From: Ruminococcus sp.
Lineage (GTDB): Bacteria > Bacillota > Clostridia > Oscillospirales > Ruminococcaceae
Length of the DNA: 64,000 nucleotides
Assembly: GCA_017460665.1 (NCBI GenBank)
Contig: JAFUAO010000100.1
Coordinates: forward strand, 575-64,574
Direction: 5' to 3'
The position numbers and the translations under genes are program-made. The stretch's first letter is position 1. Each line of letters begins with the position of its first letter. The notes below the pieces were generated by a model. The model was not told the origin of the DNA. It worked only from the letters and a program-made list of their open reading frames with translations, and did not search any database. Shown in pieces: positions 1 to 64,000 of this stretch.

Positions 1-1
1 G

Positions 2-1099
2 AGTAAACGAGTTAAACCACAATTTGGTGATCTTGTTTTTTCGTATGAAGCCACACTTGGCAGATACGCCTTAATTCCTGAAGGATTTTATGGCTGCTTA
101 GGAAGAAGATTAGCCTTATTAAGAGCCAAAACAGACCGTTTCAACATAAAATGGCTTTATTACTACTTTCTTTCTCCTGAGTGGACAGCGTATATCATCA
201 ACCATACAGTTAAGGGAAGTACTGTAAATAGAATATCAGTTGAGGATTTTCCTGATTTTGAAATTCCAGACACTGATAGACTTGTTCAGGATAGTATTGT
301 GGATGTGTTATCTACTATTGATGCTAAGGTTGATTTGAATAAAGCTGTAAACGATAATTTACAGCACCAACTCAAGCTGATGTACGACTATTGGTTCACT
401 CAGTTTGATTTCCCTGATGAGAACGGCAAGCCGTATCGTGCTTCTGGCGGTGCTATGGTGTGGAATGAGCAGTTGAAGCGTGAAATACCGCTATATTGGA
501 GCATAGGCACTGTTAGCGATTGTGTAGAGAAAATATCAACCGGCTTAAATCCACGAGATAATTTCGTACTCGGCAATGGTAGCATAAGATACATAACTGT
601 AAAAAACCTTACAACAACAGGTAGTTTGGATTTTTCAGGGTGTGACATGATAGATGAAGAAGCAAGAGCTATTGTCCACAGAAGATCGGATATAAGTGTA
701 GGAGACATTCTTTTTGCAAGTATAGCACCTTTAGGAAGGTGTTACCTTATTCAGCAAGATCCTGTTGATTGGGATATAAATGAATCTGTCTTTTCTATTA
801 GAAGCAAAACTGATACTGTTACTCCTGAATTTATGTATCTATACTTTCAGAGTGACAGCTTTATTCAAAAGGCTACAAACACATCAACGGGCAGTATATT
901 CAAAGGTATTCGCATAAATACTTTACTTGATACTGCGTTGATAGTTCCTGAATTGCAAGTGTGCAAGAGCTTCACAGATGCAGTAAAGCCGTTATTAGCT
1001 GAAATAAATAACAATTCTTCCGAAACTGCAAAACTAACAGCTCTCCGAGACTGGCTTCTGCCAATGCTGATGAACGGTCAAGCTACCATATCCGATTGA
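2..1099 (+). CDS. hsdS: Type I restriction-modification specificity subunit (5' truncated by window edge)
   Basis: Frame of ORF 299..1099 is open back to position 2 (SKRVKPQFGDLVFSYEATLG...); two TRD-like regions, central YWFTQFDFPDENGKPY...REIP spacer and C-terminal LTALRDWLLPMLMNGQ typical of HsdS. Confidence 0.93.
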   Translation, partial: SKRVKPQFGDLVFSYEATLGRYALIPEGFYGCLGRRLALLRAKTDRFNIKWLYYYFLSPEWTAYIINHTVKGSTVNRISVEDFPDFEIPDTDRLVQDSIVDVLSTIDAKVDLNKAVNDNLQHQLKLMYDYWFTQFDFPDENGKPYRASGGAMVWNEQLKREIPLYWSIGTVSDCVEKISTGLNPRDNFVLGNGSIRYITVKNLTTTGSLDFSGCDMIDEEARAIVHRRSDISVGDILFASIAPLGRCYLIQQDPVDWDINESVFSIRSKTDTVTPEFMYLYFQSDSFIQKATNTSTGSIFKGIRINTLLDTALIVPELQVCKSFTDAVKPLLAEINNNSSETAKLTALRDWLLPMLMNGQATISD

Positions 1100-1179
1100 T
1101 ACGATAAATTATCGTTTTTTGTATGATTCCCTTTATGAATATACTAAATCGTTATCACAATTTTTATGAGGAGAAAGAT

Positions 1180-3270
1180 ATGAATATTGATGATCCATAT
1201 TTTTATTATGTCGTTGTATTCCATTTAGAAGGCAGTACTACGCAAGAACCTATTATTCACGAACGTTTACCAAAAGAAAATATGCATCTATTAGATACTT
1301 CGGTAAGTGATATATTACCAGCAATTGAATTCATAATGCATCTTCCACGTCATATTTATGATTATTATGATTTGGATGAAGAATTTATAAATTCCCAATA
1401 TGACACACCTCATATGATTTATCTACTCCCAGATAGTGCCTTGCGTGACTTCTTTACCATGTTTCCAGTGCATCCTCATATTATCATAGTATCAGATTTT
1501 TGTTCACAAGAAACAATATCGTTCGCTGCAAGGTTAGAGCCGCTCATCTCTCCGATTCGTATGAAAAAGCTATACGATAAAACACTGAGGTATTATTGGA
1601 CAGTTCTACAACCGAATAATACTGATGGTTATGAACTACTGAATAATTTGGATTATCATTTTTTATTAAAGGATCAGCAGTTAATCGCATTGTCTGGTCT
1701 TTTTCAAAGCAGACAATTTGATGATGTCAGCTTTTATTTGCAGGAAGTCTTTAATTCACAAAATATCGAATCAGTTATTTTCAAAAAACAATGGGAGTAT
1801 ATGTGTAGAGTAAACGCTTATCTATATATGAAAAGAAATTATTCCATGAGTGATTATGATAATGCTTCAAAATTTCAAAAATTGTATTTAGAATCATGTG
1901 AACACGTAAAGTATACGACTGATTTAAGCTTAATAATTACAATGCCAGGTGTACCGAAAGAACAAATCAAATATGGGATATCTGCATCGTACGTAACAAG
2001 AGATGAATTAAGAGCTATTCGTATTATTGGCGTTCATAAAGCCGTTTCAAGGAAAGGCGTTCTTATTGAATTAGAGCGAGTTTCCATTGAAACTTTTTCT
2101 CTCTTATCTAACATTGAGAAAGAATGCATAGATGGAACGAACAATAAACATATTTGGCAGTCATTAAAAAAGTTAGGTAAACAGCTTGGCTCTGCTTTTT
2201 CAAATGAACAAATCGAATACATTAAAAGAGCGAAGGACATTACGGTATTCTCCGACTTCCCAATAGGATTAGCTATATTAGGCGAAGATGAGTTGCCGCT
2301 ACATTGTTATAAAGCTATTTCATATCGTCCTCTTTCTCCCTTGACACGGCAACTTCAAATAGAACTAAAGAAAACATCAGAATACTACCTCGGAAAAGGT
2401 AAAAGAATAAAAATATTATTTGCTGAATGCATTAAAGATGATGTAGAAAACAATCTCATCTTTAAGTATTCTGAGACTGTTTTTGATGCAATCAAAAACA
2501 TTATCAATAATGATGATTTTCAGATTATATATCGCAGAACCAACAATATAGATAATATGCTTGATTTTATAGAATGTAATACCGATGCAGATATATTATA
2601 TATTTCGGCACACGGCCATTACAATAAACATAGAAATTGCGCTGGAATCATGGTCGGAGATGAATTTTGGATGGCTGATCAAAATATACGGGTGCCGCCA
2701 CTTGTTATACTAAGTGCTTGCCATACAAGTCCGAGAGGGATAGGTGCAGTAAACATAGCAGATTTGTTTGTTAGAAATGGTGCTATTGCTGTTTTAAGCA
2801 CTTTTATTCCTGTTAACGCTCAAAGAAATATGATAATAATGACACGATTATTTACTTATATTTCCGAAGCACAAAAAGGCTCTGATCAATATAAAACTTT
2901 ATCGGATTTATGGAATGGGATAGTAATTACCAATGCACTTCATGAAATTCTAAGTGAATCAAAAAGACTAAAAACATGGATGCACCAAATTGGTAAGAAT
3001 GGTATTCCACGAACGGTTGATTTTCAATTAAACAGATCAGTTGGTAGATTACGAAATACTCACTCCTATAGTGATACAATAATAATTATCAAAGAAATGC
3101 TAAAGGAAGAAGGACTTGAGGGGAAATATTCAAATATTCTTGATCAATTTGATTGTTTCCCTGAATCATTTTTTTATCAGTTTATTGGTAGTCCAGAAAA
3201 TATATTCTTATATAATGATACTTTTCGAGAAGCAATTGAACTTGGCTTACCATTCAACGATATAAAATAA
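1180..3270 (+). CDS. CHAT-domain (caspase HetF-associated) protease with long uncharacterised N-terminus
   Basis: ILYISAHG and LVILSACH motifs give the His/Cys caspase-like dyad; ATG 1180 follows GAGGAG (ORF track start 1123). Confidence 0.8.
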   Translation: MNIDDPYFYYVVVFHLEGSTTQEPIIHERLPKENMHLLDTSVSDILPAIEFIMHLPRHIYDYYDLDEEFINSQYDTPHMIYLLPDSALRDFFTMFPVHPHIIIVSDFCSQETISFAARLEPLISPIRMKKLYDKTLRYYWTVLQPNNTDGYELLNNLDYHFLLKDQQLIALSGLFQSRQFDDVSFYLQEVFNSQNIESVIFKKQWEYMCRVNAYLYMKRNYSMSDYDNASKFQKLYLESCEHVKYTTDLSLIITMPGVPKEQIKYGISASYVTRDELRAIRIIGVHKAVSRKGVLIELERVSIETFSLLSNIEKECIDGTNNKHIWQSLKKLGKQLGSAFSNEQIEYIKRAKDITVFSDFPIGLAILGEDELPLHCYKAISYRPLSPLTRQLQIELKKTSEYYLGKGKRIKILFAECIKDDVENNLIFKYSETVFDAIKNIINNDDFQIIYRRTNNIDNMLDFIECNTDADILYISAHGHYNKHRNCAGIMVGDEFWMADQNIRVPPLVILSACHTSPRGIGAVNIADLFVRNGAIAVLSTFIPVNAQRNMIIMTRLFTYISEAQKGSDQYKTLSDLWNGIVITNALHEILSESKRLKTWMHQIGKNGIPRTVDFQLNRSVGRLRNTHSYSDTIIIIKEMLKEEGLEGKYSNILDQFDCFPESFFYQFIGSPENIFLYNDTFREAIELGLPFNDIK

Positions 3271-3315
3271 GTATTTGTTCCTTTTGATAGTGTCAGATAA
3301 AAGAGGTGAATTTTT

Positions 3316-3825
3316 ATGGCAAGGGTATTTGGTCAAGATACAGAAGAAAACCGTAAAGAGCGAAAATCATATCAAGTTTTATTTGGACTTATGAATACAG
3401 ATATTTGGTCATTTCTCGGAAGAGATAACCATGATCATGGCGTTGATTATTCTTTTGAATACATTGAAAATGGTGAATTCAGAGGGTACAGAATTCTTGC
3501 ACAAATAAAAGGAAGCAAGGTCACCAAGATTAGTAACAATGAAGTCGTTTTCGACTTGCCAGTGAAAACAGCGAATTACGCAGTTGGGAGTTCGCAGCCT
3601 TTTATACTGTTTTTTGTGAATTTGCTAACCGAGTGCGCATATTATCTTCCGCTACAGGATTATTTTATCGCTAATCCAGATAAGATGGACGCATTGGAGA
3701 AAAACACAAGCACAATTCGAGTTTTCATTCCATTGAATAATACTATAGAAGATCCGGAGCTGGTTGCTGTTGCCAAATCACAGTATTCATTTGATGAAGA
3801 ACACGGACTGAGAAAAACACGGTAA
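3316..3825 (+). CDS. DUF4365-family protein, PD-(D/E)xK nuclease-like fold
   Basis: DHGVDY...LAQIKG pattern (D-x-G-h-D ... Q-h-K) typical of DUF4365; GAGGTG RBS; 45 bp downstream of CHAT gene. Confidence 0.72.
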   Translation: MARVFGQDTEENRKERKSYQVLFGLMNTDIWSFLGRDNHDHGVDYSFEYIENGEFRGYRILAQIKGSKVTKISNNEVVFDLPVKTANYAVGSSQPFILFFVNLLTECAYYLPLQDYFIANPDKMDALEKNTSTIRVFIPLNNTIEDPELVAVAKSQYSFDEEHGLRKTR

Positions 3826-3943
3826 TTTCTTCTGTTTTCTTTTTTCCTTTTAAACATGTATGAGCGACATATACATTACATAGTTCTATCAATAACCTCA
3901 AATCAAACTATGATTGCAGGTAAAAAATTGTATATGCCAGCTT

Positions 3944-4239
3944 AAAAGTGTACCAAAAACCAGTAAAACGCTGACGAAAAAGTGTACCAGAAAATAGCTT
4001 GGTTTAAGGAGGACCGCCACCCTTGACAGAACCTGAAAGAAATGCTTTACAGTCGGTGCCGACGGTGACGAACTCAAGAACAGCTACAAAGTATTCCTGT
4101 CAGATAGCCGATTATAGCATTTCTTTCAGAACCTGTCAAGGGCAAGCCGCCTTACGGCGGTGGCTGGTTTTGCCTCCGGTTCGGAATCTAAGAACAGCTA
4201 TCTGGTACACTGTCTGATTAGCGTTTGTGGTACACTTTT
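3944..4239. repeat. Nested inverted-repeat element with AAAAGTGTACCA boxes and a 27-bp imperfect inverted repeat
   Basis: AAAAGTGTACCA at 3944 and 3978; inverted TGGTACACT at 4203 and TGGTACACTTTT at 4228; CCCTTGACAG-aacc-TGAAAGAAATGCT (4020-4046) versus its inverse at 4116-4142. Confidence 0.8.
4111..4139 (-). promoter_or_regulatory. Consensus sigma70/sigmaA promoter firing leftward
   Basis: Minus strand TTGACA (4139-4134), 17-bp spacer, TGC-TATAAT (4116-4111). Confidence 0.6.
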
Positions 4240-4285
4240 GAATCAGCATTCACAAAAATCAAAGTTAACATAATAATAAATATCA

Positions 4286-5010
4286 CACCGGCAAAGCCGG
4301 TGGTTTTATAACAGCCCTAAAAGGGCACTTTACCAGCCGCCCCTTAAGGGGCACGTTGGAAGCTAAAGCTACCTACCGCATTTATAGTTACTTTTACTTC
4401 TTCAGGTCTTTAAAAGGATCCATGTATTCCTTAAATGATATTTGGTCATACATCATATCTTCCTTTTCCTGTTCACGGATATATTTTGCTATTCCATTCT
4501 TATTTCCGCCAACAGTGCTAACATAATATCCTCTGCACCAAAAATGCCGGTTTCCGTACTTGTATTTCAGGTTGGAGTATCGTTCAAATATTATCATTGT
4601 ACTCTTGCCTTTCAAGTATCCCATAAAATCGCTTATTCGCTGATTTGGCGGTATTTCTACAAGCATATGTATATGGTCTGGCATTGCGTTTGCTTCTATT
4701 ATGTTTACGTGTTTTCTTTCGCACAGTTCTCGTAATATCGCTCCTATATCTTTTTTTAGCTTCCCATATATCACTTTTCTCCTGTACTTTGGTGCAAATA
4801 CTATATGGTATTGACATTTCCAGCTTGTATGTGATAAACTATATGTATCATTAGATTTATTTTCCATTCTAATGTCCTCCTTGATTCTTTGTAATGCGGT
4901 TGGTAGCCTATTACTATTGTACATCAAGGAGGTTTTCTTGTCTATTGCTTCTCGCCGTTTATTCTTTTACTAAAGTTTATACATTCCACCTGCACAGCAG
5001 GTGGTTTTTT
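4286..5010 (-). mobile_element. IS200/IS605-family element, tnpA only (IS200 type)
   Basis: Y1 transposase flanked by related hairpins CACCGGC-aaa-GCCGGTG (4286-4302) and CCACCTGC-aca-GCAGGTGG (4986-5004); exact ends approximate. Confidence 0.85.
4394..4867 (-). CDS. tnpA: IS200/IS605 Y1 (HUH) transposase
   Basis: YHIVFAPKYRR, DHIHML (HUH), FWCRGYY, catalytic Tyr in IAKYIREQ; ATG 4867 with GGAGG RBS. Confidence 0.95.
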   Translation of the reverse strand: MENKSNDTYSLSHTSWKCQYHIVFAPKYRRKVIYGKLKKDIGAILRELCERKHVNIIEANAMPDHIHMLVEIPPNQRISDFMGYLKGKSTMIIFERYSNLKYKYGNRHFWCRGYYVSTVGGNKNGIAKYIREQEKEDMMYDQISFKEYMDPFKDLKK

Positions 5011-5019
5011 TATCGAGAT

Positions 5020-5055
5020 AAAAAAAGCGGTCAGCCTGTGTAGGTTGACCGCTTT
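5020..5055 (-). terminator. Intrinsic terminator of the leftward XRE...DUF4274 operon
   Basis: AAAGCGGTCAGCCT-gtgt-AGGTTGACCGCTTT stem with an A-run on its left (U-tract on minus strand). Confidence 0.75.
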
Positions 5056-5061
5056 ACTATT

Positions 5062-5502
5062 TTATATGTCGATATCATAATTCTTGCCATCGATGGCTGT
5101 AATCAGTACTTCCTCGTTTTTATTAATCTGTTTCTTCAACTTAAATAATTGAACTTTAGTCAACGGAGGCACAAAAGCTACATCGGAAGGTTTATAATCG
5201 CCGTTTATAATGCGAGTGTAGACATCGGATACAAATGTATGCCAAGGTAACAGATCAGTATCTGCTTCTTTATCCAATATAAATGAATAGCCGTCGGCAC
5301 GATAAAACACAAGAAGCGCAGTGCTTAATGAGCAACAAGGATTATTTATGATTACTGCCGGAATATCAAATCCATTACCCCAAGTGTAATTATATGCAAA
5401 AACATACCATTCATCATCATCACACTCGGCAAGAAAAGCTTTTACTTTCTCCTCGTCTACTTCGTAAATCATATCTAATAAAAGTTCTTTTCTCATATCC
5501 AC
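5062..5502 (-). CDS. DUF4274-domain protein (possible immunity protein)
   Basis: FAYNYTWGNGFDIPAVIINNPCCSLSTALLVFYRADG matches my recollection of the DUF4274 pattern. Confidence 0.7.
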   Translation of the reverse strand: MDMRKELLLDMIYEVDEEKVKAFLAECDDDEWYVFAYNYTWGNGFDIPAVIINNPCCSLSTALLVFYRADGYSFILDKEADTDLLPWHTFVSDVYTRIINGDYKPSDVAFVPPLTKVQLFKLKKQINKNEEVLITAIDGKNYDIDI

Positions 5503-5541
5503 CCGCTCTTTACTTCAGTTTGACTAAGTATATGACTATTA

Positions 5542-5850
5542 TTATGCAAAACTTGTAGGCTTGATAGGATTTTCCATTCTCTTACCGTTAGGGAGCTTAT
5601 AGTCAAGGATAGTCACTTCCCCAGTTTTCCTGTTCACAGATACCCTTGCGAAAACTTTCCACTTATAATCATTTTCGTCCATATCATCAATATCATCGAA
5701 ACCGATAAAATACTCATATTCAACATCATCATATTTATCATCAGGATATGAATGACACGAACCTTCAAAATGCTCTCGGAAATAATCCCTGCCCATTAAA
5801 TCTGCAATTGCAAGCCAAGCGTCTACCTTTGCCTGTTCCTTAGTCAGCAT
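5542..5850 (-). CDS. Small acidic hypothetical protein (candidate immunity protein)
   Basis: 102 aa, D/E-rich, start overlaps the stop of upstream ORF by 1 bp with GGAGGT RBS. Confidence 0.7.
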   Translation of the reverse strand: MLTKEQAKVDAWLAIADLMGRDYFREHFEGSCHSYPDDKYDDVEYEYFIGFDDIDDMDENDYKWKVFARVSVNRKTGEVTILDYKLPNGKRMENPIKPTSFA

Positions 5851-6485
5851 TATTTACCACCTCCAAAAAGTTCCATTAATGCTCTTCTGCGAGCATCATC
5901 AAGCGTACTTGATACTGTTCCTGTTTCAATTACGCCATGCTCATCAAAAAGTGTAGTTCTTCCGTTAGGCGTTACTATTGAGCTTTCACGCTGTCCTGTT
6001 GTCTGTCTAAGTTTGCGCATCATTAAGCGGTCAGACTTCGAGGGGACACAATCGTCATTATGAGGGTGACTATGGAAATCCAGCGTTCCAGAATGCATTT
6101 TCATTTCATCAAGCAGTTCGTTTGGAATCACTGTACCACCTTTATCACCACGAATGAGATAGGTTTTTCCACCAATTGTCACACGGGCAAATTCAACGCC
6201 AGTTTCTTTTGACATAATACTTACATCTGATATACTAAACTCACCAATTGATCCGGTAATAGAATCGCCCTTGTTTTGTAACTGTGATAGCTTTTCTTTT
6301 ATGTGTTCAGGTATATCTACACCTCGTTCAGAATAACTCTCAATATCGTTTGAGTCATTAAGATATGTGCTGTTTATTGCCGCTTCATTTTCCTTAGCCT
6401 TAGCTGCTAATTCATCATTATCAAGCGTAAGCTGGGGAGAACCGCTTGTGCCGCTTGCAAGTCCGGACTTTGCACCGTCAGCCAT
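5850..6485 (-). CDS. Protein with C-terminal JAB/MPN-like metallo-motif (candidate toxin)
   Basis: VEF...FHSHPHNDDCVPSKSD (E...HxH...S-x2-D); low-complexity G/S-rich N-terminus; overlaps DUF4417 gene end by 8 bp. Confidence 0.65.
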   Translation of the reverse strand: MADGAKSGLASGTSGSPQLTLDNDELAAKAKENEAAINSTYLNDSNDIESYSERGVDIPEHIKEKLSQLQNKGDSITGSIGEFSISDVSIMSKETGVEFARVTIGGKTYLIRGDKGGTVIPNELLDEMKMHSGTLDFHSHPHNDDCVPSKSDRLMMRKLRQTTGQRESSIVTPNGRTTLFDEHGVIETGTVSSTLDDARRRALMELFGGGK

Positions 6486-7353
6486 TTCTGCTCACCGCCT
6501 TTCGGTTAGCAGTGTTACGGGCTTTGAGTGTATTGTCGGGAATAACGATCTCAATCCCCTTACTGATAGCATATGCAAAGCATTCCATGACCCTATCGTT
6601 AGTTCCGCAAGAATCATAAACAACAATAGCTTTGAGTTTGAGATGATCGACTGTAAAGCGTATCTTCCAGAGAAGTCGCTCATATTCAACCTTATCCTGC
6701 AAGTGTGACTTGGTGCTCATAGCTACGACCGAGCATTCTTCATATCCGTCAAGAGCATAAGCGGCACTTCTTTCGGTAGGGAAAGAAATATTAGGTATCA
6801 CCACAGCTCCAATCTCAACGATAAACCATATAGCCACAACACGGGCTTTGAAAAGCCTGTATTCGTTCTCTATAACATGAATATCGCCAAATTCCGAATA
6901 ATCAGGAGATATAAAGAACTTTACGCCCTCAAACCGCTTTTTGAAATAAGCAAGCCTTGCAGTATCATCGTGGTATATAGCTTCGTATAAGCCACGTTTA
7001 CCGTCAAAGACAGAATCAAACTGATAAAAGCAGACACCTGTCCTGTCAGTCTTATGATAAAGCCCCGGCTCAGAGTAAAGTGCGAGGAAATCGGGATACA
7101 CCTCGGTCTTACAATAAAGCGCAGGGAGATCCTTTTCGCCGCAGCTATGCGTCTTGTTAGTATAATTGAGAAAGCTGAAATTCAACAGTTTGCTCAATGT
7201 TTGTCTTGATTTCAATACAAAACTCTCCTTTCTCCTGTCAACAGGAAAACAGATGATAAATTCGTATAATCTGCCGCTTGACAAAGGAGAGGGAGTTGTG
7301 ATATAATAAACTTGTCTAAGGTTACGATCATATCGTAACTCCCCGAAACGCAT
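6478..7353 (-). CDS. DUF4417-domain protein
   Basis: FYQFD...FFISPDYSEFGD...VVIPNISF...VVAMSTK follows the DUF4417 motif order; true start may be downstream of 7353. Confidence 0.75.
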   Translation of the reverse strand: MRFGELRYDRNLRQVYYITTPSPLSSGRLYEFIICFPVDRRKESFVLKSRQTLSKLLNFSFLNYTNKTHSCGEKDLPALYCKTEVYPDFLALYSEPGLYHKTDRTGVCFYQFDSVFDGKRGLYEAIYHDDTARLAYFKKRFEGVKFFISPDYSEFGDIHVIENEYRLFKARVVAIWFIVEIGAVVIPNISFPTERSAAYALDGYEECSVVAMSTKSHLQDKVEYERLLWKIRFTVDHLKLKAIVVYDSCGTNDRVMECFAYAISKGIEIVIPDNTLKARNTANRKAVSRNG

Positions 7354-7444
7354 TGACTTGTTGTTACCAGCAACTTGTCAGTGCGTTTTTCCTTTGTCTT
7401 GATCGTAGTCCATTGGGATCACCATACCTTTCAATACAATACTA

Positions 7445-7987
7445 TCATTTTTTATTCTTATCTTGCTTTACCCTATACTTTGCAGATGCTTCTGTTACAG
7501 GGTATTTCTCCATAATTGCTTTGGCTTTCATACCAACAGTAGCATCATATGGAATGGTCAACTCTCCGCAAAGTGCCTTTGCCTGCCATTCGACACTGCA
7601 ATATGCAGGGATTTCTTCATCCTTTGCGAGAGTACGGGTTGAAACAGGCGTATAACCAAGATAGAACAGTATCACATGACATATTTCATGACATATGAAG
7701 CACAGAAAAGCTCTGTTGCCGTGATAGCAAGCACCATCATAGACTGTCTGTTTGATCTCAATCATGAATCCGCCTTCAGGCTTAGGATAACACCAGGCAA
7801 ATACATCAGCAGGCAGTTTATCATCTTCAAGCACAGAATACTCTGTACCTTCAAATATAATACAAGTCCGTTCGAGGATTTCAAGAACTGGGAACGGTTC
7901 GGATTCGTTCAACCCAAAAATCTTTCTAACATATTTACTTATCTGCCTGATAGCAATTCTGCTGAGGGGTTTGGTCATATAATCCAT
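7445..7987 (-). CDS. ImmA/IrrE-family metallo-endopeptidase (Peptidase_M78)
   Basis: ICHEICH (HExxH) plus VEWQAKALCGELTIP; translationally coupled to XRE gene. Confidence 0.88.
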   Translation of the reverse strand: MDYMTKPLSRIAIRQISKYVRKIFGLNESEPFPVLEILERTCIIFEGTEYSVLEDDKLPADVFAWCYPKPEGGFMIEIKQTVYDGACYHGNRAFLCFICHEICHVILFYLGYTPVSTRTLAKDEEIPAYCSVEWQAKALCGELTIPYDATVGMKAKAIMEKYPVTEASAKYRVKQDKNKK

Positions 7988-8352
7988 TAGTTATTACCAC
8001 TCCTTTTCAGCAATTCCATGATCTTTTCGGCTGTATCCTCGTCAATTCCATCAAATGAGCGGGCAAATTGTAACGCCACCTCTCTTTGATAGTTTGCTGA
8101 CTTGGACAGTGTGATCTTAACTTGGTTTTTTGAATTTTCAGCCGCTGTCTTCATATCTGCGATTTCATCATCAGAAAGGGCATAATGCTCAGCAATGATG
8201 TCAAACCATTCATCGGGGACATTTTTTCGTCCGTTTTCAACCGCTGATAAAAAAGGAGTAGAGACACCGAGCAGTTTAGCAACATCGCCCATGACCTCAT
8301 GATGCTGAACACGAAGGACTCTCATGAACTCGCCAAATTTAGTATATGTCAT
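7987..8352 (-). CDS. XRE-family HTH transcriptional regulator
   Basis: MGDVAKLLGVSTPFLSAVENGRKNVP HTH_3 pattern; ATG 8352 with AGGAGG RBS. Confidence 0.88.
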   Translation of the reverse strand: MTYTKFGEFMRVLRVQHHEVMGDVAKLLGVSTPFLSAVENGRKNVPDEWFDIIAEHYALSDDEIADMKTAAENSKNQVKITLSKSANYQREVALQFARSFDGIDEDTAEKIMELLKRSGNN

Positions 8353-8375
8353 CTTGATACACCTCCTTACCAAAT

Positions 8376-8404
8376 ATCATATCACAAAGTTACACGTTTG
8401 TCAA
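8376..8404 (-). promoter_or_regulatory. sigmaA-type promoter of the XRE-ImmA operon
   Basis: Minus strand TTGACA (8404-8399), 17 bp, TATGAT (8381-8376). Confidence 0.6.
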
Positions 8405-8499
8405 GTACTAATTTTAATCTTTTTTAGGTTAACACCAATATCATTATGATGGGTATGCTCAAAATAATGATTGAGCATACCCACTAATACTATATCAGA

Positions 8500-8832
8500 T
8501 CAAAATAATAGACCAGCATCAGCAGTATTCTTTTTTCCGCCGCCTGAGAAATGCACTTCCTCCACAACGATCTCTGTGGAATTATTGCGAGCATTCCTGA
8601 GCGTACCAACCATAGTAATAGTCTCACCTTCAGAGAACAGATTGCTGATCATTTCGCCGTTTCGGTTATAGGCGATACAGATAAATGTGTCACTCTTGGC
8701 TGTATCGGTCATGTAATGTTTTGGTCGTTCAACTTCGATGTCAAATTTACAATATTGGTTTCCATTATCACTTGCGAGTACAGGTTCGGAAGTAAGCCTG
8801 CCTGTCATCATAATTGTATTCAGCATACCCAT
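8500..8832 (-). CDS. ssb: Single-stranded DNA-binding protein (short, mobile-element type)
   Basis: LNTIMMTGRLTSEP...FDIEVERP...DTFICIAY...IVVEEVHF OB-fold pattern; GAAAGGA RBS before ATG 8832. Confidence 0.75.
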   Translation of the reverse strand: MGMLNTIMMTGRLTSEPVLASDNGNQYCKFDIEVERPKHYMTDTAKSDTFICIAYNRNGEMISNLFSEGETITMVGTLRNARNNSTEIVVEEVHFSGGGKKNTADAGLLF

Positions 8833-8839
8833 ATTCCTT

Positions 8840-9049
8840 TCAGTCCTCATCGCTGCACTTATCAAGTCCGTGAAGTAGCTGAATGTATACGCACTCCGCA
8901 CGATCATGCTCCTCGCCCTCAGTAGACATCATAAGTTCAAGAAAAAATGCCTTTGCTTGTTCGTAGTTAGTCCAGACTTCACGTCTGCCGTTGCATATGG
9001 TAGTGACTTTGCGTGACTTCGGCATTGCCAATTCTGAGATTTTCAACAT
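8840..9049 (-). CDS. Small hypothetical protein
   Basis: 69-aa ORF from ATG 9049 with GGAGGT RBS, directly upstream of ssb. Confidence 0.6.
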   Translation of the reverse strand: MLKISELAMPKSRKVTTICNGRREVWTNYEQAKAFFLELMMSTEGEEHDRAECVYIQLLHGLDKCSDED

Positions 9050-9285
9050 AGCTGTGACCTCCATAAGTTTTATTGTAGATACATTATATACCACAGCAAG
9101 CTAAGAGTCCAGCTCTGCGGAGAATCTGTAACTATTCTTGTGAAATGCGCAGCAATACCGACACTTTCCCCGGTGCATAATAACGTGAGTGATAGTATCG
9201 CTTTCCTGTGGCATACTATCAACAGGTCATAATATCAGCAGTACGGCTTTATGAATAACTTTTCACTGAATTTCCATTCATAAAC

Positions 9286-9314
9286 TTGACAAGCACAAAG
9301 CACTGTGGTATAAT
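9286..9314 (+). promoter_or_regulatory. sigmaA promoter with extended -10
   Basis: TTGACA (9286) - 17 bp - TGgTATAAT (9309). Confidence 0.7.
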
Positions 9315-9369
9315 ATCATTATACTGAAAAATCATTCAGAGAAAATATTTTCAGAAAAGATGTGATGCT

Positions 9370-10743
9370 ATGTTTATCGGAAGAGAAAAAGAACTCAGGC
9401 AGTTAAATGCCGAGCTTTCCTCATGGAAACGCAAAACGGCGGTGCTGGTCTACGGCAAACGCAGAGTTGGAAAATCCACGCTTTTGAGTGAAGCTGCAAA
9501 ACGCTTTGAGGGTGTCGTCATCAACCATATGTGCGTGACAAGCACCTTTGAGGGAAATATGGAGCTGATCTACCGAAGCGTTTCGGAGGGACTTGGACTG
9601 CCGAATATCCGCTTCGGCTCTCTCTTCGAGATGATGGATTACCTGAAAACATTGGACAAAAAGATACTGCTCATCATCGACGAATACCCCTACCTCAAGC
9701 AGACCAAAAAGAAGAACGAAGTCGATTCCTATATGCAGGCGGTCATCGACAAGCTGCCCGAAAATGTCAAGCTGGTGCTTTGCGGTTCATACATCACAGT
9801 GATGAAGGAACTGCTGGAGGAGGGCAATCCGCTGTTCGGACGGTTCTCGCTGATACAGCATATCCGTGATTTCGACTACCTTGACGCGGCGAAATTCTAT
9901 CCGGAGCTTGACCTTCGGGACAAGGTCGCCTTCTATGCCGTATTCGGTGGAAGTCCCTATGTTCTTGAAAATCTTGACACAAGCCTGACTATTCGGGAAA
10001 ACATCGAGTGTCTGTTGCTGCCCGAAACGGGTCTGGTGCGTTCACACATCGAGAATGTCATGCTCAAAGAGATACAGAAGACATTCGATGCGAGGATACT
10101 GGAAATTCTCGGCAACGGCAAGAAGCGTTACAGCGAGATACGGGACAAAATAGCGAACAGCGAGACAGGTCTGCTCGATAAGCAGTTGAAAATTCTTCTC
10201 GATATGGAGACCATCCAAAAGACCGAGCCCATCAATCGCCGAAACGACAAGAAAAAACAGTTCTATGAGATCGTGGATAACCTGATGCGGTTCTATTTCA
10301 CGTTCATTTTCGGCAAGGCGGGAACGATCGCCCGTATCGGTGAGGAGCAGTTCTTCAATCGAAATATTGACGCTGTGCTGGAGCAATTCGTCAGCAGACG
10401 GCTTGAAGGCATCGCACTGCAATACTTCCACAGAGCCGCTATGCGGGGCTTATACCCCGATATTGACGATTTCGGCAGCTATTGGTACGATGATCCTGCC
10501 ACCAAGACCAACGGCGAGTTCGACTGCGTGATACGGCGTGGGGAGCAGTATGATTTCTATGAATGCAAATACTTCGACCGCCCCATGACTCTTGAAGAAT
10601 GCCGTCAGGAAAAAGAGCAGCTTGACAGCATCAAGGGCATCACCGTGTCAGGCGTGGGATTTGTCTGCACGGGTGGATTTGCGTTCGAGGGTGCTGAGGA
10701 ATTCACACTCATTGACGGAAAGACGCTTTACTTCAACGAATGA
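9370..10743 (+). CDS. ATP-binding protein (archaeal-type AAA ATPase + wHTH + DUF234 / PD-(D/E)xK tail)
   Basis: Walker A YGKRRVGKS, Walker B LIIDEYPY, C-terminal GEFDCV...FYECKY. Confidence 0.88.
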   Translation: MFIGREKELRQLNAELSSWKRKTAVLVYGKRRVGKSTLLSEAAKRFEGVVINHMCVTSTFEGNMELIYRSVSEGLGLPNIRFGSLFEMMDYLKTLDKKILLIIDEYPYLKQTKKKNEVDSYMQAVIDKLPENVKLVLCGSYITVMKELLEEGNPLFGRFSLIQHIRDFDYLDAAKFYPELDLRDKVAFYAVFGGSPYVLENLDTSLTIRENIECLLLPETGLVRSHIENVMLKEIQKTFDARILEILGNGKKRYSEIRDKIANSETGLLDKQLKILLDMETIQKTEPINRRNDKKKQFYEIVDNLMRFYFTFIFGKAGTIARIGEEQFFNRNIDAVLEQFVSRRLEGIALQYFHRAAMRGLYPDIDDFGSYWYDDPATKTNGEFDCVIRRGEQYDFYECKYFDRPMTLEECRQEKEQLDSIKGITVSGVGFVCTGGFAFEGAEEFTLIDGKTLYFNE

Positions 10744-10784
10744 AAAAGCCGCCGCTCAGGACGAACCTGAACGGCGGCTTATAT
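10744..10784 (+). terminator. Intrinsic terminator
   Basis: AAGCCGCCG...CGGCGGCTT stem directly after the stop codon. Confidence 0.7.
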
Positions 10785-10788
10785 TTTC

Positions 10789-10920
10789 TTGTCATCCGAT
10801 TTTTTCATCCGTCTTGTCATCCACTTAGAATTTAGGGTGACAAACGGGTGACAAATCGCATTTTTGAGCTATTTGGCAAATTTTGTTAAACTTCTGAAAT
10901 TACAGAAATGCCGTATTTTA
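10789..10920. repeat. Integrase arm-type repeats / putative att site at island right end
   Basis: TTGTCATCC at 10789 and 10814 (degenerate copy at 10803) and GGGTGACAAA at 10835 and 10846; GAAATGCCGTATTT abuts the stop codon of the GGGtGRT gene. Confidence 0.6.
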
Positions 10921-11919
10921 GCCATTCATAGCCTCTTCAACTGCAACTGCACAAGCAACAGTAGCACCGACCATGGGGTTGTTGCCCATGCCGATAAGTC
11001 CCATCATCTCAACGTGAGCGGGAACTGAAGAAGAACCTGCGAACTGAGCGTCAGAGTGCATACGTCCCATAGTATCTGTCATACCGTAGGAAGCAGGACC
11101 TGCTGCCATATTATCGGGGTGGAGAGTACGTCCTGTACCGCCGCCTGAAGCTACTGAGAAGTACTTCTTGCCGGCGTCTGTGCGCTCCTTCTTATATGTA
11201 CCTGCAACGGGGTGCTGGAAACGTGTGGGGTTAGTGGAGTTACCTGTGATAGAAACGTCAACGTTCTCCTTCCACATTATAGCAACGCCCTCTGTTACGT
11301 CGTTAGCGCCGTAGCAGTTCACCTTCGAGCGGAGGCCGTCGGAGTAAGCCTTGCGGAAGATCTCCTTTACCTCGCCGGTGTGGTAGTCCATCTCAGTCTC
11401 AACATAAGTGAAACCGTTTACACGGGCGATGATCTGAGCGGCGTCCTTGCCGAGGCCGTTGAGGATGACACGCAGGGGCTTCTGACGTACCTTGTTTGCC
11501 TTCTCAGCGATACCGATAGCGCCCTCAGCAGCAGCGAAGGACTCGTGGCCTGCCAGGAAAGCGAAGCACTCAGTGTCCTCCTCCAGCAGCATCTTGCCAA
11601 GATTACCGTGGCCAAGACCTACCTTACGCTGGTCAGCAACTGAACCGGGGATACAGAAGGACTGGAGTCCCTCACCGATAGCAGCAGCGGCGTCGGCTGC
11701 CTTTGTACAGCCCTTCTTTATAGCGATAGCGCAGCCTACTGTGTAAGCCCACTTAGCGTTCTCGAAGCAGATGGGCTGGATGCCCTCTACCAGCTTGTAG
11801 ATGTCCAGGCCCTTTTCCTTGCAGACGTCAGCGCACTCTTCGATAGACTTGATGCCGTACTGCTCAAGAACAGCAAGTATCTGCTTTTCTCTTCTCTCAT
11901 ATGATTCAAATAAAGCCAT
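10918..11919 (-). CDS. GGGtGRT protein
   Basis: MALFESYERR start, SGGGTGRTLHPDN motif. Confidence 0.93.
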   Translation of the reverse strand: MALFESYERREKQILAVLEQYGIKSIEECADVCKEKGLDIYKLVEGIQPICFENAKWAYTVGCAIAIKKGCTKAADAAAAIGEGLQSFCIPGSVADQRKVGLGHGNLGKMLLEEDTECFAFLAGHESFAAAEGAIGIAEKANKVRQKPLRVILNGLGKDAAQIIARVNGFTYVETEMDYHTGEVKEIFRKAYSDGLRSKVNCYGANDVTEGVAIMWKENVDVSITGNSTNPTRFQHPVAGTYKKERTDAGKKYFSVASGGGTGRTLHPDNMAAGPASYGMTDTMGRMHSDAQFAGSSSVPAHVEMMGLIGMGNNPMVGATVACAVAVEEAMNG

Positions 11920-11932
11920 TTTATGATCCTCC

Positions 11933-12625
11933 TTATTCCTTTCTGGGGTCAACGATCTTAACAGCGTCAGCAACTCTGCCGTACTGGCCCTGAGCCTTCT
12001 CAAAAGCAGTATTAGCGTCGTCGCCGGCCTTGATGAAGTCCATCATCTTGCCGAAGTTGACGAACTTATAGCCGATGATCTCATCGTCCTCGTTGAGAGC
12101 GAGGCCTGTGATATAGCCGTCGGTCATCTCAAGGTAACGGGGCCCCTTTGCAAGAGTTCCGTAAAGTGTGCCGACCTGTGAACGGAGGCCCTTTCCAAGG
12201 TCCTCAAGGCCAGCGCCTACTACAAGACCGCCCTCAGAGAAAGCGGACTGTGAACGGCCGTAAACGATCTGGAGGAACAGCTCTCTCATAGCTGTGTTGA
12301 TAGCGTCACAAACGAGGTCGGTATTCAGTGCCTCAAGGATAGTCCTTCCGGGGAGGATCTCAGCAGCCATAGCAGCGGAATGTGTCATTCCTGAGCAGCC
12401 GATAGTCTCGATAAGAGCCTCCTGGATTATGCCCTCCTTGACATTGAGGGTGAGCTTGCAGGTACCCTGCTGGGGAGCGCACCAGCCGATGCCGTGTGTA
12501 AAGCCGGAAATGTCCTTGATCTCCTTAGCCTTTACCCACTTAGCCTCTTCCGGGATCGGAGCAGCGCCGTGAGCAACGCCCTGAGCGATAGGGCACATTG
12601 TTTCAACTTCGTGAGAATAGATCAT
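11933..12625 (-). CDS. Iron-sulfur cluster scaffold-like protein (NifU/IscU-like) that usually accompanies GGGtGRT
   Basis: GWCAPQQGTCK, IGCSGMTHS, LVCDAIN Cys motifs; ATG 12625 with AGGAG RBS. Confidence 0.85.
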   Translation of the reverse strand: MIYSHEVETMCPIAQGVAHGAAPIPEEAKWVKAKEIKDISGFTHGIGWCAPQQGTCKLTLNVKEGIIQEALIETIGCSGMTHSAAMAAEILPGRTILEALNTDLVCDAINTAMRELFLQIVYGRSQSAFSEGGLVVGAGLEDLGKGLRSQVGTLYGTLAKGPRYLEMTDGYITGLALNEDDEIIGYKFVNFGKMMDFIKAGDDANTAFEKAQGQYGRVADAVKIVDPRKE

Positions 12626-12804
12626 ATGATTACTCCTTTCAGATATTAAGACGGCTGCGTTTGCCGTCTCAGCATACAAGTTCATTATACAACATTTTCC
12701 GTGTTTATTCAAGAAGTTTAGGAAAATATCCACGGTCCGGTCGTTAGCAGTCTCTAACTCCATTCGGTCAGAAAGGGGGCTCTTTCGATGCGGGATCCGG
12801 GATC

Positions 12805-13495
12805 AGGGCGGCTTTGCCGCCCTCTTTAATTCATAATTCATAATGCTTAATGCATAATTGTGGTGTCGCCTGCCGGCGGACGGATCTAGATCGTAGGGAC
12901 GGCCATTGACCGTCCGCATGATCTGTACCATTGTAGGGGACGGCGTCCTCGACGTCCCGGCTGATCGACCGGATCCCCTGGAACAAATTGTAGGGGCGAA
13001 CATCGTTCGCCCGTGGTCTCCATAACCGTAGGGACGGCCATTGGCCGTCCGTGCCGTTTTTGAAATGTCCGGCCTCCTTCGAACGTTTTCATGTGCGTAA
13101 GACCTCACCGCCCGGCTAAGGCCGGGCGGCACAGGAGGGCAAAGAGGAACACCTCCGGAGGGGAGGGCTTTAACAAAAAACTGGTACAAAAGCCGTCAGC
13201 CCTCCCCTCTCTTCGGTTTTCCTCTCCGCACTCTCTTTTCCCTCACACCCCACCCCGCCGGCTTTTGACTATCCTTCGCAGGACCCTTCGGGCCTGCTGG
13301 CATACAAATATGGGGCGGTGGTTTTAGGCACGTTCGCCCGGTGGTTTATCGCACATGGCCGGGAGGCCGAGAGCGGCCTCCCCTACATTTTTCTGGAATA
13401 CACGGGCGCACAGTGTGCGTCCCTACATTCAGATCTCGTCCGCCGTTAGGCGGACACCGCAAATTCCGAAGTCCTAATTCCTAATTCCGAATTAA
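12805..13495. repeat. REP cluster (GTAG family) with inverted terminal modules and heptamer tracts
   Basis: GTAGGG-hairpins at 12893, 12933, 12990, 13028; inverted ...CCCTAC copies at 13361-13386 and 13404-13426; end modules 12860-12887 and 13431-13460 are inverted copies; AATTCM heptamer runs on both flanks. Confidence 0.8.
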
Positions 13496-13589
13496 AAAGC
13501 CTTCTCTCCTATACCCTCCCCCAACTCTTGACAAAAGAAACGGCTGATGATATAATATTTGTATCTATATTTTGATCAAGGAGACAGTT

Positions 13590-14585
13590 ATGGAGAACAA
13601 TACATCAGCCTCTAAGCCTCTTGACCGCATAGCAGTCCTTATCCCCTGCTATAACGAGGCTAAAACTATCGAAAAAGTGGTCACTGATTTCCGCAGAGAG
13701 CTCCCGGAGGCAACTATATACGTCTATGATAACAACTCCTCCGACGGCACCGCCGAGATCGCTGCCAAGGCCGGAGCTGTGGTCCGCCACGAATACCAGC
13801 AGGGCAAGGGCAACGTCATCAGGAGGATGTTCCGTGAGATCGATGCTGAGTGCTACCTCATGGTGGACGGCGACGATACCTACCCTGCCGACCACGCAAG
13901 GCAAATGGTAGAGCCGGTCCTTGAGCGCAAGATCGACATGGTGGTGGGAGACCGCCTCTCCTCCACCTATTTCACCGAGAACAAGCGACCCTTCCACAAT
14001 TTCGGCAACACGATCGTCCGCTTCTTCATCAATCGGTTCTTCCATTCCGACATCAAGGACATCATGACCGGCTACCGTGCCTTCGGGTTCAACTTCGTCA
14101 AGAACTTCCCCGTCCTGTCAAAGGGCTTCGAGATCGAGACCGAGATGAGCATACACGCCATCGACAAGAATATGTCCACCGAGAACGTTGTCATCAACTA
14201 CCGTGACCGTATCGAGGGCAGCGAGTCTAAGCTGAACACCTACTCAGACGGTATGAAGGTGCTCTTCACTATCGCAAGGCTCTACAAGAACTACAAGCCC
14301 ATGCGCTTCTTCGGACTTATCGCCGCTGTCCTGATGATCATATCCGTGGCCTTCTTCATACCCGTTCTGGCCCAGTATATCAGCACCGGCGAGGTGGCAC
14401 GCTTCCCCACCCTCATCGCCTGCGGCTTTACCGCTATCGCCGCTGTACAGGCCTTCTTCTCGGGAATGATCCTGGGCTGTATCGTTCAGAAGAACAGACA
14501 GGATTTTGAGATCAACCTCCAGCGCACCGACGAGCGCTACAAGGAGCTCCTGCGCATCAACAGCAAGGAGGAAAAGGACGCATGA
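13590..14585 (+). CDS. Glycosyltransferase family 2 (GtrB/DPM1-like, bactoprenol glycosyltransferase)
   Basis: LIPCYNE, YDNNSSDGT, MVDGDDTY (DxD), two C-terminal TM helices. Confidence 0.9.
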   Translation: MENNTSASKPLDRIAVLIPCYNEAKTIEKVVTDFRRELPEATIYVYDNNSSDGTAEIAAKAGAVVRHEYQQGKGNVIRRMFREIDAECYLMVDGDDTYPADHARQMVEPVLERKIDMVVGDRLSSTYFTENKRPFHNFGNTIVRFFINRFFHSDIKDIMTGYRAFGFNFVKNFPVLSKGFEIETEMSIHAIDKNMSTENVVINYRDRIEGSESKLNTYSDGMKVLFTIARLYKNYKPMRFFGLIAAVLMIISVAFFIPVLAQYISTGEVARFPTLIACGFTAIAAVQAFFSGMILGCIVQKNRQDFEINLQRTDERYKELLRINSKEEKDA

Positions 14586-16423
14586 TCGGTAATCTGAAAG
14601 CCTTCCTCAAGGAGCTTAACAAGATGGACCTGCTGGCCTTCATCGCCGCTCTTCTTGCAGGAGCCGCTATGTCAAGGTATCTTGCTATGGGCACCACCAA
14701 CCAGTACGCTCTGATCTTCCTGATCCTGCTCTTCCCGGTATTCAGGAAGTCCCTCAGGATCAAGAACAAGCGTGCCCGTGTAGCAGGAGCTATAAGCGGC
14801 CTCTTCATGGCAGCAGCATGCTTCTTCAACAGGCTAGAGGGGATCTTCAACAACGAGAACGACCTCTCACGGAACTACGACACCTTCATCTATATAGCAG
14901 GCTTCATGTGCCTGTTCGTGCTCTTCAACACCTACGTCTATGACAAGCTCAGCGGCGTAGAGCTCACAGCAGACCGTGCAGAGCCCTCCCGGAAACGGAA
15001 GATCGCCTGCTTCTTCATATCCATGGGGATCATGCTGCTGTGCTGGCTGCCCTACTACCTGCTGCTCTACCCCGGCGACATCACCGCCGACTCTATCAGC
15101 GAGCTGAACCAGGCCTGGGGCAAGGAGGCTCTCTCCAACCACCACCCTATCGCACACACCGCCATGATCCGGCTGTTCACAGGCCTTGGCCAAGCACTTT
15201 TCCACGACGACACAAAGGCCGCCGCCACCTACAGCGTCTGCCAGATGTTCCTGCTGTCGGCTGCCTTCTCTTACCTCATCGTCACACTGTACAAGCTGAG
15301 AGTCAGAAAGCGCTTCTTCCTGCCGCTGATGATCCTCATAGCTGTGCTCCCCTACAACGGCGTTTACAGCGTCACCATGTGGAAGGATATACCCTTCGGT
15401 ATGCTGGTGCTGAGCTTCTCCGTCACCCTGTGGAGAGCTCTGCTCTGCTACAAGGCAGGCAGGAAGCTGCCCGTCTTCGAGGCTGTCATGCTCTTCTTCA
15501 CGGGAGTCGGCGTGTGCCTTTTCAGGAGCAACGGCCTTTATGCCTTCATGTTCCTCTTCGTGTTCATGCTCATTTTCTGCGTGAAGCTGAGGAAGCTCCT
15601 GCTGCTGGGCATCACTACTGCCTCGCTCATCATTGCACTGATCGTCAAGGGACCGGTCTACAAGGCCCTCGACGTTGCTCCCCCTGACACTATCGAGTCC
15701 CTCTCCCTGCCGGCCCAGCAGATCGCTGCCGTGATCAGGGACGAGAACACTATGTCTCCCGAGCAGTGGGCCCTGCTGGATCAGGTGGTGGACATCACCA
15801 GAGTCGCCGAGACCTACGCTCCCAATATCTCAGACCCGATCAAAAATCTGGTCCGTGAGACCGACAACCAGGAGTACATCGCCGAGCACAAGGGCGAGTT
15901 CCTGAAGCTGTGGATCGACCTGGGACTGAAATACCCCAAGAGCTACCTGCTGGCTCATATCCTTCTGACCAACGGCTACTGGAACCCCGATATACAGTAC
16001 TGGGTATACTCCGGAGAGTTCCGCTCTGACAATTTCGAGATGTACAAGAAAAACCTCCTCTCTGATGAACACGGCGAATGGCTGATGAAGTATCGTGAGA
16101 ACTACCATACCTTCCACTACATTGGACTGTTCTGGAGCATCGGCCTCATGGTATGGCTCATGGTATTCATGATGGGCGCTGCCTTCGTCAAGAGGCGCAG
16201 GTCCCTGCTGATGTGCTATCTCCCGGCAATGGGCGTGTGGCTGACCCTGCTCATCGCAACGCCTGTTTTTGCGGAGTTCCGCTACGCATACTCGATCTTC
16301 ATGACAGTTCCCCTGCTGTGCTTTATCCCCTTTGTCAGCGAGAAGCACCTGATCGCAGAGACTGCCGAGGAGAAGGCTCCCGTGGAGGAAAAGGCTCCGG
16401 TGGAGGCTGAAAAAACTAAATAA
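14582..16423 (+). CDS. Polytopic membrane protein, DUF6020-like (GT-C type)
   Basis: Many TM segments, YPGDITADS, LSNHHP, WKDIPF, FRSNG motifs; overlaps GT2 gene. Confidence 0.75.
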   Translation: MIGNLKAFLKELNKMDLLAFIAALLAGAAMSRYLAMGTTNQYALIFLILLFPVFRKSLRIKNKRARVAGAISGLFMAAACFFNRLEGIFNNENDLSRNYDTFIYIAGFMCLFVLFNTYVYDKLSGVELTADRAEPSRKRKIACFFISMGIMLLCWLPYYLLLYPGDITADSISELNQAWGKEALSNHHPIAHTAMIRLFTGLGQALFHDDTKAAATYSVCQMFLLSAAFSYLIVTLYKLRVRKRFFLPLMILIAVLPYNGVYSVTMWKDIPFGMLVLSFSVTLWRALLCYKAGRKLPVFEAVMLFFTGVGVCLFRSNGLYAFMFLFVFMLIFCVKLRKLLLLGITTASLIIALIVKGPVYKALDVAPPDTIESLSLPAQQIAAVIRDENTMSPEQWALLDQVVDITRVAETYAPNISDPIKNLVRETDNQEYIAEHKGEFLKLWIDLGLKYPKSYLLAHILLTNGYWNPDIQYWVYSGEFRSDNFEMYKKNLLSDEHGEWLMKYRENYHTFHYIGLFWSIGLMVWLMVFMMGAAFVKRRRSLLMCYLPAMGVWLTLLIATPVFAEFRYAYSIFMTVPLLCFIPFVSEKHLIAETAEEKAPVEEKAPVEAEKTK

Positions 16424-16427
16424 CACT

Positions 16428-16458
16428 AAGGCCTGTGGAGCTCTCCGCAGGCCTTTTT
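16428..16458 (+). terminator. Intrinsic terminator
   Basis: AAGGCCTGTGGAG / CTCCGCAGGCCTT stem followed by T-run. Confidence 0.7.
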
Positions 16459-16554
16459 TGTGGTATACCTGCGTTCTACTTGACATAAACGCCCCTCCTC
16501 TGCTATAATAAATGTATTCTTTTTACAAACTCTCTCCCCGAAAGTGAGGCAGCT

Positions 16555-17556
16555 ATGGCACCTATCATCGAAATACGAAACGTTACAAAAGAATTCAAGG
16601 TCCTTGAGCGCCGTGAGGGGCTCTGGGGCAGCGTCCGTGACCTCTTCTCCCGGAACTATAAGACCGTCCGAGCTGTAGACAGTGTCTCCATGACCATTGA
16701 ACAGGGCGAGATCGTCGGCTACCTTGGACCCAACGGCGCCGGGAAATCCACCACGATCAAGATGATGACCGGCGTCCTTGAGCCTACCTCCGGCCAGATA
16801 CTGGTGGGCGGCAATATCCCCTACAAGAACCGCACCAAGAACGCTCAGGAGATCGGCGTCGTCTTCGGACAGCGCTCTCAGCTATGGTGGGCCCTGCCTC
16901 TGGTGGAGTCCTTCAAGCTCCTGAGAGACATATACCAGATCCCCGAAAAGAACTATCAGGAGATGCTGGCCCTCTATCAGTCCCTTGTGGACATCGAGCC
17001 CCTCCTCCACAAGCCGGTCCGCCAGATGTCTCTGGGCCAGCGCACCCTCAGCGATATACTCGCAGCCTTCCTCCACGACCCGAAGATCGTTTTTCTGGAC
17101 GAGCCTACGATCGGTCTGGACGTTTCCATGAAGGCCAAGATCAGGACCCTGATCCACGCCCTCAACCGTGAGAAGAAGACCACCGTTATCCTGACGACCC
17201 ACGATATGGGCGATGTGGACGCACTCTGCCGCCGCATCGTGATCATTGACAAGGGAAAAATGCTCTACGACAACGACATCGATCATCTGAAGAGCTTCTT
17301 CGGCTCCTACCGGACCCTCAAGATCCGTGTAGAGGGCGGCCTGAAGGCTCAGGCTGAAAAGATCCAGGGGGAGCTGCCGGAGTTCCCGGTAACTGCCGAC
17401 GATGAGTGGATCTCGATCCTCGTTGACGAGGACAAGGCCAAGGTCATCGACGTGCTGGGGAAGCTCCAGTCCTCCTACGAGATCCGTGATATGAAGCTGG
17501 AGGAGATCTCATCAGAGGACGTTATCAAAAAGATCTACGAGGAGGGCGTACAGTGA
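16555..17556 (+). CDS. ABC transporter ATP-binding protein
   Basis: GPNGAGKST, signature MSLGQR, FLDEPT. Confidence 0.95.
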   Translation: MAPIIEIRNVTKEFKVLERREGLWGSVRDLFSRNYKTVRAVDSVSMTIEQGEIVGYLGPNGAGKSTTIKMMTGVLEPTSGQILVGGNIPYKNRTKNAQEIGVVFGQRSQLWWALPLVESFKLLRDIYQIPEKNYQEMLALYQSLVDIEPLLHKPVRQMSLGQRTLSDILAAFLHDPKIVFLDEPTIGLDVSMKAKIRTLIHALNREKKTTVILTTHDMGDVDALCRRIVIIDKGKMLYDNDIDHLKSFFGSYRTLKIRVEGGLKAQAEKIQGELPEFPVTADDEWISILVDEDKAKVIDVLGKLQSSYEIRDMKLEEISSEDVIKKIYEEGVQ

Positions 17557-18362
17557 AGCTGAAAAAATACCTTACCCTCACCCGTGCCGGGATCATCGAG
17601 GCCTTGCAGTTCCGGCTGGCAACGGTGGTCATGGTCATCGGCAACCTGCTCTACCTGATCGTGGTGTACTTCTTGTGGAAGGCGATCTACGCCTCCGCCG
17701 GGACAGATGTGGTCAACGGCATGACCTTCTCGGACACGCTGGTCTATCTGGTACTTGCTACGGCCCTGTTCAACTTCATGGAGATGTACACCGTCTGGGA
17801 GATCGGCAGGAGCATACAGTCCGGCAAGATCATCCTTGACCTGATAAAGCCGATCGAGTACCGGAAATACCTCTTCTGGAGCTACTCCGGCACCTTCGTG
17901 ACACAGTTCCTCTTCACCTTCCTGCCCACCTTCATCGTTGTGGCGGCAGTTACCCACGGAGCGATCCACCTTGGCGTGAACCTGCTGTTCTTCGCAGCCG
18001 CCGTGGTCATGGCGGTCTCCATAAACTACAGCATCGACTTCCTTGTGGGAACGGTCTGTCTGTTCACGGAGTCGATATGGGGCATAAACATCATGAAGCA
18101 GGTGATCGTGCTGCTGCTCTCGGGCGCAACGATACCTCTGGCCTTCTTCCCGGAAAAGCTCCGCAGCGTGGTGGAGCTGCTGCCCTTTGCGGCGATCTAC
18201 GACGTGCCGCTCAGGTTCCTGCTCTGGGACGGGATCAGCATGGAGCCTCAGGAGCCTTGGTGTATGCTGCTCTTCCAGCTCTTCTGGTGCCTGGTCATGA
18301 TGATCCTCAGCAAGCTCTTCTGGAAGGCCTCGCTCCGCCAGATCACAGTGAACGGAGGCTGA
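17553..18362 (+). CDS. ABC-2 family permease (DUF990-like)
   Basis: Six TM segments, IQSGKIILDLIKP motif, coupled to ATPase. Confidence 0.88.
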   Translation: MKLKKYLTLTRAGIIEALQFRLATVVMVIGNLLYLIVVYFLWKAIYASAGTDVVNGMTFSDTLVYLVLATALFNFMEMYTVWEIGRSIQSGKIILDLIKPIEYRKYLFWSYSGTFVTQFLFTFLPTFIVVAAVTHGAIHLGVNLLFFAAAVVMAVSINYSIDFLVGTVCLFTESIWGINIMKQVIVLLLSGATIPLAFFPEKLRSVVELLPFAAIYDVPLRFLLWDGISMEPQEPWCMLLFQLFWCLVMMILSKLFWKASLRQITVNGG

Positions 18363-18365
18363 GCT

Positions 18366-19169
18366 ATGAAAAAGAAAGGACTACGCTTCTACGCCGGGAT
18401 CTATTTCAGGATCCTCGCTCAGGACCTAAAGAGCAAGATGAGCTACCGGGCGGACTTCATCATCTCCACCATAGGTATGATATTCACCAATATATCGGGA
18501 TTTGTCAGCTTCTGGATACTCTTCCGCAGCTTCCCGTCAGTCAACGGCTGGAGCTACCACGAGATGCTGTTCCTGTACGGCTTCTCGCTGGTGTCGCTGA
18601 CGCCGGTACAGTGCCTCTTCGACAACAACTGGAGCCTGCGGCAGTACGTCTACTCCGGGGACTTCATCAAATACTGCTTCCGGCCGATCAACCTGTTTTT
18701 CTACTACCAGTCAGAGGTCTTCGACATCAAGGGACTGGGACAGCTTGCCTTCGGTATCGGCACGATCGCCTATTCCTGGGGGAAGATCGGGCTGGCCTTC
18801 ACGCCGCTTATGCTGATCAAGCTGATCGTGTTCCTGATGACGGCCTCGCTGATCATGATCGCTCTGCAAAACGCCGGAGCCGCTACCTGCTTCTGGATCC
18901 AGAACTCATTCTATGTGCTGGACCTGGCCTTTAGGTTCAAGGACTACGCTAAATACCCGATCACGATCTTCAGCCCTGTTTTCCGCTTCATCTTCACCTT
19001 CCTGATACCCATAGCCTTCATCGCCTATTATCCCAGCCTTGTGATCCTCCGGCCGGATCAGGTGCCGCTGCTGTCGTGGCTGTCGCCGTTGGTGGGGATA
19101 GTGTTCTTCTGGCTGAGCTACAAGCTCTGGATGTACGGAGCGACGAAGTACAGCGGTACGGGCTCATAA
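18366..19169 (+). CDS. ABC-2 family permease (DUF990-like)
   Basis: GWSYHEM, SGDFIKYCFRP, YPITIF motifs; ends YSGTGS. Confidence 0.88.
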   Translation: MKKKGLRFYAGIYFRILAQDLKSKMSYRADFIISTIGMIFTNISGFVSFWILFRSFPSVNGWSYHEMLFLYGFSLVSLTPVQCLFDNNWSLRQYVYSGDFIKYCFRPINLFFYYQSEVFDIKGLGQLAFGIGTIAYSWGKIGLAFTPLMLIKLIVFLMTASLIMIALQNAGAATCFWIQNSFYVLDLAFRFKDYAKYPITIFSPVFRFIFTFLIPIAFIAYYPSLVILRPDQVPLLSWLSPLVGIVFFWLSYKLWMYGATKYSGTGS

Positions 19170-19176
19170 CAAACAA

Positions 19177-19205
19177 AAGACCGAAGTGTTTAACACTTCG
19201 GTCTT
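19177..19205. terminator. Bidirectional intrinsic terminator
   Basis: AAGACCGAAGTGTT-t-AACACTTCGGTCTT between convergent genes. Confidence 0.75.
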
Positions 19206-19209
19206 GTTT

Positions 19210-21453
19210 TTATGTGAAGCTGAGCTGGTCTGCGTCGCCCAGCTCCTTGGCAGGCTTTCCTGCCGCCGGCACCGTTTTCGCACGGTACTTCTCCAGCTCC
19301 GCCATGCTCTCCGCATCAAGAGCCTTGGCTGACGCAAGTACAGCCTTCTTTTTCAGGGTCATGACCTGGACTCCCTGAGAGTCCCTGGTGGTCTTGGGCA
19401 GGATCATGCCGGTGTTGAACACCAGTGCATGGCCGCTGGAGCTCCTCAGCAGAACGTCGGTGTCCTCCTGAGCGAAGATCACAGCCACCAGCGGCGACTT
19501 GGCAGAATAGGCCTTTGCCAGCTTCTTGCGGTTGGTCTTGGTCTCATAGGAAGCCATCGGCACCTTCGCCGCCTTGCCGTTCTCGAAGAAGAACACCACA
19601 TAGCCGCTGTAGTCCGTGGTCGGGAACATCGCCGCAAGGCCCTCGCCCTCGTCGAAGCCCAGCTTTGCAGGGATATAGTCGCCCATGACGCTTGCCTTGG
19701 TGTCGTCAAAGGCACTGGCCCTGGACTTGTAGGCCTGGGCCTGATCCGAGAAGAAGACCAGCTCGGCCTTGTTGGTGGTCTCGAAGCTCTGGCTGATGTA
19801 GTCGCCCTCCTTGAGCTTCTGCTCGCTGCTCATTCGCAGGGACTGAGGGGTGATCTTCTTGAAATAGCCGCTGCGTGAAACGAAGAGGTCCACCTGATAG
19901 TCGGGGGTTTCGTCGTTTTCCTCTTCCTCCTCCACGTCGGACTGGTAGTAGAACATGGTCTTTCTGGGCTGAGCGTAGTTCTTGATAACGTCCTTCAGCT
20001 CGCCCATGATGATCTTCCGGATCTTTTTCTTGTCCCGGAGGATCTCCTCCATTTCGGCGATGTCAGCTCTGAGCTGATCCACCTCCTCAACTCTGCGGAG
20101 GATATACTGCTTGTTGATATTCCTCAGCTTGATCTCGGCAACGTACTCAGCCTGGATCTCATCTATGCCGAAGCCGATCATCAGGTTAGGCACCACATCG
20201 GCCTCGTTCTCGGTCTCACGGATGATACGGATAGCCTTGTCGATGTCCAGCAGGATCTTGCTGAGGGCCTCCAGCAGGTGGAGCTTCTCCTTCTTCTTCT
20301 GGAGGTCGTGGTAGGTCCGCCTGTGGACGCACTCCTCACGGAAGGCTATCCACTCGGTGAGGATCTCACGGACGCCCATGACACGGGGAGTCCCGGCGAT
20401 CAGGATATTGAAATTGCAGGGGAAGCTGTCCTGGAGGGGCGTGAGCCTGTACAGCTTCTGCATCAGCTTGTCAGGGTCGGTGCTGCGCTTTAGGTCGATA
20501 GCGATCTTCAGGCCGTTGATGTCGGTCTCGTCACGGGTGTAGGAGATCCCGGTGACCTTTCCTGCCTTCACCAGCTCGTCGATCTTGTTGATGATCGCCT
20601 CGATCGTAGTGGAGTAGGGGATCTCAGTGATCTCGATACAGTTAGAGGCCTTGTCGTAGTTATACTTTGAGCGCACCTTTATGCTGCCACGGCCGGTGTC
20701 GATGATCTTTTTCAGCTCCTCCTCGTCGTAGAGCATGAGGCCTCCGCCGGGGAAATCCGGGCCCTTGAGGGTGCTGAGTATGTCATGGTCGGGGTCCTTC
20801 ATCAGGGCGATAGTGGTCTCGCAGACCTCCTCAAGATTGAAGGAGCAGATATTGCTGGCCATGGAAACTGCGATGCCCATGTTGGCATTGACCAGCACTG
20901 TGGGGAATGTGGCCGGCAGAAGTGTCGGCTCCTGCATGGTGTTGTCGTAGTTGGGGACGAAGTCCACGGTCTCCTTGTCGATGTCCCGGAAGAGCTCGGC
21001 GCAGATCTTCTCCAGCTTCACCTCGGTATAACGGGCTGCGGCGAAGTACATCTTGCTGGAATACTGCTTTCCGAAGTTGCCCTTTGAGTCGACGTATGGG
21101 TGGAGCAGCGACTCGTTTCCCCTTGTAAGGCGGACCATGGTCTCGTAGATAGCCTGATCTCCGTGAGGGTTGAGCTTCATGGTCTCGCCCACCACGTTTG
21201 CGGACTTAGACCTCTCCTTATCAGGCGACAGCAGGCCCTTCTTGTACATCATGTACAGCAGCTTTCTGTGGGAGGGCTTGAAGCCGTCGATCTCCGGCAG
21301 GGCACGGGACACGATGACGCTCATGGCGTAGGGCATATAGTTCTTTATGAGGGTATCGGCGATCTTCTCATTGACCACGCTGCCGGAGCCCTCGATATAG
21401 GCCTCGTGCTGGAAGACCGGCTTTTTCTTCTGTGTTTCTTTTTTTCTTGCCAT
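19210..21453 (-). CDS. Type IIA topoisomerase subunit A (ParC-like; no GyrA-box seen)
   Basis: SRALPEIDGFKPSHR, PHGD, AARYTE (catalytic Tyr); no QxRGGKG motif. Confidence 0.92.
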   Translation of the reverse strand: MARKKETQKKKPVFQHEAYIEGSGSVVNEKIADTLIKNYMPYAMSVIVSRALPEIDGFKPSHRKLLYMMYKKGLLSPDKERSKSANVVGETMKLNPHGDQAIYETMVRLTRGNESLLHPYVDSKGNFGKQYSSKMYFAAARYTEVKLEKICAELFRDIDKETVDFVPNYDNTMQEPTLLPATFPTVLVNANMGIAVSMASNICSFNLEEVCETTIALMKDPDHDILSTLKGPDFPGGGLMLYDEEELKKIIDTGRGSIKVRSKYNYDKASNCIEITEIPYSTTIEAIINKIDELVKAGKVTGISYTRDETDINGLKIAIDLKRSTDPDKLMQKLYRLTPLQDSFPCNFNILIAGTPRVMGVREILTEWIAFREECVHRRTYHDLQKKKEKLHLLEALSKILLDIDKAIRIIRETENEADVVPNLMIGFGIDEIQAEYVAEIKLRNINKQYILRRVEEVDQLRADIAEMEEILRDKKKIRKIIMGELKDVIKNYAQPRKTMFYYQSDVEEEEENDETPDYQVDLFVSRSGYFKKITPQSLRMSSEQKLKEGDYISQSFETTNKAELVFFSDQAQAYKSRASAFDDTKASVMGDYIPAKLGFDEGEGLAAMFPTTDYSGYVVFFFENGKAAKVPMASYETKTNRKKLAKAYSAKSPLVAVIFAQEDTDVLLRSSSGHALVFNTGMILPKTTRDSQGVQVMTLKKKAVLASAKALDAESMAELEKYRAKTVPAAGKPAKELGDADQLSFT

Positions 21454-21469
21454 TTTCTTCTCCTTACGG

Positions 21470-23449
21470 TCAGCTTATGTCAGCCAGCTCCAGATAGTCG
21501 GCGCCGTTCTCGGAAATATAGTCCTTGCGCCCCTGGAGGTCGTCGCCCAATAGCATCTCAAAGATCTCAGCAGACTCGGTTATATCGTCGGCAGTCACTT
21601 TGATGAGGCGGCGTGTATCGGGAGCCATGGTAGTCAGGCTCATCATGTCCGGCTCGTTCTCACCGAGACCCTTTGAGCGCTGGATCGTATGCTTCTTGTC
21701 GCCGATCTCCTTGAGGATCCTTTCCTTTTCCTGCTCGGTGTAAGCAAAATAGGTCTTCTCCTTGGTGTTGATCTCGAACAGGGGAGACTCTGCGATATAG
21801 ACGTAGCCCTCGCTGATAAGGGTGGGGGTCAGCCTGTAGAGCATGGTGAGGATCAGGGTCCTGATCTGGAAGCCGTCCACGTCCGCATCGGTACAGATCA
21901 CGATCTTGCTCCAGCGGAAGTTGTCGATATTGAAATTGGAGAGCTCCTTGTTGGCCTTTGAGTTTATCTCCACACCGCAGCCAAGGACCTTGATCAGGTC
22001 GGTGATGATCTCGCTCTTGAAGATCTTAGTGTAGTCGGCCTTCAGGCAGTTGAGGATCTTTCCTCTTACAGGTATGACTGCCTGGAATTCGGCGTCTCTG
22101 GCCAGCTTTACCGAGCCCAGCGCCGAATCGCCCTCCACGATGTAGATCTCTCTTCTGGAAACGTCCTTAGTGCGGCAGTCAACGAACTTCTCCACCTTGT
22201 TGGCAAGGTCGATGTTGCCGGTGAGCTTCTTGCGGACGTTGAGCCTTACCTTCTCGGCGTTCTCACGGGAGCGCTTGTTGATCAGGACCTGCTCGGCGAT
22301 CTTCTGGGCCTCGTCTGGGTTCTCGATGAAGTATACCTCCAGCTGGTGGCGGAGGAACTCCACCATAGCCTCACGGATGAACTTGTTTGTTATGGCCTTC
22401 TTGGTCTGGTTGGCGTAGGAGGCGATCGTAGAGAAGTTGGAGGATACCAGCACAAGGCACTCCTCCACGTCCTCGAACTTTATCTTGCTCTCGTTCTTCT
22501 GATAGCCGTTCACAGACTTGATGTAGGCGTCGATCTGGGCCGGGACCGCCCTCTTCACGGCTTCTGCCGGAGAGCCGCCGTGCTCCAGAAAGCTGGAATT
22601 GTGGTAGTGCTCGATCCGCTTGACCTTGTTGGAGAAGGTCAGCGCCACGTCGAACTTCACCTTGTACTCGGGCTTGTCGTCACGGTCACGGCCCTTTTTC
22701 TCCGCAGACCAGCGCTGTATAGAGGTGAGTGCGTCCTCCCCCACGATCTCAGAAACGTAGTCAGCGATGCCGTTCTCGTAGAAAAACTCGGTCTCGTCGA
22801 AGCCTCCGTCCTCGTTCTGTGAGCGAAAGACGAACAGGATCCCCGGGTTGACCACGGCCTGTCTTTTCAGAATATCGAAGAAATACTCGTCGGAAACGTT
22901 TATATCCGTGAACACCTCAAGGTCCGGGCGCCAGCGGGTCTTGGTGCCGGTCTGCTTGCGCTTGCAGGGCTCCTTTTGCAGGCCGCCGATGTTCTCGCCC
23001 TTCTCGAAGTGGAGGGAATACTTGAAGCCGTCCCTTACGACCTCAACGTCCATGAACGAGGAGGAATACTGAGTTGCACAAAGTCCCAGGCCGTTCAGTC
23101 CCAGGGAGAACTCATAGCTCTCGGCGTTTGCGTCGTACTTGCCTCCTGCATAGAGCTCGCAGTACACGAGCTCCCAGTTATAACGCTTTTCAGCGTTGTT
23201 GTAATCCACAGGGCAGCCACGTCCGAAGTCCTCTACCTCGATGTCGTGGTCACGGAAGTGTGTAACTATGATCTTCTGGCCGAAGCCTGCTCTTGCCTCG
23301 TCGATGGAGTTGGAGATGACCTCGAAAACAGAGTGCTCGCAGCCGTCAAGGCCGTCTGAGCCGAAAATAACAGCCGGGCGCTTGCGGACCCTGTCCGGGC
23401 CCTTTAGGCTGGTTATACTGTCGTTGCCGTAATCCTTTTTCTTTGCCAT
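21470..23449 (-). CDS. Type IIA topoisomerase subunit B (ParE/GyrB family)
   Basis: EVISNSIDE, DFGRG, GLNGLG, IVEGDSA (TOPRIM), TDADVDG, KGLGE; ATG 23449. Confidence 0.92.
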   Translation of the reverse strand: MAKKKDYGNDSITSLKGPDRVRKRPAVIFGSDGLDGCEHSVFEVISNSIDEARAGFGQKIIVTHFRDHDIEVEDFGRGCPVDYNNAEKRYNWELVYCELYAGGKYDANAESYEFSLGLNGLGLCATQYSSSFMDVEVVRDGFKYSLHFEKGENIGGLQKEPCKRKQTGTKTRWRPDLEVFTDINVSDEYFFDILKRQAVVNPGILFVFRSQNEDGGFDETEFFYENGIADYVSEIVGEDALTSIQRWSAEKKGRDRDDKPEYKVKFDVALTFSNKVKRIEHYHNSSFLEHGGSPAEAVKRAVPAQIDAYIKSVNGYQKNESKIKFEDVEECLVLVSSNFSTIASYANQTKKAITNKFIREAMVEFLRHQLEVYFIENPDEAQKIAEQVLINKRSRENAEKVRLNVRKKLTGNIDLANKVEKFVDCRTKDVSRREIYIVEGDSALGSVKLARDAEFQAVIPVRGKILNCLKADYTKIFKSEIITDLIKVLGCGVEINSKANKELSNFNIDNFRWSKIVICTDADVDGFQIRTLILTMLYRLTPTLISEGYVYIAESPLFEINTKEKTYFAYTEQEKERILKEIGDKKHTIQRSKGLGENEPDMMSLTTMAPDTRRLIKVTADDITESAEIFEMLLGDDLQGRKDYISENGADYLELADIS

Positions 23450-23744
23450 GATGATACCGCACAGGGCGGAGCTCCTTTCACAAATTTGACCTATCCTTAT
23501 TATTATAGCACATATTTTCGGGAAATGCAAGCGATCTGAGCTATGAAGGGCAGGATCCTTGCGATCCGGATAAAAGTGTGATATAATAAATGCAAAGCAT
23601 TTATCATACTTTATCTAAAAGCCCTTGCAGATACGCAGATCTTCGATCTGCTCCCTGCATATCGGGCAATTATACCACAACGCTGCGCTTATGTGGTATA
23701 ATGCAAGTTACACACAGATAATAAATACACACGGAGGCAACACT

Positions 23745-24164
23745 ATGGAAAACGCAAACCTTATTTTGTGCGCTGTTACTGCAGCGGCACTGGATATATG
23801 CGCTCTGGTACTGATCTTCGCAGCCTATCGGGAGAAAAGCACGGCCAAGAAGCGCTGGGCAAGGATCTCCTCCAATATGGAGCTGGTAGAGCCGGGAGCT
23901 ACCTACCCCTTGGGCTGTGACGAGGTGCTCATCGGCAGGCACGCCTCGGCGGACATACGGATCCCGGACCTGTCAGTTTCCCGCTATCACGCTATGATGA
24001 CCGTTTCCGACGGGGTCTGGACCATCAAGGACATGGGCTCACGGTCGGGGGTCTACGTCAACGGCGTCCTGGTCAAGGAGGCAAAGCTCAGGGAAAACGA
24101 CATCATCAATCTTGGCAGCCGCCGCCTGATCTTTCGCAGAAGGAGGGACAAGCATGAAAAGTAA
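23745..24164 (+). CDS. FHA-domain membrane protein
   Basis: N-terminal TM, IGRH, SVSRYHA, DMGSRSGVYVNG; GGAGG RBS. Confidence 0.9.
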   Translation: MENANLILCAVTAAALDICALVLIFAAYREKSTAKKRWARISSNMELVEPGATYPLGCDEVLIGRHASADIRIPDLSVSRYHAMMTVSDGVWTIKDMGSRSGVYVNGVLVKEAKLRENDIINLGSRRLIFRRRRDKHEK

Positions 24165-25455
24165 CCCCTTCGCCTACGTCATATCCGGGCTATTCGTGCT
24201 GCTGGCCCACTGTGCTATGCTGGCGAATATCCTCTACAACGGAAATTACGAACAGATCGGCGACGTGTGGAGCCTTGCTGCTGCCGTCCTAGGGCTGGAC
24301 CTTGCTTGGGCGATCCTCATGCCATTTTTCCGCCAGCACACCCACACCGTTGACTTCATTCTGATCCTGATCCTCAACATGAGCCTGATCTTCCAGTCCT
24401 GCTTCGGAGGGGTCCACCTGTCAGTGAAGCACATGATCACCTGTATCGCTGCCCTCATCGCAAGCCGTATCGGCTTCCTTGTGTGCCGGGACCACAACTG
24501 GATCGCCAGACAGAAAAAGCTGATCTGGATCGGTATCGGGCTGGTCATGATCGTGATACTCCTCTTCACCGGCAGCCGCAGTATGTGGATCGACATGGGC
24601 TCCTTCACGATCCAGCCCTCTGAGCTGCTCAAGCCCCTGCTGGTCATGGCCTGCGCCACATCGGTCGCCGAGCAGCAGAAGAAGCACAAGCTGCTTTGGT
24701 TCAACGTGGTCTGGGAGAACCTGATCCTTCTGGGGATCACCGCAGCGATCTGCCTTTTGCAGTGGTGGTGCAGGGACCTTGGGAGCATCCCCACCTTCGC
24801 CGGGATCTATGCAGCAGGCTTCTTCATGCGGATCTGCTACCCAAAGGCAAAGTTCTCGAAGAAGACCCTCATCGGAGCAGGTATCGCTGTTCTGGTGATC
24901 GCCGGCATCGGCATAAAGCTGGCCCCGGCCTATGTTCGGGACAGGCTATTCGTGGATATTTGGAGCGATAAGACCGGCAACGGCTATCAGCAGTCTCAGG
25001 CCCTCATCGCTATCGCCGACGGAGGCTGGTTCGGGAAAGGCCCAGGAAAGGGCTTCCTCCACAACGTTTTCGCCTATGAGAGCGACATCGTTTTCTCAAC
25101 GATAAGCGAGGAATGGGGACTCCTCTTCGCCCTTATGATGATCTTTATACTCCTGCTCATGCTGGCAGTTCCCCTGATCAATCCGCCCAGATCCTACTAC
25201 CACGGCACCCTTGCCGCCGGGGTCTGCGCTGCGTTCACAGTGCAGATGGCGCTGAACATCTTCGGCTCCTGCAATATGATCCCCTTCACGGGAGTAACTA
25301 TCCCCTTCATCTCCATGGGAGGCACCTCCATGGTCACCAGCGGACTTATGGCAGGTATGCTCATAGCCTCTCAGTCGCCCTCATTCGGGAAGCTCCCGGC
25401 TAAAAAGAAAAGACCGTCAGCCCGTCCGGCTGTCAGAAAGGGGGCAGGCGCATGA
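24154..25455 (+). CDS. SEDS-family (FtsW/RodA/SpoVE) peptidoglycan polymerase
   Basis: SFTIQPSELLK, GYQQSQAL, GGWFGKGPG, ESDIVFS, GVTIPFISMGGTS. Confidence 0.9.
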   Translation: MKSNPFAYVISGLFVLLAHCAMLANILYNGNYEQIGDVWSLAAAVLGLDLAWAILMPFFRQHTHTVDFILILILNMSLIFQSCFGGVHLSVKHMITCIAALIASRIGFLVCRDHNWIARQKKLIWIGIGLVMIVILLFTGSRSMWIDMGSFTIQPSELLKPLLVMACATSVAEQQKKHKLLWFNVVWENLILLGITAAICLLQWWCRDLGSIPTFAGIYAAGFFMRICYPKAKFSKKTLIGAGIAVLVIAGIGIKLAPAYVRDRLFVDIWSDKTGNGYQQSQALIAIADGGWFGKGPGKGFLHNVFAYESDIVFSTISEEWGLLFALMMIFILLLMLAVPLINPPRSYYHGTLAAGVCAAFTVQMALNIFGSCNMIPFTGVTIPFISMGGTSMVTSGLMAGMLIASQSPSFGKLPAKKKRPSARPAVRKGAGA

Positions 25456-26807
25456 AAAGCATAAAGCGCACTCAGCGGATCATCACGCTGTTCCTGCTGC
25501 TGTTCATCACAGGCATGGCCGCTCTGGTGATCAAGATCCAGCGTGAGTCTCCGTTTTATATGATGAACTCCGACAAGCATGAGCTGGGCATGGTCTACGA
25601 CCGCAACGGCGAGGTGATCTTCGACGGATCGGGGAAAACTCAGTTCCCCGAGGGCTCGCTCATCGACCTCGGCAACCTTATCGGTGACGACAAGGGCCAG
25701 ATGTCCAACACCCTCGTTGCTCAGAATATCGACAAGCTCAACAACTACAGCTTCAACGCCGGTCTCGTTAAGGAGGGCGGAAAGGCTGCGATCTATACCA
25801 CCCTCGACCACTATGCCGACCGTGCGGTCTATAATGCTTACATGGGAGCTAAGGGCTGTGCGGTGGCCTATAACTACAAGACCGGCGAGATATTGGTCTG
25901 CACCAGCCTTCCCAACATCGACGTGACAAAGGGATATGAGGGGATCGCTGACTTTGAGACGGGCACCCTCATCTCGAAGGCCCTCTACGGGACAGTTCCC
26001 GGCTCCACCCAGAAGGTCTCCACAGTGATCACTGCCCTGGAGATCATGGGAGCGGACAAGCTCTTCTCCAAGAGCTTCACCTGCACGGGCCACTACACCA
26101 ACAAAAACGGCGACGTCATCGACTGTCACAACACCTCCGGCCACGGCGAGCAGAATATCCAGCAGGCCGTGGAGAATAGCTGCAACCCCTTCTTCGCACA
26201 GCTCGTAGCCGATCCGGATATGCCTCTGAACAGCATCAAGAAGGTCTATTCAAGGCTGGGCTATGCGGTCAACGGCGAGGAGGAGCAGTACATCGACATC
26301 GACGGGATCCAGTGCGAGAGAGCCTCCACTACCCTCGTCGACTCCAACGATTTCAACACCCAGTGGGCCTGTATCGGCCAGGGCGAGACCCTCGTCAGCC
26401 CGATCCAGCTCATGATGTGGCAGAGCGCTATCGCCAACGGCACCGGCAAGATGACTATGCCTCACATCATCGACCGTGTCACCGACGTTTACGGCGAGGT
26501 CTCGGAGCTGAGCAAGACCACCTACAGCAAGCAGCTGTTCTCGGAGGATACGGCCTCCACTATGCGCCAGATCCTGCTGACTAACGGCGCAAACCACTAC
26601 TCCGGCTCGATCCCCGGCTATACTCTGGGCATAAAGAGCGGCACGGCGCAGGTGAAGAACGGCGATGAGGACAACTCTCTGCTGGTGGGATTTGTGGACG
26701 ACCCACGGCACCCGATCGCCTTCTGTGTGCTCCTTGAGGACCGCTACAGCACTCCCGTCACCAGCGAGCAGATCGTCAGCGCTATGCTGAACGCTATCTG
26801 CAACTAA
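25452..26807 (+). CDS. Class B penicillin-binding protein (transpeptidase)
   Basis: PGSTQK (SxxK), SCN (SxN), KSG(T) motifs. Confidence 0.9.
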   Translation: MKSIKRTQRIITLFLLLFITGMAALVIKIQRESPFYMMNSDKHELGMVYDRNGEVIFDGSGKTQFPEGSLIDLGNLIGDDKGQMSNTLVAQNIDKLNNYSFNAGLVKEGGKAAIYTTLDHYADRAVYNAYMGAKGCAVAYNYKTGEILVCTSLPNIDVTKGYEGIADFETGTLISKALYGTVPGSTQKVSTVITALEIMGADKLFSKSFTCTGHYTNKNGDVIDCHNTSGHGEQNIQQAVENSCNPFFAQLVADPDMPLNSIKKVYSRLGYAVNGEEEQYIDIDGIQCERASTTLVDSNDFNTQWACIGQGETLVSPIQLMMWQSAIANGTGKMTMPHIIDRVTDVYGEVSELSKTTYSKQLFSEDTASTMRQILLTNGANHYSGSIPGYTLGIKSGTAQVKNGDEDNSLLVGFVDDPRHPIAFCVLLEDRYSTPVTSEQIVSAMLNAICN

Positions 26808-26953
26808 CTGTCATTATCACCAGATCGGGGAGAAAACCCTGTACAGTTTCAACAAAATTAACAAAAAATACTTGTAATTTTTAACTGCCCATGGTATAAT
26901 ATAACCATAAAATAAGCTGCTCCTAGGAACAGCTCAAAGGAGGACATCTATCT

Positions 26954-27481
26954 ATGAAAACTACTATCACCGCTAAGAAAATGCAGGTACCACAGAACTT
27001 CACAGAATACGCAGAAAAGAGGATCGATTCAAAGCTTGATAAATTCTTCGGCAGTGAGGCCGACGCAAAGATCGTTATGTCCGAGGTCAAGAACCAGATC
27101 ATTCTGGAGCTTACAGTCAAATACAACAGCATGATCTTCCGTGCTCAGAATACAGCCATCGACAAGACCGACGCCCTCGACGCTGCTATCGATAAGATCA
27201 TCAGGCAGATCCGCAAGAACAAGACCAAGGTGGAGAAGAAGCTCAAGGATACCGCCTTCAAGGAGGCCTTCGCTGAGCCCGTCGAGGAGATCCCGGATTA
27301 CGAGATCATCAAGCACAAGAAGTTCAAGATGCGCCCCATGGACGTTGAGGAGGCTATCCTCCAGATGAACCTGCTCAGCCATGAGTTCTTCATGTTCACC
27401 AACGCTGCTACCGGCCAGATCAATGTGGTCTACCTCCGTGACGACGGAAAGTACGCTGTTCTTGAGCCCGACATGGAATGA
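26954..27481 (+). CDS. hpf: Ribosome hibernation promoting factor, long form
   Basis: N-terminal HPF/YfiA domain plus PMDVEEAILQMNLLSHEFFMF C-terminal domain. Confidence 0.92.
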   Translation: MKTTITAKKMQVPQNFTEYAEKRIDSKLDKFFGSEADAKIVMSEVKNQIILELTVKYNSMIFRAQNTAIDKTDALDAAIDKIIRQIRKNKTKVEKKLKDTAFKEAFAEPVEEIPDYEIIKHKKFKMRPMDVEEAILQMNLLSHEFFMFTNAATGQINVVYLRDDGKYAVLEPDME

Positions 27482-27539
27482 CTTACGACAAAATGCGGAG
27501 CCTTTGCGCTCCGCATATTTTATAAAAAGGAGAAGTATC

Positions 27540-28211
27540 ATGGACGCCAATAAAAAAACTGTTATCGAAGCAAGGATCATGGCCGTTGGCGAGAAGCTGA
27601 AAAAGAACAACATGGAGTTCTACTACGCCCCCACAGCCGCAGAGGTCTGTCCGATCGTGGACTCACTGATGAAGGAGGGCGATACCGTCACCCACGGAGG
27701 AAGCGTCTCTATGGGAGAGTGCGGGATCATGGAGCTCCTGAAGTCAGGGAAGTATGACTACCTAGACCGCAGCAAGGCGACTACGCCGGAGGAGTCTAAG
27801 GAGATCTACCGGAAGTCCTTCTTTGCGGACGTTTACATCTCCAGCACGAACGCTATCACCGAGGACGGAGTACTGTACAACGTTGACGGGAACTCCAACC
27901 GTATCGCCGCTATCGCATACGGTCCGGACTCTGTGATCATCATCGCCGGCTACAACAAGATCGTGAAGGATCTTGATGAGGCCGAGATCCGTGTCAAGAG
28001 AGAGGCTGCTCCGCCCAACTGCGTGAGACTGAGCTGTGATACGCCCTGCTCAAAGACGGGCAAGTGCGTCTCGCTGTCCAAGGCAGACCGCCAGATCAGC
28101 GACGGCTGCGGAGGCGACGGCCGGATCTGCTGCAACTACCTGATCTCAGCCCAGCAGCGACACAAGGGCAGGATCAAGGTGATCATCGTCGGCGAGGAGC
28201 TGGGATATTGA
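27540..28211 (+). CDS. Lactate utilisation (LUD-domain) protein
   Basis: SSTNAITEDG, NVDGNSNR, IIAGYNKIV, REAAPPN, CSKTGKC; ATG 27540 after AAGGAG. Confidence 0.85.
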   Translation: MDANKKTVIEARIMAVGEKLKKNNMEFYYAPTAAEVCPIVDSLMKEGDTVTHGGSVSMGECGIMELLKSGKYDYLDRSKATTPEESKEIYRKSFFADVYISSTNAITEDGVLYNVDGNSNRIAAIAYGPDSVIIIAGYNKIVKDLDEAEIRVKREAAPPNCVRLSCDTPCSKTGKCVSLSKADRQISDGCGGDGRICCNYLISAQQRHKGRIKVIIVGEELGY

Positions 28212-28212
28212 T

Positions 28213-28564
28213 AAAAAAATGCGGGGTGCAGGGAGCCGCTCGCTCCCTGCCGGGAGTGACTCCCCACAGTGTGGGGAGATGTCAGCAAAGCTGACAGAGG
28301 GGCTGTGCCGGTTAGGCTGAGGGCAGAGCCCTCAGAATAGGCTTAAAGCGCCTCGCAAGGGGTGAATGAAAAAACAGTCCGGGGGACTGTTTTTTCAGAT
28401 AAGCAGCGCCCCAAATCTTCGATTTGGCTGGCGATGCTATATGCTTTAGCTGAGGACGCCTTGCAAGTGAAGGCGTCCCCTACCACCGGTACAAAAATTC
28501 AAGTCTTGCCGCTCAGCGGCAACGAGGCCCCAGACAAGAAAAAGCTCCCATAGGGGAGCTTTTT
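28213..28564. repeat. Intergenic hairpin/REP cluster ending in a bidirectional terminator
   Basis: CTCCCCAC-agt-GTGGGGAG, GTCAGC-aaa-GCTGAC, AAAACAGTCC-ggg-GGACTGTTTT, inverted GTAG-REP ending CCCCTAC, TTGCCGCTCAGCGGCAA, terminator 28539-28564. Confidence 0.7.
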
Positions 28565-28903
28565 TCATGTATTCTTGTCTACCTGGTGGAACTTTTTTAG
28601 GTTGCCGATCTTCTCGTTGCGGTCGTCAAGTACCTTCTCCACCTCTGACCACTCAAGGCCACGGTCGGCACAGAGCACCATGACGTGGTAGAGCAGGTCG
28701 TTGATCTCGTTCTTGAGCTCGTCGTTGTCGCCGTTCTTGGCTGCGATCACTGTCTCGGTAGCCTCCTCGCCCACCTTCTTGCAGATCTTATCGACTCCCT
28801 TGTCGAAAAGATAGCAGGTGTATGAATTCTCCGCAGCAGTCCCGCTCTCGAACTGTCTTTTGCGCTCCTTGATCACCTCAAAGATCTCCTCATAAACTGT
28901 CAT
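28565..28903 (-). CDS. hisE: Phosphoribosyl-ATP pyrophosphatase
   Basis: SYTCYLF, KKVGEEATE, DLLYHVMV. Confidence 0.93.
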   Translation of the reverse strand: MTVYEEIFEVIKERKRQFESGTAAENSYTCYLFDKGVDKICKKVGEEATETVIAAKNGDNDELKNEINDLLYHVMVLCADRGLEWSEVEKVLDDRNEKIGNLKKFHQVDKNT

Positions 28904-28907
28904 ATCA

Positions 28908-29255
28908 TCACTCCTCCTCACTGTTATATATCTCGTTGAAAAAGCAGCTATAGCTGCCGGTGTGACAGGCCACGCCGGTCTGCTCAACGTTCACCAGAAG
29001 GGTATCGTCGTCGCAGTCGCCGTAGATCGAGACTACCTTCTGGAGGTGCCCCGATGTGGCGCCCTTGTTCCAATACTCCTGCCGTGAGCGGCTCCAGAAC
29101 CATGTGTAGCCTGTCTCAAGGGTCTTTCTAAGGCTCTCCTTGTTCATGTAGGCGAGCATGAGCACTGTCTTGGTGTTGACCTCATAGCATATCGCAGGTA
29201 TGAGCTCGCCCTTTTTGAAAAACCTGTCAAGGTCGTTTATATCGATCTTTATCAT
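28908..29255 (-). CDS. hisI: Phosphoribosyl-AMP cyclohydrolase
   Basis: WSRSR, KGATSG, DCDDD, ACHTG, SCF. Confidence 0.95.
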
Positions 29256-29266
29256 ATTCTCTCCTT

Positions 29267-29668
29267 TCAGGTCCAGAGACTGGTAATGAACATGGGCGAG
29301 CTGACATCTGACTTCACGAAGCCGCAGTTCTCATAGAACTTCATCTCGTCGTTGTAGGCGATAACGATCAGCCTCAGATAGTCGGCGTACTTCTCCTTGA
29401 CCATGCCCACGAGGGTCCGTCCGATAGTCTGACCGTGGTAGTCCGGATCCACCAGCAGATAGTGGACGTAGGCGGTCATCACACCGTCGTCCATCGCACA
29501 GATCATGCCGATGAGCTTGTCGCCGTCCCATGCGCTGTAGACCGTGGAGAAGTTCTCCATGGCGGTCTTTAGCTTGTCCGGGTAGTGGCCCGACGACCAC
29601 TCCACCGCAAGGAAGAGCCTCTCCAGCTCCTCCGATGAAAACTCGTGTATGTCCTTATATTCGATCAT
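29267..29668 (-). CDS. GNAT-family N-acetyltransferase
   Basis: [20 protein letters not shown]. Confidence 0.88.
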
Positions 29669-29671
29669 TGC

Positions 29672-30067
29672 CTATCCTATCCACCACTCCGGGGTCAGCT
29701 CCCCGAGAGTAGTAACGATGTCATTTTTGTAGTCCAGCATTATCTGTATGCTCCTGTAGTCCTCCGGCATGAGCTGGACCATAAGCTCACGGCAGGCTCC
29801 GCAGGGAGCGCCCTTGCCCTCATTCGGAGGTATGCACAGGACCCTTTCGATCCTGTCCTCGCCATTGGTCACCATGCTGAAAATGGCATTTCGCTCGGCA
29901 CAGATCCCCAGCGTGGAGCAGGTGTCCATGCACACCCCGGTATAGATCCTGCCGGAGCTGCTGAGCACCGCCGCAGAGACCTCCCCTGCCGTGACGTACT
30001 CTGAGATCCGCCTCGGGGCAAGAACAGCCTTCGCCGCCTCATACATATCCTTCCAGATCTGATCCAT
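29672..30067 (-). CDS. Cytidine deaminase-family protein
   Basis: CAERNA and PCGACRE zinc motifs. Confidence 0.88.
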   Translation of the reverse strand: MDQIWKDMYEAAKAVLAPRRISEYVTAGEVSAAVLSSSGRIYTGVCMDTCSTLGICAERNAIFSMVTNGEDRIERVLCIPPNEGKGAPCGACRELMVQLMPEDYRSIQIMLDYKNDIVTTLGELTPEWWIG

Positions 30068-30070
30068 GGC

Positions 30071-30826
30071 TCACCTCATGATAACGCCATGCTGACGGCA
30101 GTAGTCCTTGACCTGTCCCACCGTCAGCTCCCTAAAGTGGAAGAGCGAGGCCGCCAGCGCCGCAGTTGCTCCTGTTTTCTCGAAGACCTCAGCGAAATCC
30201 CCGATTTTTCCGGCACCGCCGCTGGCGATCACCGGTATGGAGCAGTTGTCACAGACAGCCCTGAGCATCTCGATATCGAAGCCCTCCTTGGTGCCGTCGG
30301 CGTCGATCGAATTCAGACAGATCTCTCCGGCGCCCAGCTCCTCGATAGTATGTACCCAGTCGATAAGGTCGATCCCCATGTCAACTCGGCCGCCGTTTAT
30401 GTAGACGGTCCACTTCCGGTCGGCGATCTTCTTTGCGTCGATCCCCACGCAGATGCACTGGCTGCCGAAAATATCGGCTCCGTCCTTGATGAGCTGAGGG
30501 TTCTGCACAGCCTGAGAGTTCACCGAGACCTTGTCGGCGCCGGCCCTCAGAGTCTCCCTAATGTCGTCAACGGTCTTGATCCCGCCGCCAACTGTCAGGG
30601 GGACGAAGACCTTTTTGGCGGTCTCCCGGACCACGTCCAGAAAGACTCCCCTGCCCTCGAATGAGGCCGTGATGTCGTAGAAAACGATCTCATCGGCGCC
30701 CTGTTTGTTGTATTCCTCGGCGCACTCCACAGGGTCGCCCACGTCCCGGACCCCCTCGAAATTCACGCCCTTCACCACCTTGCCGTTCCGCACGTCAAGG
30801 CAGGGTATTATTCTTTTTGCAAGCAT
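30071..30826 (-). CDS. hisF: Imidazole glycerol phosphate synthase cyclase subunit
   Basis: [29 protein letters not shown]. Confidence 0.97.
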
Positions 30827-30854
30827 TTCAACACCTCTTCCCTATGAGCTGTTC

Positions 30855-31046
30855 TCAGAACAGCTTGTATTTCAGCATTAGCAGCGCTGCCATCGCAGCG
30901 AATCCTAACATTGCCTTACCGAAATTTTTTATCTGTGAGACTGCCTCCGGATCATCACGCTTATCGGCCCTTACACAGGTTTCCGGAGAAAAAAGCATAA
31001 GCGCACCCAAAATTACCATTACTGCCAAAGCTATATATCCGAGCAT
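30855..31046 (-). CDS. Small two-TM hypothetical protein
   Basis: 63 aa, two hydrophobic segments, AGGAGG RBS, fills the hisA-hisF gap. Confidence 0.65.
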   Translation of the reverse strand: MLGYIALAVMVILGALMLFSPETCVRADKRDDPEAVSQIKNFGKAMLGFAAMAALLMLKYKLF

Positions 31047-31061
31047 ATTAGCATATCCTCC

Positions 31062-31787
31062 TTACAGATCTGCATACTGGATAGCCTCTTTCAGATCAAG
31101 AGTTCCCTTGTAGAGGGACTTTCCGCAGATAGTACCGTAAAGCCCCATTTCCTTGCAGGCGATGATGTCCTCCATCGTGTGGACACCGCCGGAGGCAACG
31201 ATGTTGGCCCGGCCCTTCACAGCCTCGTTGAGCACAGCAAGCTGCTGGCGGTTGACGCCTGAGAGCGTGCCGTCCTTGGAAATATCGGTGAAGATGAAGT
31301 ACCTGACACCAACCTCGGTCATTTTTTCTGCTAGGTCGATGTAGTTCACGTCAGAGCTCTCCAGCCAGCCCTCAGTGGCCACCATGCCGTTCATGGCGTC
31401 GATCCCCACAACGATCTTCTCGCTGCCGAATTTCTCCACAGCGTCGCTGACCAGTCCCGGGTCCTTGAGTGCAACTGAACCCAAAATTACCCGTGTTATG
31501 CCCATTTCAAGGTACTCTCTTATGGTCTCCAGCGAACGGATACCGCCGCCCAGCTCCACCTTAAGGCCGGTCTTTTCGGCAACGTCGGTGTAGATCTTTG
31601 TGTTGACAGGTCTGCCCTCCTTGGCGCCGTCCAGATCCACCATGTGGATCCATTTTGCGCCGGCGGCCTCGAAGCTCCGGGCGGTCTCAAGGTAGTCTGA
31701 GGCCACCTTCTCCACCGTGGAGAAGTCGCCCTTATAGAGCCGGACACAGTTGCCGTCCTTAATGTCTATTGCAGGTAAAATTATCAT
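31062..31787 (-). CDS. hisA: ProFAR isomerase
   Basis: MIILPAIDIKDGNCVRL, HMVDLDGA, TDISKDGTL; ATG 31787. Confidence 0.96.
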   Translation of the reverse strand: MIILPAIDIKDGNCVRLYKGDFSTVEKVASDYLETARSFEAAGAKWIHMVDLDGAKEGRPVNTKIYTDVAEKTGLKVELGGGIRSLETIREYLEMGITRVILGSVALKDPGLVSDAVEKFGSEKIVVGIDAMNGMVATEGWLESSDVNYIDLAEKMTEVGVRYFIFTDISKDGTLSGVNRQQLAVLNEAVKGRANIVASGGVHTMEDIIACKEMGLYGTICGKSLYKGTLDLKEAIQYADL

Positions 31788-31959
31788 ATTGATCCTCCCG
31801 AGAGTCGTTGTTTTCCCATTCCAATGCTTGCCAAGGTCATTTTCAGCGTACTTCACAAATGTGCAGCACCTTTGATGGCGCAGTCGGTGACCATTGGTAT
31901 CACTGAGTATTGCGCTGTGAATTATCAACTTACTCAGATGATTGCTGATATTCTCTTTT

Positions 31960-32565
31960 TCATTTTATAAGCCCTCCAAAGCTTTTTAGTATATTGAGTC
32001 CAGTATTTCCCGATTTTTCCGGGTGGAACTGTGCTCCGTAGACGAAATTTCCGTCCCACACAAGCGCCGGGACCCTTCCGCCGTACTGACTGTAGGCGGC
32101 GATGTACCTGTCCTCGGTGTGGGCCTTGTAGGAGTGTACGAAGTAGACGAACTCCTCCTCGCCGATGTTCTCCAAAAGCGGACAGTCGTTCAGCTTCTCC
32201 AGCTTGTTCCAGCCCATGTGAGGGATCACAAGGCCGGGCTCCTCCATTTTCCGGACGCTGCCGGGGATCAGACCCAAGCCCTCGTGCTCGCCGAACTCAT
32301 AGCCCTTCTCGAAGATCACCTGCATACCCAGACAGATCCCAAGGAAGGGCTTCCTTTTGGCCTCCTGACGGATAACAGGCACAAGGCCGGACTTATCCAG
32401 CATCTCCATGGCCGCAGGGAAGGCTCCCACGCCGGGAAGGATGATCTTATCGGCCTCACGGACCGACTTCTCGTCCTTCACAAGGGCGCTCTCCAGCCCC
32501 AGGTAGTCCAAAGCGTTCTTCACGCTGAAGATATTTCCGGCGCCGTAGTCGATAATGGCTATCAT
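31960..32565 (-). CDS. hisH: Imidazole glycerol phosphate synthase glutaminase subunit
   Basis: IIDYGAGN, GICLGMQ, PHMGWN, QFHPEKS. Confidence 0.96.
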   Translation of the reverse strand: MIAIIDYGAGNIFSVKNALDYLGLESALVKDEKSVREADKIILPGVGAFPAAMEMLDKSGLVPVIRQEAKRKPFLGICLGMQVIFEKGYEFGEHEGLGLIPGSVRKMEEPGLVIPHMGWNKLEKLNDCPLLENIGEEEFVYFVHSYKAHTEDRYIAAYSQYGGRVPALVWDGNFVYGAQFHPEKSGNTGLNILKSFGGLIK

Positions 32566-33158
32566 CACAGGACTCCTTTCGTCGAGAGGGTGCTGCCGTC
32601 TTGATTTAGCGAAACAGCGGTCTTTAGAGCGTGTGCAGCCGCCTTGTAGACAGCCTCGGCCTTGTGGTGGTCGTTGCTTCCGTAGAGCAGCCTTATGTGC
32701 AGAGTTATCCCTGCGTTGAAGGCGAAGGCTCGGAAGAATTCCTCCGTCATGCAAAGGTCATAGCTGCCGCAGCTCTGGTTGGTGAACTCACAGTCGAAGA
32801 CCAGGAAGGGCCTGTTGCTGATGTCGAGGCTGCACATCGCCAGAGCCTCGTCCATGGGAATGAAGGCCGTTCCGTAGCGGACGATCCCGGACTTGCTGCC
32901 AAGGGCCTGGCTCAGAGCCTGTCCCAGAGCGATGCCGGTGTCCTCGATCGTGTGGTGACAGTCAACGTGCAGATCGCCCTTCACCTTGACGGTCATGCTG
33001 ATCCCGCTGTGTACTGACAGAGCAGTCAGCATATGGTCGAAAAATCCGATGCCTGTGTCGATCTGAGCATCGCCCTTCCCGTCTATCTCAAGGGAGATAT
33101 AAATGTCGGTCTCTTTGGTCTTGCGGACGACCTCTCCGCATCTTTTCAGCTTATCCAT
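32565..33158 (-). CDS. hisB: Imidazoleglycerol-phosphate dehydratase
   Basis: TGIGFFDHM, DCHHTIED, NDHHKAE. Confidence 0.96.
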   Translation of the reverse strand: MDKLKRCGEVVRKTKETDIYISLEIDGKGDAQIDTGIGFFDHMLTALSVHSGISMTVKVKGDLHVDCHHTIEDTGIALGQALSQALGSKSGIVRYGTAFIPMDEALAMCSLDISNRPFLVFDCEFTNQSCGSYDLCMTEEFFRAFAFNAGITLHIRLLYGSNDHHKAEAVYKAAAHALKTAVSLNQDGSTLSTKGVL

Positions 33159-34218
33159 TGAGTATCTCCTCCAGTGCAGTGAACAGCCGCTCCATCTCCT
33201 CGGGAGTGCCGACAGTGATCCTCAGGTAGTCCCGAATCAAGGGCTTGTCCCACCAGCGAACGTAGATCCTGCGCTTTTTCAGCTCCGAGAACACCTCTCC
33301 TGCGCTCTTTTTCGAGGGCGAGGCGAAGATGAAGTTGGCCTTTGAGTCCGGGAAGGAGAAGCCCAGCTCTGCAAGGCGCTCCTTGGAGCTCTCACGGGTG
33401 TCTATTATCTTCTGAACGCTCTGGCGGAAATAGGCCTCGTCCTTCATGGAGGCGGCTCCGCAGAGCTGAGTTACCGTATTCATGGTGTAGGAATTCACCG
33501 AGAACTTCACATCGTTCATGTAGGCTATCAGCTTCTCGCTGCCGAAGGCCATACCGATCCTCATGCCGGCCATGGACCTGGACTTTGAGTAGGTCTGGAT
33601 CACCAGAAGGTTGTCGTACTTCTCGATGAGGGGAAGGCAGCTCTCGCCGCCGAAGTCGATATATGCCTCGTCGATCATGACGACTGACCCGGGGTTCGCC
33701 TTCACGATCTCCTCGATCATCTCCACGCTCTCAAGGACTCCCGTAGGAGCGTTGGGGTTTGGAAAGATGATACCGCCGTTAGGGACCTTATAGTCCTCCG
33801 GATCGATGGTCATATCACTTCTCAGAGGCTTGGTCTCATAGGGGATCCGGTAGACCTCCGCCCACACGTCGTAGAAGGAATAGGTGATGTTCGGGAAGAG
33901 TATGGGCTTTTCCGAGCCGAAAAATGTCATGAAGGCCATCGAGATCACGTCGTCGGAGCCGACTCCCACGAAGATCTGGCCCTTTTTCAGCCCGTAGCGC
34001 TCAGCGATCGCCTCCACCAGCACATCGGCGTCCGGTGTTGGGTAGAGCCTCATGCGTGAAACGTCAAAGCTGTCTAGGACCTCCCTTACTGCCGGAGCCG
34101 GCGGATAGGGATTCTCGTTGGTGTTGAGCTTGATCACGTCCGTTTCCTTGGGCTGCTCCCCGGGAACATAGGGCTCCACCCTGCGGACGTTCTCTTCCCA
34201 TTTATTTGCAAAGCTCAT
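33151..34218 (-). CDS. hisC: Histidinol-phosphate aminotransferase
   Basis: KLNTNENPY, PNPNAPTG, DEAY, TYSKSRSMAGMRIG. Confidence 0.95.
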   Translation of the reverse strand: MSFANKWEENVRRVEPYVPGEQPKETDVIKLNTNENPYPPAPAVREVLDSFDVSRMRLYPTPDADVLVEAIAERYGLKKGQIFVGVGSDDVISMAFMTFFGSEKPILFPNITYSFYDVWAEVYRIPYETKPLRSDMTIDPEDYKVPNGGIIFPNPNAPTGVLESVEMIEEIVKANPGSVVMIDEAYIDFGGESCLPLIEKYDNLLVIQTYSKSRSMAGMRIGMAFGSEKLIAYMNDVKFSVNSYTMNTVTQLCGAASMKDEAYFRQSVQKIIDTRESSKERLAELGFSFPDSKANFIFASPSKKSAGEVFSELKKRRIYVRWWDKPLIRDYLRITVGTPEEMERLFTALEEILNG

Positions 34219-34229
34219 ATCATTTCTCC

Positions 34230-34694
34230 TTATCGGTCGTTCATTACGATGAAAACATCTGAGGTGTGAAAGCCGTGCCGCTGATACCAGCCCTCCGTGG
34301 CCTCGCCGTGAGAGGTGATCAGGTAGATCCCGCCGTCTACTTTAAGTTTATACAGCTCCTGCTTCAGCGCCTGCAAAAGATCGATCCCATAGCCCTTTCC
34401 ACGCTCGCTCTCGGCAACGCAGAGCTCCTGGATCTGGAACTCCTTAGAGCTGTGAGAAAACTCGATCTGTCCGCAGATCATGCCGATCAGAATGCCGCTC
34501 CTGTACATCGCAAGTCCTATAAAAGAGGTCGAGGACATCATTGCGCTGATCCTCATGGCAGCGGAGGCCTTCGTCCAAGGCTCGTTCCAGGGCGGAGCGC
34601 TGAATGCGTCAGCGTAAAACTGCCCGTATTCCGGCAGGTCAGCTATGTCCATAGGCACGATGCCGGTTATAAAAGCTCCGTTTCGTCCGGCCAT
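34230..34694 (-). CDS. GNAT-family N-acetyltransferase
   Basis: PPWNEPWT, IQELCV...RGKGYG, WYQRHGF. Confidence 0.85.
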   Translation of the reverse strand: MAGRNGAFITGIVPMDIADLPEYGQFYADAFSAPPWNEPWTKASAAMRISAMMSSTSFIGLAMYRSGILIGMICGQIEFSHSSKEFQIQELCVAESERGKGYGIDLLQALKQELYKLKVDGGIYLITSHGEATEGWYQRHGFHTSDVFIVMNDR

Positions 34695-35977
34695 TATTCA
34701 AACCTTATCTTGATAGCGTTTGCGTGAGCGGTCAGGCCCTCTCTCTCAGCAATGAGGACGATGTCGTCCTTTGCGGCCTCAAGAGCCTCTCTTGTGTAGT
34801 AGGTGTAGCTGGTGCGCTTGGTGAAGCTGGCTACTCCCAGAGGCGAGAAGAACCGTGCAGTGCCGCTGGTGGGGAGGACGTGGTTGGGACCTGCGTAGTA
34901 GTCTCCCAGAGGCTCAGAGGCGTAGTGTCCGAGGAAAATAGATCCAGCGTTGTCAAGGCTCCCCAAAAGCTCCATGGGATCCTTCATCAGCACCTCAAGG
35001 TGCTCCGGAGCGATCTCATTGGCCAGCTCTACGCAGCGCTGGCGGCTGTCGGCGATGATGACAGCGCCGTAGTCCTCAAGGGACTTCTCGATGATCTCTC
35101 TTCTGGAGAGGTACTGCTTCTGGCGGTCGATCTCAGCGATAGTTGCGTCTGCGAGCTCCTCGCTGGTGGTCACCATGATAGCCGAGGCCAGAACGTCGTG
35201 CTCGGCCTGGCTCATAAGGTCAGCCGCAGCGAACTTCGGATCTGCGGTCTCGTCAGCGATCACCAGGATCTCGCTGGGGCCGGCGATCATGTCTATGTCG
35301 ACTACTCCGTAGAGCAGCTTCTTTGCGGTGGCAACGTAGATATTTCCCGGGCCTACGATCTTGTCGCACTTGGGGATCTCCTCAGTACCGTAGGCAAGGG
35401 CAGCGATAGCCTGAGCTCCGCCTGAGAGGAACACCCTGTCTACTCCGCAAACAGCAGCAGCTACAAGGATGTCCTTGTTGGGAGTACCGTCCTTTAGGGG
35501 CGGAGTCACCATGACGATCTCCTTGACGCCTGCGATCTTTGCCGGGATAGCGTTCATCAGCACGCTGGAGGGATAGGCGGCAGTTCCGCCGGGAACGTAA
35601 AGTCCCACCCTTTCAAGGCCACGGATCTTCTGGCCAAGGATCACGCCGTTGGCCTTGGGAGCGATGAAGCCCTGCTCCACCTGTCTCTGGTGGAAGTCAG
35701 CGATGTTCTCCTGAGCGTTCAGCAGAGCATCTACGAACTCCTGATCCGCCTCAGTGAGAGCGTCGTTGATCACCTCTCTTGGCACCTCGTAATACTGGGG
35801 AAGGTTCCCGTCGAATTTCAGCGTATAGTTCTTTACGGCAGTATCGCCGTTCACTCTTACGTCCTCTATTATAGCCGAAACTGTCTCAGTGACACGCTTA
35901 TTGGTCTCGCCTGCTCTCTTGCTGAGCTCAGCAAGGAAGGCGTTCTCGTCATTTCCGTTGGCATATATCTTTCTCAT
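34694..35977 (-). CDS. hisD: Histidinol dehydrogenase
   Basis: GLYVPGG, IDMIAGPSE, SQAEH, APEHLE, GPNHVLPT. Confidence 0.97.
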   Translation of the reverse strand: MRKIYANGNDENAFLAELSKRAGETNKRVTETVSAIIEDVRVNGDTAVKNYTLKFDGNLPQYYEVPREVINDALTEADQEFVDALLNAQENIADFHQRQVEQGFIAPKANGVILGQKIRGLERVGLYVPGGTAAYPSSVLMNAIPAKIAGVKEIVMVTPPLKDGTPNKDILVAAAVCGVDRVFLSGGAQAIAALAYGTEEIPKCDKIVGPGNIYVATAKKLLYGVVDIDMIAGPSEILVIADETADPKFAAADLMSQAEHDVLASAIMVTTSEELADATIAEIDRQKQYLSRREIIEKSLEDYGAVIIADSRQRCVELANEIAPEHLEVLMKDPMELLGSLDNAGSIFLGHYASEPLGDYYAGPNHVLPTSGTARFFSPLGVASFTKRTSYTYYTREALEAAKDDIVLIAEREGLTAHANAIKIRFE

Positions 35978-36606
35978 TATAAATTCTCCTCTATCTTCTT
36001 GATCAGTTCCTCGATCTCCTGCTGTCTCATTTTAAGGCTGACTGTGTTTGCGATGAGCCTTGCAGAGATCGGAGCCACGTCCTCGATGACCTCAAGGCCG
36101 TTCTCCTTCAGTGTAGTGCCGGTCTCCACGATGTCGACGATTCCGTCTGCCAGCTCCAGCAGAGGAGCCAGCTCCACAGAGCCCTCGATCTTGATGATCT
36201 CGGTATCCATGCCCTTCTTCTCGAAGAAGCTCCTTGCAACGTTGGGGTACTTCGTAGCGATGGTCTTGATCCCGTAGCCGCTGTAGAAATCCGTGCCCTT
36301 CTTTGTGGCCAGGGCGAACCTGCACCGTCCGAAGCCCAGGTCCACCAGCTCGAAGAACTTGCCCTTCATCTCCATGATCGTGTCCTTGCCCACGACTCCC
36401 ATATCGCACACGCCGTGCTCCACATAGGTGATCACGTCGTTGGCCTTAGCAAGGACCACCTCCAAATTGGCATCGGGAACAGGCAGGATCAGCTTTCTTC
36501 CCTTTTCTCTGACGGCGGTGCAGTCGAAGCCCAGCTTCTCCAGCAGTCCCACCGTGTCCTTTTCAAGTCGGCCCTTAGTAAGAGCCATTCTGATAGGCTT
36601 ATCCAT
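35977..36606 (-). CDS. hisG: ATP phosphoribosyltransferase, short form
   Basis: ALTKGRL, DMGVVGKD, IATKYP, DIVETG. Confidence 0.96.
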   Translation of the reverse strand: MDKPIRMALTKGRLEKDTVGLLEKLGFDCTAVREKGRKLILPVPDANLEVVLAKANDVITYVEHGVCDMGVVGKDTIMEMKGKFFELVDLGFGRCRFALATKKGTDFYSGYGIKTIATKYPNVARSFFEKKGMDTEIIKIEGSVELAPLLELADGIVDIVETGTTLKENGLEVIEDVAPISARLIANTVSLKMRQQEIEELIKKIEENL

Positions 36607-37800
36607 TTACAGCTCCTCTCCGCTTCCGTCTATGACAACGACCTTAGCGATCTTCTTTTCCTTAGCGTATTCTCTCACGGACTCGATGTCGCCGAAGAGA
36701 GCGTTCTCCACGGTCAGTCCCTGCTCACGGAGCTCCTGTGCGGCCTTCAGCGCAGCCACCTCGCAGCCCTCCTCAGCGTAGACGATCACGTCCGTCCTCG
36801 GCACAGCCGGAAGGACCCCGTTCTTCTCGATCACCTTGGAGATAGCGTTGATGTTGACTGCGAATCCGATCGCCGGCACATCATAGCCGAACTCAGAGAT
36901 CAGCCTGTCGTAGCGTCCGCCGGAGATGACCTCCTCGCCGTGGCCCTGCAGATAGCCCTTGATGATCAGGCCGGTGTAGTAGTCGGTCTTGTTGACAAGG
37001 CCAAGATCCACGGTGACGTTGCCCTCGCCGCCGCAGAGCTTAGAGGCGCTGCGGTAGATCTGGCGGAGCTCCTCCAGGAGCCTAACGATGTTCCCGTCGT
37101 CGGGGATCAGCTCCTCGGCCTTCTCGAAGACCTCCTCGCCTCCGAAGAGGGCCGGCAGCTTTTTCAGAGCCGCAGTCACGGGACTTGCTCCGAATGTGTC
37201 CAGCATATCGTTGAGTGCGGGGAAGTTCTTGTTCTCGATCAGCTTACGGATCCGCTCCTTCTCCTTGTCGGTAGCCTCAAGGCGGCCCACCAGCTCCTTG
37301 AAAATGCCGATATGACCGATCTCAAGGGAGAACTCCATGCCCCAGGCCTTCAGAGACTCAGCCGCCATGGAGATCACCTCTAGGTCGGCCATTTTCTGCT
37401 CTGAGCCGATGAGCTCGATGCCGGCCTGCACGATCTCATCGCTGCGGCCTTTAAGAGCGGCCTCCGTGCGGTAGACCGTCTGGTGATAGCACAGCTTCAG
37501 CGGCAGCATTGCATCTCTCAGGCGAGTAGCCACCACTCTTGCGATAGGCATGGTGGAGTCCGGCCGCATGACCAGGAGCCTTCCCTTGCTGTCGGTGAGC
37601 TTGTACATATTCTCCTGAGGGAAATACCTCGAATTCAGGTTGAAAACGTCGAAGAACTCCAGTCCGGGAGTTATCATCTCGCTGTAGCCGTAGCTGGTGA
37701 AAAGATCCATCATGGTCTTTTCGATCCGCCTTGTTATCATGCACTCCCCGAAGAGCAGATCCTTGGTGCCCTCGGGAGTGATAAGGTCGTAGTTTTTCAT
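36607..37800 (-). CDS. hisZ: ATP phosphoribosyltransferase regulatory subunit
   Basis: PEGTKD, LVMRPDST, QAGIELIG, GGRYD; adjacent to short hisG. Confidence 0.93.
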   Translation of the reverse strand: MKNYDLITPEGTKDLLFGECMITRRIEKTMMDLFTSYGYSEMITPGLEFFDVFNLNSRYFPQENMYKLTDSKGRLLVMRPDSTMPIARVVATRLRDAMLPLKLCYHQTVYRTEAALKGRSDEIVQAGIELIGSEQKMADLEVISMAAESLKAWGMEFSLEIGHIGIFKELVGRLEATDKEKERIRKLIENKNFPALNDMLDTFGASPVTAALKKLPALFGGEEVFEKAEELIPDDGNIVRLLEELRQIYRSASKLCGGEGNVTVDLGLVNKTDYYTGLIIKGYLQGHGEEVISGGRYDRLISEFGYDVPAIGFAVNINAISKVIEKNGVLPAVPRTDVIVYAEEGCEVAALKAAQELREQGLTVENALFGDIESVREYAKEKKIAKVVVIDGSGEEL

Positions 37801-37845
37801 ATTATCCTCCTTAGTTCCGAATAAGGTCGGTGTACTGCTTCGCTT

Positions 37846-38439
37846 TTAAGTGTGGAGAGTTATCTCCTTGGCCTTGTCGTCGTCCTTACCGAACTGGAAC
37901 TCGGCCTTCTGGCTGCCTTCAAGGGTGTAGGTCCAGACGATCCGGTCGCCCACGTCCTGCTCCTCGGCAGGCTTGCCGAAGCAGCGCTCCACCAGCTCCC
38001 TTGTGTCCCCCAGAGAGATCCCTCCCACCGAGACCTTCCCCACGCCGGGGTTGGCCGAAACAGTGTCGGAGTTGGCAGAAAAGGCGATGATGCTGTTATC
38101 GGTAAGGTCGCTGTCGTCGTGCTCGGACTCCACGGTGACGCTGGCGGCCGGCTCTCCGCCAAACCCCAGCACTATGCGCTTTGAGTGGTCTGTCTCGTCA
38201 TCATCGACAAAGCCGATGAATGAGAAGTCCCCCTTGATGTCCAGCAATGTACAGGGCAGGGCGAAGGTAGCTCCGCCGATCTGTATGTCCCCGGTGAGCT
38301 GAGAGAAGGTCTTCTCGCTGAACTCCCGGTCATAGACCTTGCCGTCCAGCTCCACAGGACCGGAGCTGTTATTTTTGTCAGAGCAGCCGGCACAGCAAAG
38401 CAGCGCACCGGCAGCCAGCACTGAAAGAAGTCGTTTCAT
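37846..38439 (-). CDS. Lipoprotein of unknown function
   Basis: MKRLLSVLAAGALLCCAGC lipobox; GGAGG RBS. Confidence 0.75.
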   Translation of the reverse strand: MKRLLSVLAAGALLCCAGCSDKNNSSGPVELDGKVYDREFSEKTFSQLTGDIQIGGATFALPCTLLDIKGDFSFIGFVDDDETDHSKRIVLGFGGEPAASVTVESEHDDSDLTDNSIIAFSANSDTVSANPGVGKVSVGGISLGDTRELVERCFGKPAEEQDVGDRIVWTYTLEGSQKAEFQFGKDDDKAKEITLHT

Positions 38440-38468
38440 GAAAGCCTCCAAACACTTTAGTCTGCTAA

Positions 38469-38506
38469 CATGGTAATATGATAACATATTACCATGGAAA
38501 AGTCAA
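38469..38506 (-). promoter_or_regulatory. Promoter overlapped by a perfect 12-4-12 palindrome (candidate operator)
   Basis: CATGGTAATATG-ataa-CATATTACCATG (38469-38496); minus-strand TTGACT (38506-38501) - 17 bp - TGtTATCAT. Confidence 0.55.
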
Positions 38507-38507
38507 G

Positions 38508-41500
38508 TTAAAAGAAGGACATCTGTGTGGATTCCGGCAGTTCGCCGAAAGCTCCTATGCTTTTCAACATATCTATTGTTGTTTTTGACGCTCCGCTGAC
38601 CTGCTGGAACTCCTCTATGGAGATGAAGCCGCCCTTCTGTGCGGCCTCGTAAAGGCCTTTTGCAGCGTTCTCGCCGACGCCGTTCATGGCCGAGAAGGGG
38701 ATCCTCAGCTTGCCGTCCTCCACCAGATGATCGGTGGCGTGGGACTTGAACAGGTCGATCGGCAGGAACTCATAGCCTCTGCTGAGCATCTCGTTGGTGA
38801 TCATCAGTATATCCAGAAGGTCGTTCTCCTTCTTTGTGCGGTCGTTGCCCAGTCCACGGAGCTCCTCGATCTTGCTGCGGACGGCGGCCTTGCCCTGAAC
38901 GGCCAGCTCAGCGTCGAAGTCCTCGCCTCTTACCGAGAAGTAGGTGGCGTAGTATTCCAGTGGCATATGGAGCTTGAACCAGCCCAGCTTGATCGCTGCG
39001 ATAACGTAGGCGGCGGCGTGGGCCTTGGGGAACATATACTTGATCTTCAGACAGCTCTCTATGTACCATTCGGGAACGTTATGATCCCTGAGCATCTGTA
39101 TGATCTCCGGGGTGAACTGCTTGGGCGCCTTGCCCTTACGGGTCCACTCCATGATCTGGAAGGCCATTTTCGGCTCGACTCCCTTATAAAGGAGGTATGT
39201 CATGATACTGTCACGGGTACCGATCACCTCTGAGATCGTGCAGACCTTGTTGTCGATGAGGTCCTTGGCGTTGCCCAGCCAAACATCAGTTCCGTGGGAC
39301 AGTCCCGAGATCTGGAGGAAGTCGCCGAACTTGGTGGGCTTTGCGTCCAGGAGCATCTGGATCGTGAAGCCCGTGCCCATTTCCGGGATACCCAGCGAGC
39401 CGGTCTTGCAGTAGATCTCCTCCGGGGTGACTCCCAGAACGTCGCAGTTGGTACACATACGGATAACGTCCGGATCCGAGGTGGGGACATCCTTGATCTT
39501 CATGCCGGTCAGGTCCTCTAGGTGCTTATAGAGAGTCGGAACAACGTGTCCCAGCTCGTCCAGCTTGAGGATAGTGTCGTGCATGGAGTTGAAGTCGAAG
39601 TGGGTGGTGATCACCTCTGAGTCGGCGGAGTCTGCCGGGTGCTGGACCGGAGTGAAGTCGTAGACCTCGTAATCCGAGGGAACGACTACCATTCCGCCGG
39701 GGTGCTGGCCGGTGGTCCTCTTGATACCGGTGCAGCCGATAGCAAGGCGAGCCATCTCCGCATTGTTCAGCGTGATACCGTTCTCCTCGCAGTATTTCTT
39801 GACGTAGCCGTAGGCGGTCTTGTCCGCAACGGCAGAGATAGTCCCGGCTTTGAAAACGTTGGCCTTTCCGAAGAGCTTCTCCGTATAGCGGTGAGCCCAG
39901 AACTGGTACTCGCCGGAGAAGTTCAGGTCTATATCGGGGGCCTTGTCGCCGTCGAAGCCAAGGAAGGTCTCGAAGGGTATATCATGGCCGTCACGGTGCA
40001 TATCTGTGCCGCAGACGGGGCATTTCTTCGGCGGAAGGTCATAGCCTGAGTCGTACTTTCCGTCCAGCAAGAACTCGCTGTGCTTGCACTTCCGGCAGAT
40101 ATAGTGGGGCTGGAGGGGATTTACCTCGGAGATACCGGCCATGGAAGCCACGAATGAGGATCCTACGGAGCCTCGTGAGCCCACAAGATAGCCGTGCTCC
40201 TCGGAGTTCCACACCAGCTTCTGAGCGATGATGTAGAGCACTGAGAAGCCGTGCTTGATGATCGAGCTCAGCTCCCTTTCAAGGCGCTTCTCCACGATCT
40301 CCGGCAGAGGATCGCCGTAGATCTCACGGGCACGCTCATTGGTGATCTTCACCAGCTCCTCCTCGGCGCCCTCGATAGTGGGCGTGAAGGTGCCCTTGGG
40401 GATCGGGCGGACGTGCTCGATCATGTCGGCGATAGCGTTGGTGTTGGTGATGACAACCTCCTTGGCCTTCTCCTCGCCAAGGTACTGGAACTCCGCCAGC
40501 ATCTCCTCGGTGGTCCTCAGATAGAGCATGGCCTGGTTCTCGGCGTCACGGAAGCCCATGGTGGCCAGGATGATCTTGCGGAAAACAGCGTCCTTTGGGT
40601 CGATGAAGTGTACGTCACAGGTGGCGCACACCGGGATCCCCAGCTTTTCGCCTAGCGCAACGATCCTGCGGTTGTAGTCCCTGAGCTCCTCCTCGTTCTG
40701 AGCAGTACCCTCACGGATCATGAACTCGTTGTTGCAGATCGGCTGTATCTCAAGGTAGTCGTAGAACTTAGCCAGCCGCTCGATCTCCTTCTCCGGCTTT
40801 TTGTTGACCATCGCCTGGAAGAGCTCTCCGGACTCGCAGGCGCTTCCGAAGATCAGGCCCTGGCGGTGCTCTTCAAGGAGAGACTTGGGGATCAGAGGCT
40901 TTTTGTAGAAGTAGTCAAGGTTGCTGTAGGATACCAGCTTGTACAGGTTCTTGAGGCCTGCCTGGTCCCGCACCAGGATGATCTGGTGGTAGCTTTTCAG
41001 CTTCTTCACGTCGATCTTGCCGGACTTGGTGTTGAGGTCGTCCAGAATGAAAGCGCCCTTGTCGCTGATGAGCCTGTTCACCAGCTCGATGTAGATCTTG
41101 GCCAGCATGAGGGCATCGTCTGAGGCGTGGTGGTGGTCGAACTTGCCCAGCTTCAGGTTCTTGGCCACAAGGTTGAGCTTATAGCGGCCCATTTCCGGCA
41201 GCATAGCCTGACAGAGCACCAGAGTGTCGATCCAGTTGTAGTCGAACTGGATCCCGGAGCGCCGGCAGGCCTCATTGATGAAGGTCGTATCGAAGTTGGC
41301 ATTATGGGCAGCGAGCACCGGAGACTCTCCGCAGAAATCCATGAATTTCCGGATAGCCTCGTCCTCCTGAGGAGCACCGGCCACATCAGCGTCAGAGATG
41401 CCGGTCAGCTCGGTGATCTTCTCGGGGATATGCATATTTGGGTTTACCTTAGTGTTGAAGCTGTCCACCACTTGCAGGTTTTTCAGCTTCACGGCGCCGA

Positions 41501-42836
41501 TCTCGGTAAGGCGGTCGGCGGAGAGGTTCAGACCGGTGGTCTCCACGTCGAAGATGATGATCTCGTCGTTGAGGCTGCGGCCGTCGGGCTTTTTCAGCAC
41601 CTTCTGGCGGTCGATGTCGTTGACGACGTAGGCCTCCATACCGTAGATCACCTTGAAGTCCTTGGGCGTATTGTACATACAGTCCGGGAAGGCCTGTACG
41701 CAGCCGTGGTCGGTGATCGCCATGGCCTGATGTCCCCACGAAGCCGCCCTGTTGATCAGGGTAACCGGATCGGTGATGGCGTCCATGGTGGACATATTCG
41801 TATGACAGTGGAGCTCCACACGCTTCTCCGGATAGTTGTCCATTTTGGGGATCCGCTTCACCCGGATCAGGGAGTCGCAGCTTATCACGATGTCACGGGC
41901 GAACTGGTCGTAGTCGATCTTTCCGGTAACGAGGATCGTCTGGCCCTTCTTGATGCTGCCAAGGCCCTTCAGCAGCTCCTCCTCGGAGTTCTTCAGGAAC
42001 AGCTTCACCACCAGCGAGCCGCTGTAGTCGGTGATGTCGAAGGTGACAACTGTCTTTTCGTTGCGGATCTCCTTGATCTCGCTGGCGAAAACGTCGCCCA
42101 CGACGGTGGTCTTGACGCCCATATGCTCCATGGCCTCGGCGATAGAAACGGGCTGGGTCCTGATAGCACGGCCCTTGATTATCTCGGCGGAATTCGGGTC
42201 GAAGTCCTTGTTGAGGGAGGTGATGTCCACCGATCTTGTGGGGATAACGGACTGCGCCTCCTCACGGCGGATCTCCTCTGGGGACTTCTCCGGTACGAGC
42301 TGGTCAGAGTAGTCCGGAAGGCTGGCCTCCAGCTCCTCGATCATCTCGTCATAGGCCGAGGAGGAAACTGCTGTCTCGCCCTCCAGCTCCACTCCGATCC
42401 TGATGCCGAACTGGTCGTAGATCATGGCGGAGAGCTTCCTTGGGAAGCCGGACTTCTCCAAAATATCAAGGCCCCCGTACTGGATCTTGATCGTCAGCTT
42501 GTCCTCGCTCCTCCTGCACTCGGCGTTGTCCAGAAAGCCGTTCATGACAGAGATCTCTCTTTTCAGCAGTGGGAACAAGCTCTCAAGTGCAGAAAGGCTG
42601 AACTTCCCCTCAGGATAGCGGCATTTGAGCCTTACGCGCTCCACCTGTAGAGCAGTCTCCATGGCCTTTTCAAAGGCAAAGATATCCTCCGCCGGGAGGA
42701 TATCCTCATAGCGGACGAAGAAGCTGATATGCTTCAGGTCCGACGAATATGTCAGCTTGAACACCTGACCTGCCCGAACGCCCTCAGGCAGGTCGGAGGT
42801 GAACTCCTTCAAAAACTCAGAAATATTTATATCCAT
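38508..42836 (-). CDS. polC: DNA polymerase III PolC
   Basis: VELHCHT (PHP), DVETTG (exonuclease), SRGSVGSS, PDIDLNFSG, YMFPKAHA. Confidence 0.98.
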   Translation of the reverse strand: MDINISEFLKEFTSDLPEGVRAGQVFKLTYSSDLKHISFFVRYEDILPAEDIFAFEKAMETALQVERVRLKCRYPEGKFSLSALESLFPLLKREISVMNGFLDNAECRRSEDKLTIKIQYGGLDILEKSGFPRKLSAMIYDQFGIRIGVELEGETAVSSSAYDEMIEELEASLPDYSDQLVPEKSPEEIRREEAQSVIPTRSVDITSLNKDFDPNSAEIIKGRAIRTQPVSIAEAMEHMGVKTTVVGDVFASEIKEIRNEKTVVTFDITDYSGSLVVKLFLKNSEEELLKGLGSIKKGQTILVTGKIDYDQFARDIVISCDSLIRVKRIPKMDNYPEKRVELHCHTNMSTMDAITDPVTLINRAASWGHQAMAITDHGCVQAFPDCMYNTPKDFKVIYGMEAYVVNDIDRQKVLKKPDGRSLNDEIIIFDVETTGLNLSADRLTEIGAVKLKNLQVVDSFNTKVNPNMHIPEKITELTGISDADVAGAPQEDEAIRKFMDFCGESPVLAAHNANFDTTFINEACRRSGIQFDYNWIDTLVLCQAMLPEMGRYKLNLVAKNLKLGKFDHHHASDDALMLAKIYIELVNRLISDKGAFILDDLNTKSGKIDVKKLKSYHQIILVRDQAGLKNLYKLVSYSNLDYFYKKPLIPKSLLEEHRQGLIFGSACESGELFQAMVNKKPEKEIERLAKFYDYLEIQPICNNEFMIREGTAQNEEELRDYNRRIVALGEKLGIPVCATCDVHFIDPKDAVFRKIILATMGFRDAENQAMLYLRTTEEMLAEFQYLGEEKAKEVVITNTNAIADMIEHVRPIPKGTFTPTIEGAEEELVKITNERAREIYGDPLPEIVEKRLERELSSIIKHGFSVLYIIAQKLVWNSEEHGYLVGSRGSVGSSFVASMAGISEVNPLQPHYICRKCKHSEFLLDGKYDSGYDLPPKKCPVCGTDMHRDGHDIPFETFLGFDGDKAPDIDLNFSGEYQFWAHRYTEKLFGKANVFKAGTISAVADKTAYGYVKKYCEENGITLNNAEMARLAIGCTGIKRTTGQHPGGMVVVPSDYEVYDFTPVQHPADSADSEVITTHFDFNSMHDTILKLDELGHVVPTLYKHLEDLTGMKIKDVPTSDPDVIRMCTNCDVLGVTPEEIYCKTGSLGIPEMGTGFTIQMLLDAKPTKFGDFLQISGLSHGTDVWLGNAKDLIDNKVCTISEVIGTRDSIMTYLLYKGVEPKMAFQIMEWTRKGKAPKQFTPEIIQMLRDHNVPEWYIESCLKIKYMFPKAHAAAYVIAAIKLGWFKLHMPLEYYATYFSVRGEDFDAELAVQGKAAVRSKIEELRGLGNDRTKKENDLLDILMITNEMLSRGYEFLPIDLFKSHATDHLVEDGKLRIPFSAMNGVGENAAKGLYEAAQKGGFISIEEFQQVSGASKTTIDMLKSIGAFGELPESTQMSFF

Positions 42837-43874
42837 TTACAGCCTTTCGACCTCCGCTAAAAGCTCAGTAACTATGTCTTCCTCTTTGATCTTGCGCTGA
42901 GTGCCGTCCTTGCGGAAGATCACAGCGCAGCCGTCGCCGCCGGCGATGCCCACGTCGGCCTCACGAGCCTCTCCGGGACCGTTGACGATACATCCCATGA
43001 CAGCAACGGTGATGTCCTTCTCGGAGTCCTTGAGGGCCTCCTCCACCTTCTTTGCGGTGCCGATCAGGTCGATCCTGGTCCTGCCGCAGGTGGGACATGA
43101 AACGAACTTCACTCCCCCACGCTTGCCGATACATTTGAGGATATCCTTTGCGGCAGCGATCTCCTTCACCGGCTCGTCAGTCAGCGAGACACGGATCGTT
43201 TCGCCTATGCCGTCGCACAGCAGCGAGCCGATGCCCACCGCCGACTTGATAAGGCCCATGCGCTCGGTGCCGGCCTCGGTGACTCCCAAATGGAGGGGAT
43301 AGCTGCACTTCTCCGCCGCCAGCCTATAGGAGGCGATCATGCGGTTCACGTCCGAGGACTTAATGGAGATCACGATGTCGTTGAAGTCGAAACGCTCCAG
43401 CAGGGCTGCATGGCCCATGGCGCTCTCAACAAGGGCCTCCGGGGTGGGAGAGCCGTACTTGGCCAGGATCTCCTTCTCCAGCGAGCCGGAGTTCACTCCT
43501 ATGCGGATCGGCAGACTTCTGGCACGGCAGGCCTCCACAACGGCCTTGACCCTGTCCATAGAGCCGATATTTCCGGGATTTATGCGGATCTTGTCCACTC
43601 CGGCAGCAGCGGCCTCCACCGCAAGGCGGTAGTCGAAGTGGATGTCCGCAACCAGCGGGATCTTCACGGCCTCCTTGATAGCCGGGATCAGCTTCACGGC
43701 CTCCATGTTGGGGATAGCCGCCCGGACGATCTCACAGCCGGCGGCCTCCAGCTCCTTTGCCTGCCTGACGCTGCCCTCGATGTCGTCGGAGCGGGCGTTG
43801 AGCATGGACTGTATGTAGATGTGCTTTCCGTCAAGGACACAGTCCCCGACCTTTACGGGTCTGACATTTCTCAT
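42837..43874 (-). CDS. ispG: HMBPP synthase (flavodoxin-dependent)
   Basis: PLVADIHF, RINPGN, HLGVTEAG, SCPTCGR, MGCIVNGPGE. Confidence 0.97.
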   Translation of the reverse strand: MRNVRPVKVGDCVLDGKHIYIQSMLNARSDDIEGSVRQAKELEAAGCEIVRAAIPNMEAVKLIPAIKEAVKIPLVADIHFDYRLAVEAAAAGVDKIRINPGNIGSMDRVKAVVEACRARSLPIRIGVNSGSLEKEILAKYGSPTPEALVESAMGHAALLERFDFNDIVISIKSSDVNRMIASYRLAAEKCSYPLHLGVTEAGTERMGLIKSAVGIGSLLCDGIGETIRVSLTDEPVKEIAAAKDILKCIGKRGGVKFVSCPTCGRTRIDLIGTAKKVEEALKDSEKDITVAVMGCIVNGPGEAREADVGIAGGDGCAVIFRKDGTQRKIKEEDIVTELLAEVERL

Positions 43875-43876
43875 GA

Positions 43877-44347
43877 TCAAAAACTCCTTTTGTGATATAG
43901 CTCAGTCACGATATACTCACCGTTCAGCTCGTAAACGGTGCATTTGTTAAGGCGGATCACGTCGTATCTCTCGAAGGTGCCGCCGCTGAGGAAGGTCTCG
44001 CCGCCGGGGAGCTTTATCTCCAGTCGCTGGAGACCTCTTCCGCTTTTCCAGGTCCTGACGATCTCTCCCTCCAGCATGGTGCCCTCAGAGATGAAGCGGC
44101 GCTTTTTGCTCTTGCAGATCGCCCTGTTTATCAGGATATACAGCGGTGTGGCCGTCAGGATCGCCGGCAGGACCCACCCTTCGACGCCCTCCTCGAAGAT
44201 CAGCGAATGCAGGGCCTGCAAAGGGGTGAGGCTCTGCTTTTTCGCCGAAATCACCAGCGCCACGGCAAAAATCGCCACGAAGAACAGCCAGGCTATCATC
44301 GAGCCGGCGATCTCCTCCCGGGAGGTGATGAAGGGCTTTTTCTCCAT
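43877..44347 (-). CDS. Hypothetical two-TM membrane protein
   Basis: 156 aa, two TM segments, in operon between rseP and ispG. Confidence 0.7.
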   Translation of the reverse strand: MEKKPFITSREEIAGSMIAWLFFVAIFAVALVISAKKQSLTPLQALHSLIFEEGVEGWVLPAILTATPLYILINRAICKSKKRRFISEGTMLEGEIVRTWKSGRGLQRLEIKLPGGETFLSGGTFERYDVIRLNKCTVYELNGEYIVTELYHKRSF

Positions 44348-44355
44348 TTCTCCTC

Positions 44356-45429
44356 CTATTTGTTGTGGGCGAAGTGCTCGGTGATAAGGCGAGCGATGTC
44401 GTTATACGTTGCGAAGATCATTATGCCGAAGAGCAGCGCCATGCCTGCAAGGTGTACATAGCCCTCATGCTCCGGCTTTACGGGCTTCCTGCGGATCAGC
44501 TCGATGAAGCAGAACAGCAGCCTTCCGCCGTCCAGACCGGGGATCGGCAGCAGGTTGAAGATGCCCACGTTGATCGTGATCAGGGCCGCCATGTAGATCA
44601 GGTTGAAAACTGCGTCCAAGGCGGACTCGCTCTCCTTGGCGGTCTCGCTGATCGCTGAGACCACTCCCACAGGGCCGGAAACGTCGTCCTTGCTGAGCTT
44701 TCCGGTGACCATCTGCTTAAGGCTCATGCCCACGATATGGCCCATGGACATGAAGAACTCCCCGGCGCTCCTTGTGACGGTCAGGGGCGTCTTGCTCTTG
44801 TAGTCAAGGCCGAAATCCTGCGTGCCGCCGGTATTTTCGTTGTAGAACTCCACGTCCGGGAGCTCCACACGCTTGCCGTCACGCCTCACCACCAGATCGT
44901 GGGTGGAGACCGTAGTCGTTGCGAACATATAGTTCAGGTCCAGCACGCTGAAGATCCGTGTGCCGTCCATGGAGATGATCCTGTCGCCGTCCATAAGGCC
45001 GGTCTCAAGGCTCCTTGCGGTGTAGTGGACCTGGCCGGCGTCGTCCTTATAGCCTGCAAAGCCGCTGACCACCGTAGTGGGGACGTCGGTCATCATGCAG
45101 ACCATGGCGATCAGCAGTACGAAGCCCAGCACGAAGTTCATAGCGGCACCTGCCACCAGAACGATCATCCTCTTCCAGAGCTTTGCGCTGCGGAAGCCAC
45201 GCTCGTCGTCAGTGATCTCGTCCTCGCCGGCCATAGCGCAGTAGCCGCCCACCGGCAGAGCTCTCAGGGAGTATGCTGTCTCGCCCTTTCGCCTCTGGAG
45301 CAGCTTCGGCCCCATGCCTATGGAGAACTCAAGTACCTTGATATTGCTGGCCTTGGCGCAGATGAAATGTCCGAACTCATGGACAGTGACGATCAGGCCG
45401 AATATGAGAAGTGCAATGATTATTCCCAT
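44356..45429 (-). CDS. rseP: RIP metalloprotease (site-2 protease) with PDZ domain
   Basis: HEFGH, NLLPIPGLDGG. Confidence 0.93.
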   Translation of the reverse strand: MGIIIALLIFGLIVTVHEFGHFICAKASNIKVLEFSIGMGPKLLQRRKGETAYSLRALPVGGYCAMAGEDEITDDERGFRSAKLWKRMIVLVAGAAMNFVLGFVLLIAMVCMMTDVPTTVVSGFAGYKDDAGQVHYTARSLETGLMDGDRIISMDGTRIFSVLDLNYMFATTTVSTHDLVVRRDGKRVELPDVEFYNENTGGTQDFGLDYKSKTPLTVTRSAGEFFMSMGHIVGMSLKQMVTGKLSKDDVSGPVGVVSAISETAKESESALDAVFNLIYMAALITINVGIFNLLPIPGLDGGRLLFCFIELIRRKPVKPEHEGYVHLAGMALLFGIMIFATYNDIARLITEHFAHNK

Positions 45430-45467
45430 GAAAAAGTATCCTTTCCTGCCTGTTCAGGGCGGCACCC

Positions 45468-46613
45468 TTAGCCGATGATGCTGCGGACGTAGTCTCTTGC
45501 AGCGGTGTCAGCCTTCATAACGTCCTCGTAGCTCCTGATGCTCGAGGGCTCGAACCTATCCAGAACGGAGGAGACGATCTCGCCGATCTGGATAAATGGG
45601 ATCTTGTCGTGGAGGAAGGCTCCAACGGCCTCCTCGTTGGCTGAGTTTATGAGGCAGGGATAGGCTCCTCCTCTGCCGATAGCCTCGATAGCAGCGCCGA
45701 GGCACTTGAACGTTTCGATGTCGGGCTCTGCGAAGGTCAGCGTGCCGTAGTCAGTCAGTGACAGCCGCTTCGTGGGGCACTCCAGCCTCTCCGGATAGAG
45801 GAGGGCGTACTGTATCGGGATCTTCATGTCCGGCACGCCAAGCTGAGCGATCACGGAGCAGTCGTTGTACTCCACTGCGGAGTGTATGACGCTCTGGCGG
45901 TGGACCACGATCTGGATCTGGTCGGGGCGAAGGTCGAAGAGCCATTTCGCCTCGATGAACTCAAGGCCCTTGTTCATAAGGGTAGCCGAGTCGATAGTGA
46001 TCTTGCTGCCCATTTCCCAGTTAGGGTGGTGGAGGGCCTGCTCCTTGGTGACGTTCCTTAGCTGGTCGTAGGAGTACCCGAAGAAGGGCCCTCCTGAGGC
46101 GGTAAGGATCATTCCCCTTACCTGCTCACGCTTATTGCCCTGCAAGCACTGGAAAACTGCGGAATGTTCGCTGTCTATCGGGTAGATCTTGACGCCCTTT
46201 TCCGCTGCAAGGCCCATTACCAGCTCGCCCCCGGCCACAAGGGTCTCCTTGTTGGCAAGAGCCACGTCCTTCCCGGCATTTATTGCGGTAAGCGTGGGCA
46301 GGAGCCCCACCATTCCCACGACGGAGTTGAGCACTATGTCGTTCTCCTCAAGGGCGGCGATCCTGCAAAGGCCCTCCATGCCGGTGAGGAGCTCCACCTG
46401 CACATCGCTGAGGAGGGACTTTAGCTGGGCGTACTTCTCCTCGTTGTAGATACAGGCGTATCTCGGGCGGAACTTCCGTACCTGCTCCGCCAGGAGCTCC
46501 ACGCTGCTGTGGGCAGCCAGAGCATTGATCACGAAGCCGTGCTTCTCGCAGACCTCCAGAGACTGGGTCCCGATAGAGCCGGTGGATCCTAATATCGAAA
46601 CGAACTTGTTCAT
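45468..46613 (-). CDS. dxr: 1-deoxy-D-xylulose 5-phosphate reductoisomerase
   Basis: LGSTGSIGTQ, LANKE, PIDSEH, HPNWEMG. Confidence 0.97.
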   Translation of the reverse strand: MNKFVSILGSTGSIGTQSLEVCEKHGFVINALAAHSSVELLAEQVRKFRPRYACIYNEEKYAQLKSLLSDVQVELLTGMEGLCRIAALEENDIVLNSVVGMVGLLPTLTAINAGKDVALANKETLVAGGELVMGLAAEKGVKIYPIDSEHSAVFQCLQGNKREQVRGMILTASGGPFFGYSYDQLRNVTKEQALHHPNWEMGSKITIDSATLMNKGLEFIEAKWLFDLRPDQIQIVVHRQSVIHSAVEYNDCSVIAQLGVPDMKIPIQYALLYPERLECPTKRLSLTDYGTLTFAEPDIETFKCLGAAIEAIGRGGAYPCLINSANEEAVGAFLHDKIPFIQIGEIVSSVLDRFEPSSIRSYEDVMKADTAARDYVRSIIG

Positions 46614-46717
46614 ATTATCGTTCCCCTTTTCAAGGATATTATAGCTGCTCAGAAAAAATGAGCAGACCTGATAAAATGCGAAAGGGACTAAGCAGCGTTA
46701 GTCTCCTTTCAGTCCTA

Positions 46718-47605
46718 TTATGCTTTAACTGTGAGCTCTATGAACACATAGAACGTGGGCAGTACGAAGAGCACGCTGTCGAAGCGGTCCATCATACCGC
46801 CGTGGCCTGGCATGATCTTGCCGTAGTCCTTGAAGCCGATCTGACGCTTCACCATGGAGGCGGACAAGTCGCCGATAGTTCCCACAACAGCGCAGACTGC
46901 GCCTGTTATAAATGAAACGGCAGCGGTCACCGGAGAGAAGCCTCCCCTTACGCAGAAGGCCACAGCGAAAACTATGCCGGTGGTGAGTATGCCGCCGATG
47001 AAGCCCTCGACAGTTTTCTTGGGGCTGATCTCAGGGCAGAGCTTGTGCTTGCCGAGAGCCACTCCCGAGAAATAGGCGCCCGTGTCGGCGATCCAGGCGC
47101 CGCACAGTCCCATGATCAGCAGGAAGAGGCCGTCCTCGTCAGAGCTCCCGTGGATCCTTACGATGCAGCTCATGGCCTGGGGGACCAGCACCATTACTGC
47201 CAGGGCGAAGAACACCTGCTCGTAGCGGATCTCCTTGTGGTGTCTGAGCCAGGTCAGGAAGATCACGAATGCGGCGGCCAGAGTCACAGCGAATGCCGCT
47301 AATGTGATCCTCTCGTTGGAGAAGATCCATGTGCCGTCCTCTGTGATCTGCTGTATCCCGAAGAGCTTCGGGCTGACCAAAGGCTTAGGGTAGTTCATAT
47401 AGATGAGGGGCATGGCGATGCCGCAGAGCTCGCTGGCAATGAGTATGGGGATATTTTTCTCCAGCTTCACGGCCCGCAGCAGCTCGAAAAGCATTATCCC
47501 GATCATCACTGACACTGCGATCGGCAGCACCAGTGTATCGTGGAAAAACAGGACAGCAGCCAGTATCAGCACACCGACTGCTCCTGAGATGATCCTTGTA
47601 AGCAT
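46718..47605 (-). CDS. cdsA: Phosphatidate cytidylyltransferase
   Basis: ISPKKTVEG, GDLSASMVKR...KDYG...PGHGGMMDRFDS. Confidence 0.93.
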   Translation of the reverse strand: MLTRIISGAVGVLILAAVLFFHDTLVLPIAVSVMIGIMLFELLRAVKLEKNIPILIASELCGIAMPLIYMNYPKPLVSPKLFGIQQITEDGTWIFSNERITLAAFAVTLAAAFVIFLTWLRHHKEIRYEQVFFALAVMVLVPQAMSCIVRIHGSSDEDGLFLLIMGLCGAWIADTGAYFSGVALGKHKLCPEISPKKTVEGFIGGILTTGIVFAVAFCVRGGFSPVTAAVSFITGAVCAVVGTIGDLSASMVKRQIGFKDYGKIMPGHGGMMDRFDSVLFVLPTFYVFIELTVKA

Positions 47606-48345
47606 TACACTCCTCCGAAGCGGCGCTGACGTCTGCCGAACTCGATCAGAGCCTTGTCGAGCTCATCGGGGGTGAAGTCCGGCCAGAGTATGTCCGTGAA
47701 GTAATACTCGGCGTAGGCGCACTGCCAGATCAGGTAGTTTGAAAGGCGGAGCTCGCCGCTGGGACGGATAACGAGGTCAACGTCGGGGATCCCGGCGGTG
47801 TAGAGGTTATCCGCTATCGACTGCTCGGTGATGTCCTCGGGGCGGATCTCACCGCTCAGCGCCTTCTGAGCAAGGAGCCTTGCGGCGTGGGCAAGCTCGT
47901 CTCTTCCGCCGTAGTTCACCGCCATCATCAGAGTCATCTCGTCGTACTTTGCGGTATCCTCCTCCAGCTTGATCATCTTCTCTTGAAGGTCCTGATCAAA
48001 GGCGGATTTGTCCCCTAAGAAGATCATCCTTGTGTTCTCGCTGAGGAAGTTCCGAACGTCAACGATATAGTCACGGAAGAGCTCCATGATCGTATCCACC
48101 TCGTCCTTCGGGCGCTGCCAGTTCTCAGTGGAGAAGGCGTAGAAGGAGATGTTCTTGAGGCCGATGTCCTTGCAGTAGCGGACGATCTTCTTGAAGTTCT
48201 TAGCTCCCTCTCTGTGGCCGAAGGAGCGTGGAAGTCCACGCTTTTTCGCCCATCTGCCGTTGCCGTCCATAATGAAGCCGACGTGCTGAGGAAGCACCTC
48301 AGGAAGAGCGAGGGCTTCCTTTTCTTTCTTACTAAATAAAGCCAT
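47605..48345 (-). CDS. uppS: Undecaprenyl pyrophosphate synthase
   Basis: IMDGNGRWA, YAFSTENW, NYGGR, RPSGELRLSNY. Confidence 0.96.
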   Translation of the reverse strand: MALFSKKEKEALALPEVLPQHVGFIMDGNGRWAKKRGLPRSFGHREGAKNFKKIVRYCKDIGLKNISFYAFSTENWQRPKDEVDTIMELFRDYIVDVRNFLSENTRMIFLGDKSAFDQDLQEKMIKLEEDTAKYDEMTLMMAVNYGGRDELAHAARLLAQKALSGEIRPEDITEQSIADNLYTAGIPDVDLVIRPSGELRLSNYLIWQCAYAEYYFTDILWPDFTPDELDKALIEFGRRQRRFGGV

Positions 48346-48355
48346 ATCTCACCGC

Positions 48356-48910
48356 TCAGACCGTCATGATCTCTTTTTCCTTTTCTGCAACAGCCTTGTC
48401 AACGTCTGCGCAGAACTTGTCTGTAAGATCCTGTACCTTCTTCTCGGCGTCCTTCAGATCGTCCTCTGTGATCTCGGAGCTCTTCTGCATCTTCTTGAGC
48501 TTATCCAGAGTATCTCTTCTGGTGGAGCGGATAGTCACCTTAGCCTCCTCGCCGTACTTCTTGACGCTCTTGCAGAGCTCCTTACGGCGGTCCTCAGTGA
48601 GCTGAGGGAAGGCAAGGCGGATAACGTTGCCGTCATTTGTGGGGTTGATGCCGATGTCGGAGGCCTGGATAGCCTTCTCGATCAGCTTGAGGGTGGACTT
48701 GTCCCAGGGCTGGATGACCAGGATCCTTGCCTCAGAAACAGAGATAGCAGCCATCTGGTTCACGGGAGTGGGAGCTCCGTAATAGTCCACCAATACTCTG
48801 TCGAGCACAGCGGGGTTAGCTCTTCCGGCACGGATCGAGGCGTACTCGTTCCCCAGAGCGTTGAGGGTCTTGTTCATTTTTTCCTTTGCGGTATCGATAG
48901 TAGCTTTCAT
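48356..48910 (-). CDS. frr: Ribosome recycling factor
   Basis: IRAGRANP, DYYGAPTP, PQLTEDRR. Confidence 0.97.
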   Translation of the reverse strand: MKATIDTAKEKMNKTLNALGNEYASIRAGRANPAVLDRVLVDYYGAPTPVNQMAAISVSEARILVIQPWDKSTLKLIEKAIQASDIGINPTNDGNVIRLAFPQLTEDRRKELCKSVKKYGEEAKVTIRSTRRDTLDKLKKMQKSSEITEDDLKDAEKKVQDLTDKFCADVDKAVAEKEKEIMTV

Positions 48911-48937
48911 AGCAGTATTCCTTTCAAGAATTATTTA

Positions 48938-49648
48938 TCAGTCCTCGTAAACGACTGTGCCGATCTCCTTGCCCATAACGGCGTCATAGATATTATCGGG
49001 GCGGCTCAGGTCGAATACCAGCATCTTCATCTTATTGTCACGGCACATGGCAGCGGCGGTGCTGTCCATAACGCCCAGGTCCTCGCCGATGACCTGAGAG
49101 AAGGTAAGTGTCTCGTACTTCTTTGCGTCGTCGAACTTATGGGGATCCTTGTCGTAAACTCCGTCAACGAGAGTGGCCTTGAGGAAGATGTCGGCGTTGA
49201 TCTCGACAGCACGGAGAGATGCGGCAGTATCGGTGGAGAAGAAGGGATTTCCCGTTCCGCAGCCGAAGATCACGATCCTGCCCTTGTTAAGGTGGGTAAC
49301 GGCCTTATTGCGGATATAGGGCTCGGCCACCTGGCGCATAGTGATAGCGGTCTGCACCCTCACATCGCAGCCCATAGACTCCAGCACATCGGCAACGGCC
49401 AGAGCGTTCATGGCAGTAGCCAGCATACCGATATGGTCGGCACGGGTCCTGTCCATGGATCCGCTGGAGCGGCCCCTCCAGAAGTTGCCGCCGCCCACGA
49501 CGATAGCCACCTGAGCGCCTGCGTCTGCGCACTTCTTGATGCTCTTGCAGATCTCAGTGATCACATCGTAGTTGAGACCTGTCTTCTTGTCGCCGGCAAG
49601 AGCCTCGCCGCTGACCTTTAATAAAACTCTTTTGTATTTTGGTTCCAT
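48938..49648 (-). CDS. pyrH: Uridylate kinase
   Basis: [34 protein letters not shown]. Confidence 0.97.
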
Positions 49649-49935
49649 AGTGCACCTCACAAATAAATTACTATGTATATTTTACACTAAAAATCCGCTC
49701 ATGTAAAGTACATTTTCCGAAAAAAGAGTAATTTTCACATTTATTTCTATTTTTTTACTTATTAAAATAATACGATGTGGAGAGCTATGGAAGGCCTTCG
49801 TTGATCTGCACAAAAATGTTGAGAACTTCTTGTCGCTTGCTTCCGTTTTTCCACCTTGACTTGAAAGGTTTTTCGTGGTATAATAAATAAGCTGACCGAT
49901 CGGAGGAGCTGCAAAAGCCCCTTCCGAAAAATGCT

Positions 49936-50024
49936 GGAGAGGTATCGAAGCGGTCATAACGAGGCGGTCTTGAAAACCGTTTGACGGAAACGTCACGTGG
50001 GTTCGAATCCCACCCTCTCCGCCA
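49936..50024 (+). tRNA. tRNA-Ser(TGA)
   Basis: GGAGAGG acceptor stem, anticodon arm GCGGT-CT-TGA-AA-ACCGT, long variable arm, GGTTCGAATCC, encoded CCA. Confidence 0.96.
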
Positions 50025-50048
50025 AATAACATCGGCAATTGCCGGTTT

Positions 50049-50138
50049 GCGGATTTACCCAAGTGGTGAAGGGGCTCCCCTGCTAAGGGAGTAGGTCGGG
50101 AAACCGGCGCGAGAGTTCAAATCTCTCAATCCGCGCCA
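50049..50138 (+). tRNA. tRNA-Ser(GCT); integration target
   Basis: GCGGATT/AATCCGC acceptor stem, CTCCC-CT-GCT-AA-GGGAG anticodon arm, long variable arm, AGTTCAAATCT, CCA. Confidence 0.95.
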
Positions 50139-50206
50139 ATATTAACAGCTCTGAAATGACGTATTTACGTTGTTTTGGAGCTTTTTATTTTTCGTATATT
50201 TTGATA

Positions 50207-50229
50207 TAGGGTGTTATTAGGGTGTTATG
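50207..50229 (+). repeat. Integrase arm-type repeats near tRNA-side att
   Basis: TAGGGTGTTA-T-TAGGGTGTTA; the same motif recurs three times at 56379-56410. Confidence 0.75.
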
Positions 50230-50279
50230 GGTCAAAAAAGAGCAGACTTGGAAGAAATTTCCGAGCCTGCTTTTTTCTA

Positions 50280-51680
50280 TTATTCAGCCTTTTTGATAAG
50301 GTCGTTTTCAAGGATTTCGCCGAGGGCTTCCGAAGCCGCCGCTTCCGCCGACTGTATCTCGTGAGCATATATAGACATCGTTGTTACAGCGGTAGAATGC
50401 CCTAACAGGCTCTGTACCGTCTTAACATTTGTTCCCTTAGATATGAGCAGAGTAGCGTTCAAGTGGCGCATACTGTGTACTGATACCCTCGGTATCTCAT
50501 ACTCTTCGCAAAACTTCTTTAGGAACTTGTAAGGAGTACCCATAGCCATTGTAGAGCCGTTATCTGCTGTAAATACGAGTTTTTGAGGGTTATTCCAGTA
50601 GTCACCATAATTCAGTTTTGCCGATAACTGCTCATTCTTGACCTGTCGGAGTATCAACATTACCCTATCTGTCATTTTCACTGAGCGCTTGGACTTCTTG
50701 GTCTTGGGGTCTGTGTAATAGTAGCCCTTGTCCTTGCTCCAATGCACCGCACGTCTGATATGCACCATATTATTGTCAAAGTCTATATCGTCCCACGTCA
50801 GGGCGAGTATCTCACCACGTCTGAAACCGCCGTATATTCCGATATTGAAGAATGCCCTGTATTTCAGCTCTGCGTGCTCGTCAAGGAGCTGCAAGAAGCG
50901 CTGAGTGTCTGCAACGCTCAAAATCTTATGGTCGGGAGCTTCGTATTTGGGGAGTGTGCAGTTAAGGCAAGGATTAACAGCAATCTCGCCTATTTTCACG
51001 GCATAGGAAAAGACCGTAGAGAGGAAACCGTGGTAGCAGCGTATTGTCTTCGGTGAGAGCTTGCTGTCATCGGCTGTCTTCTCAAAGACCGAGGTCGGGG
51101 TCTTCTTCAAAGCTTTGGCTATCTTTACAGCATTATCCCACATAATGCGCTCTTTATTGTAGCAGCTGCGTATGCAGTTGGTGGATACTTTAGCTTTGGC
51201 TGCGAAGGCTTTCTGCGTAATTTTAAGCTCTGTGAGCTTTGCTTTGAGGTCGATTTTGCAGCGCCCATAGGCATTGCCGTTCCTTTCGTCGGCGAGGGTG
51301 ACAAAAAACTTGTCAAGGTCAGCGGTCTTTATCTTGTCAATCCTGATATGACCGAGAGCAGGATATATGCGCTTGCAGCAGTCTCTGTACTTCTTGATAG
51401 TGGAAGCTGTCAGAGCCGTTTCGTGGACGGTAAACCAATCCTCAATGAAGTTCTGGAGCTTTCGGATATTGACCACCTTACCGCCCATACAAGCCGCTTC
51501 AAACTCCGCAGCAGCCTTGCTGACAGCCTTTTCTATCTGCTTAGGGGTCATACCCGCTTTGGGCTTCCACGTCAGCGACTGTGACTTCTGCTTACCGTCA
51601 GCACCGTATCCGCAGAATACCCTGATACGATATGAGATAATATCGCCGTTCTTATTCCTTTTCTTTTCAATCTGAGCCAT
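50280..51680 (-). CDS. int: Tyrosine recombinase (integrase) with inserted HTH-like segment
   Basis: Catalytic set GFRRGE (R), PKTK (K), HSMRH (HxxR), LGHS (H), SIYAH (Y). Confidence 0.95.
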   Translation of the reverse strand: MAQIEKKRNKNGDIISYRIRVFCGYGADGKQKSQSLTWKPKAGMTPKQIEKAVSKAAAEFEAACMGGKVVNIRKLQNFIEDWFTVHETALTASTIKKYRDCCKRIYPALGHIRIDKIKTADLDKFFVTLADERNGNAYGRCKIDLKAKLTELKITQKAFAAKAKVSTNCIRSCYNKERIMWDNAVKIAKALKKTPTSVFEKTADDSKLSPKTIRCYHGFLSTVFSYAVKIGEIAVNPCLNCTLPKYEAPDHKILSVADTQRFLQLLDEHAELKYRAFFNIGIYGGFRRGEILALTWDDIDFDNNMVHIRRAVHWSKDKGYYYTDPKTKKSKRSVKMTDRVMLILRQVKNEQLSAKLNYGDYWNNPQKLVFTADNGSTMAMGTPYKFLKKFCEEYEIPRVSVHSMRHLNATLLISKGTNVKTVQSLLGHSTAVTTMSIYAHEIQSAEAAASEALGEILENDLIKKAE

Positions 51681-52338
51681 TCTTCAAATCTCCTTTCAGT
51701 ACCATATCTAACAATTCTCGGCTGTGTTGTTCCATTAAGTCCCTATTCACCTTTCGTCCACGCTGTTTGCTTTCCTCATATTCCTTGGCTTTGGCAATCC
51801 TCATATCGTAGTCATCGAGCACTTCGTTGAATGTGAGAGTAGCACGATACCTAACAGCGTCAATCATCAGTCGTTCATACTCGCTGCTCATCGGCGACGG
51901 AGCACTTGCCGTTATATCTAACAACTGGGCTGATTGGTCGGATAAGTCCGTAAGGTCATCAAGTATCGGTGTCAGGTGCTTTACTATAAAGTCACTTAGA
52001 TTACTTCGGTGCTTGCTTAACTCGGCGAGGAAGTTGACCGCTTGTTCGGTGAGACCCAAATACTCACATACTCCTTGTGCTTTCGGGTCTGGAGATTTAA
52101 CATCTGTTCTACCAAGGATATAGTCTGTAGAAACTCCGAAATAATCAGCGAGCTTTCCCAAGTTATCACTGTCAGGCTTATATCTCCCATTGATTAAATT
52201 GCTTATTGTCTGTCGAGATAGACCAAGGTCTTCAACGATTTTAACGATTGGGGTGTTTCCTATTAACTCTTTAATGCGGTTGGCGGTTTTTTGGTTTTCA
52301 CTTAGCTTGTACTTGCTAACTTCCTTTTCATTTTTCAT
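51667..52338 (-). CDS. XRE-family repressor
   Basis: IVKIVEDLGLSRQTISNLINGRYKP...LADYFGVSTDYILGR. Confidence 0.88.
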   Translation of the reverse strand: MKNEKEVSKYKLSENQKTANRIKELIGNTPIVKIVEDLGLSRQTISNLINGRYKPDSDNLGKLADYFGVSTDYILGRTDVKSPDPKAQGVCEYLGLTEQAVNFLAELSKHRSNLSDFIVKHLTPILDDLTDLSDQSAQLLDITASAPSPMSSEYERLMIDAVRYRATLTFNEVLDDYDMRIAKAKEYEESKQRGRKVNRDLMEQHSRELLDMVLKGDLKNGSD

Positions 52339-52496
52339 CTGAAATTAGACCTCCTGTAAAGTTTGCTTATAAATTTAGCTTTGTTGGTAAAATTAGCTTG
52401 ACATATCCACCTGCTTATGCTATACTAAATTATAGCAAAGAAACTTAACTTTGTCAAGAGCTATGTAAAATAAATTTTACGAAGGGAGATTATATT

Positions 52497-52697
52497 ATGA
52501 ATGAAATGAACAGACCTATAATGATGTTACCTAAGCAGATATCAGAGGAGTTCGGTATCCCGATTTATCGTATCCGCAAGTGGGTTGCCGAGGGCAGGAT
52601 AGTGTATGTACCTTGTGGTCGGAGAGCGCTTATCAATAAGGAGAAGTTTGTCGCTTTCCTTAACGGCGAACTCAACAGCGAAGCGGTAGCCAAGTAA
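52497..52697 (+). CDS. xis: Excisionase-like HTH protein
   Basis: 66 aa, LPKQISEEFGIPIYRIRKWV...VPCGRRALI; divergent from repressor. Confidence 0.8.
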   Translation: MNEMNRPIMMLPKQISEEFGIPIYRIRKWVAEGRIVYVPCGRRALINKEKFVAFLNGELNSEAVAK

Positions 52698-53018
52698 AGA
52701 GAACAGCCACTCCCTGAGTACAGAGGGTGGCTGTCTTTATAGCCTGCCTCGCTGCAAGGCGAATTCAAAGCGAAGTGCTATCAGACATCGAGATTTGCGT
52801 TCTAAGCCATTCTATGCTTTAGGCAGGGTCGGTTACTACCCTAACAACAAAAAGCCACTGAGACCCCTCTGTGTTCATCTGAGGGGCTGCGGTGGCAAAT
52901 ATAAGTTTTTCAATACAGGGGGGTTGTCCCTGTTGAGAAGGATTATATGTATTAACGCAACAGACATTTTCTCAGTCAATAGACTTATGCGCATTCAGTC
53001 AACAGAAAGGAGAACACT

Positions 53019-54200
53019 ATGAGTTATCCCTATTCAGCTATAAGTTCACAACAGTTAAGTACGCTCAGGAGACTGGTATGTTCTGAGAGCGGTTATGAAG
53101 AACTTAGAGGTTTCCCCTGTTGTTCTGCGCATACTGGCAAGCGTGAAAAACGATACAGAGCTACGCTTCCTGCTATGGTCAGCGCAAACTCAAGACGTTC
53201 ATTCAATACCTGTTTCTTAGAAGCTCTGAATAACTTCGACAGAAACGATTTCTGCATAACGCTGACTTTCAAGGACAGTGTTCTCGATACCGACAGATAT
53301 AATCTCTTGCAAAATATGAAAAAACGCTTGCAGAGGAAATATGGCAAGCATAAAAATAAAAAGGGAAAATGGGTGTCCAATCTGAAGTATATGATATTTT
53401 GGGGTCGTGGAGATATAGAAAATCAGCTCCACGTACATATGCTTGTTAATAAAATCGTTGGACTTCGTTTCGATGAACTGTGCGAGATTTGCAGAGGTAA
53501 GGGAGTTGATGTATCGGCTTATCGTGGAGCGGAGACTATCGAGGGTGTTGCCGTTGAACTTCCGTCCGTTCCCGAAGCTGAACACATTCAGCGGTACAAC
53601 GAGCTAACAGGTAAGAAGCTGGTGGAGAAAGCAAATGCACATATCAATGAAATCGGTAAAGACTATCTTCTGTCCGTGCCTGACTATGAGATTATCGAGC
53701 GGACAATTTGGTATCTCTACAAGCACTGGGACACCCTCACCGACGAGGACAAGAAGCTGACTAAAATGCATAAGGCTCACTGGATACCGTCACGCACTCT
53801 GAACAAGGTCGAAGTGACCGAGAGCTACGATGACGATGAGACTGAACAGCCCTTTGAAAAATCGCCGTACAAGCAGCTTTCTGCGTACTGGAAAGCTTGG
53901 CAGAAAAGCCCTGAGGACTTCAATACACTTGTTGAGAGACTTAACCCTGGTCGTCTTGTCTACGGCTACCGATACAACAACGGTCAGTCCCCATTCTACA
54001 TTGACGAATACGGTCAGACTTTCTTCGGGGTAGAACTCGTTCGTATCGGCAGTAAAATGGATTACGGCAATAAGACAGTTATCAAAAAATTCAGGTCAGG
54101 GAATGTAGAGCACCGCTATGTGGTCGATACATTCACAGGCGAGGTAATCAAGGAGTATGAGCTTGACCTGACTACAGGGAAAATGCTGCAAGTGGCGTAA
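53019..54200 (+). CDS. HUH rolling-circle replication initiator
   Basis: Motif I CITLTF, motif II LHVHML, motif III WYLYK (YxxK); GAAAGGAG RBS. Confidence 0.75.
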   Translation: MSYPYSAISSQQLSTLRRLVCSESGYEELRGFPCCSAHTGKREKRYRATLPAMVSANSRRSFNTCFLEALNNFDRNDFCITLTFKDSVLDTDRYNLLQNMKKRLQRKYGKHKNKKGKWVSNLKYMIFWGRGDIENQLHVHMLVNKIVGLRFDELCEICRGKGVDVSAYRGAETIEGVAVELPSVPEAEHIQRYNELTGKKLVEKANAHINEIGKDYLLSVPDYEIIERTIWYLYKHWDTLTDEDKKLTKMHKAHWIPSRTLNKVEVTESYDDDETEQPFEKSPYKQLSAYWKAWQKSPEDFNTLVERLNPGRLVYGYRYNNGQSPFYIDEYGQTFFGVELVRIGSKMDYGNKTVIKKFRSGNVEHRYVVDTFTGEVIKEYELDLTTGKMLQVA

Positions 54201-54374
54201 TCATCAAGGGGAGAATTTTCAAAGAGTGGAAAGCTCTTTGAAGCCGTCGGCAGACGGAGTGCAGGGGAACTACTGCGGGGGAGATTTTTAAGCGGGGGAA
54301 AGTCGCTTAAAGCCCTCGGCAGAGACAGGTGCAGGGCGGTAGCTTTGCCCCTCGGAGAGCGAACAGGGCTACTA

Positions 54375-54400
54375 TGTAGCCTTAGTGAGATAAAGCTACA
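54375..54400 (+). promoter_or_regulatory. Candidate MOBV oriT
   Basis: Hairpin TGTAGC-cTTA-gtgaga-TAAa-GCTACA; TAGTGAGATA resembles the pMV158-family nic region TAGTGTGTTA (8/10); lies about 130 bp upstream of mob. Confidence 0.55.
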
Positions 54401-54529
54401 AAATCAGCTTTTGGGAAATACTGGTGATTTGTAACAAAATAGAATAGCTGAATTTGGAGCTTTACAATGTCACAAAATCAGACACAAACAAGAATAAAAA
54501 TAATGCAGACCAAGAAAGGAGAATGACAG

Positions 54530-56146
54530 ATGAGTTTTCAAGTTGTCAGAATATCACCACCGTACAAAAAATCTGACCTCGGTGGTCTCGGAAATGAGCT
54601 TGAAAGAGCAAAGGGAGTTGAAGATAAAAACAAAGATATTGATAAAGATTTGAGTTATCTCAACAAGATTTTTGTTGACTCAGGCGGCGGCTTTCGAGGC
54701 AAGTTCAAGCAGATACTTAAAGACCTGAATTGCTCATTCAATGGCAGTAAAAATCAGACTGCTTTTGAGGGAATGGTTATCACTTCCGACACTGAATTTT
54801 TTAAGTCTTTGGGTTGGGAAAAAGGCAAGCCTGCACCGCCTGCGGTAGAAGAATTTTTCGACAGAGCATATGCTTTTGCATTATCAATGATTGGCTATAA
54901 GGGCGGAGATAAAAATATCATCGGCGCAAGAGTACATTACGATGAAACTACACCGCATTTGCAGTTATACTATGTGCCTGTTGCTGATGAGTGGAAGCAG
55001 AAAGTTTATGCAAAAGATGAAGACGGAAAAGTCCTGCGTAATGACAAGAACAGTCCTATACAGGCAAGAGATGAAAACGGAAAAACTATCACGGAAAAAG
55101 TTGTATCTCCCGAAGCCCCGAAAGTGTCTAAGGGTGACTTCTGGGCTAAGCGTGGCGGCAAGAATAGCTATCGTAAAATGCAGGACGCTTTCTTTGAACT
55201 TTTCAATGTTCAGTATGGCTATGCTTTAGAGCGTGGAGAGGTTGGCTCTGACCGTGAACACACCGAAAAATATGAATGGGAAGCACAGCAGCAGGTGGCT
55301 CACCTCGCAGAGCAGGACAAACAAATAAAGGATAATGAAAATAAACTCAACGAGCTTGAAAAAACAAAAATGATGACAGAGGTACAGAACGAAATCGCAC
55401 AGGACGATGCCGAGGAACTCGCCGCCAAAGTCGCCGACCTTACAACGCAAAGAGACAACCTTTTAGGCGAAGTATCTGCCCTTACTACGACTAAGAGCGA
55501 GACTACCGCCGAGCTTGCTGATGTCAGGTCTGAATACTCAGCCTTATCCGCAAAACACGGCAGGCTTGAAGCCGAGAATGAAAGGCTCAAAGCCGAAAAT
55601 GCAAAAGGCATACAGAACTACATCGGCGGTATAGAGCCGTACCCAAAAGAGCCTACATCTGACCGCTTGGCTGAATGGGAAATTTTCAAGAAAAGTCTCT
55701 TTAAGAAAGACGATAAAGGCAGACCGCTTGACGATAAGGGCAGAGTGCTAAAGGGCAGAAGACTTGAAGCAGCGATAGCTGAAAAAAAGGAATGGTATGA
55801 CAGCTATATGAAGCCTTGGTATGAATACGATATAGCGGTAGATAATTGGCATAAGAACAACGATAGCATTGATGCTGTTTCAAAGGCTTTGTCGCATATT
55901 TCAGACTTGCAGAATGAACACGAAGCTAAGATAGCCGCCGACACTCGCATTACAGAGCTTTCAGAACGCAGGACAGCGGCGGTCAAGGCGAGGGCGAGTA
56001 TATCCCCTGCGTTCAAGGCTAAATACAGTCAGATGATACCACAATCTCAGTACAAAGGAAGGAGAGAAAGAGATGAAAGTGAACTTACTCAAAGCAAGCA
56101 GAACGGTCATAATACCTCAAAGCCGAAGCAAGTCGAAAGGGACTAA
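54530..56146 (+). CDS. mobV: Plasmid recombination/mobilisation protein (Mob_Pre, MOBV relaxase), atypical motifs
   Basis: VHYDETTPHLQ, EGMVITSD, SYRKMQD...LERGE; long coiled-coil C-terminus. Confidence 0.85.
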   Translation: MSFQVVRISPPYKKSDLGGLGNELERAKGVEDKNKDIDKDLSYLNKIFVDSGGGFRGKFKQILKDLNCSFNGSKNQTAFEGMVITSDTEFFKSLGWEKGKPAPPAVEEFFDRAYAFALSMIGYKGGDKNIIGARVHYDETTPHLQLYYVPVADEWKQKVYAKDEDGKVLRNDKNSPIQARDENGKTITEKVVSPEAPKVSKGDFWAKRGGKNSYRKMQDAFFELFNVQYGYALERGEVGSDREHTEKYEWEAQQQVAHLAEQDKQIKDNENKLNELEKTKMMTEVQNEIAQDDAEELAAKVADLTTQRDNLLGEVSALTTTKSETTAELADVRSEYSALSAKHGRLEAENERLKAENAKGIQNYIGGIEPYPKEPTSDRLAEWEIFKKSLFKKDDKGRPLDDKGRVLKGRRLEAAIAEKKEWYDSYMKPWYEYDIAVDNWHKNNDSIDAVSKALSHISDLQNEHEAKIAADTRITELSERRTAAVKARASISPAFKAKYSQMIPQSQYKGRRERDESELTQSKQNGHNTSKPKQVERD

Positions 56147-56381
56147 CAGACGTGTCCTGCACAACGACTTTGTATTCTTTGCAGACATACCCATAGACAC
56201 CGAACAGAACGTCTTAGACGAGCTAATAGAAGCCTTAGAACGCAAGCTCGGTGATGAGATATGGGACGTGGCTGTGGTATTCGATTACACAGCGGTTGCT
56301 CCCGACGGCAGCGAGGGTGTGACTACGGTCAAGCTGAGTACAGGGGCTATGCTCCGCGATAAAATCAGCGTTGAAATTTAG
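56073..56381 (+). CDS. Possible small hypothetical protein at element end
   Basis: 102-aa ORF overlapping mob by 74 bp; protein-like C-terminal half; no recognised motif. Confidence 0.35.
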   Translation: MKVNLLKASRTVIIPQSRSKSKGTNRRVLHNDFVFFADIPIDTEQNVLDELIEALERKLGDEIWDVAVVFDYTAVAPDGSEGVTTVKLSTGAMLRDKISVEI

Positions 56382-56410
56382 GGTGTCTGGGGTGTTATTA
56401 GGGTGTTATG
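56379..56410 (+). repeat. Integrase arm-type repeats near distal att
   Basis: TAGGGTGTC-TGGGGTGTTA-TTAGGGTGTTATG. Confidence 0.75.
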
Positions 56411-56633
56411 CTATACTAAAAATGACCTAATTAGGGACAACTGCGCTAAACTTCAATCAATCGAAAATGGCGTAATTTCGGGCAATTTTTCACTACACTC
56501 AACTACACTGAATTAGCTCCCTATATTTCAAATCTCTCAATCCGCGCCAAGCTCTCAAATGGCTGTAACAGGCCGTTTGAGAGTTTTCTTTTACAAGATA
56601 AAGGCCCGTCAGTTATCTGAACGGGCCTTTTTA

Positions 56634-57020
56634 TCATCCATTATTCGTCAGGGTCTCACCCTCAGCACAGTGCTGCTTGATCCATTCTCCGGTGGCCGAG
56701 ACGAAAAGCTGATTGGACGGGAACTCATCCTCCTTGTAATCAAGACAGTTCCCGAAGATCTCGCTGGCAAACTTCCGGTCACGCCTTTTCCAGCCGGATA
56801 TGATCGCATGGCGCATGGAGCGCTCTGCTCCTGCTCGTGTCGAGTCGAACTCAAGCGCCACGGTATCATAAATATTCCGCAAAACATCCAGGTCATTCTC
56901 CACAGCGAGGACATAGGTGCCTATGGCTTTCCTCAAGTAGTGGAATCCCTTTAGATTGGGCGCTATGCCCAAGATCATGAGCAGATCTGTGATCTCTTTT
57001 TCTATATCTTTTGACAACAT
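56634..57020 (-). CDS. Stand-alone Spo0A C-terminal-domain DNA-binding protein
   Basis: LGIAPNLKGFHYLRKAI, IYDTVA, AERSMRHAI, PSNQLFV. Confidence 0.85.
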   Translation of the reverse strand: MLSKDIEKEITDLLMILGIAPNLKGFHYLRKAIGTYVLAVENDLDVLRNIYDTVALEFDSTRAGAERSMRHAIISGWKRRDRKFASEIFGNCLDYKEDEFPSNQLFVSATGEWIKQHCAEGETLTNNG

Positions 57021-57217
57021 CCTCATCCTCCATGTTAAAATAATACCATATCATGGGGAATAATCATACCATGAATTTTGACGAGATTTGTCGAACTTTG
57101 TAGAGATGTGTTCTGAAAAAAGACGAAAGCGGCCCGGAAGACCGGGCCGCTCCTGTTTGTTCCCCTTACAGAACAAGATCTTATATATGCTCCCGTGCAG
57201 ATGGGAGATCATAAGCG

Positions 57218-58150
57218 TCATCCACCTTGCTTATCCGCAAGGAACTCCTCCAGACTGCCGGTCCCGCCGGTGCTGGTGAAGGCATAGTAGGCCAGCACGT
57301 CCGAGGCGTCAGAGGCGTCGATATACTGGTCGCCGTTGACGTTGGCGGCCTTCTCAGCCGCTGTGCTCAGGCCGGTAGTACCGCCGGTCTGGGTATTGGA
57401 ATAGGCAACGAGTATATCCGAGGCATCAGATGAGTTGATCATGGTGTCTCCGTTGACATCGCCCAGAAGGAAGTCCTCCTCTGCGCCGCCGGAGATCTTG
57501 ATATAGCCGTTGGTGATGCCCTTCGTGAAAAGATAGGCCTCCTGGAGCTTAGCCTCATCCGTCTTTCCCAGGTCCATGAACACGTCGCTGCCGTAGTCGG
57601 TGCTGACGTATTCGATACCTACCGGGTAAAGGCTGCCTGCCTTGGCGTCCTCCGGAAGAGCGAACTTGAGCTTGCACAAAACGCCGTCCTGAAGCCTGTT
57701 CCCGGCGGAAAAAGCGCCGATATTGACACAGGATCCGTTGACCAGAGCAGTTACTACAGAGAAGGATGCGTCCATGGCGCCGCCGATCTCCACCAGTCTG
57801 AAGTCATTAGGCGGAGTCAGCGTCAGGCGTGAGTCGTAGTCGATGTGAAGGTTGATCGAAGCCACCGATCCGAGGACTCCCGAAACATGGACATCGACCT
57901 CCACTGTGCCGCCGGGCTCAAGAGACTGAGGATCCGCCTCGATCTGGTCGATCCAGATCTTGGCATCTCCCGAATATGCGGAAACGTCCAAGTCGCCCGG
58001 GTCGTAAAAGCTCTGATAGGGAGCCTCCTTGTCGTCCTGAGCGTCGCAGTAGTTGAAGTCCAGAGCATCTGCTGAGAGCGCAGCGGCAAAGGCTCCTGTC
58101 ATGACCGCCGCAGTGATCAGCGAAGCAGCTCTAAAAAATATACCTTTCAT
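57218..58150 (-). CDS. Secreted cohesin + dockerin protein (adaptor scaffoldin-like)
   Basis: Signal peptide; cohesin-like beta domain (LHIDYDSRL, GVLCKLKF, YPVGIEY); duplicated GDVNGD...ASDASD dockerin repeats. Confidence 0.85.
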   Translation of the reverse strand: MKGIFFRAASLITAAVMTGAFAAALSADALDFNYCDAQDDKEAPYQSFYDPGDLDVSAYSGDAKIWIDQIEADPQSLEPGGTVEVDVHVSGVLGSVASINLHIDYDSRLTLTPPNDFRLVEIGGAMDASFSVVTALVNGSCVNIGAFSAGNRLQDGVLCKLKFALPEDAKAGSLYPVGIEYVSTDYGSDVFMDLGKTDEAKLQEAYLFTKGITNGYIKISGGAEEDFLLGDVNGDTMINSSDASDILVAYSNTQTGGTTGLSTAAEKAANVNGDQYIDASDASDVLAYYAFTSTGGTGSLEEFLADKQGG

Positions 58151-58352
58151 ATTATCCCTTCCTTTCCCTAACTATAACTATACCACAAAAAATCTCTTTT
58201 GTCACTACCGTGAGGGGAAGATCCGTAACGAAATTTTCCGCCCATTATTGTGCGTTTTTAACGATCCTGAACGGTCGCTCCTGCGGAGCTCCCACAGACA
58301 AGCTCCCGAAACGACGGTATATCTGCGAAAAGTGAAAATGCTGTGAAAGTCC

Positions 58353-58405
58353 TTGACATAAGGGGAAGAATGTGGTATCATATAAAATGAGAATTATTAT
58401 CATTT
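58353..58405 (+). promoter_or_regulatory. sigmaA promoter followed by Fur/Zur-type box
   Basis: TTGACA (58353) - 17 bp - TGgTATCAT (58376); AAATGAGAAT-t-ATTATCATTT 10-1-10 palindrome at 58385-58405. Confidence 0.72.
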
Positions 58406-58419
58406 TTGGAGGTGTCGGT

Positions 58420-58719
58420 ATGAAGAAGCTATCCAGCCGGATCGCAGCTATTTTCCTGTGTCTGCTGTCAGTTGCCGTTATACTGACAGCCTCAGGATAT
58501 ATCGCAGATCACGCCGGCCACGACTGCTCCGGCGAGGACTGTGCGGTCTGCCATGTGATCTCTGATCTGAGCAGGACCGTCAGCGCTCTCGGTGCAGCAG
58601 GAGCCTCTGCTGCCGCAGCCGCTGCTGCCCTATTTTTCGCCTATAACACCGCCGTCACGAAGAGGAGGCCGGTGTGCTTCGCCACGCCCGTCACTCTCAG
58701 ACAGCGCCTATTGAACTGA
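58420..58719 (+). CDS. Small membrane protein with His/Cys motif
   Basis: DHAGHDCSGEDCAVCH between two hydrophobic segments; GGAGGT RBS. Confidence 0.72.
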   Translation: MKKLSSRIAAIFLCLLSVAVILTASGYIADHAGHDCSGEDCAVCHVISDLSRTVSALGAAGASAAAAAAALFFAYNTAVTKRRPVCFATPVTLRQRLLN

Positions 58720-58821
58720 GAAAAAGCGCACAGAGCTCCATGGGATAGCTATGCCCTGATGAGCCTGTGCGCCTTGCTATTCCGATATTTAGATAAAATT
58801 TATGTCAATTAGGAGAAAATA

Positions 58822-59796
58822 ATGATAAAAAGAATTACTGCACTTGCTCTTTGCGGAGCTCTTTCTGCCTGCGCCCTTGCCGGCTGCGGAGAGAGCTCTT
58901 CCCCGAAAAACAGCCAGCTCAGCGTTGTCTGCACGATCTTCCCGGAGTACGATTGGGTCCGCCAGATCTTGGGCTCCCACGCTGACGATGCTCAGATCAC
59001 CTACCTGCTGGACAGCGGCGCCGACCTCCACAACTACCAGCCCACGGCGGCCGACATGGTGAAGATCACCACCTGCGACCTGTTCATCTACGCCGGCGGA
59101 GAGTCCGACGACTGGGTGGAGGACGCCCTTTCCGAGGCCGAAAACGAACAGATACGCTCCCTTTCCCTCCTTGAGGCCGTCGGCAGCGCCGCCAAGAAGG
59201 AGGAGCTGATCGAGGGCATGGAGCCCGAGGAGGAAGAAGAGGAGGACGAAGAGGAAGGCCCTGAGTACGACGAGCACGTCTGGCTCTCCCTTCGCAATGC
59301 TCAGGTCCTCTGCTCGGCGATCACCGACCAGCTCTGCCAGATCAAGCCCGAGCTGGAGACCGACCTCCGCCAGAACTGCGAGAGCTACAACGCCCAGCTC
59401 GACGAGCTTGACGGCAAGCTCTCACTTCTCTTCGGCGACCACCCGGACACGGCCCTGATCTTCGGGGACCGCTTCCCCTTCCGCTACTTCGTGGACGACT
59501 ACGGCGTGGACTACTACGCCGCCTTCGTGGGCTGCTCGGCGGAGACCGAGGCCAGCTTCGAGACCGTCACCTTCCTTGCCGACAAGCTGGCTCAGCTTGA
59601 TCCCTGCGTGATCTTCACGATCGAGGGCTCTGACCACAAGATCGCCGAAACAGTCATCGCAAACTCCCCTGCCGACGCCCAGATCGCTGAGCTGAGCTCG
59701 GTCCAGTCGGTGAACAAGAGCCAGATCCAGTCCGGCACCACATACCTCTCCCTAATGGAGGGGAACTACGAAACACTGAAAGAGGTCCTGAAATAA
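58822..59796 (+). CDS. Zn/Mn ABC transporter substrate-binding lipoprotein (ZnuA/AdcA-like)
   Basis: Lipobox LAGC, DLHNYQPT, DEHVWLS, acidic linker, DRFPFRYF. Confidence 0.92.
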   Translation: MIKRITALALCGALSACALAGCGESSSPKNSQLSVVCTIFPEYDWVRQILGSHADDAQITYLLDSGADLHNYQPTAADMVKITTCDLFIYAGGESDDWVEDALSEAENEQIRSLSLLEAVGSAAKKEELIEGMEPEEEEEEDEEEGPEYDEHVWLSLRNAQVLCSAITDQLCQIKPELETDLRQNCESYNAQLDELDGKLSLLFGDHPDTALIFGDRFPFRYFVDDYGVDYYAAFVGCSAETEASFETVTFLADKLAQLDPCVIFTIEGSDHKIAETVIANSPADAQIAELSSVQSVNKSQIQSGTTYLSLMEGNYETLKEVLK

Positions 59797-59797
59797 A

Positions 59798-60520
59798 ATG
59801 AACGTACAGATCGCCTGCAAAAACGTCGCCCTGGGCTATGAAGGCAGCATAGTTGCCGAAAAACTGAGCTTTGAGGTAGCTCCCGGGGATCATCTTTACA
59901 TACTCGGCGAGAACGGCTCCGGCAAGAGCACTCTGGTGAAGGCCCTTCTGGGACTGAAGCCCCAGCTCTCCGGAGAGATCCTCCGGGGAGAGGGGGTCGC
60001 TCCCGGCCAGATCGGGTATCTTCCCCAGCAGCCCCTGGTACAGCGGGACTTCCCCGCCTCTGTCAGAGAGATCGTGCTGTCGGGCTGCCTTTCAAAAAGC
60101 GGTCTGAGGCCCTTCTACAACGCAGCCGAGCGTGAAAGGGCTGCTGCCGCAATGGAGCGCCTTGGCATAACGGAGCTCTCGAAGCGCTGCTACAGGGAGC
60201 TCTCCGGCGGTCAGCAGCAGAGGGTCCTCCTTGCAAGAGCTCTCTGCGCCGCCGGGAAGATCCTCCTCCTCGACGAGCCTGTCACAGGGCTCGACCCAAG
60301 GGCGCAGGCGGATCTGTACGAGATGATCGGCAGCCTCAACCGTGACGGCGTGACTATAATAATGGTGTCCCACGACGTGGGCGCCGCCATGAGGCACGCC
60401 TCCCATATCCTACATATCGGCAGCCGCCGCCAGCTCTTCTTCGGCACCGCTGAGGACTACGCAAAAAGCGCCGTCGGCAGGACATTTATCGCAAGTGAGG
60501 AGGCTGAGAACGATGACTGA
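59798..60520 (+). CDS. Metal ABC transporter ATP-binding protein (ZnuC-like)
   Basis: GENGSGKST, LSGGQQQR, LLDEP. Confidence 0.93.
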   Translation: MNVQIACKNVALGYEGSIVAEKLSFEVAPGDHLYILGENGSGKSTLVKALLGLKPQLSGEILRGEGVAPGQIGYLPQQPLVQRDFPASVREIVLSGCLSKSGLRPFYNAAERERAAAAMERLGITELSKRCYRELSGGQQQRVLLARALCAAGKILLLDEPVTGLDPRAQADLYEMIGSLNRDGVTIIMVSHDVGAAMRHASHILHIGSRRQLFFGTAEDYAKSAVGRTFIASEEAENDD

Positions 60521-61367
60521 GATCCTTTCCACGCTGCATGAGTTCTTCCAGTACTCCTTCGTCAGGTACGCCTTCATCGTGGGGCTGCTCATAGCCCTGT
60601 GCGCCTCTCTCTTGGGAGTGACGCTGGTGCTGAAGCGCTTCTCCTTCATCGGCGACGGTCTCTCTCATGTGGCCTTCGGAGCAATGGCTGCTGCGGCAGT
60701 CACCGGCCTGACCAACGAGAACCTCATCGTCCTCCCGGTGACGCTGATCTCGGCTATACTGCTGCTGAGGACCGGCCAGAACACCCGGATAAAGGGCGAT
60801 GCCGCCGTTGCCATGATCTCAGTGGGAGCTCTGGCGATCGGCTATATGCTCATGAACATCTTCCCCACCTCGGCCAACATCTCCGCCGACGTTTGCAGCA
60901 CGCTTTTTGGCTCATTCTCGATACTTGCGCTGAAGCCCTCCGATGTCAGGCTCTGCGTGGTCATGTCGGCGATCGTGATCGGCACCTTCATCTTCTTCTA
61001 CAACAAGATCTTCGCCGTCACCTTCGACGAGAGCTTCGCCAAGGCCACCGGCGTCAAGGCCGAGCTCTACAACACTCTCATCGCAGTGATCACTGCACTG
61101 ATCATAGTGCTGGCCATGAATTTAGTGGGCTCGCTGCTGATCTCGGCACTGATCATCTTCCCGGCGCTGTCGGCTATGCGGCTCTTTAGGAGCTTCCGCA
61201 GCGTCATCATCTGCTCGGCAGTCATATCAGTGGTCTGCGCCGGAGCAGGTATACTCCTATCCATACTCGTTTCCACACCCGTAGGCTCCACCATAGTAGT
61301 GGCAGATCTTGCCGTTTTCCTGGTGTTCAGCCTCATCTCAAAGGCCGTAAGGAGGTCAGAAAAATGA
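60513..61367 (+). CDS. Metal ABC transporter permease (ZnuB-like)
   Basis: GDGLSHVAFG, TFDESFA, VGSLLISAL. Confidence 0.92.
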   Translation: MTEILSTLHEFFQYSFVRYAFIVGLLIALCASLLGVTLVLKRFSFIGDGLSHVAFGAMAAAAVTGLTNENLIVLPVTLISAILLLRTGQNTRIKGDAAVAMISVGALAIGYMLMNIFPTSANISADVCSTLFGSFSILALKPSDVRLCVVMSAIVIGTFIFFYNKIFAVTFDESFAKATGVKAELYNTLIAVITALIIVLAMNLVGSLLISALIIFPALSAMRLFRSFRSVIICSAVISVVCAGAGILLSILVSTPVGSTIVVADLAVFLVFSLISKAVRRSEK

Positions 61368-61918
61368 AAAGAACAGCTCTCTTCACCGCAGCTATCCTTG
61401 CAGCAGCCGCTGTGACTGCCTGCGGAGACACATCAGCCATGGAGTCCATCATCAGTGAGCAGGAAAGCTCCTCCTCCGAGGTGGACCTTGCCGACTACTA
61501 CAGCGACGTGCTGACGGCTTCCTCCGGAGAGGAGGCCTTCCCGAACACCTCCAACGGAGATGTGGACATCGACCTCACTCAGCTCAGCTCCAGTATGGTC
61601 TACGGTCAGGTCTATGATATGGTCTATAGCTCTGAGAACTACGTCGGGAAAAAGGTCCGGGCAAAGGGGAATTTCTCCTACTACAAGGACCCCGACAACG
61701 GCAACGAGTACTTCGCTGTGCTTATCAGCGACGCCGCAGCCTGCTGCAGCCAGGGCATAGAGTTCGTCCTCGCCGACGCAGACGCTGTCTACCCCGACGA
61801 CTACCCTCCCCTCAACACCGAGATCACCGTGGAGGGCAGCTTCAACTACTACAAGGAGAACTACAGCACCTACTGCCAGCTCCAAAATGCCACCATGCAG
61901 ACCGAGCTCTCATGGTAA
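61364..61918 (+). CDS. Lipoprotein with CCxQG motif, associated with the metal ABC operon
   Basis: Lipobox VTAC, DAAACCSQGIEF; overlaps permease stop. Confidence 0.75.
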   Translation: MKRTALFTAAILAAAAVTACGDTSAMESIISEQESSSSEVDLADYYSDVLTASSGEEAFPNTSNGDVDIDLTQLSSSMVYGQVYDMVYSSENYVGKKVRAKGNFSYYKDPDNGNEYFAVLISDAAACCSQGIEFVLADADAVYPDDYPPLNTEITVEGSFNYYKENYSTYCQLQNATMQTELSW

Positions 61919-62038
61919 AAGGGTGAAGAATTTTGTAAAAAGCTCTTTACAAAATTGTCGGAAAGTGTTATAATAATATAACAGAAACATTGTTATATTA
62001 TTATCAATCCACACAGCACTTTCAAGGAGGTGCCCGGT

Positions 62039-62671
62039 ATGCAGTTAGCTTTATGTACCCTCATCGGCTACTTTATCGGAAATATCAACCCGGCCTACAT
62101 CATCGGCAGGCTGAAGGGATTCGATATCCGGCAGAGAGGCTCGGGGAATGCGGGGGCTTCAAATGTTGTTATCACTATGGGAAAGAAGGCCGGCCTGTTC
62201 ACTGCCCTTTTCGATATTTTCAAGGCAGCGGCGGCGGCGCTGATCGCTTATCACTTCTTCCCGCAGCTCAAATGCGCAAAGATCCTTTCGGGCAGCGCCT
62301 GCCTGCTGGGACACATCTTCCCTGTGATGATGAGGTTCCACGGCGGAAAGGGCCTTGCCTGCTTGGGCGGACTGATCATCGCCTTCGACCCGAAGGTGTT
62401 CCTGCTGCTGCTCATGTTCGAGCTGGTGCTGGGACTGGCAGCGGACTACGTCTGCATAGTGCCGACCACGGGCTCGCTGATCTTCACGGCGGTCTACGCA
62501 CTGATGACGGGGGATCCATTGGGAACGCTGATCTTGGCGGCGGTATCGCTGGTGATCATGTACAAGCACATCGAGAATTTCCGGCGGATCCAGCACGGGA
62601 CCGAGGCGCATATCAGTTTCCTCTGGCACAAGGACGAGGAGATCGAACGTATCCGCAACAATTCAAACTGA
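62039..62671 (+). CDS. plsY: Glycerol-3-phosphate acyltransferase
   Basis: DIRQRGSGNAGASN, GHIFP, GGKGLA, KHIENF. Confidence 0.9.
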   Translation: MQLALCTLIGYFIGNINPAYIIGRLKGFDIRQRGSGNAGASNVVITMGKKAGLFTALFDIFKAAAAALIAYHFFPQLKCAKILSGSACLLGHIFPVMMRFHGGKGLACLGGLIIAFDPKVFLLLLMFELVLGLAADYVCIVPTTGSLIFTAVYALMTGDPLGTLILAAVSLVIMYKHIENFRRIQHGTEAHISFLWHKDEEIERIRNNSN

Positions 62672-62672
62672 C

Positions 62673-62702
62673 AAAAAGGGACTGCGAAAGCAGTCCCTTT
62701 TT
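62673..62702 (+). terminator. Intrinsic terminator
   Basis: AAAAAGGGACTGC-gaaa-GCAGTCCCTTTTT. Confidence 0.8.
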
Positions 62703-63122
62703 GAGTTCTGAGTTATTAGTGCGTAGTGCTTAGCTTTAGTTGAGAGTTTAGAGTAGGGGAGGCCGCCCTCGGCCTCCCGGCCGTGACCGGAAAAACGTAG
62801 GGGCGGACCCGTGTTAAGCTGCGTACCAGATCTTTGATCTGGCTTTCGCAGCTATATGCATAGCAGTCCGCCCGGCCCGTTCGACGACACCTGCCTCGTT
62901 GCCGCTGAGCGGCAAGGCCTACCTGATGGACCGGTGGAAGGGGACGCCCTCTGCGGAGGGAGTCCAGAGGCTCTGCCTCTGGACTCCGCAAGCCTTTGAA
63001 AAGGCCCCCTCGAAACTTTTAATTGCAATTTGTCATTCAAACATTTTCAGATCCGTCCGCCAAAGGCGACACCACAAATTCCGAATTCCGAATTGAAAAG
63101 GGCGAACCAAGTTCGCCCTTTT
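62703..63122. repeat. REP/hairpin cluster related to those at 12.8-13.5 kb and 28.2-28.6 kb
   Basis: GTAGGG-REPs at 62753 and 62797; shared end module AGATCCGTCCGCC..AGGCGACACCAC-AAATTCCGAATTCCGAATT at 63049-63094; terminator 63096-63122. Confidence 0.75.
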
Positions 63123-63126
63123 CGTA

Positions 63127-63999
63127 TCACTTGTAAAGCGGTCCGTATGCGCCGCAGGCTCGGTAGTCTGCGCCCTCAAGATCCTTCGTTCCAAAGGCTG
63201 CCCATGTGTTGGGACGGTAAATGTCCTCGTCCGCTACGTTGTGCATGGAAACAGGGATCCTCAGCATGGAGGCCAGCGTGATGATGTCCCGGCCGATATG
63301 CCCGTAGGTGATAGCGCCGTGGTTTGCGCCCCAGTTGGCCATCACCGAGTAAACGTCCTTGAAGGCGCCCTCGCCGGTGAGCCTCGGTGCGAACCATGTG
63401 GTGGGCCAGGTCTTGTCTGTGCGCTCGTCAAGGATCTTGTGGACCTTGTTGGGGATCGTCACAGTGTAGCCCTCTGCGATCTGGAGGAAGGGCTGAGTGC
63501 CGTTGAGGATATTCAGCCTGACCATGGTCACAGGCATCTCTGCACGGGTGCGGAAGTGGCTTGAATAGCCGCCGCCACGGAAGTAGCCCAGATTTGCGCT
63601 GCACCAGTCTGTCGCCTCCAGCATTGCGCTGATGTCGTCATCGGTAACGTCCCACCAAGGCTTCATGCAGCCCTTGCCGCTCTCGTCCTTGGAGGCTCCC
63701 GTTGCGTCGAGGCAGGCCGCTCCGGAGTTGATCAGGTGGATAAATCCGCCCTCTGCCAGGCCCTCAGGCTTCCAGCCGGAAACTCTCTCAACAGCCTCCG
63801 GGCTCCAATAAGTACGCACGTCTGCGAAGATAGGAGCCGTGCCGGTCAGGAGCTTCCCGAAGAGCATGGAGACTCCGTTGAGGCCGTCGTTCTCGGTGGC
63901 AACGGTAACAGGCTCCTTCTTGCCATTCCAGTCGAAGGTGGAGTTGAGTATCGCCTCCATGAAGTCGCCGTTGGGGAGCCAGTCCGTCCACTGCCTCTG
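63127..63999 (-). CDS. fucI: L-fucose isomerase (5' part outside window)
   Basis: [46 protein letters not shown]. Confidence 0.93.
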
Positions 64000-64000
64000 G

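What the first reader, a model, noticed from the sequence alone, without database searches (positions are those of the whole stretch)
1180..3825. Candidate two-gene defence system: CHAT caspase-like protease + stand-alone DUF4365 nuclease-fold protein
Seen: a 696-aa protein with an intact caspase-type dyad (SAHG, SACH) in its C-terminal third and about 400 unassignable N-terminal residues. It is followed 45 bp later, with no terminator, by a 169-aa protein with a D-x-G-h-D...Q-h-K motif. Both are AT-rich and directly behind hsdS. Known: CHAT proteases act in immunity (Craspase, SAVED-CHAT; from memory also Borvo), and DUF4365 is a PD-(D/E)xK-type fold usually fused to sensor domains. Inference: the unknown N-terminus senses phage, and the protease activates or releases the small nuclease-like partner (abortive infection). 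I see no TPR, NACHT or SAVED domain, so the sensor would be new.
Basis: partly seen in the sequence, partly recalled or inferred. Interest (0 to 1): 0.78.

Follow-up and report, generated by a model that had tools for sequence, protein, structure and literature searches.

The report
Borvo-type protease beside unrelated small nuclease
The two genes are real, but they are not a new two-gene defence system: the large one is a distant member of the known single-gene Borvo (BovA) anti-phage protease family, dropped as a one-gene cassette in front of an independent small nuclease gene.

Summary
Both ORFs exist as described. The first is a 696-aa CHAT protein (1180-3270) with an intact His478/Cys514 dyad. 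The second, 45 bp downstream, is a 169-aa DUF4365 protein (3316-3825) with a D-x-G-x-D...Q-x-K motif. Both lie behind hsdS.

The pairing does not hold elsewhere. None of 70 genomic loci with CHAT relatives has a DUF4365 gene within 6 kb, and no neighbour is conserved. At least eight other DUF4365 lineages (36-89% identity) lack the CHAT gene. In the closest relatives (89% and 85%), DUF4365 sits 52 nt after hsdS. The window's flanks match this empty site up to about 1132 and again from about 3295. So about 2.16 kb (32% GC) carrying only the CHAT gene is a cassette gained here or lost there.

The CHAT protein matches the PADLOC BovA model (E 4e-32). It is colinear with canonical E. coli-type BovA (hhalign 99.9%, 642 columns), so it is a distant Borvo-family member.

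The small protein is a bare DREN nuclease domain, as in the SPARDA effector, with its catalytic residues conserved (Foldseek E 3e-8). Its role as a stand-alone gene is unknown.

Verdict: two independent AT-rich island genes, a new member of a known kind, of modest interest.

The parts
2..1099 (+). 3' part of hsdS, the type I specificity subunit (422 aa in full-length copies). It is the last gene of an integrase-driven, phase-variable hsdM-hsdS locus. This is context, not part of a CHAT system.
   Evidence: PADLOC Specificity_I E 5.8e-75 and Pfam Methylase_S. The full locus is seen in the near-identical contig L072: hsdM, hsdS half, inverted hsdS half, integrase, hsdS.
1133..3294 (+). About 2.16-kb single-gene cassette (32.3% GC) carrying the CHAT gene. 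It interrupts the 52-nt hsdS-DUF4365 spacer seen in the closest relatives. Boundaries are approximate, to within a few bases.
   Evidence: Homology to the empty site in L098/L097 runs up to window 1132 and resumes at 3295.
1180..3270 (+). bovA-like gene. It encodes a 696-aa Borvo-family CHAT (caspase-like) protease. The CHAT core spans residues about 300-600, followed by a conserved C-terminal tail (FPESFFYQFIGSPENI). The N-terminal about 275 residues are a divergent, family-specific module.
2611..2721 (+). Catalytic dyad region: the His478 codon (2611-2613, in ISAHG) to the Cys514 codon (2719-2721, in LSACH).
   Evidence: Both residues are invariant in 74 homologues. They align with H528/C567 of canonical BovA.
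3316..3825 (+). Stand-alone DUF4365 / DREN-type PD-(D/E)xK nuclease gene (169 aa) with its own RBS. Its evolutionary history is independent of the CHAT gene.
   Evidence: Pfam PF14280 E 2e-11. PADLOC PDC-M02A E 1e-8. AlphaFold pLDDT 92.8. Foldseek top hits are SPARDA DREN domains.
3433..3510 (+). Nuclease motif D40-H-G-V-D44 ... E48 ... Q63-I-K65. D44, Q63 and K65 correspond to D41, Q60 and K62 of NbaSPARDA DREN.
   Evidence: Conservation is shown. The catalytic roles come from PMC12205087 and PMC10810196.
4394..4927 (-). IS200/IS605-type Y1 transposase (tnpA). It is a recent insertion downstream of the DUF4365 gene. This is context only.
   Evidence: Pfam Y1_Tnp E 6.8e-42. The element is absent from the otherwise 99.6%-identical contig L076.

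Best explanation
The region holds two independent, horizontally acquired defence-island genes that are adjacent only in this lineage.

(1) Gene 1180-3270 encodes a distant member of the BovA family. It belongs to a clade found in Bacillota and Actinomycetota. BovA is the single protein of the Borvo abortive-infection system. By analogy with E. coli Borvo (inference), the family-specific N-terminal region keeps the C-terminal caspase-like His478/Cys514 protease inactive. A phage replication protein would then release it; in E. coli this is the phage DNA polymerase. The protease would cleave host or phage proteins and stop the infected cell. It needs no partner gene.

(2) Gene 3316-3825 encodes a bare DREN (DUF4365) PD-(D/E)xK nuclease domain with an intact D44/Q63/K65 site. 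It occurs on its own in variable loci of gut Bacillota. In SPARDA, isolated DREN is monomeric and inactive, and cuts only as a tetramer. The stand-alone protein probably also needs oligomerisation or another cue to cut DNA. That would make it a candidate single-gene restriction-like or abortive nuclease (inference, untested).

Shown: the ancestral arrangement in the closest relatives is hsdS, a 52-nt spacer, then DUF4365. The CHAT gene sits in that spacer on a cassette of about 2.16 kb with lower GC. The tight spacing and likely co-transcription are therefore an accident of insertion, not evidence of a system.
For: Identity of the CHAT protein:
- PADLOC BovA, E 3.9e-32, over residues 275-680.
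- hhalign of a 74-sequence alignment of this clade against a 35-sequence alignment of canonical BovA: probability 99.85%, E 9e-31, 642 columns, residues 5-681 against 13-725.
- The N-terminal parts alone give E 6e-5 and are colinear (30-120 against 39-131). Crossed controls give E 0.3-0.5.
- His and Cys are invariant.
- The model has pLDDT 90.4. Its best PDB matches are Csx29 TPR-CHAT, SAVED-CHAT and separase.

Single-gene nature:
- In 70 genomic loci, no DUF4365 was found with a subfamily HMM at E<=10 or with Pfam on 114 flanking genes.
- No neighbour family is shared beyond close relatives.
- Neighbours are assorted defence genes such as GmrSD, PLD, AbiEii-type ATPases and a Schlafen-like helicase.
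- The 67%-identical homologue stands alone.
- The gene is absent from 40 of 40 related genomes.

Independence of DUF4365:
- Homologues at 89, 85, 71, 70, 63, 59, 57, 54 and 36% identity lack the CHAT gene.
- The empty site is shown in L097/L098/L099/L092.
- The pair is seen only in contigs 99-100% identical to the window.

Nuclease identity.

Literature:
- Borvo is a single gene that acts by abortive infection and is triggered by phage DNA polymerase (10.1101/2022.08.27.505566).
- A Borvo-like system is active in S. thermophilus (PMC12322248).
- DREN catalytic residues and the tetramer requirement (PMC12205087; PMC10810196).
Against: - The match to the BovA HMM is partial and weak compared with a canonical BovA: 110 bits against 801 bits.
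- Pairwise BLASTP to canonical BovA finds only 89 residues at 34% identity.
- N-terminal homology is weak (probability 65%), so the trigger may differ from E. coli Borvo.
- No experiment exists for this clade or for stand-alone DUF4365.
- The two genes are 45 bp apart on one strand with no terminator, so they are probably co-transcribed here. A secondarily evolved functional link in this lineage cannot be excluded.
- Many metagenomic contigs of DUF4365 relatives are short. For some (L100, L103) absence of the CHAT gene is shown only for the immediate flank.
Confidence: 0.85

Rival explanations
1. After the cassette landed upstream of DUF4365, the two genes became a functional pair. The CHAT protease would sense phage and activate or release the small nuclease by cleavage or binding.
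For: The genes lie on the same strand with a 45-bp gap. There is no terminator between them. The arrangement is kept unchanged in eight metagenomic contigs of the lineage. CHAT proteases with dedicated substrates do exist; Craspase Csx29-Csx30 is among the best structural matches.
Against: There is no co-occurrence outside one 99-100%-identical lineage. Each family is complete and conserved without the other. The 169-aa protein is entirely DREN domain (Foldseek aligns 155-167 of 169 residues). That leaves no pro-peptide or inhibitory extension for a protease to remove. One lineage variant (L075) has the CHAT gene split into two ORFs while the DUF4365 protein is unchanged.
Confidence: 0.06
2. 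The DUF4365 nuclease belongs functionally to the phase-variable hsdM-hsdS locus that precedes it. It would be a small nuclease partner of an hsdR-less methyltransferase/specificity complex. The Borvo-like cassette would merely have been inserted between them.
For: In four lineages (the window, and the 89% and 85% relatives) DUF4365 directly follows hsdS with a 52-nt spacer. No hsdR lies next to hsdM; the genes upstream are metE, a lysR-family regulator and a CBM/dockerin protein. The genome, 93% complete, has no TIGR00348 HsdR match.
Against: These four lineages are close relatives sharing one syntenic locus, so this counts as one evolutionary event. More distant DUF4365 homologues (36-71% identity) sit beside AbiH, AbiJ-N-terminal-domain or polysaccharide genes with no methyltransferase. 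A fixed-specificity nuclease would be lethal beside a switching S subunit unless the M-S complex recruited it, and nothing shows that. HsdR could lie on an unassembled or unrecognised contig; ResIII helicases of 822 and 1030 aa exist elsewhere in the genome.
Confidence: 0.06
3. The CHAT protein is not a defence protein. It would be a regulatory or housekeeping caspase-like protease whose similarity to BovA is only a shared fold.
For: CHAT domains also occur in non-defence proteins, for example the DdvA anti-sigma factor and separase, which are among the structural hits. No experiment exists for this clade.
Against: Colinearity with BovA extends over the full length, well beyond the CHAT core and including the C-terminal tail. 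Distribution is sporadic: 0 of 40 relatives carry it. The gene is AT-rich and behaves as a cassette. Its neighbours elsewhere are defence and mobile genes.
Confidence: 0.03

Closest known systems
Borvo defence system (BovA of E. coli 403116; Millman et al. 2022; trigger study 10.1101/2022.08.27.505566); PADLOC model PDLC03831
   Same: - It is a single protein of about 700 aa with no conserved partner.
- The CHAT His/Cys protease core is in the same position.
- It shares the conserved C-terminal tail.
- It is colinear with BovA over about 640 columns.
- It is an AT-rich, sporadically distributed cassette in defence or mobile contexts.
   Different: - It is very divergent. It scores 110 bits on the BovA HMM against 801 bits for a canonical copy from phage Ayreon.
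- BLASTP finds only 89 residues at 34% identity.
- The N-terminal about 275 residues are barely recognisable (E 6e-5). The trigger need not be a phage DNA polymerase.
- The host is a gut Bacillota organism, and the gene follows a type I RM locus rather than sitting in a lambdoid prophage int-xis slot.
'Borvo-like' system tested in Streptococcus thermophilus (PMC12322248)
   Same: It is a BovA-related CHAT protein in a Bacillota host, and it was shown experimentally to block phages.
   Different: That system is annotated as two BovA-type ORFs, whereas the window has one intact 696-aa ORF. The sequence relationship to the window's protein was not tested here.
DREN (DUF4365) nuclease domain of SPARDA DREN-APAZ (PDB 9jsz/9jt2, 9qcc, 9vx6; PMC12205087, PMC10810196)
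   Same: It has the same PD-(D/E)xK fold (Foldseek E 3e-8, TM 0.64-0.68, about 3 A over about 158 residues). It has the same catalytic D/Q-x-K residues.
   Different: It has no APAZ domain and no short Argonaute nearby. The whole 169-aa protein is just the nuclease domain. How it is controlled is therefore unknown, since isolated SPARDA DREN is monomeric and inactive.
PADLOC phage-defence candidate PDC-M02 (gene A)
   Same: The small protein matches eight PDC-M02A models. Five score below E 1e-3, and the best is E 1e-8 over 122 residues.
   Different: No neighbour of this gene or of its homologues matched any PDC-M02 partner model. The definition of that candidate system could not be consulted, and no paper in the library mentions it.
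CHAT protease plus dedicated substrate systems (Craspase Csx29-Csx30, SAVED-CHAT)
   Same: The CHAT domain is the best structural match.
   Different: There is no TPR, SAVED or CRISPR component. There is also no conserved co-encoded substrate gene.

Membership tests
Borvo (BovA) | Significant match to the curated BovA profile (PADLOC PDLC03831) | tested here: met
   E 3.9e-32, 109.7 bits, residues 275-680 against profile positions 315-715 of 720. This is only 56% of the profile and much weaker than a canonical copy, which scores 801 bits. Other members of this clade score similarly, at 82-118 bits.
Borvo (BovA) | Full-length colinearity with canonical BovA, including the N-terminal non-protease region | tested here: inconclusive
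   Whole-protein hhalign gives 99.85%, E 9e-31, over 642 columns. The C-terminal 450 residues alone give E 1.7e-30. The N-terminal 240 residues alone give only 65% probability and E 6e-5 over 91 colinear columns, against E 0.3-0.5 for crossed controls.
Borvo (BovA) | Intact caspase-type His/Cys dyad in a CHAT domain | tested here: met
   Pfam CHAT is above its cut-off. H478 and C514 are invariant in 74 sequences. They align to H528/C567 of canonical BovA.
Borvo (BovA) | Single-gene system with no conserved partner gene | tested here: met
   In 70 loci the flanking genes form no shared family beyond close relatives. No DUF4365 was found. The 67% homologue is flanked by unrelated, convergent genes.
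Borvo (BovA) | Anti-phage abortive infection triggered by phage DNA polymerase | not testable with these tools
   This is known only for the E. coli 403116 allele (10.1101/2022.08.27.505566).
SPARDA (short pAgo + DREN-APAZ) | DUF4365/DREN nuclease domain with the catalytic D, Q-x-K residues | tested here: met
   Pfam E 2e-11. Foldseek gives SPARDA DREN as the top 13 hits. D44/Q63/K65 are conserved.
SPARDA (short pAgo + DREN-APAZ) | Fusion to an APAZ domain and an adjacent short Argonaute gene | tested here: not met
   The protein is 169 aa and consists entirely of the DREN domain. No PIWI/Argonaute or APAZ gene appears among the called genes within 6 kb.
PADLOC candidate PDC-M02 | Gene A model match together with its partner gene(s) | tested here: inconclusive
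   Gene A matches at E 1e-8. No other PDC-M02 model hit any neighbour here or in homologous loci. The system definition was not available.
   0 of 70 CHAT loci have DUF4365. 0 of at least 8 other DUF4365 lineages have the CHAT gene. The pair occurs only in contigs 99-100% identical to the window.

The most novel reading that the evidence does not exclude
The stand-alone 169-aa DREN (DUF4365) protein is itself a minimal single-gene defence nuclease. It would be the effector domain of SPARDA working without Argonaute or APAZ, and would switch on by self-tetramerisation on an infection cue. It hops between variable loci of gut Bacillota, such as the ends of capsule loci and positions beside AbiH, AbiJ-like genes and hsdS. 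A weaker companion idea is that the highly diverged N-terminal module of this Bacillota/Actinomycetota BovA clade senses a trigger other than the phage DNA polymerase.
Probability: 0.3. Interest if true: 0.5.

Novelty: new member of a known kind. Interest (0 to 1): 0.27.

Why it matters
The case shows that tight spacing, a shared strand and the lack of a terminator are not enough to call a defence 'system'. Here an empty-site comparison shows that a one-gene Borvo-type cassette simply landed in a 52-nt spacer.

Three practical points follow.
- It extends the Borvo family to a large, well-conserved clade in gut Bacillota and in Actinomycetota, with hundreds of homologues. A high-confidence model is now available for work on the trigger and the substrate.
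- It flags bare DREN nucleases as an untested candidate single-gene defence.
- It points to the 3' end of phase-variable hsdS loci as a landing site for defence cassettes.

Tried and rejected
- Subfamily HMM and Pfam scans for DUF4365 around 70 CHAT loci found nothing.
- A search for any conserved neighbour of the CHAT gene found only shallow, within-genus clusters.
- A search for a PDC-M02 partner among neighbours of DUF4365 homologues found none.
- A sequence-profile search of the CHAT family against PDB sequences gave no hit at E<=1.
- Foldseek on the full CHAT model gave specific hits only for the CHAT half. The N-terminal module gave only low-probability hits to periplasmic-binding-protein or flavodoxin-like folds (probability 0.2-0.4), which I do not accept as an assignment.
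- An exhaustive phmmer search with residues 1-275 looked for other architectures using this N-terminal module. All full-length hits are 660-735-aa proteins of the same type. The shorter hits look like contig fragments.
- tblastn against phage genomes found only canonical BovA in E. coli phages, matching 12% of the query.
- Looking for hsdR in the metagenomic contig L072 failed because the record is not held.
- No AlphaFold-multimer was available.
- Papers: none mentions PDC-M02, and none mentions DUF4365 together with CHAT.
Full report
**Observation.** The window holds, on the + strand, the 3' part of a type I specificity gene (2-1099). It is followed by a 696-aa ORF (1180-3270) with a GAGGAG RBS; an upstream in-frame ATG at 1123 would give 715 aa. 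After a 45-bp gap comes a 169-aa ORF (3316-3825) with its own RBS. No terminator-like site separates the two ORFs. Pfam assigns CHAT to residues 435-565 of the large protein and DUF4365 to the small one, both above the gathering score. The motifs ISAHG (His478), LSACH (Cys514) and D40-x-G-x-D44...Q63-x-K65 are present. They are invariant or nearly so in homologues. The segment is AT-rich: 38.5% GC for hsdS, 32.3% for the CHAT segment and 37.5% for DUF4365, against 51.5% for the window.

**What the large protein is.**
- PADLOC's only hit is BovA, the protein of the Borvo system (E 3.9e-32, residues 275-680 on profile positions 315-715 of 720).
- The protein has hundreds of full-length homologues of about 690 aa in Lachnospiraceae, Ruminococcus, Enterocloster, Bacillus, Paenibacillus and many Actinomycetota. 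Conservation covers the whole length, including the N-terminal third.
- For comparison with a canonical BovA, I took the CHAT gene between int and the early genes of E. coli phage Ayreon. It scores 801 bits on the BovA model.
- Pairwise BLASTP between it and the window's protein finds only 89 residues at 34% identity around the dyad.
- The profile of this clade (74 sequences) aligns to a profile of canonical BovA relatives (35 sequences) with 99.85% probability and E 9e-31. The alignment covers 642 columns, residues 5-681 against 13-725, and includes the C-terminal tail.
- Cutting the alignments in two gives E 1.7e-30 for the C-terminal 450 residues. The first 240 residues give a weak but colinear E 6e-5 (30-120 against 39-131). 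Crossed N-versus-C controls give E 0.3-0.5.
- The AlphaFold model is confident (pLDDT 90.4, pTM 0.91). Its PDB neighbours are Csx29 TPR-CHAT of Craspase, SAVED-CHAT, separases, DdvA and caspases. The N-terminal module has no convincing structural relative.
- An exhaustive search with residues 1-275 finds that module only at the N-terminus of 660-735-aa proteins of this same type.
- I therefore file the gene as a distant member of the BovA family. Homology of the N-terminal module is only weakly shown.

**What the small protein is.**
- It is a complete DREN-type PD-(D/E)xK nuclease domain and nothing else. The model has pLDDT 92.8.
- The 13 best PDB matches are the DREN domain of SPARDA DREN-APAZ (E down to 3e-8, TM 0.64-0.68, about 3 A over about 158 of 169 residues). 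RecU/PrfA, I-Ssp6803I, PvuII and Hjc follow.
- A profile search aligns DHGVD...QIK with EAGID...QIK of NbaSPARDA. Window D44, Q63 and K65 therefore correspond to the catalytic D41, Q60 and K62 (PMC12205087) and to Q62/K64 of TmuRE (PMC10810196).
- PADLOC matches it weakly to the candidate gene PDC-M02A (E 1e-8).

**Test of the two-gene hypothesis.**
- From the CHAT side: 70 distinct genomic loci with relatives were fetched with 6-kb flanks. A DUF4365 subfamily HMM at E<=10 hit none of them.
- Pfam on 114 immediately flanking genes did not find DUF4365 in any. Clustering of those neighbours gave no family shared beyond close relatives.
- The neighbours are a mix of defence and mobile genes: GmrSD, PLD, AbiEii-type and other ATPases, a Schlafen-like helicase, NUDIX, integrases and TnpV.
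- The 67%-identical homologue stands alone between unrelated genes.
- From the DUF4365 side: homologues at 89, 85, 71, 70, 63, 59, 57, 54 and 36% identity have no CHAT gene next to them.
- In 40 related genomes, the BovA model hits none and DUF4365 hits one. That one copy is 36% identical, has no BovA and lies next to a MerR-type gene.
- The pair is found only in eight metagenomic contigs that are 99-100% identical in DNA to the window, so this is a single lineage.

**Empty site.**
- In the closest DUF4365 relatives (P0122, 89%, in L097-L099; P0123, 85%, in L092) the gene directly follows an hsdS half-gene. That half-gene appears in either orientation, as expected for the integrase-driven shufflon. 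The spacer is 52 nt.
- The window's sequence matches that arrangement up to about 1132 (…TGATACGATAAATTATCGTTT…). It matches again from about 3295 (…TAAAAGAGGTGAAT…ATG).
- The roughly 2.16 kb in between contains the CHAT gene and its RBS, and has the lowest GC of the three parts.
- The CHAT gene is therefore a one-gene cassette gained here, or precisely lost in the relatives. The 45-bp spacing is a by-product. This fits Borvo being a single-gene system.

**Mechanism.**
- Shown: the family assignments, the intact catalytic residues, the independence of the two genes and the cassette structure.
- Inferred by analogy for the CHAT protein: E. coli Borvo acts by abortive infection and is set off by phage DNA polymerase. 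Escape mutations lie in the proofreading cleft, and co-expression is toxic (10.1101/2022.08.27.505566). A Borvo-like locus protects S. thermophilus (PMC12322248). I infer a self-contained sensor-protease. The N-terminal module would hold the CHAT domain inactive until a phage replication protein appears. Because the N-terminal module is so divergent, the trigger may differ.
- Inferred for the small nuclease: isolated SPARDA DREN is monomeric and inactive, and cuts only as a tetramer. The stand-alone protein probably needs oligomerisation or another cue. A restriction-like or abortive role is plausible from its variable, island-like locations, but it is untested.

**Rivals.**
- A lineage-specific functional pair remains possible (about 6%). 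However, the small protein has no extension that a protease could remove. One lineage variant has a split CHAT gene with an unchanged DUF4365 protein.
- A link between DUF4365 and the hsdR-less hsdM-hsdS locus is a second minor possibility (about 6%). No hsdR is adjacent to hsdM, and there is no TIGR00348 hit in the 93%-complete genome. More distant DUF4365 homologues have no methyltransferase nearby, though.

**Limits.** No multimer prediction was possible. Several metagenomic contigs are short. DefenseFinder and the PADLOC system rules could not be run.

**Verdict.** The proposed new two-gene CHAT-nuclease system is not supported. The finding is a new, distant member of a known single-gene system next to an independent, uncharacterised small nuclease.

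Noticed in passing
window 2-1099; L072:1-3784; G000 contig C59 (L117:11139-12797): The type I locus is phase-variable: hsdM, an hsdS half, an inverted hsdS half, a tyrosine integrase, then a full hsdS. It appears to lack hsdR. The genes upstream of hsdM are metE, a lysR-family regulator and a CBM/dockerin protein. The 93%-complete genome has no TIGR00348 (HsdR) match. The assembly breaks inside the shufflon.
   Followed up: partly
window 4394-4927 (-) and flanking hairpins about 3940-4310: There is an IS200/IS605-type Y1 transposase just downstream of DUF4365. The otherwise 99.6%-identical contig L076 lacks it, so the insertion is recent.
   Followed up: partly
window 5062-8373 (-); L076:3254-4993: This is an XRE, ImmA-like (weak Peptidase_M78), DUF4417, 211-aa (weak JAB motif), 102-aa, DUF4274 operon. 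In L076 the 211-aa and 102-aa genes are replaced by an AHH-nuclease-domain gene (PF14412) between the same DUF4417 and DUF4274 genes. That suggests swapping of toxin/immunity cassettes.
   Followed up: no
L075:3885-5955: In one metagenomic variant (99% DNA identity) the CHAT gene is split into ORFs of 268 and 325 aa, while the DUF4365 protein is identical. This is either pseudogenisation or an assembly error.
   Followed up: no
L041-L047, L052 (about 40 nt upstream of the CHAT gene): Six Streptomyces loci share a conserved 114-122-aa gene with no Pfam family, 40-94 nt upstream of their BovA-like gene on the same strand. It could be a clade-specific partner or just shallow synteny.
   Followed up: partly
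L080:7801-8142; L104:5651-5998: A coiled-coil protein of about 115 aa (weak HmpF/SMC-like hits) follows the DUF4365 gene in two lineages (57% and 54% relatives). In L104 it is immediately downstream. In L080 it comes after an AbiJ-N-terminal-domain gene.
   Followed up: no
L080, L086, L090, L091, L106: Stand-alone DUF4365 genes repeatedly sit at the 3' end of polysaccharide/capsule biosynthesis clusters in gut Bacillota. This may be another hotspot for accessory genes.
   Followed up: no

Follow-up and report, generated by a model that had tools for sequence, protein, structure and literature searches.

The operon at positions 5,062 to 7,353 of the window, the 64,000-nucleotide stretch of Ruminococcus sp. 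DNA that was analysed, is probably one copy of a polymorphic toxin–immunity cassette linked to DUF4417 and acting by the mechanism proposed below, as judged from comparison with related loci. The conserved unit comprises an XRE repressor with an ImmA-type peptidase, DUF4417, a small toxin and an immunity protein. The cassette is common but apparently undescribed, and a literature search found no paper that links DUF4417 to toxins. An earlier note on this DNA had described a four-gene module in which DUF4417 is the constant partner of a variable toxin. That interpretation is supported; DUF4417, the toxin and its immunity gene belong to the core as proposed, whereas the fourth gene, encoding a DUF4274 protein, falls outside the conserved core, which includes the XRE/ImmA pair instead.

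Organization and regulation of the cassette

The minus strand carries four open reading frames in the same direction, 7353..6478 (291 aa), 6485..5850 (211 aa), 5850..5542 (102 aa) and 5502..5062 (146 aa). This listing and the junction sequences, which comprise an 8-bp overlap, a 1-bp overlap and then a 39-bp gap, with one terminator at the end, bear out the tight coupling claimed earlier. The two small proteins are acidic, as had also been stated, with pI values of 4.64 for the 102-aa protein and 4.34 for the DUF4274 protein. The start of the DUF4417 gene at 7353 required correction: translation most likely begins at TTG 7215, because of the ribosome-binding site AAAGGAGAG and because the resulting 245 aa correspond to the length of nearly all homologues (197 were found, mostly of 245 aa). 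An SSB gene is located 2 kb upstream of the gene for the 211-aa protein. The features are collected in Table 1.

Table 1 Features of the cassette in the window.
Feature	Position	Strand	Basis or remark
Intrinsic terminator closing the operon	5024..5055	-	Hairpin with 14-bp stem, then T-run TTTTTTTAT on the minus strand
DUF4274 protein, putative orphan immunity gene	5062..5502	-	Pfam PF14096, E=1.9e-13, 50.6 bits (cut-off 27)
102-aa acidic protein, predicted cognate immunity of the JAB tip (family I3)	5542..5850	-	Follows the JAB toxin
JAB/JAMM-like toxin tip	5850..6377	-	E98, H138xH140, S149, D152; ends in LFGGGK
Recombination junction, codon 34-36 of the toxin	6376..6384		End of the DNA homology shared with differently tipped sister cassettes
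Toxin leader, residues 1-36, handle common to unrelated toxins	6378..6485	-	MADGAKSGLASGTSGSPQLTLDNDELAAKAKENEAA
DUF4417 protein, constant partner of the toxin	6478..7215 (long ORF from 7353)	-	245 aa from TTG 7215; Pfam PF14386
Perfect extended -10 promoter match	7278..7307	+	TTGACA-18-TGnTATAAT; points into the ImmA/XRE genes, opposite strand
ImmA/IrrE-like metallopeptidase, partner of the XRE repressor	7445..7987	-	HEICH (HExxH) motif in sequence
XRE-family HTH repressor	7987..8373	-	Pfam HTH_31, E=1.9e-8, 34.9 bits (cut-off 27)
Promoter-like site before the XRE gene	8376..8404	-	TTGACA-17-TATGAT with TG; consensus scan, 11/12 matches

The DUF4417 protein matches PF14386 with E=3.7e-15 and 56.3-56.9 bits against a cut-off of 28.9, and represents a divergent branch of the family, whose canonical members score 220-250 bits. 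Across DUF4417 subfamilies the residues D113, G121, P150, D151, S153, D157 and W176 are invariant. The AlphaFold model (pLDDT 82) has an alpha/beta, TIM-barrel-like fold. A Foldseek search of the PDB with this model returned no significant match, and the generic TIM-barrel-like alpha/beta matches are weak (best E 3.5e-3, TM <=0.38), so that no specific enzymology is assigned to DUF4417; a profile search of PDB sequences with the DUF4417 alignment gave nothing, or noise only. A TGT/DpdA identity was considered and rejected, the TGT match being confined to BFVD with E 0.26. Among the four cassette proteins only DUF4417 has matches in PHROGs, namely phrog_8680 and the C-terminal part of phrog_940, annotated 'nuclease'. 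None of the four has an NCBIfam match, and no defence model of PADLOC-DB 2.0 matches any of them or the ImmA-like protein.

The XRE/ImmA pair is the sole conserved neighbour of the DUF4417 genes. Upstream of DUF4417, 21+13 loci have an XRE homologue in the corresponding place and 20+12 loci an ImmA-like protein, while 14 further loci carry there a 362-aa protein, which its HTH-like start, length and position suggest to be an HTH-peptidase fusion; altogether, about 48 of 76 loci have regulators upstream of DUF4417. In the window, the XRE protein probably starts at the ATG at 8352 (MTYTKFGEF...). The ImmA-like protein matches Pfam Peptidase_M78 below the cut-off (E=0.008, 16.4 bits against 22), and the same weak annotation applies to the proteins at this position in two other loci, L001 and L004. 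The promoter-like site before the XRE gene is the likely promoter of the whole cassette, since the consensus scan detected no comparable sense-strand promoter between the ImmA and DUF4417 genes. About 23 related loci have an antisense promoter match of 11-12/12 at this offset as well, lying 56-82 nt before the DUF4417 start, and in the window the promoter is followed by a palindrome, GTTACGAT-ATG-ATCGTAAC, at 7321-7339.

The arrangement resembles the CapH/CapP and ImmR/ImmA switches, in which an XRE HTH repressor and an HExxH peptidase likewise lie directly upstream, on the same strand, of a potentially toxic operon (bioRxiv 10.1101/2022.04.27.489752; 10.64898/2026.05.16.725639). It differs from them in that the cargo is a toxin–immunity cassette rather than CBASS or mobile-element excision genes, in the sub-threshold M78 score of the peptidase, and in the antisense promoter between regulators and cargo. 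Presumably, the pair represses the operon in the absence of stress and releases it in response to a signal such as DNA damage or ssDNA, and the conserved antisense promoter may provide a further layer of control.

A conserved leader with exchangeable toxin tips

The 211-aa protein begins with the G/S-rich leader MADGAKSGLASGTSGS, as had been noticed. When the next gene after DUF4417 was tabulated across loci, as the earlier note had proposed, a conserved leader emerged together with swapped toxin tips and co-varying downstream genes. In 55 of the 71 loci of the window's DUF4417 subfamily, the gene that overlaps the DUF4417 stop starts with the leader xNSGLAHGTSGSPQLTLENxE...KENE, and the C-termini behind it fall into 16 clusters, which confirms the variable C-termini described in the earlier note and supports the role of DUF4417 as the constant partner. 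A leader profile matched only 117 of 1.84 billion representative proteins, 114 of them at residues 1-36; given this rarity, the placement of the leader directly after DUF4417 is far beyond chance. Most leader-bearing representatives (35 of 49) lack a Pfam domain.

Residues G8, T13, G15 and Q18 of the leader are invariant in the alignment, and the shared core reads G-x-hydrophobic-x-x-T-x-G. The leader is disordered in the predicted model (pLDDT <50). Its pN/pS of 0.27, with many synonymous codons, shows purifying selection at the protein level. Leader identity correlates with DUF4417 identity (rho 0.72), and the leader thus seems to follow the DUF4417 subfamily, not the tip; physical linkage upstream of the recombination point could partly account for this correlation. 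For example, the JAB tip carries MSKGNSGLFHGTLGT behind a DUF4417 of the L003 type but the leader SGLASGTSGSPQ in the window, and the Ntox50 tip is found behind both MGAGxGGNFGxTKG and SGLAHGTSGSPQ leaders. Next to canonical DUF4417 genes, the adjoining gene has a GxFGxTxG core in 17 of 26 evaluable loci and a glycine-rich start in 22 of 26. Phage versions of DUF4417 with a glycine-rich-leader protein occur in Javan241 and in the Mycobacterium phages Jeeves and Faith1. The Gly-Gly at the N-terminus of the phage leaders is missing from those of the window clade (MNH.../MADG...), which indicates that the conserved determinant is the internal Gly/Thr core and not a free glycine amine.

The 16 tip clusters, distinguished among 59 toxins, are unrelated to each other, and at least 16 occur behind one leader. 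Tox-GHH, AHH, Ntox50, EndoU_bacteria and DUF6883 tips all exceed their Pfam cut-offs, and Ntox28 and DUF4258 tips were matched at E<=0.001. Blastn comparison of the window with five sister cassettes (L006 to L010) showed that homology ends at 6376-6384 in all five. Of 117 locus pairs with DUF4417 proteins at least 75% identical, 97 have different tips; the DUF4417 proteins of the window and L006, for instance, are 99% identical and are followed by tips of clusters 3 and 5, respectively. Tip and small downstream protein co-vary 1:1, each tip cluster being paired with one family of next gene: cluster 1 with I1 (12/12), cluster 2 with I2 (6/6), the JAB tip with I3 (4/4), and clusters 6, 7 and 8 with I4, I5 and I6 (3/3 each). 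After codon ~35, the toxin part and the next gene are therefore exchangeable together by recombination. Tandem leader cassettes, with second leader copies, are present in L007 and L040. Within the window's own genome no further immunity or tip copies were detected except a distant GHH-like match on another contig (C75).

Pfam scans revealed no signal or trafficking domain in the window proteins or the toxins, and no MuF domain in any toxin scanned. The earlier remark that secretion machinery is missing was borne out: the cassette and its conserved surroundings lack secretion signals, domains for receptor binding or translocation, and secretion machinery.

The JAB-like tip and the predicted immunity proteins

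The motif of the 211-aa protein reads E98...H138-S-H140-(PHNDDCVP)-S149-K-S-D152. The H-to-S spacer of 8 residues, compared with 7 in the canonical motif, agrees with the extra residue reported previously. Among 31 relatives, E98, H138, P141, D145, P148, S149 and D152 are invariant and H140 is nearly so; the family comprises 145 clusters and is conserved over its whole length. In Pfam, the match to Prok-JAB is below threshold (E=0.0099, 16.2 bits against a cut-off of 25), and Toxin-JAB1 (PF15659) does not match the window protein and scores 15-19 bits with its relatives (cut-off 21). The model of the 211-aa protein has pLDDT >90 over residues 60-190. The top 29 Foldseek matches in the PDB are all JAMM/MPN proteins (Rpn11, AMSH, BRCC36 and others), with weak scores (E>=8e-3, TM ~0.3, probability up to 0.97), and a profile search of PDB sequences with the JAB alignment found nothing. 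The sub-threshold HMM and fold matches, together with a motif of non-canonical spacing, suggest that the tip is a divergent JAB/JAMM-fold domain outside existing Pfam families. Of 400 genomes of the phylum that were searched, the one to which the window belongs was alone in having the family. A self-processing, ubiquitin-like role was considered for the family's LFGG tail.

The tip is comparable to Tox-JAB-1 (PF15659) and Tox-JAB-2 (DUF4329), which combine a JAB fold, probably also that of the window's tip, with the residues E, H[ST]H, S and D, are likewise toxin tips with a dedicated immunity protein, and are predicted hydrolases, nucleases rather than Ubl peptidases (Zhang et al. 2012, PMC3482391). 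It differs in its sub-threshold matches, its 8-residue spacer, the lack of an Rhs fusion, and an immunity protein (I3) of a new family that is neither Imm65 nor Imm-NTF2. The JAB domain would act as a metal-dependent hydrolase, either a nuclease or a peptidase, and be lethal to cells that do not have the 102-aa protein, whose predicted role is to bind and block it.

The earlier expectation of a cognate and an orphan immunity gene holds. Behind the JAB toxin, the gene for the 102-aa protein comes next in every context examined (8 of 8), irrespective of the DUF4417 subfamily. The protein is 47-68% identical to its counterparts; it matches no known family in Pfam, PHROGs, NCBIfam or PADLOC. The DUF4274 protein is absent from the other JAB cassettes. 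It is 49% identical to the product of the gene directly after an AHH-tipped leader toxin in L024, and relatives of about 80% identity (P0363, 78%; P0362, 81%) are found behind C-terminal remnants of AHH toxins. The pairing of AHH and DUF4274 was seen with an intact toxin once, in L024, the other two cases being remnants, and no AHH remnant lies upstream of the DUF4274 gene in the window. The remnant-bearing islets are poly-immunity loci without DUF4417 and without a toxin, which agrees with the occurrence of DUF4274 in immunity arrays stated in the earlier note. Islets of this kind (L120-L122) contain, besides toxin remnants, only immunity families of this system, namely I16, an I2 fragment, DUF4274 and I6. 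The DUF4274 gene of the window hence appears to be an orphan, belonging to a kind of immunity gene that accompanies AHH nucleases.

Proposed mechanism, alternatives and relation to known systems

DUF4417 is proposed to recognize the leader by binding, enzymatic modification or processing; whatever the tip, the toxin would thereby be admitted to one shared step of trafficking or activation. The toxins would act between cells, as suggested by the toxin-less arrays of exactly these immunity families in other genomes; for export and entry, the foremost candidates are phage particles or release through lysis. A more specific version holds that DUF4417 and the G-x-hydrophobic-x-x-T-x-G leader constitute a new, self-contained polymorphic-toxin route beyond the classes catalogued in 2012, in which DUF4417 covalently modifies or processes the leader, for example at the invariant Thr, and so licenses export or injection, possibly via phage particles or induced lysis. 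This version is tentative and somewhat unlikely.

The delivery step could also take the form of phage cargo, the leader being a tag by which DUF4417 loads effectors into the phage particle or onto its DNA, as proposed for MuF toxins, and the chromosomal cassettes being morons or satellites that use a co-induced resident prophage. DUF4417 is indeed common in phages (867 records match a ParB-DUF4417 query, many via the ParB part only); its gene immediately precedes the terminase genes in Streptococcus phages, and in cluster-A-type mycobacteriophages it is gene 1, with a tagged VIP2-like toxin and then a small acidic protein encoded behind it. On one IMG/VR contig, a cassette of the window's subfamily comes after genes that, from their ORF sizes and N-termini alone, appear to encode tail and lysis functions. 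Induction of prophages and ICEs typically involves ImmA/XRE switches, the toxins are of small size, and among delivery vehicles phage capsids alone are shared by every phylum in which the cassette occurs. However, of 2.9 million viral contigs only 3 contain the window's subfamily, housekeeping genes flank most cassettes and phage genes are missing from their vicinity, and no MuF, portal or capsid-targeting feature is present, which makes loading into phage particles rather unlikely. That the cassette is a simple prophage fragment was rejected, as tblastn of the window DUF4417 against phage records gave one weak match and only 3 IMG/VR contigs match. The orphan immunity arrays make intracellular action in addiction or anti-phage defence, suggested in the earlier note, less likely than action between cells. 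In the intracellular case the operon would be a stress-induced tripartite toxin–antitoxin or abortive-infection module whose toxin stays in the cell, with DUF4417 sensing a phage or DNA cue or controlling release of the toxin from the antitoxin via the leader. The surroundings would suit such a module, being low in GC and defence-island-like (type I R-M S subunit, BovA-like protein, DUF4365 (PDC-M02A) and PDC-S27 ATPase), as would the CapH/CapP-like XRE and ImmA head, found in many defence operons (bioRxiv 10.1101/2022.04.27.489752), the lack of export machinery or signal, the existence of tips and partners of toxin–antitoxin type (DUF4258; DUF6883 with DUF4926), and the fusion of phage DUF4417 to ParB_N, a DNA/NTP-binding domain. 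This explanation is nevertheless decidedly unlikely: besides the arrays, which hold this system's immunity families and toxin remnants, the window itself carries an orphan immunity gene, and tandem cassettes and rapid tip swaps between near-identical DUF4417 genes are signatures of between-cell antagonism with no obvious internal value. Moreover, DNA-binding domains, as type II antitoxins typically have, are missing from the immunity proteins, and the four genes match no PADLOC model.

Finally, the JAB protein might be a RadC-like or deconjugating repair factor encoded next to SSB, with the small ORFs as unrelated fillers. Most JAB domains are non-toxic peptidases or RadC-like proteins, the SSB gene is close, and the LFGG end resembles a ubiquitin-like tail. 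The protein nonetheless shares its leader and recombination junction with bona fide nuclease toxins and is strictly linked to DUF4417 and the 102-aa protein across unrelated genomic settings. Its family is absent from the other genomes among the 400 of the phylum, and no E1, E2 or Ubl genes lie nearby. Already disfavoured, such a housekeeping function is highly improbable.

Like colicin operons, the cassette would express a nuclease-type toxin under stress; as in those operons, a cognate immunity gene accompanies the toxin, and the third gene is constant. Colicins are SOS-induced and possess receptor-binding and translocation domains and a lysis lipoprotein, whereas DUF4417 resembles neither and the cassette regulator is not LexA. 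With polymorphic toxin systems (Rhs, CdiA, LXG, MafB and others; Zhang et al. 2012, PMC3482391) the cassette shares a constant N-terminal part followed by variable C-terminal toxin domains, drawn from the same pool (Tox-GHH, AHH, Ntox50, EndoU, Ntox28), as well as an immunity gene directly downstream, a sharp recombination junction, orphan cassettes and poly-immunity loci. In contrast to these systems, the constant part comprises ~35 disordered residues rather than a secretion or trafficking domain, the constant partner is a separate upstream protein, the window cassette has its own XRE/ImmA switch, and no T2, T5, T6, T7, PVC, PrsW, TcdB/TcaC or MuF element is found. The trafficking classes described in that work do not include a DUF4417 type, and DUF4417 with the leader may be a trafficking device. 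The MuF toxins of temperate phages (Jamet et al. 2017, PMC5576092) are similar in their phage link, phage copies lying by DNA-packaging genes, in the pairing of small nuclease or ART tips with an immunity gene, and in their abundance in gut Firmicutes; they differ in that the cassette has no MuF domain and no fusion of the toxin to a structural protein, and most copies of the window's subfamily are chromosomal and outside prophages.

If the proposed mechanism is correct, DUF4417, a domain that about one in eight Clostridia genomes contain, gains a testable role and marks a large, unrecognised class of toxin–immunity systems of the gut and rumen. New toxin and immunity families could then be found simply by searching for the leader sequence, a JAB-fold toxin family not described before would be added together with its immunity protein, and DUF4274 would acquire a role as the immunity protein for AHH nucleases. 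The question is then how toxins of 120-300 residues without a secretion signal reach their targets. Canonical PF14386 genes were found in 51 of 399 Clostridia genomes, and DUF4417 is also widespread in Streptococcus and Mycobacterium phages.

Gene organisation, constant leader and exchangeable tips

Comparison of sequences strongly supports the reading of the six genes at 5062-8404 as a real toxin-immunity cassette of a DUF4417-linked class, which apparently had not been described before. To this class the window adds a putative JAB-fold tip and its immunity family, both new, an orphan DUF4274 immunity gene, a sharp recombination junction and a leader variant that narrows the conserved determinant. 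Here, the leader denotes the constant first ~35 residues of the toxin and the tip its exchangeable C-terminal part.

The genes are co-directional and end at one hairpin terminator. The tight coupling of the last four claimed in an earlier note, with overlaps of 8 bp and 1 bp and a 39-bp gap, was recovered with the same values from the ORF listing and from reading of the junctions. DUF4417 translation probably starts at TTG 7215 with the RBS AAAGGAGAG, giving 245 aa, a length shared by almost every DUF4417 homologue, which favours this start. The 102-aa and DUF4274 proteins are acidic, with pI values of 4.64 and 4.34, respectively.

Genes of the DUF4417 cassette in the window
Gene	Coordinates	Strand	Pfam match
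XRE repressor	8373/8352..7987	minus	
ImmA-like HExxH peptidase	7987..7445	minus	
DUF4417	6478..7353 (as ORF)	minus	above cut-off
211-aa protein	6485..5850	minus	Prok-JAB, sub-threshold
102-aa protein	5850..5542	minus	
DUF4274, 146 aa	5502..5062	minus	above cut-off

The region around the cassette is a low-GC island (35-41% versus 53-57%) near the start of contig C85 of the window's genome. Its other parts (window 1-4930 and 8500-10743) encode a type I R-M S subunit, a 715-aa BovA-like protein (PADLOC), a DUF4365 protein (PDC-M02A), an IS200 TnpA, an SSB, a small phrog_34775 protein and a PDC-S27-like ATPase. This make-up is that of a defence island.

For the window's DUF4417 subfamily, 70 loci from species-representative genomes were collected (71 loci with the window); they span Clostridia, Lachnospiraceae, Coriobacteriia, Eggerthellaceae, Pseudoscardovia, Treponema, Bacteroidales, Selenomonadales, Acholeplasmatales and Lactobacillus. 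Cultured strains among the carriers include Ruminococcus flavefaciens FD-1 (L028, Tox-GHH tip), Eubacterium ruminantium ATCC 17233 (L033), Lachnospira multipara LB2003 (L041) and Pseudoscardovia radai DSM 24742 (L053). Tabulation of the gene after DUF4417, as the earlier note had proposed, yielded the pattern it anticipated: one leader, xNSGLAHGTSGSPQLTLENxExxxKxKENE, opens the gene overlapping the DUF4417 stop codon in 55 of the 71 loci, the post-leader parts group into 16 unrelated clusters, and the next genes co-vary with them. Several of the leader-less loci are contig ends just past DUF4417. Pfam cut-offs are exceeded by Tox-GHH, AHH, Ntox50, EndoU_bacteria and DUF6883 tips, there are weak matches to YwqJ-deaminase and PBECR1, and many of the tips belong to no family; within the surveyed loci, JAB profile matches are restricted to the window and the JAB loci. 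A distant match to the Tox-GHH tip (30% identity) on contig C75 of the window's genome (39208-39468) may be an unrelated toxin gene.

When the window is compared with five sister loci by blastn, DNA similarity spans DUF4417 and the leader and ends at window positions 6376-6384 (codon 34-36 of the toxin); for two loci, L006 and L010, it also covers ImmA and XRE. The DUF4417 proteins of the window and L006 are 99% identical and their tips are different, and tips differ in 97 of the 117 locus pairs whose DUF4417 proteins are at least 75% identical. A leader-profile search of 1.84 billion representatives returned 117 proteins; 114 of them, 33-280 aa long, carry the leader at residues 1-36. Among the 49 long ones, 13 carry toxin-type or related domains (DUF6883, Ntox50, EndoU, PBECR1, AHH, Ntox28, DUF4258), one matches PBC, probably by chance, and 35 have no match.

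Judged by its pattern of conservation, the leader is a functional peptide linked to DUF4417. The leader core shows a pN/pS of 0.27, with abundant synonymous change and conserved residues; both types of serine codon, TCN and AGY, occur, and Gly and Pro each draw on all four of their codons. Leader identity correlates with DUF4417 identity (rho 0.72, linkage contributing). More telling evidence for the tie is the occurrence of one tip under different leaders behind different DUF4417 subfamilies. The JAB tip of the window follows a SGLASGTSGSPQ leader, and elsewhere the leader MSKGNSGLFHGTLGT behind DUF4417 proteins only 21-27% identical to that of the window; what shows up as a 19-residue "insert" in the window's toxin corresponds exactly to the remainder of the local leader. 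Likewise, the Ntox50 tip is found under MGAGxGGNFGxTKG and under SGLAHGTSGSPQ leaders. As leaders of the window's clade are without the N-terminal Gly-Gly, the shared determinant would be the internal Gly/Thr core.

The putative JAB-like toxin, immunity genes and probable site of action

The family of the 211-aa protein comprises 145 clusters (90% identity) from gut and rumen metagenomes; its members are typically 185 aa long and conserved from end to end. Residues E98, H138, P141, D145, P148, S149 and D152 do not vary and H140 hardly does; the motif has an H-to-S spacer of 8 residues. Toxin-JAB1 and Prok-JAB matches of the relatives fall below threshold. In the AlphaFold model, residues 60-190 have pLDDT values above 90 and residues 1-45 are disordered; every one of its 29 best fold matches in the PDB is a JAMM/MPN protein, although the matches are weak (E≥8e-3). 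The protein is read as a divergent putative JAB-fold hydrolase outside every existing Pfam family.

In the family alignment, most JAB toxins terminate in L-F-G-G plus 1-4 residues (window 5850-5870) and the rest in LWR. The LFGG-type ending looks like that of a ubiquitin-like precursor, the kind of protein that JAMM peptidases normally take as substrate, and might serve as a pseudo-substrate or in self-processing. On two metagenome contigs, a KptA/Tpt1 RNA 2'-phosphotransferase gene (PTS_2-RNA) and a 176-aa ORF come after the DUF4417, JAB and immunity genes (L114 7581-8126; L115 2405-2950).

The gene following the toxin corresponds one to one with the tip, for example cluster 1 with family I1 (12/12), cluster 2 with a pentapeptide-repeat protein (6/6) and the JAB tip with the 102-aa family (4/4). 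Each of the eight contexts examined has the 102-aa family behind the JAB tip; among them are a Bacteroidota-like contig and an integrative mobilisable element. The latter (L118 1-11167) encodes an integrase, a relaxase, NikA/MobC and AAA_25, and the six small ORFs behind its JAB cassette, one encoding a DUF4279 protein, are probably further immunity genes.

The suggestion that the DUF4274 gene is an orphan immunity gene was borne out: it was not found in the other JAB cassettes examined, and its product is 49% identical to that of the gene after an AHH-tipped toxin (L024). Closer relatives, P0363 (78% identical) and P0362 (81%), are located in islets (L120-L122) that contain the Ntox50-type immunity family I16, a chimeric ORF, DUF4274 and family I6. 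The chimeric ORF joins the N-terminus of the pentapeptide immunity protein I2 to a C-terminal remnant of an AHH toxin. Neither DUF4417, a leader gene nor a toxin is present within 5 kb of these islets. The DUF4274 protein of the L120 islet occurs in 64 blocks of the collection, and the islet neighbourhood is common to 21 of the 23 contigs read. The islets lie between trmD and PSP1/holB (L120 4253-6010; also L121 and L122), and I6 there is 92% identical to that of L010.

Tandem cassettes occur at two loci (L007 and L040). Such cassettes, and toxin-less arrays composed of the system's own immunity families, are as antagonism between cells predicts. A purely internal toxin fits poorly with both.

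Proposed regulation of the cassette

In about 48 of 76 loci, the same strand upstream of DUF4417 encodes homologues of XRE and ImmA, or else a 362-aa protein read as a fusion of the two; no other neighbours are conserved. The interval between ImmA and DUF4417 has no good sense promoter. It contains a perfect extended -10 promoter antisense to the cassette (TTGACA-18-TGnTATAAT, 7278-7307, plus strand), followed by a palindrome with 8-bp arms, GTTACGAT-ATG-ATCGTAAC (within 7278-7339). The antisense promoter is kept at equal offset in about 23 related loci, which makes an antisense RNA or transcriptional interference likely. The cassette would be transcribed from the XRE promoter (8404-8376) once the repressor is cleaved, as modelled on ImmR/ImmA and CapH/CapP (bioRxiv 10.1101/2022.04.27.489752), with antisense control in addition.

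DUF4417 beyond the window's subfamily

Among 399 genomes of the class, from 217 genera, DUF4417 (PF14386) is found in 51, from 40 genera. Of the genes adjoining canonical DUF4417 at 26 evaluable loci, 17 encode a G-x-[FYLA]-x-x-T-x-G core and 22 have a glycine-rich beginning. In Streptococcus phage Javan241, two ORFs without annotation (117 and 72 aa), both starting MGGRGA(R/K)L, lie behind the ParB_N-DUF4417 gene and just ahead of the terminase genes, closing the gap that the annotation leaves before the packaging genes (L076 3374-3958; MK448714.1 14482-15066). In Mycobacterium phage Jeeves, gene 1 encodes DUF4417 and overlaps gene 2 ("VIP2-like toxin"), whose product opens with MGGRGSAGGTRS; the product of gene 3 is small and acidic. 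Phage Faith1 has the same pair of DUF4417 and tagged gene.

The DUF4417 model (pLDDT 82) shows an alpha/beta TIM-barrel-like fold with no significant match in the PDB. Its clear structural relatives are two unnamed viral proteins in BFVD (E 2.7e-12 and 4.8e-9), next to one match over 136 columns to a leucine-rich repeat protein (E 7.9e-4); profile searches gave nothing further. Invariant D113, D151, S153 and D157 suggest a putative active or binding site. In the literature searched, none of the papers that mention DUF4417 links it to toxins. One of them reports that fusions of DUF4417 to the ParB-CTPase fold are enriched in phages (10.1101/2025.10.10.680097), the trafficking-class list of polymorphic toxins of Zhang et al. 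2012 is without a DUF4417 type, and MuF toxins are the nearest phage analogue (PMC5576092).

Beyond the leader, many canonical leader toxins have another conserved stretch in common, LDALSxLLTAASLIPGLDTFTxLASIPVDLARGDFLSAGL (gene after DUF4417 at L085, L086, L088, L089, L094, L102 and L103). Hydrophobic, glycine-rich and without a Pfam match, it might serve as a pre-toxin or membrane-active module; the window's clade does not have it.
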